Positions 1 through 64,000 of a DNA stretch of 64,000 nt are shown here, in pieces. The position numbers and the translations under genes are program-made. The notes below the pieces were generated by a model. That model saw nothing but the letters and a program-made list of their open reading frames with translations. It made no database searches and was not told where the DNA came from. The DNA is from Lingula anatina (lineage: Eukaryota; Animalia; Brachiopoda), in assembly GCA_051362555.1 (NCBI GenBank), contig CM120640.1:7998001-8062000 (forward strand), in the 5' to 3' direction. Position 1 is the stretch's first letter. Every line of letters begins with the position of its first letter.

Positions 1-2337
1 ATGTTAATAGTCTCATTATTGAACTAATAAGATACATAAAAGTGTTTGTTTGACATTTCCTGCATCTTTACAACATTGTCAGTTGATTATGTAAAAATGA
101 TGGTAAATTTGTTATCATGTATTGTGTAATGAAGTGTCAAAACTGGAAATAAACACATATCATTGCAATTTGTCATATTCAATCATCCACTATGTTCAGA
201 ATCTTAGATGGAGGAAATTGGACATTTAACACTGTTCTATTGATATTTTCCCCATCTCATCAATTTTATTAGTTGGTCATATAAAAATGGCAGTTAATTG
301 TTAATTTTGTTTTATGTTAAAAAAGTGTTAAAAATGGAAATAAACCCATTTCAGAAAAGTGCTGTCTTGTTTACATTTTGGCATTTTCAAGATGTGACTT
401 TGAAGTTCCATGGTCCTGAAGACCTTTGCTGGTCACATTTTCTGAATATCCATGATACTAATATTTTATTATTAAAAATTGATGGTCATTTTGCTGTTAA
501 ACATTATGTAATATTGCATCAAAATTTGAAGAAACCCCCATTTTGGGCACTGTTCCCATGATGATCATTTAAGGAAAATCATATCACTCACTGTTCTCAA
601 ACTTACAGGAAAGAAACATGGGACTAAAATATAGCTTCAGTAGGCAATGCAGTCTGTTTGGTAAATTTTTCTGGCAATTAAACAGTTTTTTGTGAAAATT
701 TAATTATTCATTTATTGGCATTTTCAAGGTGTGACTTAGAACCTCCACGGGCTTGAAGACCTTTGCTAGTCACATTTTCTGAATATCCATGATACTAATA
801 TTTTATTATTAAAAATTGATGGTCATTATGCTGTTAAACATTATGTAATGTTGCATCAAAATAGAAGAAAACATAATTTTTGGTGTTGCTGCCATGATGA
901 CCATTATGGGAAAATCATGTTACTTACGACTCAATCTTTCAAAAAAAGTTGGAAAAGCAGTCTAATTGGCTTCTTTTTCTGGAATTTATACATTTTAGTG
1001 AAATATTCATTATTATCTTTTTGGCATATTCATTGTGGGACTCAGAACTCCCATGGACATGAAGCCGAATGGTAATCAAATTTTCTACATGTCCTTGCTA
1101 TTCATAGTCAATAATAAAAAATTGGTGATCATTATTCTATAAATTATTATGTAATGTTACATCACAATTGACAAAAATATTTTTGTACTGCTTCTGCAAA
1201 CATTATGGAAAGAAAACTGTGTTACTTATTATTATGTTTAACTTACAAGTATGATTTTTAGGATTGGCATGCAGTTCAAATTAGAAAGCCAGCTCAATTG
1301 GGTTATCATTTATTATTGAATTTATGCAATTTTGTGTTAAATTTTCATTTTTCTCATTCTGGCTCTTTCTAATTGTAAATTTGAACTTTGATGGACCTGA
1401 AGCCTTATGCTTTTACTTTCGTCGTTGTTACATGTACCTGTTCTGCATAATTAAAATTTGATATTGACTGTGCAGTTAAACATAATGTACTATTGCATCA
1501 GAATTGGCAGTCTCCTATTTTTGTGCATTATTGTTTTGTGCTTTTCTTAAGCTGTGTCTTATGGGACAAATTTGTGTGGTCAGTCTGTAAATTCCCCTTG
1601 GGTATTCACTAGGCTAAGTTTAGTGCTATAAACTCATTTGCCTGATTAAGTGGCCATTAAATGAGATTTCATAAATCACACTTGTTGATATTTCCCTGTA
1701 AACTCCCAAAGGTTAAGCTCTCTGCTAGATAACAGTGTCCATAATAAGGAAGCACTGAATAGCAGCTTCATTAGATTATATTTTTGTTGTTTTCTTTTTA
1801 ATTTCTTCTCCAACACTGGCATTTTTAAGATGTGACTTTCCCATCCACCCGAGGCTCTGCACAATTTCTGTATTTCCACGTAAGCAGTTGTATTGGTATT
1901 CATGTCTTTAAACACTAGTAATATTATTTTATGCACTGTCAACATTTTTCTTATATTGGGACTTTCATCATGTGAATTTTAGCTCTCATGGTCATGAAAC
2001 TATAATCTTATTGAAGGGGTGGATTGAGACCATCTTCTGGGTCTCCTGGAAGACAGTTAGATTTTTTATATTGATGGGTATCTATTTTTTTCTTTTGGAA
2101 GACCATCAAAATGGAAGATGGATCAATAAAGATACTTTAGAATACTGTCAAAAATATTTCTGGATCTGCTCCTGTTATTGACCATGTTACCTGTTGTGCA
2201 TAATGAAAAATCAGTGTTGACTGACTGCTATTATAAGCATTATTTATTGTTGCATCAAAATTGACAAAATGACCTCTTTTGCATCTTTTTTTTCTGTTTT
2301 TTGTCTGTACATTTGACAGCTTTGCTGCCTTGTTTTT
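1..2337 (+). mobile_element. Helentron-associated non-autonomous element (HINE/DINE-1-like), copy A; 5' part lies outside the window
   Basis: 1-~1530 aligns to 6515-~8065 and 2095-2337 aligns to 8068-8312. It ends with the same 3' module as copy B: subterminal TGTCTGTACAT, short hairpin CAGC-TTT-GCTG, then TTGTTTT. Confidence 0.75.
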
Positions 2338-2744
2338 CTATTTATTATTACTTTAAGTTGTAATACCTGATGAGCATCGTCACACTTACGAGGATTTTAC
2401 TTTGTGCAAACGGAAATATTAACCCTCTCCGACGCTCCGCCTTCTGCTTTGAGTTATGAAATGTGGTGTTATCGTTTTGTATCGTCCATGCGCCCAAAGC
2501 CTGAGAGTTGGAGCATAATATAGACACCTTCATACTCAGCAAACTTATTTGATTGCAGTAGGGCACTTGCAGGATTAAAGGGCATGTACCGGTATTTGTC
2601 TACCTATATCATATAATCGACCTGTTATTCTACTAGCTAAACTTGCACGTCGTATTTAAGCCCTGAAAAGACGTTGCGAGGCCCTGTTTCATTCCCGTTG
2701 CTACCAAGTTTAAATTGGATACTGTTTCCCCGTGTCCAAGGGGT

Positions 2745-3492
2745 CATGTCTATACGCCCTCTCACCGATACGTCCCCGTAACGATACTCTTCCGCACCGG
2801 TACTCGGCCACACTGATACTCCCCTTGTAAATTTTTACTCTATGCGCATCGATACAATCCCACACCTATAGATCCCTTGTAAAATTATCACAGGAAAACC
2901 CTTAATGGTGTAGCTTTTATGCTTTTAAATCGCTTAAACTTTGGATTTGGCAAACTCCTTTGAATAAATATATTTTTTAAACTTCCAACTGACTATAGAT
3001 TCGTGGGTGTGTTCAATTATTCAGGCTACGTATGAATTTTTCAGGGCCTTAGAAACCATCATTATCTCCTCTTACGTACTAATGTACATTACCTCCACTG
3101 AAGTAGTAGTGCTCTGTCCCGCACCAGTGATTGTAAATTTTAGCTTTTATACCGTTATCAAACATCGTTTTTGTTAACAAAAGGTCTACAAGTACCAGTA
3201 TACAGCTTCTTTTGATTTGTTTTCTGGAACATGACAGTTACATCAAGGTTGTACAAGACAAAAGATAAGTGATGTTCGTTGTTGGTTTCCTAATAACAAT
3301 TTCGAATAAAATGTCTTTTTTCGTTCCACAAAGGTGCACTTTTACAAAAAAATCTTATTACAGAAAGTTTTTAATCAAGATTTTTTATATGGATATCACA
3401 TTTTTACCAAAGCTAAGGGAATCTATGCTGTGGGGGAGTGTCTGCGCTGGGGAGTAACGGTACGGCGGAGTATGGGAACGTATAGGTAATGT
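2745..3492. mobile_element. Degenerate non-autonomous DNA transposon with inverted subterminal motif arrays
   Basis: Left arm repeats (C)GATACTCCCC-like motifs (2760-2830); right arm repeats the complementary GGGGAGTRTC-like motifs (3430-3490). Outer ends CAT..CTATACG / CGTATAG..ATG. No clean TSD. Confidence 0.4.
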
Positions 3493-3947
3493 TGAGAACG
3501 GAAAAGAGAATTGCATTCGCGATCTTGACATCTGAACACCATCTCGGTCCTACAGTACGTGGGTGCCTTTACAATGTTTGAAATGGCAGCAAATTTGACC
3601 GATCAGTAATTTGTTAATGACCTCACGAATAACGTATCTGTAACGGTCTATTAGCGTATTTTAAGTATACCTAACGCTTGATAAACGTTCGGAAAAAGTA
3701 TCCCAACACTCCGTGATCTGCTGTATAGTGCCATTTTAACATTATCATCATTAGTCTACCAGTTGGAGAGGGTGGATGTAGCTCTATTACAGCACCAATT
3801 GAACCTGATCCATTCGGCACTGCACTATTATCAACAAAATAAAAGTAGGAGAAGACGTCAAAACTGAGTGACACCGTGAATTTGAAGGCGATGCAAGCTT
3901 GGCCTGTATGATCAGTTGATGGTGGAGCTAAGAAACGAGGACCAAAG

Positions 3948-4480
3948 TTTCTTCAAGAACTTTTTGCGGATACCAACTGAGATGTTTGGTGAGATTTTAC
4001 ACAAATTGGGGATTTTTGGTAACAAAATAACATACTAAATACAGCCCCCTTGAGCCTGGCCCCAAGCTCGCAACAACTTTGAGGCACCTTACCACTGAGG
4101 TTCTTAATCTATGTATGTATGGGTGGGGGTGCTCTGCAACACCCAGTCAGTAGCCGTGTAAGAAGTCTGCCAAGCCCAAGTCGAAGAGTATTTGCCAGAA
4201 GTGATGGACTGTCCTACTACTCCAGGTGGGTGGCGTGCCATACCAGACAGATTCCTGAAGAAGTGGAACTCCCCCAATATGTGGTGCAATAAACGGGAAG
4301 CTCATTTCCTGCAGGTGTCTTCCCAAAAGTGTTTCTCTCTTCTACAACTAGGGGGCTTTACTACATAGTCGTCCTGGTCCTGGTAACCGCTGATTACAAG
4401 TTCATCTGGGCAGATATTGTAGCCTCAGCATCGGATGCAGAAGATGACGCCCTAGTGTTCTCTCCCCAGATCACCTACCC
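3948..4480 (+). pseudogene. PIF/Harbinger transposase (DDE_Tnp_4/HARBI1-like) fossil with stops and frameshifts
   Basis: Stitching frames gives FFKNFLRIPTEMFGEIL...PLEPGPKLATTLRHL...EVCQAQVEEYLPEVMDCPTTPGGWRAIPDRFLKKWNSP...GAINGKLI...LVTADYKFIWADI..ASDA. This matches Harbinger motifs (GAIDGKHI, DADYKFIWVDIG, SDA). Confidence 0.85.
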
Positions 4481-5762
4481 ATTTGTGGTAAAGTATACCA
4501 CTTGCGATGGCACACCTTGATTATTCATACGATATTCAAACACAAGTTATACGGTTTAAATACGCTATCGATAAATACGCTATTTCTACGCTGCTTATTC
4601 GTTCTTTCTCATACAATGGAAAAATGAAAGGGCGATTTCTTATGCTCTTAATTTTGCGTGTAATCGATTTCACATACGATACCCACGCGTTCCTCTTTTA
4701 CACTAGGTTTGACAGCGCCCGAGGTGTCTCTGTCAGTACCCAGTGTCAAGATGACGTTTCCCAGTGTTATTTTAACATAAAATCTTGAGAGAAATCTATC
4801 ACAAATAAACAATTTTTTGGGGAAAATTGTATGCAGAGTGTGTCCCGAGCGCATGCATGCGTGCTTTACCTTTGTCTAATATCTGTAGTATTTTACTGTC
4901 ATTCTAACTGAATGAACGCTGCTTTTTCACCTACACCCTAGCTAAAACTAATGGAATATTCCAAAAGCGTATTGCACCTACGATTAAACTTCAAACGAAG
5001 ACAAAATGTAACTTACAACCAGATCATTGGTGTTTTATTATAATTCCTTGCACTACCTTAAAGTTACAGTATATTTCAGATTATTTATTTGTTTGGGTAT
5101 CATCTCGTGAGCAATTGTAAATTTGCTGAAACATCTGATATCGGTAATTTATAGAGAAAAACAAGTGTTATGCTCAAGGAAAATGGGTTAGGAGGCATTT
5201 CTGTAGCATTAAGAATTTGATCAAAGAGTCATTATCTCGGGTACATGTAGCTGCCCCAAACCCGGATGCCGTCATCTTTTTTTTTTTTTTTTTTTGGTAC
5301 TGATTTAACTAGTTTCTGGATCTAGTTGGCACAGATTAATCCACCCCTGCCTCAGCTCATCTCACAGTGGGTCTAGAGCATCCCAACAGTGCTCAATGGG
5401 ATTCAAAGCAGGAAAAACGACCAGTGTAGTTGCTCAATGTCCAGGTCACTGAAAAATAGTTGTGTTCTGCGATCAAGTTGAGATGGGCCAATGCCATTGT
5501 TTTTCATAATGCTGTGTTGGGTACCGCAACGAAGTTACAAGGAACATTACTATTCAGCAGTATAAAATGAAATTTCATTGAATAATTGTGGTTTTTGACA
5601 TATTCAAAAATTTGGAAAAAATCTTGAAAAGACATTGAAAATCGGTCCAAGTTCATATTGACCCGAAATGTGTGTCGATAAACGTCGATGCGAGCTCAAA
5701 GGAGAGACGAGAGAACGGTGGGTGGCGTTTTGTTTCTGTCTGATATTGCTTGAGAGTTCGAC

Positions 5763-8312
5763 TTTTTATGTACAGACACAGATGTGTCTGTACATATAGC
5801 CATCATCTGCGTCTGTCGTCGCCGTCGCCGTCGTCGCTGTCGTCGCCGTCGCCGTCGCCGTGCACTTTTACCGATAACACGATAAGTGGAAAACCATTTT
5901 GCATTTTGATTTGAAACTTGCAGAACTGATGAATATTCATAATACGCAGGTCAAGTTCGAAAATCAGCATGATCGGGTCACTCTTAGGGAATTTATGCTG
6001 TTTTTTCACTTTTTTCAACATATATGCAGCACCGATAACACGATAAATGGAAAACCATTGTACCTTTTGACTTGAAACTTACAGAACTGATGAATATTCA
6101 TAATATGCAGGTCAAGTTCGAAAACTGGCATGATTGGGCCATTTTTAGGGAATTTATGCTGTTTTTTCACTTTTTCAGCATATATGCAGCACCGATAACA
6201 CAGTAAGTGGAAAACCATTTTACCTTTTGGCTTGAAACTTACAGAACTGATGAAAATTCTTAATACGCAGGTCAAGTTCGAAAATCAGCATGATTGGGCC
6301 ATTTTTAGGGAATTTATGCTGTTTTTTCACTTTTCAATATAAATGCAACACTGATAACACAATATAAGAAAAACGGATTGGCCAATTGGCATTATATTCA
6401 CAGGAGTGGTCAATCTTACTAAAATGCAGGTTGAGTTCGAAAATCAGCATAATCGGGCCATTATTTTAGAAGTTATACTGTTTTTTCACATTTCCTCAGA
6501 TTCAATTATTAGGCATGTTAACAGTCTCATTATTGAACTAATTAGATGCGTAAAAGTATTTGTTTGATATTTCCTGCATCTTTACAACATTGTTAGTTGA
6601 TTATGTAAAAAAACATGGTAAACTTGTTATCATGTATTGTGTAATAAAGTGTCAAAAATGGAAATAAACTCATATCATTGCAGTTTGTCAGATTCAATCA
6701 TCCACTATGTTCAGAATCTCAGAATGGAGGAAATTGGACATTTAACACTGTTCTATTGATACTTTTCCCATCTCATCAATTTTCTTAGTTGGTCATATAA
6801 AAATGGCAGTAAAATGTTTATTTTGTTTTATGTTAAAAAAGTGTTAAAAATGGAAATAAACCCATTTCAGGACAGTGCTGTCTTGTTTACATTTTGGCAT
6901 TTTCAAGATGTGACTTTGAAGTTCCATGGGCCTGAAGACCTTTGCTTGTCATGTTTTCTGAATGTCCATGTTACTAATATTTTATTAATAACATTTGATG
7001 GTTATCATGCTGTTAAACATTATGTAACGTTGCATCAAAATTTGAAGAAACCCCTATTTAGGGCACTGCTCCTATGATGACCATTTAAGGGAAAACATGT
7101 CACTTGCTGTTCTCAAACTTACAAGAAAGAAACATGGGTCTAACATACAGCCTCAGTAGGCAATGCAGTCTGTTTGGTAAATTTTTCTGGCAATTTAACA
7201 GTTTTTTGTGAAAATTTAATTTTTCACTTATTGACATTTTCAAGGTGCGACTTAGAACCTCCATGGGCTTGAAGACCCTTGCTAGTCACATTTTCTGAAA
7301 ATCCATGACACGTATATTTTATCATTTAAAATTGATGGTCATTATGCTGTTAAGCATTATGTAATGTTGCATCAAAATAGAAGAAAACACAATATTTGGT
7401 GCTGCTGCCATGATGACCATTATGGGAAAACGGTGTTACTTATTACTGTCAAACTTTCAAAAAAGAAACACAGGACTAAAATGCAGCCCGAGTTGGAAAA
7501 GCAGTCTAATTGGCTTCTTTTTCTGGAAGTTATACACTTAGTGAAATATTCATTATCTTTTTGGCATATTCATTGTGGGACTGAGAGCTCCCATGGACAT
7601 GAAGCCTAATGGTAATCAAATTTTCTACATGTCCATGCTATTTATAGTCAATAATCAAAAATTGGTGATAATTATTCTATAATTTATTATGTAATGTTAC
7701 ATCAAAATTGACAATAATCTTTTTGCACTGCTACTGCAAACATTATGAAAAGAAAACTGTGTTACTTATTATTATATTTAACTTATAAGTACGATTTTTA
7801 GGATTGGCATGCAGTTCAAATTAGAAAGCCAGGTCAGTTGGGTCATCATTTTTATTAAATTTATGCATTTTTTGTGAAATTTTCATTTTTCTCATTCTGG
7901 CACTTTCTAATTGAAAACTTGAACTCTGATGGGCCTGGAGCCTTATGCTTTTACTTTCATCAGCGTTACCTGTTGTGCATAATTAAAATTTTATGTTGAC
8001 TGTGCAGTTAAACATAATGTATTATTGCATCAGAATTGGGCAGTCTCCTGTTTTTGTGCATTATTCTGTTGGAAGACTATCAAAATGGAGGATGGATCAA
8101 CAAAGATACTTTGGAATACTGTCAGAAAATATCTCTGAATCTGCTCCTGTTATTGACCATGTTACCTGTTGTGCATGATTAAAAATCAGTGTTGACTGAC
8201 TGTGCTATTATAAGCATTTATTATTGCATCAAAATTGACATAATGACCTATTTTGCATCTTTTTTTTTTCTGTTTTTTGTCTGTACATTTGACAGCTTTG
8301 CTGCCTTGTTTT
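5763..8312 (+). mobile_element. Full-length Helentron-associated non-autonomous element (HINE), copy B
   Basis: 5' T-run, palindrome TATGTACAGACAC-agat-GTGTCTGTACATA (5767-5796), (GTC/GCC)n microsatellite 5810-5862, ~160-bp tandem units, then 3' subTIR TGTCTGTACAT, hairpin and T-run at 8278-8312. This is the canonical HINE layout. Confidence 0.8.
5870..6500 (+). repeat. ~160-bp satellite units inside the HINE (3 near-identical plus 1 diverged)
   Basis: ACCGATAACAC/ACTGATAACAC unit starts at 5870, 6031, 6191 and 6350. Confidence 0.92.
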
Positions 8313-11300
8313 GAAATTTGAGGAACCACAGATAGAGAAAACCAATTGCAATTCTCCGTTATTCCGAGAAAGATCTGTAGGATTGGGAATTGATTTGTTA
8401 ATAGGAACGTGGACAGCGTTTGTCAAGTCTTTTTTGCTGCAGAACGCTTGTTTGCGTGCGTGTTTAATTAACTGACTCAAGGAGATTAGCCCAGACGTAA
8501 CCGCGGCTTTGAATCAGTGTTATTTGGGCCAGAAACGCCAGGATATTGATAAATAGATTTTTCAGAGGATATTCACAGTTTGTAAGCCCTTTTCCTTTCC
8601 TAATTTATCAGAAGTCTTTTACTTTTTCTTCAGTCGTCTAGACGAGTAGCAACTCGGGTCCCACAGGTGGTGCAAATAACCTGCTTGCATGTATTGTAGG
8701 CCTTTAAAACGTGCACTTTTCCAACGGAGGTACCCAGGTGTAAATAAGACAAACCACAGGGATGGAAAAAGGTAAAGGAAAAAATATCAGCTGCTACCTT
8801 GAGTATTAATTAACAGATTTAACATATGCACAGAAAAATAATTTTGTCAACGTATCGGTTTTATTTATACTTTTAAACTAAAATTTTACTGGCAGTAGAA
8901 ACGTGCACCCTATTTGAATCAAATGCCGGTTATTGGAAATACTAATTGAATCGACTGTTAAAAGACATGATGCAGCCACGTGCCTACTGCCGGTTTAGCG
9001 ATGTTTACCAGTGCAAGCCAGGAAGGCATTCTCGAAAAATGTCTCGAAGGTCAACCGTTGAATAACTCAAATTGCATGTGGTAAACATTTTTTCTCAGTG
9101 TGAGCTGATCCCGCAGATTGTGTGGTCGGATGTGAAATGAAATGCAAATTTTCTTAATCAGGTGTATTGTTGCGCAGTGTCTTATCAAACAAGCAAGATA
9201 GGTAGGTGTTAGTGGTATTGAAATGAAAAAAGCATGTTTGTGTTAGGGGTACATTTTTTACGTATTTGTTTACCAGTTAATGTACTGATAAATTTTTGTA
9301 GTGCATGTAAGTGAAGACTCTTTTGTTGTTACTGGATGATAACATTTAGTTTTGTCGCATTTTGTGGATTTTGTAATCTCCGCTAATGGGAATCATCCAA
9401 GAAACCCGAGTCCCAAGACGTAATACAAATCAAGTAAGATTTAGCGGAATTTGGAAGAGAGAAAGATCAGAAATAATGAGAGATTATCGAGTGCGGTGTG
9501 GCGACGAATAAAAGATGACAGTCCTACGGATATTTTGCTAGTTGTTTTCTCTATAGTTCTGTCGAATATAACTATTTATTGAACAGCAGTACGAATGATT
9601 TGCGTGTCACTTTTGTATTGCCTTTGACGACGACATTTCTGGCGCATAGGATTTCACTTTAATCGCTGAAAAGTTAACCACACCTCAAAAAGATTGTAGC
9701 ACGTTTTTCTTGTCTCGCATGACGTCACGCAATGCTGACAGCCTCACTTTGGGGAGTTTTCTATTCAACTTTGTTGTCAAATTTTGGCAAAGGGAAATAT
9801 ATTTTTCTAACAACGGTGGTTGTACATAGACTCTATAGTTGTCACTGTATAACCAATGGTCTTAACTTTAAACTACAGCCCAATATTTTTGTTTACTTTT
9901 TTATGTGCCCGTAAACTATACAGTTAAACTACATGTTCACGTTTTACGGCCCAATTCTCTTAATGGCTGTTTTTCAACTCATCCCTATCTACAGACACCA
10001 GAACTAATATGCATTATACACACAATGTGATTTTAATTGTGTTCCCGCTCAGACATGCAATTTAAAGCAACGTCCTGCCACAGCAATTTGTCAGTTGGGA
10101 CTCCCTCCGCCTTTCTTTTTATTATTTTACGCCTTATGGAAAAGACAGACAGAGCAGACTGGCAATTTCGAAGGCAAAATTGGACATTTCCTTCGAGAGA
10201 TTCCAAATTGAACATTGCCACTGTTGGCTAATGAATAAAACGCATAGGTTAATCATACAGGCCAATAGATGACAGAAAAAAACTCATGGAGTACAAACCT
10301 TATTTACTGAAATATCTGTCCTTTGATTTGCACAATACTAAATGACCCAATATCCCCTCTAGATTATACGCCATGTATTTTAGAAGATGGAAGTTCTACA
10401 AAATTAAAGTATATCGACGCTGCAGGGCATTGTCCTATTAATACTGTTAACTGGTTGTACGATTGTATTAATGATACATCTGTGCTTTGTTTCCCACTAC
10501 TATCTGGTATGTATCGCACTGGTATCGTGAAAAAGCAAAAAAAGAAGTGGACATTCGAGTCTCGTCAGTGGAGCACACATTTTATGTAATATCTGCAGAT
10601 AACCGTTTTAAATTTCGTTTTAATAACTGTCATTTTTCTTACAATATTAGAGGGTACTATAGTGTAGAAAAAAATGGGGAAACTCCGAATTATTCAAATA
10701 TTACAAAACATTTTGAAGCACTGAAGTGCCTCAAATGCATACGTTTTTGTGGAATAAACCAAACATCTTTCCTTGATCACATAATACACTACCGGTAGAA
10801 GGCAACAGATATTCTGGCCTGCAACAAAATGCTGACAATCGACGAGTCTAACTACCCGGTGCCACGGAGGGGGTGGGGTGGTGGTTCTAATAACCCCTAT
10901 ACCCCGAACAGCCTTAAAAGTAAAACATATTCAGAGAAACCCCAGACAAAGCATTTGTCTGGTCTGCCTGAACCCAGATACAGTGTTACAATAGGAATGC
11001 TAACTGGTAAAATCAGATCACCTGATCACTGACCACAGAAAAGAATGTGTTCATAATTTTAGTCCACAGGTATTGGCCAAATGTGTGTCTTTCACGTCCT
11101 TGTCAGTTTCAGTACATTTAACGACAACAGCCCCCTACCCTTGCATTTAATCTGTCTGATCTATCTTCGGGAGGACAGATAGCGAAATGTCGTCATACAT
11201 TCAGCGTCTTATCACCATATTCCAGAGCTGTATTCACTCGCTACTTCATAAATACATTTTTGCTTGTGATTCCTAATCTGATTTCTTACACCACTTCAAT

Positions 11301-14300
11301 ATCCGTTACCCGAATTGGCAACCATTCAGACTATTCTTGTGATATAGCAATTTTTATTAATTTAAGGTCTTCTTATATTATGGTGATAATCATATTATGG
11401 TATCGTTAGCTTTGGTATTCAAGCCCTCACGAAGCTTATCCTTGCAAGATTGCTGGAGTGTTTCCTGACTGTACATAGAATCAGGAAACCGGCACGGAAT
11501 CCATCTCTATGGTGTTAAGTTCGTGCTTATTATCTCCCAATCTACAAAACAATCTCGTTTCTGTGACATAAAAACATTTACGGATAATCACTACAAAATG
11601 CTCATCATGTTCAAAGAATATACAGGGGGCACATGCACCAGCACGTGCACTGCTGAGGTCTCACGATTTGCCTCTTTGATATTGGTCATGCTTTTTTATG
11701 TCAACATCAATACCATAATCTCTCTTGAAGTTGGGGGGAAGTTCGATGGGTTTCCAAAATTTTTAACCCGCCAACCCGAACACGGCCAATGTCTGTCCGA
11801 CGCTATCTAGACGGATTTTTAAGATCACTTACTCGTGGCAATAAAACTTTCAATATCTAATTTCTCTCATCTCTGTCGAAATAGGAAAGATATGTAGTGT
11901 TCTCGGCAAATTTCGTTAAAGATTGCAAACAAATTGGTGATTTCCCCCTCTCTCTTTCGTCAGGGATTTTATATCCTTCCATATCCCTTTTTATGATAAA
12001 CTATTTTTTTAGATATTTTTGATATGTTAGTGACCACAAAGTACATTCCTCGGGGGCATGAAGCGATTACACTTGATTAATCAGTTCAGTGGCTGGTGTG
12101 AGATGATGCCTAGGCGTTAGTGATAGATGTATGTAGGGATGTTTTACCATAATATGGTAGTTAATAGAGGTGATTACTCACGAGCTAATTCACTGCGCAG
12201 ATTGAGTTTGTCCATTTTTCGTTACTGTCATTTTTATCATGGGCGGTTTACTCTTGTTTGGTCTGAAAAGGACAAATGTAACATGAAAAATATCCACGGA
12301 ATAGATCGTTGTGTTGCCATTCTAATGATACCGATCTTCGAAAGGTGACTAATGACGTGGGAAGAATCCTGTTTTAAGATAATTGTGAAAATTATATGCA
12401 GAAAAATGAGAAGTAAAGATATCTTAAAAAGGCTTTCTGGTGTCAAACCCCCAACAATTCTATTTAAAAGTCATGATTATCTATGTCACGAACATTGAAC
12501 AAGGCAGTGGGATTCGCAAACCCATGATATCGATTTGCTTGTCATAACTCTCTGAAAGGATCGTTTTCTCTGTTGGCAATGATATTGAAGGGCTGCAAAA
12601 TGTCCTTTCATGTAACTTGTTTACCACGTTAGTTTTGTCATCTAGTCATACAGTTAGGTTGCCAGTATGAATACCAAATGTCAAACAACTTCCACTCCTC
12701 TGGAAACTGTTCTAAACATGTAAATAGGTATAGGCATATCACGCACTTAAAAAAAGTGAAGCGAGGCATTTTCACATGTTCTACGTTTCTAAAATAAAAA
12801 AGAAATACAAACCAATTTCCAATTTTTTATAGATAATGCTAGTCTCGTATGACGACACACAATGCCGACATCTTGGATGAATCCGTTTTTTTTATCAACC
12901 ACAGGATCGAGAAAATAGAACATTTGAAGCATTTCGAACAAAAATAAGCTTTGATACAGTCTCTTCAGAATAACTTTTACAGAACAGTTCCGACCTTTCA
13001 TGGACAATAATTTAAATTCAGGTGAGACTTCATATTTTAAGTATGTCATATGTTAGGTAAGATAAGCTGGCGATGACTTAATTTAATAGGATGGTGCAGA
13101 CTTCTTATCGACAGAGATGGATCGGCCAAAACTGGTGGATGGGTAGGGATGTTTTTTTCCGGGTTGGGGTGGTTACTGAGAGACATATTAACTTTCTAAG
13201 TTTCTCTTTATATGAGAGTAGATATGGAGATAGCTATGAGAGCTTTGTACGTGTTTGGTATGAAGTGACCGTTTGAATATGCTGGAATATTGAGAGCCTG
13301 TGAATCAGGTATAAATGAAGCATGAAAGACTTCTGATGAGCTAGACCTCAATAGATGGCCAAGGAATTATGCCCCACGCAAAAGCGACTCTTTGTAATTA
13401 AAACGTGGCGTAAAAGGCAGCGAATATGCACTACTATGTTCGAAACGACGTAAAATTGCAATTTTTTTGTGCGAAGGTTAACGATTTGAAAGGTCTTGCT
13501 TAATTCATCAGTTAGCGTATCGTTTCCGATTCCCAAAATATTCAGATAGAAACTGTCGTCAGCTGAGAAGACAATGACGCACATTTCTTTTCTATTGTCA
13601 CCTGCAAGTATTCACGAGACGCTATCTTGTCCTTTAAGAGGTAAGAATCGCTAATTACGACCTCTGTGTCCTAGCCGTTGATCAAAACAACTACGGGGAA
13701 TCGATCGTTAAGTATCATGCCTTTCCGTTATATCATCAACGAATATTAATGGCATCGTTGACATCCATAATAAGCGCTATGTGGATTTTTTTCTACCTCA
13801 CATATAAAAACACACACTTTGTAAAGTACCACGAACATTCACGATTCAAAGCCATATTCCCTTTATTTAAATTACAATCTGAAAATCTTTTTTTTTCTTT
13901 CTATTTTTACTTGAACATGTGATTACATAAATATTTATAATCGAAAACTTGGTGTACCGTAGACGAACATTAAGCGGAGTAGCCACCTGTCTTAGCACAG
14001 GCAAAGTGATGTGCGCTTCCCGTACACGTGCATTAAGAACACCATTCATGTCAGGTAAAATTAGTTTTCACAAGAAATCTGCCTGCGTAAAATAAAATCT
14101 GTCTGAAGAAAGTGAAAGTTAAATCATACGTTAAAACTAATGACTTTAGAACATGGTTTTCGTCAATAAATTTGGAGAGAGATTTGGAGAGAGAATAAAA
14201 CGAAACATTGGAAAGACGTGTAAATTTCATTATGCAAGATACTTTACAAAAGAAATGGAGGGGGGGGGGTCACATTAGCCAACTTGCTGTATGTTTTCAG

Positions 14301-14464
14301 GACAGGTGCAAAGACTGTTTTATTTAACAATAATCTTTAGGTTGAAAATAGAGACACTTGTTATGCTAAATATCAAATGTCTGTAAATTGTTTTAATAAG
14401 AAGCTTGACACAGCTCAAAAGCAACAAACTCTTTTACTCCTGTGGTAGATCTTGTTTGGTCCTA

Positions 14465-14653
14465 GGCTTCGTTCACATGGAAAGTCTATTTTCTAAAAAT
14501 CTAAAAGCCAGTTACTATAAGTTACTATAAGTAACTGGCTCGCGCTGCCAGTAATTACGCCGCGGGATATTCAGGGCACAGACCGTGATCATAAGATATA
14601 CCGCGAATAGAAAATAGATTTTTAGAAAATAGACTTTCCATGTGAACGAAGCC
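14465..14653. mobile_element. Harbinger/Tourist-like MITE, 189 bp
   Basis: Perfect 39-bp TIR GGCTTCGTTCACATGGAAAGTCTATTTTCTAAAAATCTA; 3-bp direct flank CTA on both sides. Confidence 0.88.
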
Positions 14654-17049
14654 CTAAACTCCCACTGAGAGCCAAACCCTTGTGTACTAAATGGTACACT
14701 TAATCACCTTTAGGGATTTTGATGTGTTATAAAGGTCTGCAATTGGGAAATATCCTTTTTCCCCATTTCTTTTATACAAAATACTTACGCTAATATGCAG
14801 GTGCCACATACAGGTACATGTATGCCTACGCCCGTCTGTCAACTGCGTTAGATTCGCGGTACACTTTGATTCAACAGGGTGAAACTATGGCTTTCATCAT
14901 ATTTGTTTCAAACGATCGGGCATTTTACTACTTTATCTTTCATATAAAATAACCCTAATTATGCAAGCATGTTTTATTAAGTTCTTTTACAGTATTGGGC
15001 AATCACCAATGACCTTATTCTTTTTTTCAATAAATCTCACAAAATAGTCTGATTTACGGTGAATGGCGAGAACAAAATATCCAAACTTCGTGTATCTCCC
15101 ATACACATAGATCACACTGTCTATTGTCTTCTTAATCCACCGCCGTAAATGTGAGAGACCCCACGAGACAGCAGTAAAATATATGTAGCTCGAGTGTCTC
15201 ACATATATCTCGCGGGGTCGTTGTGTATTACATAGATACATCTTTCTCTTACCATATTCTCTAGACCCCATTAAATGTGGCAAGTGCCATGCAAAACCAA
15301 TTTGCCTTAACCTATTCTCTAATGTTTCCCGTGAGTGATTTAGCAAATACAAAGGCATTGGCATTAATGTCTTTATATGACAAAACCTTTCAAGTGAATA
15401 ATGAATGTAGAAGCCTTTTAACGAACCAAATGATTTGGTTCCGATTCAAGTTTGAAGGGTGCCCATGCTTAAAAAAAATCCATATTTTGACGGCAAATGT
15501 TACAAATTCATGAAAGTCCAATAATATGGCTGGCTTATCTTCATGTTAAGGGCCTGTACAAATTCGGAGTCGGAAATGGCCGAAGTTGGAACTACATGCA
15601 TCACATAGGAAGATATTAAGATATTTAAGGTAAGATGCTTATTTATGGTTAGTTAACCTAGGAAATGCCCAAAGACATTTTCATAAAATTGATTCAAAAT
15701 TAAGTTTTGCTTATCCCTATAGTAACGATCATTTTTCAGATGATACTGGTAGCCTCTCCCCTTTAACAGACAGGAAAGGAAGGAAGAAAGATTTAAGGTT
15801 AAATGGTTCCTCAGTCTTGTATTTTCAGTTGAAACGTACAATGACAGCATGTTAAGAAACATATTGGGTCAATAAAGTGTTAGAAAGCAGAAAAGAGAAT
15901 TTACTGTGAATAAAGTCTCTCTACATGTTAAAACTTTGGAATTCAATCACGCAGTGTAGGCTACACAATGATATTTGGCTAAAACTGAAGGATCACCAAA
16001 TGAAAACAATAAAATTGTTCATACTGTATATTAACAAAGGTACACGGAAAACTGTGCAGTAACAATTCCTGAAGTATGATATGCTAAATAATATTTAAAA
16101 AGAAGGATCCTATCAGGTGTGATCATTGATATCTATAACATTGTCTTAAAGACTTTAAAATCCCTGAAACCTCGCAATCCAGGCATCAGTTTACCTATCG
16201 ACAAAAGAGATGAACACAAATTATCGTGGTTTGTGAATAACAAGTTGCCTTGGAAAACTTGAACTCCATACTACCTCAGATACTGACAGAATACTACAGA
16301 ATGTGCATTTTCTCAATAAACAATAAGAACAAGCTGGTTTGACACCTGGATAATGCAGAGTGCACCATATGTATTAGAATATAAGCCAAAACAGGTTCAT
16401 CTACGTCTTTTATAAACATTGAAAGTCTTTGCACTATTATTTGTAGAAAGTGATACAGAATTAGACTATATAATATCATTCTGAGGCTAGCTGTGTGAAA
16501 GAAACGTAAGAACATTTAATGTACACACTAACTGTATTGTATCATCATTTGTATATCATATTGTACAAGGTCATGACAATCTATGTACCAGTACAGAAAT
16601 AAATTGAATTGAATTGAAAAAAATTGAATTTAATAAACAAGGACGTAATGCCATCATAAAACCTACAGCATGCGTGCATACAAAAGCGTTTGACATCCAT
16701 AAACGCTTCGAACAGTAGATAACGTGTCCTCTCTGACACTGTGTTGGGTAGTTAGCATTCTGTCTCTGAAAATAAGCAGCGGAGCCCATATTTGTGCATT
16801 GCCTTAAAAGCAAAATTATGATATAAGCTCCACAACAGGTGGATTCGACAGTTAATCCAGTGCAAAGCATAATTGCGCATTTTTCATGTGATCGTTTCAT
16901 AGGATTTGGGGGTCAGATTGAAGTGTATAATGGGAAGCTGATGTATCACTAATTGGCGGAGACTCCACTCCCCCTACTGGACTCGAGAATGATCTATTGT
17001 TTTTAAGGGTTAGAAGAATAGTGTCATTTCAGGCTATCTGTTACTTAAA

Positions 17050-17495
17050 AAGACCTCTATTTAAATAATTATCCTCTCATTCACAGGTTACAGATCACGT
17101 GTAGCACGCAGTGATATGAGCAAAAACACAATTGTCAGTATCAGTGCAAAAGAACGCAGTCAACTGCAAAGACCTCTTGTCTAAGATTACTAGTTAATGA
17201 CTTCTTTTGGTATTACATGAAGTAACCTCTTTTAAATTACCCTGTCATTCAGGACAACATATCACGTGTCATCGCTGTTACTTTCAACAGATATTTCATA
17301 TGCACTGTCTCCCAGTGACGAACTCTCTTTACGCCTAGTCAGTTTTTACATTTTTTTATTTTTAATTTTCCATTACTTATTACACAGGTTTAGGGCTAAT
17401 GAAGTTATCAGGTACTTAGGCAGGTACTTAGTTTTCCTAATAAAAGCTAATGTTTAGTATTCAGTAGTGGATATCACAGTAGTTTACTTGTTGGC
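17050..17495 (+). repeat. Dispersed repeat, single-unit copy; homologous to 43960-44725
   Basis: 17097-17435 aligns with 44401-44692 (CACGCAGTGATAT..., CCCTGTCATTCAGGA, TTATTACACAGGTTT.GGG.TAAT.AAGTTATCA). Confidence 0.75.
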
Positions 17496-19733
17496 CCGCA
17501 TTTATATATTAGAGTACGAATGAATTAAGGTTGTATGATTAGAATAATGCAATCACTGTTTTGAATAGAAAGGCTCTCTAAACAGTATATATATACAGTA
17601 TATGTACAGCTTTAAGATCACTGTTCAGGGAGACATATTGATACACATTCGAGACGTCCGGGGACGTTACTTAGTCTTGTAACTGGGTTTTCTGTATTTG
17701 AAGAAATAAAGCTGGTAGAGAACCAGAACAATTTTTTTTTCATATATTAAACCGCGTGACGTTATCATTACGTACAGCCCCTTTTATAATTCCCAATAAA
17801 GTTGCCGTGTCAATATAAAAATAGATAAATATCCACTTACACTATACTTTTTAAAGGTGATTAAGTTATTAATGGTTTAACCTGCTATGGCCTGGCGGAA
17901 AAACCGTAGCATAATTGCAAAAGATGTGTATATGACTGGCAAAGTATTAGCCAATGGAAAACTTGTAACTATAGTAACATAGCACAATAAGTGAAGACAA
18001 CCAATGTTTAGCAGACAAACCGTTTGAGAAATAAAAAAACCAGCAATGCAAAGTCGCTTAATAGGCTCTATCGTCACCAAATTGACTAAATCATCGTCTA
18101 GGCTACTATAAATTTTGCTCTAAGGTGTTAAGAGTGAAACAAAAGGTAAGTGGCTTTTTTAGATTATTTTTGAAACAAGGATTTGTAGTTTTCTGCCCTG
18201 ACAGCAGGGACAGCTGGAGTCAGCTTTCGACTTTATTCGTTTTGTTCACAAAGTAACTAAAATCAGAAGTTGGCAATTATTTTGATACCGCACTTTAAGT
18301 GAGGATAAACAATGAAAGATGCAGAGCTGGTGGCTCAAAAAGAACGTAGTCGTGTTTTCTTACATGTGAGACGTCTGTGTTTCTTTTTTTTTTTACAATG
18401 TTACTATTACTTTCATATTCGTATTTAGATATGCGTATGTTAAGGTAAGGTATTTCCGATTTATATACCTGAAATTTATCACCATATGACCTGACTTGAA
18501 TTCTTTCTTTTGCTAGTTTTGAATCAATCTATCATATCTGACTTATCTCAAGCGACTATGCTGATCATAATGTATATCGATAATTGGTAGAACTTTCGTT
18601 GTACTAAGGTACCATTTTTACCAGAGGTACCTGGGTGCATTTTTCGAAAACAATCAAATAACCTTTAGAGGGTGTAGTTAGAAATATGTTGGCCTAGATT
18701 GTTGTAGTTCTTGACAAAAGTGTTTTGAGAAAATATTTCCATCCGATGTTATGCCGTCTTGGTGTAACTTAAAGTTATGAGTGATAAAATCTAAACACAG
18801 TGTTTTTAAGAAAAGCGGTCGTACCGCCCTACAGCATCCACGAACTGCTCCTATTTGACGCTGAACACTTTCTGATACAAGCCTAGGTAGTAGGGAATAC
18901 TTAGAAACCGACAATAGCACTTTCACATCTGAAACGCTGATATGATGCGTCAGCAAGTTGCCATACTCTTTTTGAAGACGAATGGTGTCCATAAACATTA
19001 TAAGATAGTATTATAACGACTAGCATTATACAAAGTAGTTTTAACAACTAGTTTTATACAAAGTAGTTTTTTGCCTGATTTTGGCTAATAGTGAAAGGGT
19101 GTATAACCTTAAGATAATTAGGATACTTGACCTCTTTTGATATATATTATAGCACTAATACAACCTATACTATTCAAAAAAAGTTAGGCAGCACCCGACA
19201 TTTAAAATGCAAAAGTTTGAACTATTCCATTTAGCCACTTTTAGACAAACTCATCCTTTATTTCTACTTAAACTGTGCTGCAATAAAATAGATTTTGCAC
19301 TCGTTAAAAGTAATAATTATGGTTTTATGCTAGTGAAATTCGCAAAAAAAGTAGGTAAAATTATTTGGACTCAAAACTCCTAGGGGCTATGCTGCATATA
19401 AATATCCACCGTGAGAATCACACTGCAAAAGCTTTGACTAACATTTTCTAGCCGTGTCTCAAGACCGTTATTTCTCACTGGAGAAAAGAGGGAGGGATAT
19501 AAGCTTATAAAACGCAGGTTTTGGTATTCAAAACACTGCTAGAAGACAAGATGTAAGTCTTTCAGTAATCCATAGTCTGATTGAGCGGTTAACGGTTTTG
19601 TGTTTGCTGGGGCGTTTTCATCGTGCAAGAAATGCCAAAAATGCACAGAAAGGACTGGTCTGCCTATTTGCCCGTTATGCTACATTATTGGACCACTTAG
19701 CGCTACTATTTCAGCAAAATCACTCACACCAGT

Positions 19734-20715
19734 CAGGGGCGTAACCAGACCTTTAAAAATTGTACGCACAGATTTTTAAAATTCCCAGCAAAATGTAGAC
19801 TAACGCAACAGATGAAGGACAGCGTAATCACAGCATATGTACCACACATCGCAGCCTAATTTCCATTAATAATAAAATCATCATTTAGTCAGAAATATTC
19901 TTGCAATTAAAAAAGTTTCAATATTCTTATTACCCAGAACGGTATATTTATTTAAAGGAGGCTAGTTTCGCACATGTGGAACCCCCTTCGAAGAATCCTG
20001 GATCCACCTCTGAGTTGAACTAACATACGGTTTCATTCACCTTAAATGTGGATGCATGGCTCCCAAAAACAACCAATTGTACGACACGACAGATCTGTGA
20101 TACATCTAAGTTTAATTATTTGTCTGTAAAAATTGCCCATGTCACCCTGTTAGTTTGGAGGGGTAAGCTGGGTCAAATCCGTGTCAAAATTCTTTGAAGC
20201 TTTGCAGGAAAAATTCTTCCTTTTTTTCTCTAGCTCGTTATTAAACCTGGTGTCCAGATTTTATCTAGTGCCCCCAGGGTTGCGGGAGCTGCTCTTTGAA
20301 AATAACACTCGGGCAGATTTTTACCTGAGATTAATATCGCCAGCCAGAATGATTTCGATATTCTCAAGAAAGAGGCTACAGGAGAGTTGAGGGCCACTGA
20401 ACCCTCCAATTAAGAGGTAAAGGAAGTTCCAGTTAGATGGACGATTAAGATAGGACTTGTTAAGGTTACAGGCATTGTTTACCTCAGTTCAATAAAAGTA
20501 TGCAAGACGGGGGGGGGGGGGGGGGGGGGGGTCAGAACAATCAATGTGCCTATACAATTGATACAGAGGATTTCTACTTACAGGTGACTTTAATAAGCAG
20601 AGGATTTTCTTTTATATTCCGCGAAAAATACACTAAATTTATATAAAATAATATCATGGTTGGCCAAAAAATTGTACGCACAGTGCCTCCGTGCGTATGC
20701 CTAGTTACGCCCATG
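19734..20715. mobile_element. hAT-like non-autonomous element with 5-bp TSD (hAT5-type)
   Basis: TIRs CAGGGGCGTAACCAG / CTAGTTACGCCCATG; CCAGT directly flanks both ends; internal direct repeat AAAAATTGTACGCACAG near both ends; poly-G at 20509-20531. Confidence 0.8.
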
Positions 20716-21199
20716 CCAGTAGATCTCAATAATCTAGTTCAATGGCTCATCCAAGAAGGAAATTGCATTCCACGTTTCAGACTTCGGTTACTCGATGGAG
20801 AGGGGATTTAAGGCATATGAAGCTTTCAGTGGCTGATATGCATTATACTAAAAAGTGTTAGAGTTGAGAAATTTATTTAATAATTTAATACCACCCCTTC
20901 CTTTTATGCTCATTTGCATAATGATGCCTGATAGGAAAGTCCAACCATAATGCGAGATTCAATAAAGCGATGGTGGCAGGTATTATTTTTACGTTTTTAT
21001 TTATTGAAGAGCAAAAGTTCTTTTTTTAATGTCTGCCTTTCTAAGTGTTCCCTCAATTCTTTTGAGCAGTCTATTTGATGACATTGCATGACTGTATACA
21101 ACTTAAGTGCAGTGGTTGTAGGGGCGCCACCAGTGCTACTTAAACTGCACTGCATAATGAGGAACGATCAGTGGTATTGTTAAGTGATATCCAAGATAT

Positions 21200-21412
21200 T
21201 CTGAGTTACGTAGCCTACTCTGTTAAACACTCCTTAATCAGCATGCTGTGTCGTCTTTGCAGAGCAGCGGGGAACCAATGAAGAGATACACATCGGTAAA
21301 TTCTGAAACACAGCACCTCTCGGCACTGTGTTAAAACGGTAAGTTCTTTTTGACGTAAAAAAAAAAATTCGAAATTTTTTGACATTAAAATAAATAGGAT
21401 TAATCAATCCTA
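21200..21412 (+). promoter_or_regulatory. Putative opsin promoter and non-coding first exon ending at 21338
   Basis: Strong donor ACG|GTAAGT at 21338/21339. The first coding exon is preceded by acceptors (TTTTAAG 23950, TTTTAG 23979). Nearby are a D-box-like GTTACGTA (21205), TAATCAGC (~21235) and a GGATTA-containing inverted repeat (21395-21412). Inferred only. Confidence 0.35.
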
Positions 21413-21450
21413 ATTTTAAATCGTGCTCATATCTAATCGTTCTATTTTGC

Positions 21451-21453
<3 letters not shown>

Positions 21454-21489
<36 letters not shown>
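21454..21489. repeat. (GT)n microsatellite
   Basis: Directly visible. Confidence 0.95.
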
Positions 21490-21490
<1 letters not shown>

Positions 21491-23984
21491 GTTGGTCTAA
21501 CTGCTTGCTTGTTTGTGTATGTGTGTTGTTTGCTATGTCAATACCATTTATATCATGTACAACATAAGCCTATCGTTCGAAGAGATGGAAGTGGTACTCA
21601 GGGATATTTGTCCGCAAAAAATTGAAGATACTGAACATAAACTTGAAAAAAATGTCGTAGAAATTCATACGACAGACATCAAGAACTATTTTTTGTTGTT
21701 GTTTTAGTGATTTGAATACATGGTAATTTTAATTTGACTTCTTCAATGACTATTAACATACTTTCAGTGAATAATAGAGAAAGGCGAGATTAATTAAGAG
21801 TCCTTGACGTGTGTAACAAAATGTTGAGTTCAATTAAACGCACGCGCGCGTTCGAACACACACACAAAAAGTATTATTTGTTTCGAGCAACATATTGCAT
21901 GTCTATATACAAAACGAACAGCGCATCAGTTATCAAATGAGTATTCTTTCGCAAATGAAGGCATATTAGATGATGTAACAATTCTGTTTAATACCATTGT
22001 CCTATCTTTCTATTGCTTCCCTTATGACGGATATTCGATATGTAATGTACAACCTTTCAGCGATCATTTGCATGAACAGAGACTTAAAAGCCGTATCAAA
22101 GGACAATGTTCAAACATAAACCATTTAAGGAGGAATGGATACTATCATCAAGCAGTTAAACCACAATTGTTGGTTGGAATGAAAGCAGATATGTTTCACA
22201 TATGGATGCCAATCTTTACTTGATCCTCTGTTCGTGTTGTTATTAAATATATCTTTACATAAGCATGGAAGTTTTTAAACTGCAAGGAAATTTTCCTGTG
22301 AAAAAATATTCGATAGGCAAGTATGTCAGTGGTTCGTTTCTCCGTTGCTTTCAAATTTTAATATCTTATAAATGCTTGACAACGCATAAAAACAATGGGT
22401 GTCCCCGAATCAACACTGGGAAGATTTTTACCGGAAGTGACTGAAGAAAAGGCCTTATACAACCAACTCCCCTTCATCCTGCAAGGAATGGCTTGCCTTG
22501 AAACCTTAAAACCTATTAGGGTTATATGATAGTCGACCTAAACGGTATTCACATCACATCATTCTTACTAATTTCTTACGTGTTCAAAAGCAGCTAGCAT
22601 TAAAAAGTTTCATATTGGGCTATTGTTCTTGAAGCACCGTATGGCATTTATAGGAACCTTTGTAGTCATTACCAACGGCACCCACCACATTTTTGCACAA
22701 TTGACATCAAACCAACAATTGCTGTTGAAACTCAGTGTCTTACCTGAAATGGAAGTAACATCAAAAGAAAGTCACGCGATAAACTTCGCAACACTTAAGA
22801 AAAAAAAACCATTCAAGGCTTGTTAAAGCAATTTTAATAGTTGCTTATAGATACATACATGTATATCTTGGTTTGGAAATAATTCGTAATTCAAACCTTG
22901 ATTTTTTGTGCTTATGTGCTCATAGTAAGAACTTGACATGTTCAGTCATGCCTTTTTGTTAGACTATTTCATATTTGTCTATTCATGTTGTATGATTGTT
23001 CATTCAATTGGATCTACATATTGTATTCTCAAATTAGAACATCAACAGCAATTTCAATAGGCAGTGCACTTATTTCGCCCATTTAAGTATCGAGAGGGAG
23101 CACAAAATTGTCCAAAGGAAAAAAGTCGCCTATAAAGAATATGAGTGAATGTGAATGTGAGGTTCCTAAACTTTTGGAAACACACAACTACAGTGATCCC
23201 TGGACGTGAATAACGATGGTTTAATGTTGTTGTTTGTCTAAGAAAAAAAAAGAGAATAAGGAATAATCATGGTAATAATAGTGATAATGGATTTAAAACC
23301 CCGGTAATTCGAAAGGCCTTTAAGTGTTATTTTCCTATTTGCAAACACAGGTTTTGTTGCCTTGATATTTGAAGAGCAGGAAAACACGCTCATGCTCTAG
23401 AAATAGACGTAATAGATAAAGGCTGTCAAGAATCTGAATGGATATAATTGATTTAGTTAATTCAGTTGATAGATGCACAAGTAGGCTCTATAGGTAGTTA
23501 CGTATTCCTATTGTGTCTGGTTTCTTATAGTTTTCAGGGTTTCTTCTCTATTTATCTGCTTCTACACATATGTAACTGAGTATATAAATGACAAATGAAA
23601 TTTGTTAAAACACAATTCTGTATGCATAATTGCTGTTTATAGTATATGTGTACAAGCACAATTTCGACAGTGTCGAAAATTTTTTTATTCTATTTGGGAG
23701 TTCCTATTTCGTGCAAAAGTAACTTCCGATTTTTTTAGCACAATAGAGATCTTTCATTTTCCGGAATACAAATTCTTTCTTAAAGATTCCCTTCGCACAT
23801 AAAGATGTATTTGTATGCCCACATGTAAGTCTCTTTATACTGACGGAATTTTTTTGAGATTTGTAAACCTGTATTTCATTTCAAATACTTATGGAACATT
23901 TACATCTGTCGTACTGCTCCCTCTGCATACTTTATCTGTCTTGTTTTAAGTTACATGAGAAATGTGATATGCATTTTAGAATCC

Positions 23985-26745
23985 ATGGAAAACATGCGGG
24001 GGAATGGTACATTTCAACTGAATGGCTCGGCACTGTTGCCTTATGAACATCCGTTCTGGTCTACTTATCCTCCGCCACCTCGTGAAGTCAATGTCATAGT
24101 GGGGACATTTGTGTTAGCAGTATCTCTCATCACCATAGCTGGCAATTCGTTCGTAATTGGTTTCTTCTGTAGGTGAGTACTACACATTTTAATGGTAAAA
24201 CTGACACTTATTTTTGTTTACATAGCAGTCCCTCACTAAGTCGGTGGACCCAAATCTATTGGTTCTAGATTTCTGTTTTTACCGCTACCTATCAATTCAC
24301 CTTTTTCTTTCTGCATTATAACTCAAGAATTTAAATATCAGATCTCGAAAACGAAGGTAACAGAAGGGAATTTTTCAGCGGTTTTGGATGTGACAGCCAG
24401 ACCTTGGTGATTAGGGGAACAAGTGTTAGAATTTCCAGGAAAATTAACTTTCTACTATCTTAGGGTCTCACACTCACTGTGCCTTAAACGGAGTGCACAG
24501 TGTTGTCCATTTTGTATTTGGAGTTGAAACACAGTTGGCACAGGGGGGTTACACTGTATGTAACATCGGAAACCCCGGTTTGTGAATCAGTAGTTTAGAT
24601 CCCAGCAGTTCCAAAACCACTAACGATAGCTTGTAAAAATGTAATCGACAATGAAAAAGTAAGTCCAAATTATCCAGTATCGCGTCTGTTCTTTTATTTA
24701 TCTTCCGTATAATGTAAACATTCTATCAAACTGCTCGAACAGATCACCTAGTATCCCCAGATAGGCCTACCTGTTAAGAGATTTTACTCCACACACATTT
24801 GTAAGGTCAAGTTTGCGTTTTAGCGTAATTTGTTCAAAAAGAAAGGGATCAGACAAACTTCCCGAAATATTTCAATACTTAAATGACACGCCAGGAATTT
24901 AATCGATAAGATGCCAAGATGCCGCATGTAAATGTACTGAATATGATTTTGCGGGTTATCAAGGAAATGCGCCTAAGCACATTTATTTCAAAGTGTAATA
25001 CCAATCCATTTTCTTGTTTTAAGTGGGAATATATCGAATAATGATGAACCTTTCAAAGGACCCGTCACTGTTTTGTTAAAAAGCCCGGACAATGTTGTTA
25101 TCTGAAACAATGATGCCTTGATTTCGAGCATTATGATTGCATTTGGGAATTGATTTTTTATCTTCATAGTTCCACTTAATCGTTATTTATTTAAATGTGT
25201 ATGCTGTGAGAGTAAGAGTAGCACTTTTGAAATGATATACTAACTTTTGGTATAACTGTTATTTGAACAATTTATGCAGCAATCGCCTTGATCGGCTATA
25301 AGATTTGAAAAAAATCCTGGCTATTCCGATGGTAGCTATAGAAAGAGAACATGTGCATTTTTTAATTTTATACGGCGAAATGCTGTTATCTTACAACTTG
25401 CTTTAGTAACAACAAAAAATCCTATATCTAAAATGTTCTCTTTTTTTTTTTGCTATTTTAGGTGTAAATCCCTTAGGACTCCAGCTAACTTTCTTCTTAT
25501 GAATCTGTCTTTAAGTAACGTTTTGATGTCTGTGTCTGTTCCAATGGTTACAGTAGCTTCTTATCTTGGCGAATGGCCATTTGGAGAAATAGGTGAGTTT
25601 TTTCTATCTCGAATGCAACTTTCCCTCCCAGGATATATTTTGTCAAAGACAGAGGGTACAGCATGAGAATGTAAAATGAGATTCCAATGTCTCAAATAAT
25701 AGTTTTGTAAGTGTATTTTGGATTCATTACGTAATTCTTCTGTTACAAACTTGCATTTAGCTAATTTTTTTACGAAAAGTACATTTCTACTGTCATTTTT
25801 ATAATTTTTTGGCTTGGTTATCCAAATAATACACTGTACAGCGACACTAAAACCTCGCAAAGTTTATATATCACATTGCTTTGCTTAACCTAAGGACGCC
25901 ATATAGGTACACATCATCAATACTATTGTCCTCAGTTACTTAAATCACTGGTCTTTTCAGGTTGTAACCTACACGCTGTGATGATGGGAGGGTTCGGACT
26001 GATGACTATTAATACAATGGCAGCAATCGCGGTGGAGAAACACCACAGTATAGTGAAGTCCCAGACTGTCGTCAGTCGCGTGTCATGGCGTTTGGCACTT
26101 AAGTATCTCGCAATAGTTTGGGTAAACTCAATCATCTGGGTCCTACCACCTTTATTCGGCTGGGGTCGATATATTTTAGAAGGACTGGGAACAGCTTGTT
26201 GCTTTGACTACATAACGGAGACAATTACAAACAGAGCCTTTGTTGTTACGTTATTTGCAGCGGGATTTATCTGTCCTCTCTCTGTTATCGTGGTTTGTTA
26301 TATCTGGATCTTTGCTCACGTTCACAACAATTCTCATGCCATGAAAACGTATAGGATGTCTTCTCAACGGAAGAAACGAATTTCAAGATCTGAGCTGAAA
26401 ATAGTGAAAATGATTTTAGTGGTGTTGATGATATATATCGGAGCTTGGACGCCTTACGCGGTTGTTTCTCTTATGGGAATATTTGGAAAAGCTAATCAGC
26501 TGGATCGCGTAACCTCCACTATTCCTGCCATGGTGGCCAAGGCATCTGCAATTTACAACCCCTTGGTTTATATTCACTACCACCGGAGATTTCGTGGAGA
26601 GCTGAGGAGAAGAGGAATATTCCCTTGTAGTTCAGCGTCACATAGTTCGGCGCAAAATTCGTCCTATGGCTCTAAAAGTGACTCAAAAAGCTGGATTAGA
26701 CAGTCTGCTTTGGCAAAACAAACTTCCGCTCATCACTATGTTTAG
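23985..26745 (+). CDS. Rhabdomeric-type (r-opsin/melanopsin-like, probably non-canonical) opsin; 3 coding exons, ~367 aa (377 aa if ATG 23955 is used)
   Basis: Exons 23985-24172, 25462-25592 and 25961-26745 join in frame through GT-AG introns (phases 2 and 1) at melanopsin-equivalent positions (FCR|xSLRTPAN, G|C110). Motifs: HPFW, GN in TM1, LRTPAN, GWGRYILEG..CCFDY, WTPYA, AKASAIYNPLVY with K296 at 26539-26541, HRRFR. N-glycosylation sites NGT and NGS. AATAAA at 26832. Confidence 0.95.
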
Positions 26746-27033
26746 TATGCAGATTAATCATTCATCGCCTGTTAATTCAGATTGTTTGTTTTATAAGTCA
26801 CATCTATTTGATATGGTAAACATTGTGTTTAAATAAACAATTTCTTCAATGACCTGGAAGTGAGTTATGTTCGAATACTTTTCAAAAGTTTTGTTAAGTG
26901 AAGCTATTCAAATCTTAACGTGGCAGATGTAAATACAGTGCGCAAGGCGTGAGCCTTCATGATAAAAAAATACAACATGAATAGTATATACAGGAATTGC
27001 AGCGGGTAGGACATAAACTTTAAAGAGAGATTA

Positions 27034-28317
27034 GGGGAGACCGGGGCTAGTTGGCCCAGTTAGACACTTTTGGCCTTGTAGAGCCAACTAGGAGTGGGTT
27101 AGAGTAACAAAACCGGTTTCAAAGTAAGCCCCATGAACTAAGCTACGTATGCAACGTCATTATTTTTCAAATATAATGCCAGGTGGCTCACAATTTGACA
27201 AAAAACGCAGTTGACGTCAGGGGGGCCAACTTGCCCCGCCATGGGGCAAGTTGGCCCCAGGGTCGGGGCAAGTTGGCCCCCCTATACGAAAATGAAGTAT
27301 ATATCCCATGTAAACGCCTTGAAATACATTTTTATGAATTTCTAATGTATTTAATTGATTTTTGAGAGTCTTTGATGAATAAACAGTTCAAATGAGGCAG
27401 ATTTATTGAGGTTTCCGTATGTCACGTTGTTGGGGGGGTATGTGTTGCAAGAACCAAAATATCTATCAATAAAATGTGTTTTGTTTGAATTAAGAATAAA
27501 TAAATAACGGTATAAAGAAGATTTTTAATGAATGAAAACAAATAATAAATTTTCTTTTTAAAAGAAAGTAACAAATTCAGTTTTAAACCATTGAGTTTGT
27601 TACAACAATGGTCTCTAGCTAGGGAGGGGTTGAAAATCCCCTTGGGGCCACATATAACACTATAAATACAAAGGGAATCCCCTTACAATGAATTAAGGCA
27701 AAATAAATGTTTTTCTACGGAAAGTCCAATGGATTTGCTTTTTAATACTTACAATCAACAGAATATTTCTAATATAAATTTTCAAAAAGACACCAGAGAG
27801 AAAATTCTAAAAAATCAATCAGACGGTAATAGACACCGGCAAGCTTTGTCAATTTCACCAACTTGTTTATTTCAAACAGCGTTGCGCGCAAAGGTTTGTG
27901 GGTAATATGAGGGTCCAACTTGCCCCGAGTCAAGGGGGCCAACTAGCCCCGGTCGCACATTATTTATTTTAAAGGATGGTAGCCATTTATGGTGCTAGAA
28001 TGAGAAACGATGATACATCTCTGTGAAACTTAAAACGATTAGCTTCAGTTTGATGCCCTATACATATCTTATATTCGATCAAAAGCCTATGACAATAGAT
28101 TTTGAAATCTCTTAAACAAAATTACTTTTAGGTGCAAAAATCGTTTATTTCGACTCACCGCTTTAGTAAAACTTTTTAACGTCTTACACTTCCTTAGCAT
28201 TGTAGGCTACGGTCACTTTGCAAGAGTATGTGGCCAATTTTTTTACCTCGTAGTTACTTTTTCATAAATTGACGGGGGGCCAACTTACCCCGGGGTCCAA
28301 CTAGCCCCGGTCTCCCC
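27034..28317. mobile_element. Tc1/mariner (pogo-like) non-autonomous element, 1284 bp
   Basis: TIR GGGGAGACCGGGGCTAGTTGG / CCAACTAGCCCCGGTCTCCCC flanked by TA on both sides; internal GGGGCCAACTTGCCCC repeats at ~27220-27280 and ~27910-27950. Confidence 0.88.
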
Positions 28318-29019
28318 TATGCTTCAAGCGCATACGTTATGCAAAAAGTGATAAATTTATCAACAAATGAAAACATTGCAAAGGTAAAGTTGATTAGAAG
28401 AGACGGGTTTAAAAGTGTAAGGGAATTCCTCGAAAACGAAATAAAGCCTTAGCCCTATATTGTTTTCCAGTCTTTGCCGTCAAGAAGGCCTACTTTTAAC
28501 CCTTTATATATTTCTGCTGCTCTTATTAATACTTTTTTCAAGAGACATCGTACCAAACCAAATAACTGCGTAAAAAGTAAAAACACTATCTTTACATCTT
28601 GGTGAATTAGTACCAGTCATAACTTTGTTTTCTTTTAGCTATTCTGTTTTCTATGTTTTTGTCATGGTTTCTTTTAAAGCGCCTCTCACTTGTAACCTGA
28701 TCTGTTGCAGAAAGGTTAATGTGTATAAGTCATGACATTTGTCTGAAGCACTGGGTAATCATCGAGGATATGTCCTCACGGTTACACGTGTCGAAGAGCA
28801 GACCACTTTGTTAACGCCTTGCTTTAGTTTTTGCTGCAGAAGAGCCTACGTGTAGCTTGTCATCCTGTAATGGCATTTATCACTGGCACACATTGTTCAT
28901 CTGTCGCTTGTGATGAATCGTCAACCAAGATGTGTTAAATCCTTGCCTTGGACCTACTTGTTAACTTAAACCAACGACTGGGCTTTGTACGTCATTCCTT
29001 ATTTTATGTTTTTATTTTC

Positions 29020-29021
29020 AT

Positions 29022-29064
<43 letters not shown>

Positions 29065-29068
29065 TTTT
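29020..29068. repeat. (TTTA)n microsatellite
   Basis: Directly visible. Confidence 0.95.
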
Positions 29069-30926
29069 GCATTGCCCAGAGACAATAGCCAATAATACTA
29101 TGAAGCAATATGGGTTTTTTTATATAAAGAAAATATTTAGTATTTCAGTTTAAATCAAGTGTCCTTACGTGTCTCAAATCCTCATGAAAATGAAATATAA
29201 TGGTTTTGGGCAGACACTTTATGTATCTAGACATAAAGCCAACACATGCCTGTGTCGTCCCCGTGCATTTTCCTCGATAACACAGAAAAAATGTAAAATT
29301 GTTTACTTATCATTTTAAAACTTACTGGAACGATCATCAGAACTAAGATTCTATGACTTTCTTCTTGAAATCATTTAGTTTCTAGTGATTTATTCAATTT
29401 CCGAGAATTTGCGTATTCAAGGTGGGACTTGAAGTCCCTTGGGTATGAAAACGTATGTAAACATGTTCTAAATGTCTACAGTTAAAGTACATAAAAATGG
29501 TGGTGTCAGGCATTATATAATAATGCATCAGGTTGACAAAAACACATTTTGTGCACTGGTATCGTGAATACCATCAAAGGAAAACCATGCTACTTAATAC
29601 AATTATTTACGGGAATGATTCTCAGGACTAAAATGCCGCTCGAGTTCAAAAATCAACCTGATGAGATTTTCCTTTGTTTCAACATTTCTTTCATTAGTTT
29701 TGGCCTGTATTTTCAGGAAAAGCATGGGAATGGGAGGCTAGAAACGGATAAAAGTATTACTGTGTTCTGTCAACCTTTTATATTTACAGTGTAAAAAGGT
29801 TAACTGTCCATATATCAGCTTTTATTCTGGTTTGTTGTTTCTAGCAAATGGTGGGTTGTCACGTCAACGAAGAATCACTGAACGCCATTTATCATTTTTT
29901 GTTTGTCTGATATTATGAACACGTTGTCTCAAATGTGTAACGCACGTACAGAAAGGAAGTGACATATCAGTATAGCGTGTTGAGAACAACTAAGATGTTC
30001 AAATGAAAAAAGAAATGTAATCAACAAACACCAAATTTACGTAAACATAATAAGAGTGGTTTAAAGGATTTAAAAAGGACCTATAAATGGACTACAAGTA
30101 CTGCTCGTGCCACTTTAGACCTCACGTGTTTATTAGAATTCCTTAAATTGTACAGGAGCTGGCGTTTTCGTGATAAAGTTTATTCTCTTATTTGCTCAGA
30201 TTGTTAAAACTTCTACAAATATAGTACTGAGAGATGTTCTCAAAGTCTTCAAAACCCTTCGTACGGCATTCGGTATTTCTGGTTATAACATATTGTGTGT
30301 CACGCTGACAATTTACCCTGCAAGTCGAAAGAGCTCAATAGCACAGAATTAAGGACAGGCTTATATTCGTCAGATCCGTCTGAATTATTTTTGAATCTTT
30401 CAAGTAACCCTAACTGAGTTTTGCTCTTGTCCAAAGCAATGGCATATTTCTATGGTCACTTGATATATGCTCTAATTATGTAAGCACCCTTTTGCAAATG
30501 TCAGATATAGCATATATTTCCAGTGAAACGTGTTATTCCAAATCCAAGAATGCTTTCTGAGGAGCAAGCCAACAATTGGTGATTTGAAAAGAGCTATTAC
30601 ACTCAGCCAAGTGCACTCCTGGGACTAAAACATTCAAGGTTGTCTCCTGGGCAACAGCTATACACATATAACGGTTTTAAAAAAAGCAACGTGTATAGCA
30701 CATTTGCATTGCTGAGCTGTAATAGTGATACAGTCTATAATATCTTAACAAGTCATGTTCTTTTGCTAAAACTTAAACTGTTTGGTCCGGTTTTGGTCAA
30801 ATTATACAAAATATGAGTAAATACAAGGCAAAGTTTACTTATCTTTGTGCAAATGGCGAATTTATCTTATTGAATTCTTTAAATGGGTATCCTACTGTAT
30901 GCATTAAATTAAGTAGGCCTATACAT

Positions 30927-33900
30927 TCACGATATTGATTGATCTGCAAGATTTACATCAAAATACAACTGGTTTTCAATGGTCTTTGGTGCGTGTCCAT
31001 TCTCTTGGTCATAATCTTTGCCAATTTGCAGATTTAAGTGAGGTTCATTTAATCCACCATACACCCTTCCATTATTTTCGTAGTCGTCACCCTCTCTGCT
31101 GTAATGCACAATTGGTTCTTCTTTGCTGTAAAACACAAGTCTACTTCTAATAACGATGATCACGATTACTAGAACGAGTATCACAAATAGCAAAGTGCCC
31201 ATTACGATTCCAACTATGGCAGGAACAGGAACGTCTAGGGCCTGACCCACATTTTCTTCAGTCCTACGAGCACCTGGTTTGATGACTATGTGAACGGGTG
31301 CCTTTGTGGAGCGATGTGTTTTGTCTGAATTGAAAAAAAGGTCATATTTCAATGAAAATTATTCGATTTCCAAAATGAGTAAGATACACAGAAATATATA
31401 AATATACATGTATCATCGATATCGGTTTGTTATTTGTACACAGACCTGGGCTACGTATCTCGAAATGTTCGCTATGTTGCGCACGTGTGCAAGTGTCTCG
31501 ATTCCATAACCGATTCTTTCGAGATACGGGGCATGGAATCGAGACGCTTGCGCACGTGCGCAACATAGCGAACCTTTCGAGATACGGAGCCCTGATGCGC
31601 TGATGAAATGTGTTGCGGTCAAGGTGATCCAAATGAGGGGGCTGTAAATCAACAAAAAATGTTCTACTGTATATCACTAAAAGACACAATTCTGTTTTAT
31701 ATGCATATATGATATCCCTCCATTTGTTTGTTCTTCTCTTATTTGCTATACTTAAATTTGATTTAATTGCGATATTTTGGCACATTGGACAAACCTGCGC
31801 TGCTTGTTAATGTGGGCGAAGCCACTTGTGTTGAATTGGTTTTTACCAGAGTCTCCTTAGGTGTGGTAGTTGGAACATCTACTGTAGGTGTCACTTTCCC
31901 TGTAACATATAAAAAATTCTTCCTTTTTTAGAAGAAATAAGACTACCTTACATACACAATCCAAACCAACACAAAGCTGATCGACAATGTCACGCAAAGA
32001 ATGCATGTCTATTGCATAAAGCTGACAAAAGAAGTAATCTTATACATGTTTTGATGAATTTTTGCGATGGAATACTTACCAATACATACTGGAGAACTAC
32101 ACCGACATCCCAAAAAGACAATGTCGTCAATTGAAACAGCCTTTCCGTGTAAAAATACGTCTGGTAATGTCGTTTCTATTGTTACCTAGAGATAACATAA
32201 CGTGCAAATAATAGCTTGAACAAAAAGGCTTATCATAAGTGTTCTGTATAAAACAAGATAGGATCTTAAAACAATCAAACAGTGAAACAGTGATGACAGA
32301 TTGTACACAACGTTAACTTGAAACCATCACTGTAAATGGTTTCTTTAGAGTGTTGGACACCCATGTTAATCACCTAGCTTTAAGGCATCTTTATATATGT
32401 CTATTTGATGAAGGGCAATCACTGCGATGATTCCAAGTTGCAAGCGTTGTATTTCAGAAATTGTAATTTTACAAATACGATATTGTGGGACAAATAAAAT
32501 CTTGTCAACGGTATTAATGTTTTCAGTGTTATTATATAATTGATTTCAAACTGTTCAGTTTGATTCGACAGTAGGTATGATGTTCAATCAAGTGAATGAA
32601 TGAAATGCATATTGCGGTTGGAATTTAGGAACCGCATTAGCTAGAATTAGTGACCTGGGTGAGTTTAATTATAGTAATGTTCGTCTCACACATTTAAATC
32701 TATTAATATAAATACAATGTCACATATAACGTATAGTGTTACCGTTTGAGAAAAAGTGCCCATGTGATGACAAGAGGTTCGATAAACTTAACATCGTATA
32801 CCGACGTCTCGAGTACGCAAGCAAGCGTTGGTGGGGAGAAATAAAATGTTTTGAGCACGTCCATAAACAATTCCATGCTATGCTAATATCTTCGTTTCAA
32901 CACGCTGGAAACAGTGTGAATTCATGCACTCTATGTTGTGCGTATTATCGATGACACATACGATACTCATACGTACTTCTTTACGCTAGGTGTGACAGTC
33001 TTAAAGCAAGTCTTGCATAACTTGCAAGGTTTAATTGCTCACTAACTGCACACTGCTCTATATTCTTATCTAATTGACAACTCAATCAAACTTAATCAAA
33101 ATGTTTTGATATTTATGAGATAATTACTTACACAATTCTAACTTAAATGATAAAAAATACTGCATCAATACCTCAGTGGGAAAAAAAACGTACCGTAAAA
33201 TCTCCTAAACTGGAATATTGACTAATGTCGATCGCATTAGAACTTTTCCACGTATCGAAACGAGTCGAGGTAGAAGACCAAACTTGGTACACCTGTCCTA
33301 CCGGAATTGTTGTTAATGATACTGACAGTTGAACTCCGTCGGCGTTATTGAAGTAATAGTAGAATTTCATATAACATGGGCCAGTGGTTCCTGATATAGC
33401 CGGTGACTGAATGGTTGTCCTTTCACTGTTTGGCATGCCGTTTGCCCAGTAAGCATACATAAACTGGCCCTTTGATCCTGCAAAGTGTTCAATATAAAAT
33501 AATGCACAAAAGGTCATCTAAATTGGTTAAGAAAAGGCTTCATTATACTGAAAATTGATCAAATTCGTGTTTTCATTCGACGACCTTTAATGAAATAGAA
33601 AAAGATAAATACAATGTAAAGTGCATTTTAAGATCTGTTCAGCAACTGTCTCTCTCTCTATGTGTGTCACGAGTTAAAGGATATCTTTCCTACAATTCGA
33701 CATGCAGACATTTTTTAAATGTTAAATGTAAGGCCAAAATGCCTGTAGGAAAATATGGAACGGCGCCCTTAGGCATTTCTCGATGTTATACTAATTGAAC
33801 CTATATGGTGGCATTTGGTTGAGTTTTGTGAGGAAATTCTGACTTCAAGTGCATCTGTAATGACTGAATTCCTGCAATGAATGAACACTTTTAACATAGA

Positions 33901-35223
33901 AGTGGCGAGACACTGAGAAGATAAAAGATCCTGCGTTTTTTACGAAGTTGATTTTGTCAATATATCATTTATTGATATTTATCTTCACAACTGATTTGTA
34001 TACATTGATATTTATAACAAAATCGACGAAGGTTTAGGTATTTCTTATAACATATATGACCAACTTTTTATAACAATTTCCCTCAAGCGTTTTTTTTCTT
34101 GTTCTAAGTAAATGCTGTCTGAACAGACTAAAAGATTAATCGCATTTGATGAGAAACCATACAAGACAAACGCGCCGTGGTCTTCAGGGAGACAGAGTGC
34201 AAAACGTATATGGAAGGAAAGATCAGATGGCAGTCGCAAAGTCATTCAACTGAAAGGTGACATTTCATACATGGTGCAAATACAGACAGCATCCCTAGGG
34301 ACTGAATTTTCAAATAGCATGCCGCAAAATTTCTTAGGTAACTGTAGGCTACTGTGCAAACATTACGTAAACACGGATTCTGAACAATGCTGCTTTCATC
34401 AGTTTATGTGATGACAAATGGAAACCTCGATGAGAAATGGTTTTCTTTCACTGAAAGAGACAGTACTTTCTTTCATCGCTGATAATAATAATAATAATAA
34501 TAATAATACAAAATTACAGGCCACTTCGCCATACCTACAACACTCCCAACTGTGTGGTCATAGTTAGGCATGCCTTTATTAGCACCGGTCCTCTGCCACT
34601 TGTAATTTGCACTGGACCATGCCACTGAATAACCACAATCAAAGCCATCGAATGTACATGGAGCCCCCAATCCTAAATCTAAAATAAAGTACAAACACGT
34701 GTTGTTAGGCACGTTTGAAGCAATATCGGTTTTTCGTTTCAGTCATAAGTGAGATATTGGTTTACTTGCCGACGGGAGTAACAAAGAATGGTATTTGCAC
34801 TGGAAGGCGCGTGTCTTCGATTAGTGAACTATAATCTCTGTTTGTGACTTTCAACAATGTCTCCGATTATCAGACGTGTGTTCGATTATTAAAATGTAAA
34901 TATCGATAATATTTTAATGTTGTCAAGGATACATAAAGAATAACAGTGACATCGTACCTGGCTCTGATACTACGGGCACAGCAGATGTGACGGTCGTGGA
35001 CACTGAAGAGCTTGGGGAGGGCGTGTTGATTACTGCTGGTACTGGAACATATGTAAGCTTTACCAATTAAGTACCAAATGAGAAACTTATTCCTTTTTTC
35101 AATTTTTGAGGAAAAACAGAACAAGATACACAAAGTAAGCTTGAGAGCCCCAAACTGTGGTAAAAGTATCAAATATGAATTTATGTACGTGAACATTTGA
35201 ATACTCAGTTTCAGTGTTTGTTT

Positions 35224-35266
<43 letters not shown>

Positions 35267-35504
35267 TTGTCTTGTTGTTACCTGTGCAGGGTGGAGTAGA
35301 ACAATCGCATCCGTAGAAAAGTACGTCATCAACAGAGGCGACCTTGCCAAAGGCAAAACCTGGTTTCATTTGTGCCCGAATCTGGACCTATTAAGACAAA
35401 AAATAAAGACTTCTAAACTTAGATAAATTACTTTAAGGAGCTTAACGAATTGCAACAGGGCAAGGCAAGCTTATCCTCTTTTGAAGTGTTTTTTTTTTAC
35501 TCAA

Positions 35505-35559
<55 letters not shown>

Positions 35560-38500
35560 TATCGCTCAAAGATATTACAAATATCTGTCAGCTTAAATTT
35601 TTTTTCTACCAGAGGAATGCCCTTGGGATTGTATAGATCAGCATTTCATTGAATTATAATGACGATTTTAGTCAGTTAAACCTGAACTTGGATGCATTTT
35701 AATAAGCCCCATAAGCATGTATTTGACAACAAAAAAATCGACTGAGTAGCTGAGTACCTGGAATGGTCCCCCAGAAGAGAACTGACTAAGATCTAAAACA
35801 CCACTGGACTTCCAACCATTGGTGGCTCCATTGCCTGGTTTGTACCAAATCCTGTTTGTTTGAACTAGATTCAAAGTTAGTACAAACACAGCCAGACTTA
35901 TGTCGTCACTGTTGAAATAGTAGAAGAACGACATGGAACAAGGTCGATTTGTCTGAGATACTACCGGTGACATCATACTTGTGGTTTGTTGGCCGGATGT
36001 TCCCCTCGACCACTTTGCCATCATGAATTGTCCTTTAGAACCTGGAGTACAAAAGGGTGTAAGTTTCTTGAATGTTAACAATATGCCATTTTTTTAAAAA
36101 AAAACAAGTCATGCTAAAACGCATAACTTTAAAATAATTACAGCTAAAAACAAAGGGGAATTCGTCGCAAAGAACGAGGAAATAAGTTGAGTATGAGGTG
36201 TAACAAGGTTTCAAGCGTATAACCAATCTATATTTTTTTGTGAAATGAGGTATAACAAACATGCCAAATTATTTTTTCTACTAGACAAGACTTCCTTATA
36301 TGTTGACATGTATGCAACTATTCGCAAACTGACAATCGTCTTTACCAAATACTCTTCCTATGGTATGATCTTCTGTTGGGAGACCTTTATTCATACCGAC
36401 CATCAGCCACTTGAAACTGTCTGGCATGTCCGCAGTGACGGTGTAATCGCACATGGCTCCATCGAATGTACATGGAGCTCCAAACCCTGGAAATCAAGAT
36501 AATTATGGAATCAATACAAAAATTAGGGAATTTTTTCTCATATTGTATGGTATATTTCAAATAACGTAAAATGACAAGTTAAATCTTCTCATACATCAAA
36601 TGAACTTTACAGCATATTGAACTTTACCAAGAAATCACTAATATAGCTTATTGTCTTTTTGCCATTGCGATATAAATATAAAAGAAGACCATCTCACCTT
36701 TTACCGCAGGAGTTGCTGCTGTCGATGAAGTGATACGCTGCACCGTTGATGGCGTCGTTGATGGAGTCAGTGTTGGCGGGGTGGTAGATGATGAAAAAGT
36801 ACCAGTTACTGGACCTATAGTACGAGACAAGATGTGTTTTGTACGCGTAAATACCTGTAGCTAAACCATAAAAACCATCATGCTGTGTCCTCAGCAGGGA
36901 GGTGAGATCGTCAATACAGATTGTAATGACCAGGGCCCGGTTGCACCATCCGGTCGTAAGTGAGGCGTAGCAGTTGCGCCGGCGTAAACAGGGCGCAAAA
37001 TGCTACGCCCGAGAAAAGCCAGTTGCACCAAACTGGAATAGTGTTTACGTCGGTCTTAACTTTGTCGTAAATTTACGCCTGCTAGCTAGGTGGAGTAAGT
37101 CGGTCGTAGCTCGTTTTGCACTATGGCTAGGCTGGCACAGAGAGAGTTTGATGACAATTACCGTAGTTAACGTAGATTATGTGGGTTGTTATTTGTTTGT
37201 TTCGACACGCCTTGGCTCTCAGCAGTACGGTTTCTATAATTCTTTTCACAATTTTTGACAAACCATAACTAACCATAGACATTTTTTATTCACATTTTAT
37301 ATCATTCATATTTTACTATATATAAACATAGAGACGAAAGCTTAAAATATCAACATTTTAAGGCTCATATAATATGTATTAGGTCTCTTGTATTTCTCAA
37401 TCTCCGAGATATAAGCTCGATTGAATTAAATGATACCTCGCGGTGTAACCATAGATAAAAAGGTCATGAAATTGTAGTAAAATTATAAAAAGAAAACAAT
37501 GCTGGCTTTTTTTATTATTTTCAGACTCAAATGTTCCAATAACAAATGTGAAAGTGTTCAAATCCATTAATAGAAATATGTACTGCCTCCAACGCGTTTT
37601 TCTCATTTACAACAGCATACTATAATAGCATACATAGCATACTATAATAATATTTTGATTCGGAATATATTTACGATTTTATTGCTATATATCCAAGACA
37701 ACAGCAAAGTTAACGTATTTTAACGTTCTTATTTCTAAATCAAAATGGAATAATGTAGCTCATTAATTTCTCCGTCACTGAAATGCTCCTTTTGAGAGTA
37801 AACCTGGCGCACGAACGCCAGGCGTTGCGGTTTACGACAGTCGTAGCCGAGTAAATTTACGCCCTGTTGGTGCAACCGGGCCCAGGTGTCTAACTATTTG
37901 TTACCAGGGCCGTAGCCTGAGCAAAATGCCAGGGGGGGCAGTAAGCGGACACGAGGGGGCGAAGCCCCCGAGGGGGGAGGGGGTGTCCCCCTACCAGTGT
38001 AGAAACTTCTAAATCCCAGGGGGGGGCAGCTGCCCCCCCTGCCCCCCCGGAGGCTACGGCCCTGGTTACATATGTAATGCGATGGAATACTTACCAATAC
38101 ATACTGGAGAACTACACCGACATCCCAAAAAGACAATGTCGTCAATTGAAACAGCCTTTCCGTGTAAAAATACGTCTGGTAATGTCGTTTCTATTGTTAC
38201 CTAGAGATAACATAACGTGCAAATAATAGCTTGAACAAAAAGGCTTATCATAAGTGTTCTGTATAACACAAGATATGATCTTAAAACAAGCAAACAGTGA
38301 TGACAAATCTTGCACAACGTTAACTTGAAACCATCACTGTAAATGTTTTTTAGAGTGTTGGACACCCATGTTAATCACCTAGCATTAAGGCGTCTTTACA
38401 TCAGCTTGATGAAGGGCAATCACTTTGATATGGCTCAAAGCTAACGATGTGCAAGCGTTGATTTTGAGAAATTGTAATTTCACAAATAATATATTGTAGG

Positions 38501-40613
38501 ACAAATAAAATCTTGTCAGTGGTATTATTGTTATGAACCATATAATTGATTTCAAACTGTTCAGTTTGATTCGACTATAGGAATGAAGTTCAATCAAGTG
38601 AATAAATGAAATGCATGTTGCAGTAGGAAATTATGAACCAAATTAGCTGGAATAAGTGAACTGGGTGAGTTTAATTATAGTAAGGTTCGTCTCACACATT
38701 TAAATATATTAACGTAAATGCAAAGTCACATATAGCGTATAGTGCTACCGTTTGGGAAAAATTGCCCATGCGATGACAAGAGGTTCGATAAACTTAACGT
38801 CGTACACGTCTCGAGTACCCAAGCAAGCGACGCTCGGAGAGAAATCAAATGTTTTGAGCACGCGTTCATAAAGAATTCCATACCCTGCTTATATCTTCGT
38901 TTCAGTACGCTGGAAACAGTGTGAATTCTTACACTCAATGTTGTGCGTATTATCGACGTCACATACGATACTGGATCGTACCTCTTTACGCTAGATGTGA
39001 CAGTCCTAAAGCAAGTCTTGCATACAGGTTACTTGCAAGGTTTAATTGCGCACTAAATGATGACACAATGATGTCCATTCTTATCTAAGGCCCCATTCAG
39101 AATAGGGTCAAATATGGCAACCCTCTACAAAGCTTGCCGTCTTATCCACTAATAGTCACTGAAAAGATAGCTCATGGGGAAATATTCAAGTGGGTCGGCC
39201 ATATTTGTTCCTCGGACTAGTTAGTCCCATATTCTGAATGGGGCCTTATGGACGACTCAATCAAACTTAATCAAAATGTTTTGATATTTATGAGAAGATT
39301 ACTTACATAATTCTCAATAAAATGATAACAATACTACATCAATACTTCAGTGGAAAAAACGTACCGTAAAATCTCCTAAACTGGAATATTGACTAATGTC
39401 GATCGCATTAGAACTTTTCCACGTATCGAAACGAGTCGAGGTAGAAGACCAAACTTGGTACACCTGTCCTACCGGAATTGTTGTTAATGATACTGACAGT
39501 TGAACTCCGTCGGCGTTATTGAAGTAATAGTAGAATTTCATATAACATGGGCCAGTGGTTCTTGATATAGTCGGTGACTGAATGGTTGTCCTTTCACTGT
39601 TTGGCATGCCGTTTGCCCAGTAAGCATACATAAACTGGCCCTGTGATCCTGCAAAGTGTTCAATATAAAATAATGCACATGAAGTTCTCTAAATTGGTTA
39701 AGAAAAGGCTTCATTGGACTGAAAATTGATCATTCAATGGGCTTCGAAAAAAAATATGAATACAATGTATTTAAAGATCTGTTCAGCACAACTGTCTATG
39801 TGTCACGAGTTAAAGGATATCCTTCCTATGATTTGATATGCGTTTTCAATTTTTCTGTATGGGACAAAATGTTAGGCAAAATCTGCCTGTATAGGAAAAT
39901 ATGGAATGATGTCCTTCAGTATTTCTCGATGTTATACTAATTGAAACCATATGAAGTTTTGTGAGGAAAATCTGACTTCAAATGCATCTTTAATGACTGA
40001 ATTCATGCAATGAATGAACTCTTGTAACATAGAAATGGCAAGACATCGAAAAGAAAAAAAAAGGATTTTTACGAAGTTGATTTTGTCAATATATCATTAT
40101 TATTTATCTTCACAACTGACTTGTCTACATTGATAATTATAAGAAAATTGACGAAGTTTCAGGTTTTTCTTTTCTTATAACATATATGACAAATTTTTAT
40201 AAAAATTTCCCTCAAACGGTTTTTTTTTCTAAGGAAATGCTGTCTGGACAGACTAAAAGATTAATCACACTTGATGAGAAACCACAAAAGACAAGCGTGA
40301 CGTGGTCTTCAGGGAGACAGAGTGCAAAACGTATATGGAAAGAAAGATCAGATGGTAGTCGCAAAGTCATTCAACTGAAAAGTGACATTTCATACATGGT
40401 GCAAATACAGACAGCGTCCCTAGGGACTGACCTTTCGAATAGCATGGCAAAAAGCATACCGCAAATTTTTTTAGGTAACTGTTCTGTGCAAACATTACGT
40501 AAACACGGATTCTAAACATGGCTGCTTGCATCAGTTTATGTGATAACAAATGGAAACCTCGATGAGAAATGGTTTTCTTTCACTGAAATAGACAATACTT
40601 TCTTTCATCGCTG

Positions 40614-40647
<34 letters not shown>

Positions 40648-43600
40648 AAAATTACAGGCCACTTCGCCATACCTACAATACTCCCAACTGTGTGGTCATA
40701 GTTAGGCATGCCTTTATTAGCACCGGTCCTCTGCCACTTGTAATTTGCACTGGACCATGCCACTGAATAACCACAATCAAAGCCATCGAATGTACATGGA
40801 GCCCCCAATCCTAAATCTAAAAAAAAGTACAAACGCGTGTTGTTAAGCACGTTTGTAGGCATCGGGTTTTCGTTTCAGTCATAAGTGAGATATTGGTTTA
40901 CTTGCCGACGGGAATAACAAAGAATGGTATTTGCACTGGAGGACACGTGTCTTCGATTATTAAACTGTAATTTCTGAACAATGTCCCCGATTTTCAGACG
41001 TGTGTTTGATTATTAAAGTGTAAATGTCGATAATATTTTAATGTTGTCAGGGGATACATATAGCATAACAGTGACATCGTACCTGGCTCTGATACTACGG
41101 GCACAGCAGATGTGACGGTCGTGGACACTGAAGAGCTTGGGGAGGGCGTGTTAATCACTGCTGGTACTGGAACATATGTAAGCTTTACCAATTAAGTACC
41201 AAATGAGAAACTTATTCCTTTTTTCAATTTTTGAGGGTAAACAGAACAAGATACACAAAGTAAGCTTGATAGCCCCTAACTGTGGTAAAAGCAAAAAGTA
41301 TCAAATATGAATTCATGTACGTAAACATTTGAATACTCAGTTTCTTTGTTTTTATTCATTTATTTATTTATTTGTCTTGTTGTTACCTGTGCAGGGTGGA
41401 GTAGAACAATCGCATCCGTAGAAAAGTACGTCATCAACAGAGACGACCTTGCCAAAGGTAAAACCTGGTTTCATTTGTGCCCGAATCTGGACCTATTAAG
41501 ACAAAAAATAAAGACTTCTTAACTTAGATAAATTACTTTAAGGAGCTTAACGAATTGCAACAGGGCAAGACAAGACTTATCCTCTTTAGAAGTGTTTTTT
41601 TACTGAAAGATATTACAAAACCTGTCAGCTTAAAATTTTGTTCTTCCACAGGAATGCCCTTGGGATTGTATAGATCAGCATTTTATTGAATTATAATGAC
41701 GATTTTAGTCAGTTAAACCTGAACTTGGATGCATTTTTAATACATTCTATAAGCATGTATTTGACAACAAAAACCCGGCTGAATAGCTGAGTACCTGGAA
41801 TCGTCCCCCAGAAGAGAACTGACTAAGATCTAAAACACCACTGGATTCCCAACCATTGGTGGCTCCATTGCCTGGTTTGTACCAAATCCTGTTTTGTTGA
41901 ACTAGATTCAAAGTTAGTACATACACAGCTAGACTTATGTCGTCACTGTTGAAATAGTAGAAGAACGACATGGAACAAGGTCGATTTGTCTGAGATACTA
42001 CCGGTGACGTCATACTTGTTGTTTGTTGGCCGGATGTTCCCCTCGACCACTTTGCCATCATGAATTGTCCTTTAGAACCTGGAGTACAAAAGGGTGAAAG
42101 TTTCTTGAATGTTAACAATATGCCAATGTGCCAAGAAAAAAGTCATGCTAAAACGCATAACTTTAAAATAATTACAGCTAAAAACAAAGGGGAATTCGTC
42201 GCAAAGAACGAGGAAATAAGTTGAGTATGAGGGGTAACAAGGTTTCAAGCGTATAATCAATCTATATTTTTTTTTGTGAAATGAGGTATAACAAACATAC
42301 GAAATTAAATTTTCTACTAGACAAGACTTCCCTATATGCTGACACATCTGCAACTATTCGCAAATAACTGACAATCGTCCTTACCAAATACTCTCCCTAT
42401 GGTATGATCTTCTGTTGGGAGACCTTTATTCATACCGACCATCAGCCACTTGAAACTGTCTGGCATGTCCGCAGTGACGGTGTAATCGCACATGGCTCCA
42501 TCGAATGTACATGGAGCTCCAAACCCTGGGGCTCAAGATAATTTTGGAATCAATACAAAAATTAGCGAATATTTTCCATGTTGTATAGTATATTTCAAAT
42601 GACGTAAAGTGACAAGTTAAATCTTCTCATACATCAAATAAAATTTACAGCATAATGAACTTTACCAAGAAAGCACTAGTATAGCTAATTGTCTTTTTGC
42701 CATTGCGATATAAATATAAAAGAAGACCATCTCACCTTTTACCGCAGGAGTTGCCCCTGTCGATGAAGTGATACGCTGCACCGTTGATGGAGTCGTTGAT
42801 GGAGTCAGTGTTGGCGGGGTGGTAGATGTTGAAAAAGTACCAGTTACTGGACCTATAGTACGAGACAAGATGTGTTTGTTCGCGTATATACCTGTAGCTA
42901 AACCATCAAACAATCATTTTTTAAATAAGTATTTTAACTCAATTCATGTTATGTACGGTGAAGGGTGTATAAAGAGCCTGCGGATTTATTCACACTGACT
43001 ACATCCTTTTGAACGGGAGAAAGCCACATCATGTGCTATAGGCTTAGAAGTAAAATATTAATGGTACCTTTACATGGAGGAATAGCACAATTGCATCCAC
43101 TGAATGAAACGTCGTCAATGGATACAACCTTGGAAAACAAATACTTGGATTCCAGTTGGGCTTGAATCATTACCTAAATAGAAATGTAAGACACCATTCA
43201 AGAAAAAGTCTTCATACATGTACGATGTCGGCTTGTCTTATTTAGAGAATGTAAGTGATATTTTTCAAGAAATTGTTAGTCAAAATAATTGGAAGACAAA
43301 CAAAAATGTTTTGAGCATAAATAATCCAGGTTTTACTTACCTGGAAGTCCCCTTTATTAGAAAGAGAACTGATATCAATAGATCCACTACTTGTCCAAGA
43401 TTGCGCCATGCCTTTATTGACCCACATCTGGTTTTGCTGATTTGTTGATAGCGTTTTTACAAAAACTGTTAGTGTTATTTGGTCGTTGTTAAGGTAATAA
43501 TAAAACTCCATGCTACACGGAGTAATGGTTTGTGAAATAACCGGTGATAATATGGTTGCTTTCTGGCCGTTAGCATTACCACTTGTCCATTTGGCTGTGA

Positions 43601-46600
43601 GAAATTCTCCCTTTGACCCTATGTGAGACAAATATATCGATTTAAGCATTAAACGTGATTTATACAATGGTTAATCAATAAAGGTGGTGTAGTGTATGAA
43701 ACAAGACATTTTTCACAGCAGTTTAAGACGTAGGATACCTTTACAAGCATTTACAAATCCACTGTTACGAGACACAAACGACTTAACAGAATATGGCGAA
43801 TTTTATTACAGTCACTATCTGCAGTAACTTGGAACACGTGACATAAGCTTTTTGGAGATTTCTCGGTTCCCAGAGCAGCTGTTTAAACCTCTCTTACGAC
43901 ATCATCTTGCAATTGTTATAGCAAAATGTTGGTATCTATAGCTTTTAAGAACTTCTTTTGAGGTGCACCCGAGATTTTATAACTATCACGCAGTGATATA
44001 AGCAAAACACAGTTGTCAGTCTAATTGTTAGTCAATGCAAACGCACTTAGTCAACTCTAAACACCTCTTGTCAAAGATTGCTAGTTAATGACATCTTTCA
44101 GGTTTTCTTAAAGTGGACTCTTTTGAATTAATTCTCATTTTCTATTAAATTGCCCTGTCTTTCAGGATTATATAAATCGTGACATCGTTTTGAGATGCAC
44201 GCGAGATTGTATAACTTCCACTGATATAAGCAAAACACAGTTGTCAGTCTACATTTAATTCTCAGTGCAAATGTTATTAGTCAGCTCTAAAGACCTCTTG
44301 TCAAAGATTGCTAGTTAATGGCTTCTTTCGGATTTACTTATAGAGTGGCCTTTATTGGATTTATTACCCCCTCACTAAAGCTTTCTAAGGATTTCAAATC
44401 ACGTGTATCACGCAGTAATATAAGAAAAAACATGCTGTAAATGTCAGTCTCAGTGCAAAAGTGCTAAGTCAACTCTAAAGACCTGCCAAAGATTGTTTAT
44501 AATGGCTTCTCATTTTCTATTAAATAACCCTGTCATTCAGGATTATATATATCGTGTCATCGTTGTTACTATCACCGTGTCCCAGTGACATAACTCTCAG
44601 TCAGATTGTACATGTATTATTTTAAATTTTTTATTGCTTATTACACAGGTTTCGGGTTAATAAAGTTATCATATAGGCATGAACTTAGGTTTTCGGGAAC
44701 GCTGAACGCATAGTGTACTTGAGTTTGCTGTATTTCAAATTTCAATTTTAGAGAGCCAGAATTTTTTTCACATATTTAATCGCGCAGCATAACTACAACG
44801 TAAAATGAATTATTTTTCAATGATTTTTTTTTTCTTCCAGGGGTTAAATCTGTGGGACGAGTCCATGTTTTTCAACATAATCAGTGCAAGTTCAGGTTTG
44901 TACATCAAGGGACAAAGGATATACGCTTGAAACAAATGTGATATCCCCACCCCTCCAAACGTTGAAAACAGAAATTTTACACTGCTTGGGTGCAGAACTT
45001 GCTTAAACAATTAAGTTATGTTAATTAATATTTTTTAACGTTAACCAGATGTTGACAATTATCATGTACATTTTTGTCATTTGCAAAGATAAGAGTACAA
45101 TTTCTCTTTAAATTTGCAGCAGACTTCATACACTGTCATGAAAAAAATATTGATTTGTTCATTTGATAAAAATATCATCAAATGACAAATAATTCTTAAT
45201 TAAACACAAAAAGAGTGAAAAAAAAACACCAAGGCATAATTTTCGGTGAAAGTAAGATACCCCCAACCTTATGAGGCATAAAGTATTCAACGCGTCAAAC
45301 GCATATTTTTCATTATTCAAAATCATACCGAATATAAGACCATGTGTGTGTTCTTTGTGTGGCAATCCTTTGTTATTTCCTATCTTCTGCCATTTAAATC
45401 TGTCTTCATCGGAAGTTAAAGAATAACCACACAGGCTGCCATCAAAGTTGCACGGTGACCCATAATCTGTAAAAAGTTGGCATGGTGTTATTCGTTGTAC
45501 ACAATGGGTACGTCCAAGGAGATAATAAATTATATCAATCAGTAAACTAGAAGCATTTGATGTTATCGTTTGCGTACAGGACTGCATAAGTGTGTCATTG
45601 GTTCGTTTTTTGTCCAAGTATTGTTTCTTTAACAGACGTGTCTAAGTAACACCTTTAATCAAGTTGCTCATTTCATTCCCTGACTTATCATTAAAATCTG
45701 TCTGTGCGTCCGTATCCATTTAAATGCTCAGGGTGAGATACCGAGATAAAGATTAAATCTCATGATCCATCAGCGTCCACGGACCCGACTTTACATATAA
45801 ATCAGTCGCTGTAAAATAATTTTGGTCCAAATTATCCCACCTCTTGCCGAGTGTCTCTTGGCATCTTATGCATTAACAATGATATATTTTATTTAAGGTC
45901 TAAATCAATCTCAAATGTTCAGTAAACTTTGCATAAAAACAAGTACTTAAGAAAAATTACCAAAATATGTAAAAAAAAAAAAAATTAAAAATATTAAGAT
46001 TCCTAACTCTTACATTAAACCAATTTCAATTAAGATAATCCTTTTTTTAAAAAAAAAGCCTTATTCTCATATGCTATTGCCAACCTAAGCCTAAACTGGA
46101 AAAATAAGAGACTCGGGCTATGTGAGATCTTTGAGCTACATTGTAACAAACTTGACGTTTGATGAGGATCGATTCATTTACACAGATGTGGTCTAATATG
46201 TGGAGACTGAGGCAGTGTTGATTTTCCATACAGAAAATTCAAATAAGTTTGAATCCAATTATGTTCAATTATGTTGATGGCGAGTTGACGTACGACAAAT
46301 CACTAATTTTTTGTGTTTTGGTGGTATAAATTTGGTTATCTAAACAGTCGGGACTGGAAGATTCCTTAAGTAATGATTCGACCAAAAGAAAAAAAAGCGT
46401 TGACCGCAGAAGAATAAAATAGTTTCATTATTTATAGATAACGGATATTCCAGAATCTGATTCATTTCAAACATAATTCAACAGAAGCGAAGATACATAT
46501 ATTTGAAAAAAAAAATACTCAGGAGAAATAAAGAAAGCTAATCAACCTTTAATAATAATCGAAAATAAGTATGTTACCCGAAAGAGAAGTTGGCATCGAG

Positions 46601-47643
46601 GTAGTAATTTTCATCGAAGTTGTCGTACTAGATGTGGTGGAAGACGTGGTCGTAGTTTTGAGAGTAGACACAGTTGTTGATGAGGTTGGATTTACAGGGC
46701 CTGCGCCATTGCCTAGAGAAATAAAAATCGAAAATGTACAGCTAAGGATGACCAATACCATGCATTGACGTGTTCTGTTAAATCAAATCAATTTGATTCA
46801 AGGCGTTCTTCTTATACAACAGATAATAATACTGCTTCATATTCACATCTACTACTCTATATCTACCCATTGTAAGTATTATAAAGTAAGAAAACGTACC
46901 ACAGCCAGTGAATGTTACATCGTCGATGGATACAGTCTTACTAAAAGCATAACCAGGCTTTATTTGGGCTTGAATCAGAACCTGAATAATGAATGGAAAT
47001 ATGCATTAAACATCTCGTATACAACAGTAGATAAAACTGGAATGTATGGGTTTTTCAGTTGCATTAACTACATCAGATTCATGAAGATCAAAATGTTTTC
47101 TTTCCTGAAAGTAATGGATACCGAAAAATGAAAAAAAGTCTTGATACACAATAAAAATACTAGTCTGAAATTGATATCCTTGCTATCACAAACCTGAAAG
47201 TCTCCTAAGTTGGAGAAAGAAGTGATGTCAATTGGTCCGCTGTATGTCCAATCAGTCCCTTTTACTTGGTGGGCCCATATTTGTTTTGTCTGTTGCGTTG
47301 ATACTGTTTTCACATGTGCAGTTAATGATATTCTGTCACTGTTCATGTAATAATAAAATCCTATGCTGCATGGAACATTTGTCTGAGGAATACGTGGTGA
47401 TGTTATAATTGCTTTCTGGTTTCCTGCAGTACCACTTCCCCACTTGACTGTAAGGAACTGACCATTAGAACCTTGGGTACGAAAACAAAAATGTTATCCA
47501 CCAAACGTTGTCGTGCAATGGAGTGTGGAAAAATTATATAATAACCCTTTCGAGTCAGCCTTTCATTTCAATGCAGTTTTGCAATAGCCAGAGCAGATTT
47601 CAAAGGGTATCGGAACATTTCCACTATACCTTCTCACATACAG

Positions 47644-47681
<38 letters not shown>

Positions 47682-48539
47682 AGAGGGGAGAGAAAAAAAT
47701 ACCTTTTGGGCCAACTGTGTGGTCTGCATATGGAAATCCTTGATTTTTTCCAATCTGTTGCCATTTAAATCTATCTTCACCTGAAGACAACGAGTACCCA
47801 CATAAGGGTCCATCAAAATTACACGTGACTCCAGACCCTGAAAATAACAAAAACGGTCTCACGTCGATCGAATCTACATGTATATCGTTTGTGTCAGAAT
47901 GCGATTCGAAAGGGTAAGAAATATCATCCATTTGGAGTAAAATAGGCCTATAACCTCTCTACGAACTGAGCATCTCAGATCTTAATCATTTTATGTGCAT
48001 GGTTGGGTGTGGGCGGACCTTGAAGAATCCCACTGTATTGCCTTAAATATAAAATATGTGATTGTTAACACGCGTTTAGAAAACATTACAGTTTTAAAAA
48101 TGTGTAATAAACGTTAAGGTGATACATATTCATCTTTTGGCAATTAAAGACAAAGGAGCAATGCTTGTTCCACATGTACTGCATCTCCACAATCATAGGT
48201 TCAGATAGATATCAGACATAGAGAAAAATTAACAAATAGACGCACTGACAACAAACAGATACCCGAGCGTACGGCAAGGACGAAGCTGAAGGGGTGACCG
48301 GTACGACTGCTAACTCACATAATTTCCGTCAGGGAATTTTAACCGTAGATGACTATAACATAATTAGCTATGGGGATATAAAAATATGAAACACACAGAA
48401 GAGAACGAAACCAACTAATCTCTTCGATCAGTCTAAATCTTCCAGTCAAAAATAGTCCCCAATAGTGCTGAAACTTACCAAGAGCGTTTTTTGCACAGAA
48501 AAGCACCACCGCAACACTTATTAGCAGCGTGTTAATCAT
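30927..48539 (-). CDS. Type-I membrane protein with six MAM domains separated by Thr/Ser/Pro-rich linkers; 26 exons, ~1415 aa
   Basis: Exons (minus strand): 48539-48479 (signal peptide), 47837-47703, 47471-47194, 46981-46900, 46712-46578, 45466-45329, 43618-43341, 43173-43068, 42852-42736, 42525-42385, 42078-41795, 41492-41387, 41166-41083, 40816-40673, 39648-39365, 38200-38095, 36814-36698, 36486-36346, 36041-35758, 35387-35282, 35041-34958, 34678-34535, 33477-33194, 32185-32080, 31899-31795, 31324-30927 (TM and tail). All introns are GT-AG with consistent phases; total 4248 nt. MAM motifs CxFD..CGY, W, DHT.G, G.F, SP, C..FYY, W, SIDDV.F.GC. A few acceptors have nearby in-frame alternatives. 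Confidence 0.9.
31449..31591. mobile_element. Harbinger-type hairpin MITE, 143 bp, in the last intron of the MAM gene
   Basis: ~59-bp near-perfect TIR GGCT(A/C)CGTATCTCGAAA..TTCGCTATGTTGCGCACGTG; CTG duplicated at 31446-31448 and 31592-31594. Confidence 0.88.
32064..36881 (-). repeat. Intragenic tandem duplication, unit B (8 exons; MAM5 and MAM6)
   Basis: Colinear with 38078-42917 across both exons and introns. Confidence 0.95.
36934..37882 (+). mobile_element. PIF/Harbinger non-autonomous element, 949 bp
   Basis: TIR GGCCCGGTTGCACCA / TGGTGCAACCGGGCC with CAG TSD; second copy at 55110-59107. Confidence 0.9.
37905..38064. mobile_element. GC-rich hAT-like MITE, 160 bp, 5-bp TSD
   Basis: TIR CAGGGCCGTAGCCT / AGGCTACGGCCCTG; GTTAC on both flanks. 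Confidence 0.88.
38078..42917 (-). repeat. Intragenic tandem duplication, unit A (8 exons; MAM3 and MAM4)
   Basis: Colinear with 32064-36881. Confidence 0.95.
39089..39245. mobile_element. Harbinger/Tourist-like MITE, 157 bp
   Basis: TIR GGCCCCATTCAGAATA; TAA/TTA flanks; absent from the duplicated intron (empty site TTATCTAA-TTGACAACTC near 33073). Confidence 0.9.
43960..44725 (+). repeat. Dispersed repeat with three ~210-230-bp diverged tandem units
   Basis: Units start near 43960, 44190 and 44400 (GATATAAGCAAAACACAGTTGTCAGTCT...CTCTTGTCAAAGATTGCTAGTTAATG); the last unit and its tail match 17097-17435. Confidence 0.8.
47645..47683. repeat. (CA)n(GA)n microsatellite
   Basis: Directly visible. 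Confidence 0.95.
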
Positions 48540-50428
48540 CTTGATCCCCACTATTCTCCCTCGCGCAGTCTCTGTCAGACCGGAACAGAGGGGAGTGGTG
48601 GCCTGCCGAAGTGTCCCAGTTTAGACACAACAAGGGGTGGCACGGGGAGCCCGCTTCTCAGCTATCTCAGCAGTACATATTTGATTTTGTTGACCTTCAC
48701 GATAAAGAGGCGGGGTTGTATAAGATTTCCTAACCGGATTCAAATATCGTTTTTCTTAAGACGTCATATGGTGTTTTGTTTTTAAATCATAAGCAATATA
48801 ATCTCAGAGAGGGCGAATCTGACAGGAGATTATAGAAAACGTGTTATTTCAACACCTATGTTTAATCCTTAAAAGGAACTTTGCTTGCTTCTTTAAATCT
48901 GGGGGCTAACTGGTTTGTCAATTATTAATATAAAGTAAGCATCAGTGCACTTCAAAAGATCAAAACTACACATCGTCTCAGTAAATAATGGGAACTGCGA
49001 CCTTGAGGGATACATGTAACTAAGGCCCTTTAAATCCATCCAGCATTGAACATCAGCGTTTGATATGATATGTTTTTTCAACAAAAGTTATGACCACTCA
49101 TTATGTCAGGGTCTCGCAAGACATCATCAAATTGAGGCTGTGGTTGTTAGAATAATCTCTACCCAGATGTACAGCTACCGGTAGTGTAGTTTACCTGTGT
49201 TGAAAGAAACATTATGATCTAGAACCCATATTTTGTAATACACTAAGCCATCATCATAATGACGGCTACGAAGGAGCGGTTGATGCATTCAAGTTACTAT
49301 ACTTAGATTCAAATGCACCAAATAATCTCCTAACCGCATTCATGCTCTAATCTCCATGTCGTTATCGCCAAAGCAGGGCTCGTTGGTGCTAGGTGCTACC
49401 AGTTAGACACTGTCCTTGCACAATATGATAACGCGTGTGTATAAGGTGATCGTACAATAGGACACTATGTCATTTACGATAACAGTAGATGCTACACTGT
49501 TTTCTGAAAGATTCAGGGGGTGGGTAGCCCACCCACCCCCTTTTCCCATTCAAATATCGGACTCGGCCTTTGGGTGTGTCCCTTACCGAAAGAGTAGACC
49601 CACTGGTCTGAGACCCACAAAAATACTGTTAAATACCTCAAATGTCCATATATTTCCCTAATGTCTCATAACCTGGATCCCCTAGTGTTCTACCAGTCCC
49701 CCCAGACTCCCGTGGATAACAGGTGTATGCTTAACATAAAGAGATGACAACTCTTCACTTTGGCGGGAAAAGTGTCATAAAACGGATTTTCTGGGGGTAA
49801 AGACAATTTATCATACTTTCCAAGGGTTAATGAATCCGGTTCGGCATTCAAAGTGAATCGATTAATTATTTTAAGTGTGGTTAGTGGGAATAACCATTTT
49901 AGAGAATATTACGGAAGGTTGCCATCTATGAAGGTCCACGTGGTCCATTGGCAAGCACAGATTCCAGAATGCTTGCGATAGCCGCGGTTTTGGTGGTAAA
50001 ATGGAATTTATTATACTTCTATGTGTTGTTTATAATGTATTTATCTTGGACTTTTGAATCTTATTTGAAGAGATGTTATCCCTTTAATATACAGTGGTAA
50101 TGAAGACGCCACGGTACCTTAGTCACTCGAAAGATAATACAATTAATGATCTACATATCACATCTGCTGTATGTAGAACAGTTTAAATGTGTTTTGTTAT
50201 TTGTTTTCTGTATATTTGCAAGTCGATCCCGTTTCTTAGCGATTTGTAAATTCTCCATTTTTGTCGATGTGTGGTTTATGGTTAATTTCTTGTTCTTTGG
50301 AGCTGACACACCAGATTAATAGCACAACAAAATAACCCACGCCAAACGAGAAATAGCAGTTGCGTGAAGCGCTTGTCATGGCTTCGCCACGTGTCTAAAC
50401 ATCATCGACCACGTGCTATACAGGTATG

Positions 50429-50434
<6 letters not shown>

Positions 50435-50514
<80 letters not shown>
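50435..50514. repeat. Compound (CT)n(AT)n microsatellite
   Basis: Directly visible. Confidence 0.95.
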
Positions 50515-50517
<3 letters not shown>

Positions 50518-52525
50518 TTTCCAGGCATGAGCGCCCCATCTATTATTTTGTTTCTTTTACTAATTTTTTTACATTCTGTCTCAAACCAATATCAGCACCA
50601 GCATGTCAAACACTATAATATACAGCTTGTTCAGCAATCGATCTTATCGTATTCAGTAGGAAATATAAGGTTGCTCTTAGTGGAGGTGTCACGGCAGTTT
50701 CTAGATAAGGTGAGGGCGTGGGTTCCGGGAAGCAGAATATATGGAAATGATTAAGTATTTTGAGACATGAAGGACAATGACCATGATCACTTGGGATGAT
50801 ATTAATAATAAAGAGAAGTGTTGGGAAAGTGAATTAAGAATGAAGGGCAGAGGCGTTTTGGAGAGCAAAAAGACAGAAAATGAAACCGAGTGTTTATTTC
50901 GTGAGCAGGCCTTGTGAGAAAAGGGAAATGACAAATGAAGTAAAAAGCCAGATGAGCTGTGTGAGTTGTCGGTCGCCAGGAAAGGTAGATTGGAAATAGA
51001 ATCGGTGGAGGAAAACGGAAAACGGTCGCCAATGTTTGGAGATGAGGCGTCGCATGATGATGGAGCACTTAGAACTCTGCAGCTTTTCAGCTTTCATTCT
51101 TTAAGAAATAAAGAAATAAAAAAAAGAAAAGAAAGAACGGAATGGTCTTTATTATTCATATTTACATATAATCTCCCCTTCGCCTAAAGCTGAAATGGTC
51201 TCTTGCAATGTGTTAGGTGAGAGCCAATACTAAATGATACGATTTTCACTTCTTTTCCTCGCACAGTCGTATATTCCAATGCGTGAACGCATTCGTTGTC
51301 ACAGCTCCATCGGCTCCAATAGGATAACGGTCTAAAGCACTTGTGGATCCATAATTTGAGTAAAGGGAAAGGGGGCAGAGTCAATAGCAAATAGAACACA
51401 TCTGACGAGGGCTCCTTCTAGGACACAGGGAATTAAAATTGCTCAGTTTGGCGTTGTGTCTTGAGGGAAAAAGGGGGTGCCTGGGAAAGATGGGGCGGGG
51501 GGGGGGGGGGCAGCTAGTCCACTGTAACCTCTCCCCTTCATCTACATGTACCTTTACCTTGTTATAGATCTACGTCCCGACTGTGTTGTTCTCCCGGTGG
51601 TATAACTATTAAAGATGAATTTAACTTTAGTGATTATAAATATTTTGGAAGGGGGTTTACTAGTTAGAAGTACATGTTTTGATTTATATTTACAGTCATC
51701 AGAGGCAATTTCTAAAGTATTTCAACTAAGAAACTCTTTAACATAGTATTACTTGGTTGAGACCAATTGTATTCATTATAGCCATTTCAGAATATATCCC
51801 TGGGTTCTTTTAGAGTGTCAGCTTTCAGAACTTCAGATTGGTTGCATGGAGATCTTTGGAAAAATTATAATTGACTATAACCCTAAGCTCCTTTTATGTC
51901 CAGGCACTTAAATTAAGACATAAGATGCGAGAGTTTTATGATTGCATCATTTACTATCATTCTCCATTCTTCGTTATTGTTCACTACGAATACAATGCAA
52001 TACTATACAATGCAATAGAATTAATTTTTATTGGGGTATTTTGTTCTTCATTTTATTGACACTTTATTTTGTTTTATTTATTCATCAATAATTTATTTAT
52101 TTATTTATCCATTGAAATTCTACATGTATGTAGATAAAGACTGAGAAGATAAAAAGACACCAAGGTCTGCCGTCGGATTAGGACCCTCATTAAAATCAGT
52201 CTGTGCGTCCGTATCCATTTAAATGCTCAGGGTGAGATACCGAGATAAAGATTAAATCTCATGATCCATCAGCGTCCACGGACCCGACTTTACTTATAAA
52301 TCAGTCGCTGTAAAATAATTTTCCACGGGACCAGTGTTATTGCTCGTAATTTGCGAAAGGCGTCATCATAAATACACTAAGCATTGGGTAGTTTACTTAA
52401 TTCTCTAATAGTTGAACCGTACTTAAGTAAGTTAACAGAATCATTTGGAAATTTTTGTAAGAAAATCGCTGAAAAAACAAAAAAGGCATCAGTCCATTGG
52501 TAAAGGGTAATCGGCGATTTCTGAG

Positions 52526-52731
52526 ACCCCATTCCCATAGATTTTAGATCGATCTATCCCTGTGGGGAGTCTCACTAGATTACTGTCAGCTTAGCCGGCT
52601 TAAGCGTCTGTCCCGCCTACTAAAAGCTGTAAGGGGGTAATTAACTATGGTGCGCGCTCGGCTGACTGCAATTTAGCGTGAACCCCCAGGGAGTTAGGTC
52701 GATCTAAATCTAAATCTCTTGGAATGCACCC
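52526..52731. mobile_element. Old hairpin MITE with ~65-bp imperfect inverted arms
   Basis: CATTCC..AGATTTTAGATCGATCTA..TCCCTG.GGGG...GTCAGC at 52530-52595 is the imperfect complement of 52656-52727. Confidence 0.55.
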
Positions 52732-52734
52732 TTA

Positions 52735-53275
52735 GAGGGCCGTGTGGATCACTTCAAATTTCATTGGCTGGACCTTGATGGCGAAATCATCAGTATGGTT
52801 GGAGGGAAGAAGGAGCCGGAAGTCTATAAACTCATTGTTCCAAATTTTTTGTTTCAGTTTGGGTGAAATTAAAGCTCATAAAGGAATGTCGTCGGTTAAA
52901 TCTAAAGGTAGAGCTAAAGTAACATGACTCTCCCCTGTGAAAACATCGTCAACCAGACTGCTGATACTGGGTATCTGCTGTTGAACTTTGGTCTCGTGCA
53001 GAAAGTAGTCGGGGGAAGGAGAAGCGCTCGGCATCTCTGTGTTTGATGCAGTTTGATGAGCAATAATACGCTGTGCCAACAAATCGTAGTCGATAACAGG
53101 AGAAGTGGAGGTTGATTCCGTCTCAGAAGAAAGTGCGGCGGTGTGTCTCGGCTTCTTGCCACCAGTAGCAGTGATGCAGTAGCCGATCGTCTTGTGTTGG
53201 ATAATGACTGCGCATTGGAGACACCCGAATTTCTGGACCGCCTACTACTCCCGGAGTGGTCTTGGGAGGCACGGT
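52735..53275 (-). pseudogene. DIRS/Ngaro-type tyrosine-recombinase retrotransposon gag (ORF1) remnant
   Basis: ORF 52876-53082 continues past one TGA into IPL*ALISPKLKQKIWNNEFIDFRLLL, resembling the PLGxxVSxKxKxKIWxxEYIDxxxLL motif of invertebrate DIRS ORF1; basic Ser/Arg-rich N-terminus upstream. Recognised by eye. Confidence 0.6.
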
Positions 53276-53664
53276 AACTTAAAGACAAAGGAAACAAATA
53301 AGACCACACAAAGGCAGCTGAATGTACATATAACACAATTCAGTAATACATTTTTTTCGGACCAGGTAATTCAAGTAAGTAAACGGAATAAGAGATGTGA
53401 ATAAAAATATACACTTGTACAGAGAACATATACACCCGGCATAGACCCTACGAATAGCCTGGGTGGATATGCCACGAGCCATATTAATATTAAAAGTGTA
53501 AAAACATCTCCCAGTCCGCCGCCAGAGAAAATCCATGCAGGCAACAGCCTACGCTTAGCCGTGCACGTAAAACACAGGGATATCTGGTAAAACCGACAAG
53601 GCAAACACACAAACAGCTGGGTGACTCCCCAGGATAGGAGCATAACAAATCCTCAAAATATAAA

Positions 53665-53964
53665 CCTAGTATACCAGATAGCATCACAGGGTTCTCATTA
53701 CTAGGCAAACAGGTAAACACCTGGGAAGTACACCCAGAACCTAGTGTACCAGATACCACCACAGGGTTCTCACTACTAGGCAAACAGGTAAACACCTGGG
53801 AAGTACACCCAGAACCTAGTGTACCAGATACCACCACAGGGTTCTCACTACTAGGCAAACAGGTAAACACCTGGGAAGTACACCCAGAACCTAGTGTACC
53901 AGATACCACCACAGGGTTCTCACTACTATGCAAGCAGGTAAACACCTGGGAAGTACACCCAGAA
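53665..53964. repeat. 75-bp tandem repeat, 4 copies
   Basis: Unit CCTAGTGTACCAGATACCACCACAGGGTTCTCACTACTAGGCAAACAGGTAAACACCTGGGAAGTACACCCAGAA at 53665, 53740, 53815 and 53890. Confidence 0.95.
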
Positions 53965-54659
53965 CAAAGAGCATAACAACTCAAAAATACATATAACCTA
54001 GTCGACCAGAAACCCATTATAATACTTCACCTGGTAATGCAGACATCGAGACAATCGGGAGATGGGAGATGGAAATAAATAGATTACGGCATGTCAATGA
54101 CAGCTCGGAAAATCGGAAATATGAAAACTGCGAAACACCTGGCCCGGTAGGAATATCAATATTAATATAATAGCTGTACACAAAAGAAGAAAAAAATCAA
54201 GAATACCACGATGAAGTGACACCTTAACAAAATAGTTAACAACTGCAGTTGCAACACACAATAAATTATAAATTTGTTGATAAGAACACATGTATAAGGG
54301 AAAAAATGAAGACAATATAGAAATACTAGCCTGTGTGTGATCCAAGAACTTGAAGTCACCCAATAAAAGGAAACGAAACTTGAATAACAAAACTGGTGAT
54401 GAAAACTGAATATATCAGAAGAAAATAAAGTCACCAAGTAACAAGAAAAATGGCCGTCCCCAAATCTTGAAGCCACAAAAGTTTGATGGCTGGTAACCAA
54501 TGTACAAATAAAAATAAAGAAACGTAAGTAATAATACAGGGTAGCTGCTAAAACTGCGGGTAAATATCTCCGCAGCTAAAAGGCTGAATGACTTCTCACT
54601 AATGAAGCTCGATAGAAATAGTTCCCAAAAATATCTTTCATAAATTGTGCTAAAAAAAC

Positions 54660-55109
54660 TATATTTGAAACTTTTAAACCATCTTAAGCTACTCGTTTTT
54701 ATTTGTGACTGGATTTTAGACTTTCTTTTAGATAGAAAACAATCTGTTAAAGTCGGCTCTTTTATCTAAAAAACAATAGCTTTAAATACCGGTGCACCAC
54801 AGGGATGCGTCCTTTCACCTTGTCTTTACTCCCTTTTAACCTATGATTGTACTAGTGTAAGCGACGGGACTTTTCTTTTGAAATTTGCGGATGATACTAC
54901 GCTTGTGGGGCTAGTTACTGATAATGAGGAGAGTACATACAGAGAATCTGTTGAGTCGGTGGTGAGGTGGTGCGAGAGTAATGATCTTATTTTGAATGTA
55001 GCTAAAACCAAATAAATGATAGTGGAATCAGAACGTAAAGGCACCACTTACCATTGGTAATGTTGAAGTTAGTAGGGTAGAAGAATTTAAACTACTTGGT
55101 ATGCACCTG
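54660..55109 (+). mobile_element. Rex1/Babar-type LINE reverse transcriptase remnant, 5' part
   Basis: WILDFLLDRKQSVKVG..LNTGAPQGCVLSPCLYSLLTYDC...LKFADDTTLVGLV..NEESTYRESV...WCESNDLILNVAKTK*MIV with in-frame stops, then FKLLGMHL at the insertion point. Confidence 0.9.
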
Positions 55110-55581
55110 GGCCGGTTGCACCAACCGGTAGTAAGTGAGGCGTAGCAGTTGCGCCGGTGTGAACGGAATGGTAGTCCTAGTAACGCAAGTCCGACCGGAC
55201 ACTAAGTCCTGGGAACGCAAGTCCTAGGTCTAGCGTTGCTAGGAATGGAGGTCCTAGGACATACTTTACTAGGATTTAACGTCCGTAGGACAACAGTTAC
55301 CAAGGAATGCATGTCCCACCGCCAGGAATCTAAGTCCGGATGGGACCTGTTATCCTGATTAACACTAGGAATATAAGTCCGCTCCCATTCTTCTCTCGCA
55401 CTTAAAGTGAGTGAGTGATAGATAGATAGATGGATAAATAATATAATATAATATAATATAATATAATATAATATTAAAATTACTTTTAAAAATTTTCACC
55501 TAAACAAATACAATGGAATAAAAAAGGTATATGAAGAATAACACTTGTTACATTTTCATATATTTATTTCAGTTATTTTAT

Positions 55582-56919
55582 TTATTCATCTGCAACATAA
55601 ACTTTCAAATTTGCCCTGTTTACGGCGCCTTTCAGTATGCACCCGCCTTCAATCTGGAGGATGTAAGCTCCAGATTTGGATGTCCCTTCACAACGTAGGG
55701 CCCCAGCCAGGGGTTTTCTTGTTTGCCCCCCTTTCTGTCACTCCTTCGTAAATTTCTTTTCAACACTTTTATTCCCACGGTAAGTACCTGTAAAATTAAT
55801 TTAGATACCATAAGTTGTCTTGATTACCATCCTCCACGCCTCAGGCTTGTTCACGGGAATAGGGTTAAGCAGTGGAGAGCCGTAGTTGCTTTTTTTGTTG
55901 ACACGCTGACATTTGTCTTCATTTTAAAATTAATTTTATAATGTCCTCTACCATGTTTGGCCAATAATATATCTGTTCAACCTTGGCCAGTGTCTTATCT
56001 CGTCCTAGGTGACCACCTTAAATTTAAAAACAAGGAAATTAATGCATCGCATTTTATAGACACTTCACGTTTTTAATGTCTAGAATTACGTCACACAATT
56101 AAATAAAGCAACGTATGTATACGCGGTATTGTGAATACGGAATTCTTTTAATACATACTTACCAAGCGGTGATTTATGCAGTGTATCCAAAATTTTTTTC
56201 ACATCTTCCCTGTTTCTTACAACTTTTCGCCATACTCCACCAACATCATTATCATTATTATCATTATGCCCTTCATCTGCTACGTCCCTCACTTTCCTCT
56301 TGCTAACTCTGTAATAGAGCTTGCCTTGTTCAATCTGCATATATGTGTACTCATGATGTTAAAGGAATTATTGACCTAGACTACTGTTATTTTGTTCGAG
56401 TTTAAAACTGAGAAAAGGAATCGTAAGCAGCTGTCCCAGGACCTAAAATCCCAGAAATGGTAGTCCCCTGGACCTAAAATCCCAGAAATGGTAGTCCCCG
56501 GACCTAAAATCCTAGAAATGGTAGTCCCCCGGACCTAAAATCCTAGAAATGGTAGTCCCCCGGACCTAAAATCCTAGAAATGGTAGTCCCCCGGACCTAA
56601 AATCCCAGAAATGGTAGTCCCCCGGGCATAAATACCCATGAAATAGTAACCCCCTGCAGGACATTTATACAGGGTACATAGGTCCATTGGACACACATCC
56701 CTGGAATTGTATATCTGCGTATAACGAAGTGTGACCTCTAATAATATTGCATATTTAACATCATTAAAATTGAAAGTTTACTTTATGATTAGACTTGCTT
56801 GTTCTCCGAATAACTCTTTTCTTTGTTGGTGTTGTCTCGATAGGATACGTGCCCTCCTGAAGATATTCGAAAATAACTTCAACTTCGGGCCTGGTCGGTA
56901 TGCTGCTTGTCCCTTCCAT
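55582..56919 (-). pseudogene. Ginger integrase remnant: 4 exons with H2C2 zinc finger and GPY module, DDE core missing
   Basis: Exons 56919-56782 (MEGTSS..IFEYLQEGTYP..KKRVIRR), 56334-56163 (IEQGKLYY...ILDTLHKSPLG), 56016-55828 ([14 protein letters not shown]..[stop/frameshift]DKCQR..LNPIPV..AWRM), 55787-55582 (VGIKVLKRNLRRSDRKGGKQENPWLGPYVV[frameshift]..VNRANLKVY). Confidence 0.85.
56439..56655. repeat. 30-31-bp minisatellite (6 copies plus 1 degenerate) in Ginger intron 1
   Basis: GGACCTAAAATCCYAGAAATGGTAGTCCCC(C) at 56439, 56470, 56500, 56531, 56562 and 56593. Confidence 0.95.
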
Positions 56920-58215
56920 ATCAAACGTCTAGTGAGGGTGTGGTATTCATATATGAGCGGTATTTATAGTAGAACAAGGTAGCGTGTGACATCTGGCTAT
57001 GTCTGTAACCAATCAAAAAATTTGCTACGTGGCAAAAATGACGACTAGGATAAAACAAAAGAAAAAAACTCACACGAAAAGTAAACAATTTAATTTCTGT
57101 AAACGAAATTCGAACCACCATCCACTTACACAACTACTCTATACAGTATCCATTATACTGCACGGCCCTACCACTACACCAGGGAGACGAACTGGCAAAC
57201 CGCCGATTTTACGGAGCACTTATATGTGCTCACTAAAGCATAATATTACTGCCAATAGTCATTATCCACTAGTTGCTATTTTAAATGGTCGGACATAGTT
57301 ATAGGGCGGACCTCCATTCCGTTGACTAATGTAAACGTAATGCAGGTCCGCCAGGAATAGAAGTCCTATCCTTTATTATATCAGGAATGCAGGTCCCATT
57401 AGGACTATCATTCCTCAGGAACGGTGGTCCGTAGGACCACCGTTCCTAGGAACCGAGATCCGTAGGACCTCGGTTCCGGGCGGACCTGCATTCCGTTCAC
57501 ACCGGTGTAAACCGGGCGCAAAATTCTACGCCCGAGAAAAGCCAGTTGCACCATACTGGAATAGTGTTTACGTCGGTCTTAACTTAGTCGTAAATTTACG
57601 CCTGTCAGCTAGGTGGTGTAAGTCGGTCGTAGCTCGTTTTCCACTATGGCTAGGCTGTCACAGAGAGAGTTTGATGACAATTTGGTTTTTAAAAAACTAT
57701 ATATAAATTGTCGACACTGTTATAAAATTATGAAAAGAAAGCAATGTTGGGGTTAAAGGTGCAATTTTTGCATTATTTTCAGACTCAAAAGTTTCAGTAA
57801 CAAATGTGAAGGTGTTCAAATCCATTAACAGGAATACGTACTGCCTCCATCGCGTTTTTTCTCATTTACAACAGCATACTATAATAGCATACTATAATAA
57901 TATTTTGATTCGGAATATATTTACTATTTTATTGCTATATATCCAAGGCCACAGCAATGTTAACATATTTTAACGTTCTTATTTCTAAATGAAAATGGAA
58001 TAATGTAGCTTATGAATTTCTCCGTCACTGAAATGTTCCTTTTGTGTTTATTTATGTCATCATTTCATTATGACTGCAGCTGAGAACTCCTCATTTGCCC
58101 AATTATACCATCCACGTATTGTTGGCCAGTGACGCAACAGGGCGTTACTCGAGCGTAGTTAAGACGATCAGTTTTTGTCTTGGTGCAACGGGCGTAAGCA
58201 GGGAGAGTAAACCTG

Positions 58216-58494
58216 CCCAGCGGACAAATTGTGTTGTTTTAACGTTGAAACAACGTTAAACCATAACGTTGAGAAGACATTGGATAAACGTTGGATTTGA
58301 AAGTTGTGTCAACCTCGGATAACAACGTTGTATCAACGTCAGAAAACAATGTTATATCAACCCCACCCAGCGGCAAATTAGCCTGGATGTGTTTAGCAGT
58401 AGGACATGTTTGATGGCTATATATATGTAGGGTATAAATGTATGGCCTTTAAGTTAAAGTTTCCAAGGTTTAGATTAAAATATAAAGTTCTTTT

Positions 58495-58549
<55 letters not shown>

Positions 58550-59029
58550 TTGTAGTTATCTTCTTATATATACAACAAAGTCACAGTCACCTCAACCTAT
58601 CTATAACAGGTTACCAAGAACTGTTAACTCCATCACATTTACAGCAACTTATTCATCCTAGTGTTAGCTGACCTTGCAAGGAATTCAGTTTATTGGAATG
58701 TATTTCTGAATAACAAGTTAAGAAAATTCACTAGTTAACTAAAGACACAAAACAACTGTCACTTTTACTTTAAACCCCTTTTGTTATTATTTTGATAAAT
58801 TTAGTTACAGTATTGATAAACAAAGCATCACGTTTTCAATAATTAATATTTTAAATTACAATCCATAACTGCAAGGTTGTGTCATTGACCAAAATACAAC
58901 GTTGAGTCAACGTCACATTATGACGGTGTTTCGACGTGGCTGGATCAACGTTGATTTTACTTTGAATTTAGGTAGATCAACGTATCAACCTGTTTTCAAC
59001 GTTGATCCAACGCAACTATGCCTGCTGGG
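58216..59029 (+). mobile_element. EnSpm/CMC-like non-autonomous element, 814 bp
   Basis: Termini CCCAGCGG / CCTGCTGGG; 2-bp TSD TG, confirmed by the empty site AACCTGGCGCAC in the 36934 copy; subterminal AACGTT repeats; internal (TA)n. Confidence 0.8.
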
Positions 59030-59110
59030 TGGCGCACGGACGCAAGGCGTTGCGGTTTACGACAGTCGTAGCCGAGTAAATTTATGCCCTGTTGGTGCAA
59101 CCGGGCCCTG

Positions 59111-59660
59111 AAGAGTAAATTGAATTGGAAAGATAACACCGCGAAGAGTGTAAAGAATTAAGGCACGGCAAAGAATGCATTTTTTAAGATCATCGAAAAC
59201 TTTTACTGATAGCGTGCCTATTTTAGTCAATTTTTACAGGTGTGTAATTGAAAGCATCCTGGCTTACGGAATTATAATATGGTATAGTGGAACAACTGGG
59301 AAGGAAAGAAATAAACTAACCAACGTTGTAAAAGCTGCAAGCAAGATTATCGGGCAGGATCTATCCAAGCTGGATGATATTTTTAAAGAGAGAATGGGAA
59401 AAAGAACCGTCAACACCATGGAAGACTTCTCATCCTGCATCATCACTTTTTCGTAAAAAATCATCACTTTTTACGTTTTTACCAAGCAATAGTAGACTTT
59501 TAACTTTTTAAGGCAGTAAACGCTTAATTGGATCTCAAAACCAAATTCTTAATTTATCTACTGTATTACTTTTGCTATGTAAATTACCAAACTTGCTCCA
59601 AATGGAAAATGATTTCCGATTTTTATAATTGGCTAAATAAAGTCTTATCTTATCTTAAAA
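59111..59660 (+). mobile_element. Rex1/Babar-type LINE remnant, 3' part and tail
   Basis: KLNWKDNT..ARQRMHFLR..ILVNFYRCVIESILAYGIIIWY..ERNKLTNVVKAASKIIG; ends AATAAAG(TCTTA)3. Confidence 0.88.
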
Positions 59661-60738
59661 ATAAATGATTGTGCCTAGATACACAGCAGCTAAGACATTT
59701 TATAACCCTGGACATCTGTTATCACCTTGTCTTGGTCAACTGCTTAAGGTCAAAATGTGTAGACACAAGATCCAAACTAAGACAATTTCCTATAAACAAA
59801 ATGTTGATGTATTATTAACAAAGATATTACCATCACTAAAAACAAACCATTTCCTACATAAATACAATCGATTATCTTAATTGTAGTTTTTAGTCCAAAT
59901 TATCCCACCTCTCTCCGAATATCTCTTGACGTCTTATGCATTAATAATGATATTATATTTTATTTAGGGTCTAAATCCATTAAACATTTTCAGTAAACTT
60001 TGCATAAAAACAAGTACCTGAGAAAAAAATTACCAAAATATATAGAATTTTTTAAAATGATAACTTTTTAAAAAGATTAAGATTCTAGATAAAAACAGCT
60101 TACAACTGTACATTAAACCAATTACACTTATGATAATCATTTCAAACAGTCTAATTCTCATATGCTATTACCAACCTAAGCCTAAACTGAAAAAATAAGA
60201 GTGTCGGGCTATGCGAGATCTTTGAGCTAACAAACTTGACGATTTATAAGGATCGATTCATCTAAACAGATGTGGTTTAATATGTGGAGACTGAGGCAGT
60301 GTTGATTTTCCATACAGAAAATTCAAATAGGTTTGAATCCAATTATGTTCAATTATGTTGATGGCGTGTTGACCTAGAACAAATCACTAATTTTGTGTGT
60401 TTTGGTTGTATAAATTTGATTATCTTAACAGTCGGGACTGGAAGATTCCTTAAGTACTGATTCGGCCTTAAGAAAAATAACGTTAACCGCAGAATAATAA
60501 AACTTTTTCATTTTTTATAGATAAGGGGTGTTCTACAATCCAATTTATTTGAAACATTATTCACAGAAGCGGAGATATTTGCATAAAAGCTTACGTCAAA
60601 CAAAGAAAGCTAATTAATCTTTACTAATAATCGGAAACAAGTATATTACCTGAAAAAGAAGTTGGCGTCGAGGTAGTAATTTTCATCGAAATTGTCGTAC
60701 TAGATGTGGTGGAGGGCGTGGTCGTAGTTTTAAGAGTT

Positions 60739-62803
60739 CCCAGCGGGAAAATCATGTTGTTTCAACGTTAAAACAATGTTGAACTATAACGTTGACAAGA
60801 CGTTGGATTAACATTGGATTGGAAAGTTGGATCAACGTCAAATAACAACGTTGTATCAACGTCAGATAACAACATTGTATCAACCCCAGTTGTTAGACAA
60901 AATTCTTGTATGAAAAGACATTAAAATGACCTGAAATGTTTTTTATTTTTGGTACAAAACACATGTACACAATTATAACTTACACTGTGAAAACATATAA
61001 GTGCCTGCTTTGTCTCATTTTTCAACGCATTTAGCTCCTAAGCATGTTTTGCATGTTACACGCTTTTAGCCTGGATGTGTTTAGCAGTAGGACGCTCTTT
61101 ATGGCTAAATATATGTAGGGTGTATATGTATGGCCTTTAAGTTAGGGTTTCCAAGGTTTTTATATATATTTATAAGAAAGTCACGGTCACCTCAACCTGT
61201 CTGTCTATGACAGGGTACCGTGAACTGTCAACATCGTTAACTTCACTCCCTCACATTTACAGCGACTTAGTCATCCTAGTGTTAGCTGACCTTGCAAGGG
61301 AGTTTATTGGAATGTATTTCTGAATAACAAGATAAGAAAATTCACTAGTTCACTAAAGACACAAAACAACTGTCCATGGCCAGAAATGCGCAGCATTCAC
61401 ACGATACGCGAGGGCTCTACAGTAGGGCTTCACGTGACTCAACTAGCCAATCACAGCACAACAATGGCATCGCACACAGACTCTGTGATAAGTGCTCAGC
61501 CCATTGTCAAGTAGTGTTAGTTCATGGTAACAAGTGTCTGACATGTGCAGAGAAGTTTATTGTAATATATATTGTTCTTATTGTTACATTATTAAATCTA
61601 ACTCTGTATCTAAGTAGTAACTATACTGCACCAAGTCAGGTACTGATGATGTGCAGAGGTCACATATTCCAGAATAAGCCATTACCACTAATTTATAACT
61701 TTAATTTTGTTTAATATGTTATTCATGAAAGAGTTCATGAAATATTATTTTAATTTGTTATATCGTGATCTTATTCTTTTTATATTCAAATAATTGAATA
61801 ATGTGGGTAAAATTGGTCTTCCACTTGTTATTTGCATTTTTCCTTTATAACAAAATTATTTTGGAACAGTTGCAGCATAAAAATTTAAAATAAATAGCAA
61901 TCTGAAAGAAGAATTTTGCATTATTATTGAATTATGATAGGAATTTTGGATTAGTTAAATACTGAGTAGTGATATTGTCAGTCAATTTATGTAGAATCTG
62001 ATAATATGATTGAAAATACTGATTGAATTCTTGGCCTTGCACTGGGCAGTTTCACATTTGTGCTAAGTGCTTTTTTTTGGACTCCATTGTACAGTGGTAA
62101 AAGTTCTTCAATTGCCATGAAGGTTTTTAATCAGACTCTGTATGGTGCTGCTATCTGCTGGTGCTATCGGCAACGAATTGTTTTGCCTTTGTTTCTGAGT
62201 GAATCTACCGTCTAAAATCACTATTTCTGAAAATATGTGCGTTTTGCTGAGGGTAGGCTTGGCAATACACGGCAAACTTCTTAGTACGTGTGTACAACAG
62301 AATTTTTTTTAATACCCTAGCGATATTTGGTCAGGAGTTGCTTGAAGCAAAGCACAGCGTTGCTGTCGATCGGCATCAGGCCGTTAGTTTGTCAATTATC
62401 ACGAACAACCCACGAATCGCGAACCCATTCATTTTCCTATGGCAATCTAGCAACTCATTAAAAGTGCACGCATGCGCAGTGGGCTAAGCGTGACGTCATG
62501 CAGTGCATTTCTGGGGATGCACCGTTTTTAATATTTTGATAAAGTTCGTTACAGTATTGATAAACATAGAATCACGTTTTCAATAATTAATATTATAAAG
62601 TACGATCCATGTCTTGTATTACGACGACCAAACAACAACGTTGAGTCAATGACCAATATACAACGTTGAGTCAACGTCAAATTATGACGGCGTTTTGATG
62701 TGACTGGATCAACATTGATTGACGTTGAAATTAGGTAGATCAACGGCGATTCAACGTCCCAACCTGTTTTCAACGTTGATCCAATGTCACTCTGCCTGCT
62801 GGG
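60739..62803 (+). mobile_element. EnSpm/CMC-like element (family of 58216-59029) inserted in a coding exon
   Basis: Termini CCCAGCGGG / CCTGCTGGG; TT TSD; arms and interior align with 58216-59029. Confidence 0.82.
61375..62519. mobile_element. Nested CAT...ATG element with imperfect 22-bp TIRs (superfamily uncertain, P-like termini)
   Basis: CATGGCCAGAAATGCGCAGCAT vs ATGCAGTGCATTTCTGGGGATG; segment absent from the 58216 copy; no clean TSD. Confidence 0.6.
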
Positions 62804-63637
62804 TTGTTGATGAGGTTGGATTAACAGGGCCTGCGCCATTACCTGAGGAAAAAACAACATGAAGATGAAATGCAAATAAACTGAACTCGACTAGCGAACT
62901 ACTAGTAATGTGTAATATCATTTTTAGCATATACACTTTTATTTTCCAAAAAATAAATGATCTAAGGATGACCAATTACATGTAATGCATTGACGTGTTC
63001 TGTTAAAATATCAATATGATTCAAACCGTTCTACTTGTGCAGCAGATAATAATTCTGAGTCATATTCGTATCTACTACTCTACATTTACCAATTTTAGTG
63101 TGTGTATATTTCAAAAGAAAGAAAACATACCACAGCCAGTGAATGTTACATCGTCGATGGATACGACTTTACCAAAAGCAAAACCAGGCTTTATTTGAGC
63201 TTGAATCAGAACCTGAATAATGAATTGAAGTATGTATAAAACTACTCGCATACAACAGTAGATATAGCCCGAGTGACTAGATTTCAAAGTTACATTAACT
63301 TCATCAGATACTTCGAAATCAAAATGTTTTGTGTCCTTTGAAAGTAAAGGATATCGAAAAAGGAAAAAAATGATGAACAATAAAAAGCTAGCCTGAAACG
63401 GATACGGCCGCTTTCACAAACCTGAAAGTACCCTAGGTTTGAGAGAGAAGTGATATCAATTGGCCCACTGTATGTCCAACCTTTTCCTTTTACTTGGTGG
63501 GCCCATATTTGTTTTGTCTGTTGCATTGACCCTGTTTTCAAGTGTGCGGTTAATGATATTTGGTCACTGTTCATGTAATAATAAAATCCTATGCTACATG
63601 GAACATTTGTCTGAGGAATACGTGGTGATGTTATAAT

Positions 63638-64000
63638 GACATGCCATAATGGCATATATCGCGAGAGGGTGAGAGTGTATTATTTGACATACATACCGAG
63701 AAAAAATACAGTCATTTCATCCTAAAACACCCCTAAAATCGAATAAAGTGACCCTATATCACGCTCTAGAGATGTTATACGAATAAACTCGTCCACGTGT
63801 TCTGGTCACCTCCCGCCAAATTCTTAGGTAATGTCTGACCAATTTGGCCAATTTTTGCTAAATACTTGTCGTGGACGTTCAACTGGCTTGAAAGGTATTT
63901 AATAAACAAGGAGCGTCGGACCGGACTATAATTTTTCACAAGTGCAAAGGAGAAAGAAATTTACTTTTTGGTGATATTTCTGACAACGATGCAGTTCCGG
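63638..64000 (-). mobile_element. Probable transposon end (Helentron-like 3' hairpin) interrupting the paralogue exon; runs off the window
   Basis: Homology to exon 47471-47194 stops abruptly after TTATAAT (63637) and is followed at once by the hairpin ATGCCA-taa-TGGCAT. Confidence 0.45.

Follow-up and report, generated by a model that had tools for sequence, protein, structure and literature searches.

An r-type opsin of Lingula anatina with cysteine at site 188 is a candidate self-regenerating pigment

The window that we analysed, a 64-kb stretch of Lingula anatina DNA, holds an opsin gene (Table 1) whose product carries cysteine at site 188. Our analysis leans towards this opsin, probably a noncanonical member of the r-type, forming a pigment that returns thermally to its dark state after one photon. 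Such self-regeneration is a well-founded and cheaply testable prediction, not a demonstrated function. The gene is known already, and the Cys188 residue and its implication appear to be unremarked in the searchable literature; a search whose scope lay outside the alignment figures and supplements of the Cys188 papers and outside most subscription journals found no report of Cys188 in an r-opsin, in a brachiopod or in a gastropod. According to the available text of a 2025 review, no natural photocyclic opsin other than Opn5L1 is known, and Cys188 is seldom met in other opsins (PMC12579811); a 2026 coral preprint already reports independent natural Cys188 photocycling (bioRxiv 10.64898/2026.05.24.727572). 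The diversity of natural photocyclic opsins and their shared mechanism are called poorly understood in the available parts of both sources.

Gene structure and expression

Splicing of the three exons across GT-AG introns gave an exact match to a 367-aa L. anatina protein, XP_013409489 (P0002 in our set), whose database name is rhodopsin, GQ-coupled-like. Two in-frame GT-AG splice solutions were found; the one listed in Table 1 reproduced P0002 exactly. The gene is structurally intact, with an open frame and canonical splice sites, and a tblastn search of the window revealed a single opsin. The product matched PF00001 (E 6e-49). Its AlphaFold2 model had a mean pLDDT of 87.9 and seven long helices, and the top fold matches of the model were rhodopsins, the best being squid rhodopsin (TM-score 0.80).

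Table 1. Positions of the opsin gene and of its key residues in the window (bovine numbering)
Feature	Position	Strand	Remark
Exon 1	23985..24172	+	start codon, N-terminus, TM1; spliced CDS = P0002
Intron 1	after exon 1		phase 2, within codon 63
Exon 2	25462..25592	+	ICL1, TM2, ECL1
Intron 2	after exon 2		phase 1, within codon 107
Exon 3	25961..26745	+	TM3 to C-terminus and stop
C110	25963..25965	+	TM3 partner of conserved disulfide
H113	25972..25974	+	Tyr in 160/178 compared opsins, His in 7/178
E134-K135-H136	26035..26043	+	replaces D/E-R-Y motif
ECL2 stretch E181-G-L-G-T-A186-C187-C188-F-D190-Y191	26179-26211	+	exon 3
E181	26179..26181	+	expected counterion of bistable-type pigment (putative role)
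A186	26194..26196	+	common to P0003 and chicken Opn5L1
C187 (TGT)	26197-26199	+	ECL2 disulfide cysteine
C188 (TGC)	26200-26202	+	predicted ECL2 strand 186-188 of model
K296	26539..26541	+	retinal Schiff-base lysine
H-R-R, sites 310-312	26581..26589	+	coordinates counted from exon-3 frame

Evidence of expression was trace only. Six opsin reads in total came from two of four RNA runs, 6-25% of each run being read (X15, four reads; X18, two reads, partly fitting; X12 and X16, none), and no read over codon 188 or over a splice joint occurred in these samples. A run search returned exon 3, in part or in full, in 10 DNA rows, and no RNA row was listed; five of the DNA rows carried a flag as a possible source, and none of the 10 is counted as support here. 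No brachiopod orthologue outside L. anatina was found in the homologue searches, nor among the best 150 of 338 matches at E<=1e-30.

Register of site 188

The original prediction had read the second cysteine of ECL2 as site 188. Codons (GAA GGA CTG GGA ACA GCT TGT TGC TTT GAC TAC) and ungapped register both agree with that reading. Bovine numbering was taken from rhodopsin chain 1f88_A, ungapped from W161 to Y191, with anchors matched by eye. The Lingula opsin spaces W, PP, GW, RY, E, C, D and Y as the bovine protein does, at an offset of +1, and the second Cys is therefore site 188. Squid rhodopsin (2z73) and jumping spider rhodopsin-1 (6i9k), the best matches in sequence and fold, aligned to the Lingula opsin without a gap in ECL2 and share its register there. 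Both belong to the canonical bistable r-opsins and carry Ser188, DRY and HPK, where the Lingula opsin has C188, EKH and HRR.

In the model, C188 sits in the ECL2 strand at a pLDDT of about 98; in squid rhodopsin, site 188 is described as lying within 5 A of the polyene (PMC8766551). The protein contains eight cysteines (protein positions 62, 64, 108, 186, 187, 211, 219 and 329), and none of them is an extracellular partner for C188. Since C187 is disulfide-paired by register and no extracellular Cys is to spare, C188 is likely a free thiol. We infer the C110-C187 bond and the counterion role of E181.

A second locus on another contig encodes P0003 (XP_013405920), which is 57% identical to P0002 and reads E-G-L-G-T-A-C-C-F-D in ECL2. 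This diverged paralogue has the same A186-C187-C188 and so defeats the objection, raised with the original prediction, that C188 might be a sequencing error or a private allele. The register, moreover, is anchored by E181, C187, D190 and Y191. Both Lingula proteins may stem from one assembly; even so, the chance that Cys188 reflects sequencing error, a private allele or mis-numbering is negligible. The P0003 gene model lacks TM1 and eight ECL1 residues relative to P0002, probably through an annotation error.

Classification and Lingula paralogues

Phylogenetic analysis was performed with IQ-TREE (LG+C20) on 72 rows and 349 columns, the rows being hand-picked from 217 fetched proteins and the reference rows mostly recognised through named neighbours. 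The Lingula opsins fell inside a 55-row r-opsin clade (100/99) together with melanopsins and with arthropod and mollusc r-opsins. The c-like and Opn5-like groups stood apart, the Opn5-like rows forming their own clade (100/99). The predicted r-type assignment is accordingly right in the broad sense, as judged from the tree. A 27-row group (89/86, not starred) held Lingula, Platynereis r-opsin4 and mollusc noncanonical genes; within it, the Lingula clade grouped with two Owenia proteins and one further protein (96/92).

XP_013409489 is already present in the noncanonical r-opsin tree of Ramirez et al. 2016 (PMC5521729). Judged by label order only, the supplement places it beside XP_013405920, XP_013407359, XP_013411648 and XP_013412872, and on one side of these labels stands echinoderm opsin4, on the other mollusc 'non-canonical r-opsin'. 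Our group at 89/86 is consistent with these labels, suggesting that the Lingula protein is a noncanonical r-opsin. For noncanonical r-opsins, monophyly is reported as weak in the same paper, and the parts of it available to us do not discuss site 188 or the photochemistry of XP_013409489. The function of noncanonical r-opsins is called unknown in the available text of PMC10733189.

Five Lingula opsins (P0002, P0003, P0034, P0035 and P0066) formed one clade (100/99). The two Cys188 genes, P0002 and P0003, are sisters (100/99) separated by 0.82 changes per site, and T188 is kept in the other three paralogues (S186-C187-T188). Cys188 thus marks one branch of a Lingula-specific five-gene expansion whose remaining members have Thr. 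The T188 paralogues XP_013407359 and XP_013411648, being encoded in the same genome, are built-in controls. Three of the five genes have His113, and P0066 has QMY at the DRY motif.

A lineage-specific expansion, several unusual residues and very few RNA reads would also fit a duplicate in decay, unable by now to form a pigment, its odd residues reflecting relaxed selection. We consider such decay very improbable. The frame is open and the splice sites are canonical; the end branch (0.40) is shorter than the tree median (0.57); and the odd residues, which pseudogenes would not keep in frame, are common to two well-separated genes.

Rarity and independent origins of Cys188

The 217 fetched proteins gave 190 clusters at 90% identity, and site 188 was callable by pairwise alignment in 187 of them, a sample that is the top of several searches and not a census. 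Ser occurred at this site in 102 proteins, Thr in 66, Gly in 10, Cys in seven, Asp in one and Ala in one. The predicted unusualness of Cys188 was thereby upheld. The seven Cys188 proteins were the two from Lingula, Lottia XP_009062294, Nucella KAL8591907, Batillaria P0201, P0160 (a non-r protein) and P0216 (a bird opsin-5-like protein); a partial Patella vulgata model, P0200, was an eighth case. Cys188 is evidently rare but not unique to Lingula among r-opsins. Ala186 was found in 12 of the 187 proteins, mostly G188 arthropod and c-type proteins, Ser or Thr being present at this site in most opsins. A metagenome scan yielded 17 loci, five with readable ECL2, and Cys188 in none of these five.

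These frequencies bear on a more ordinary reading, in which the Lingula protein is a bistable noncanonical r-opsin and Cys188 a tolerated stand-in for Ser whose effect, exerted jointly with A186 and H113, would at most be to tune the spectrum or the preference for an isomer. S, T and G all occur at site 188 already, a Ser-to-Cys replacement takes one base change, and E181, D190, W265 and Y268 of the Lingula opsin are as in bistable r-opsins. In addition, 57% of columns are common to both Lingula sisters anyway. Cys remains scarce, however, although it is one step from the most frequent residue (7/187 against 102/187 for Ser), and no tested Cys188 pigment stayed plainly bistable, as far as the available text of the sources goes. 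We regard ordinary bistability as rather unlikely, with a chance that is still appreciable.

The three full gastropod Cys188 proteins formed a clade (100/99) that sat within bivalve T188 genes (100/96), and the distribution of Cys188 on the tree required four changes. A tree constrained to unite the Lingula pair with the gastropod trio was worse by 65 log-likelihood units (AU p=0.0003, for a group defined by the Cys188 trait after the tree had been seen). A single r-type origin was thus ruled out, indicating that Cys188 arose at least twice within r-opsins. The proposal of an independent origin in the r-opsin clade therefore stands in so far as the Lingula and Opn5L1 residues lie in separate clades; the Lingula origin is not, however, the sole one among r-type opsins.

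The gastropod set (Lottia P0061, Nucella P0101, Batillaria P0201 and Patella P0200) reads C187-C188-F-D-Y. Compared with Lingula, these opsins lie on a separate branch and have S186, D/N181, C211, F268, G292 and intact DRY and HP(K/Q). Invariant columns numbered 169 of 298 in the Lingula pair, 88 of 252 in three gastropods and 49 of 173 in four, so that the gastropods' retention of Cys188 says more than that of the Lingula pair. By itself, the sharing of Cys188 by two paralogues is weak evidence of selection, because so many columns of the pair are identical and the Ser-to-Cys step is so short. No functional study of gastropod Cys188 r-opsins was found in the literature. The Lottia Cys188 opsin lacks an acid at site 181. 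P0160 reads S186-C187-C188-I-N-W and lies outside the r, c-like and Opn5-like groups, a further independent Cys188; it may be xenopsin-like.

Predicted photochemistry

Four Cys188 pigments were found to have been tested and, according to the parts of the sources available to us, all four self-regenerate in a Cys-dependent manner, which makes a dark reset likely in the Lingula opsin also. In chicken Opn5L1, described as Gi-coupled, 11-cis retinal is bound by Cys188 as an adduct, and the 270-nm product does not arise in the C188T mutant (PMC5871776). Bovine G188C recovers thermally from meta II, as no other G188 mutant does, and the substitution destabilises bovine rhodopsin (PMC8871353). T188C makes the bistable Xenopus Opn5m photocyclic and all-trans-binding (PMC8766551). 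A natural case is the coral opsin AtAntho2c, an 11-cis photocyclic pigment; neither its C188S nor its C188A mutant recovers (bioRxiv 10.64898/2026.05.24.727572). The four span three unrelated opsin groups, and the effect of Cys188 is thus not bound to one scaffold; the positive cases were picked or engineered by groups seeking the effect, so negatives may be unreported. A further point against the prediction is that the pocket of the Lingula opsin differs in other respects too (H113, M117 and A186).

The biochemistry of Opn5L1 and G188C on which the original prediction had drawn is borne out by these papers. Its appeal to Cys188 adduct chemistry is upheld by Opn5L1; in bovine G188C, Opn5m T188C and AtAntho2c, no 270-nm adduct was seen. 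A covalent adduct is demonstrated for Opn5L1 only in the texts available, and we therefore treat the adduct as one of two options for the mechanism.

The Lingula opsin shares with Opn5L1 a natural Cys188, E181 and D190, and the chicken G184-T-A-C-C188 is identical to that of Lingula (PMC5871776); it differs in belonging to another opsin group and in having W167 where Opn5L1 has F/Y. With AtAntho2c it has in common a natural, independently evolved Cys188 and D190. AtAntho2c, however, is an anthozoan ASO-II opsin with an 11-cis dark state, Gi/o coupling and Asp292, in contrast to E181 and A292 in Lingula. The adduct, all-trans binding and Gi coupling of Opn5L1 and the thermal self-regeneration of AtAntho2c are reported as measured. 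Bovine G188C and Opn5m T188C show that Cys188 alone can confer a photocycle, and the latter mimics the Thr-to-Cys change inferred for Lingula. Both are artificial, their thermal isomerisations run in opposite directions, and neither is an r-opsin.

In the mechanism that we propose, retinal would bind K296 with E181 as counterion, and the disulfide of C187 to C110 would leave the C188 thiol free beside C11=C12. After photoisomerisation, the thiol would lower the barrier to rotation, acting either through a transient adduct or through hydrogen bonding and electrostatics, and the chromophore would relax to its starting state with no need of a second photon or of enzymatic recycling. For the direction of the cycle, we slightly favour that of Opn5L1, in which the dark state is all-trans, light gives 11-cis and the return is thermal, on the basis of the T188C result in bistable Opn5m and the identity with chicken Opn5L1 from G184 to C188. 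Two points speak against this direction: Ala186 is absent from the gastropod Cys188 proteins, and the cycles of the coral and bovine pigments run the opposite way. The likely role of such a pigment would be non-visual light sensing in tissue that has no retinal-recycling partner.

More tentatively, and with somewhat less confidence than in the thermal reset itself, we suggest that Cys188 self-regeneration evolved at least twice inside r-opsins, in the Lingula pair and, separately, in an old lineage of gastropods that takes in limpets and caenogastropods, with the Lingula pair converging on Opn5L1 at A186-C188 as a reverse, light-inactivated receptor. If true, photocycling would be a solution reached repeatedly in the opsin tree, beyond vertebrates and coral, and the first natural light switch that is photocyclic and possibly Gq-coupled would come from the r-opsins.

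Signalling motifs

The description of the protein as a rhabdomeric pigment holds as regards its place in the r-opsin clade; the protein is noncanonical, however, in having K135 and no HPK. Arg was present at site 135 in 179 of 184 compared opsins and Lys in both Cys188 Lingula sisters; the K135 count in the comparison was four, one of these being the misaligned row P0216. At sites 310-312, most r-opsins have H-P-K/R and the Lingula opsin has H-R-R, the Pro being missing in all five members of the Lingula expansion. One source regards HPK as a hallmark of opsins that couple to Gq (PMC10733189). The Lingula opsin thus lacks two hallmarks of canonical Gq visual opsins, HPK after NPxxY and D/E-R-Y. 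Its G-protein output is doubtful given K135 and HRR, which may make signalling weak or non-Gq. A literature search on the effect of R135K in opsins found nothing relevant.

One explanation of these motifs is that the protein binds retinal, and possibly cycles it, but signals weakly through G proteins; it would then store retinal, isomerise it, or work as a receptor that is biased towards arrestin or independent of light. Lys135 in both sisters and the loss of HPK across the Lingula clade point in this direction. The Arg-to-Lys change is conservative, however, and the protein retains E134, NPxxY and a basic ICL3; moreover, the Opn5L1-like P0216 has VCC at the DRY motif, and chicken Opn5L1 is nonetheless described as Gi-coupled in the available text. 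A weak signaller therefore has, in our estimate, a small chance of being the right explanation; it overlaps on photochemistry with the self-regenerating pigment that we favour.

Value of the locus

The locus is a natural test of Cys188 within the clade that defines bistability. Its added value lies in the comparative set, with the T188 paralogues as controls and the second, gastropod origin as a replicate. A positive result would extend the 'Cys188 rule' to r-opsins, would give noncanonical r-opsins a first function, and might lead to an optogenetic switch that controls Gq signalling and resets itself. The optogenetic case for the Lingula protein is limited by its possibly weak or non-Gq signalling, and the gastropod proteins, in which DRY and HP(K/Q) are intact, may suit a Gq switch better. 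Should the result be negative, the Lingula opsin would be the first exception from nature and would direct attention to the extra residues required by the chemistry.

Neighbouring DNA

Just downstream of the opsin, a pair of 19-base inverted repeats (27039-27057 and 27936-27954) flanks about 900 bases. A G-rich motif of this repeat recurs internally, and by eye the element looks like a non-autonomous DNA transposon. On the minus strand, the window contains repeated MAM-domain exons from about 30900 to 63700 (PF00629 in two scanned ORFs) and a transmembrane exon at 30927-31358, which suggests that a large gene for a multi-MAM membrane protein runs convergently towards the opsin. At 53490-54026, a tandem repeat of about 78 bases gives a repetitive open frame.
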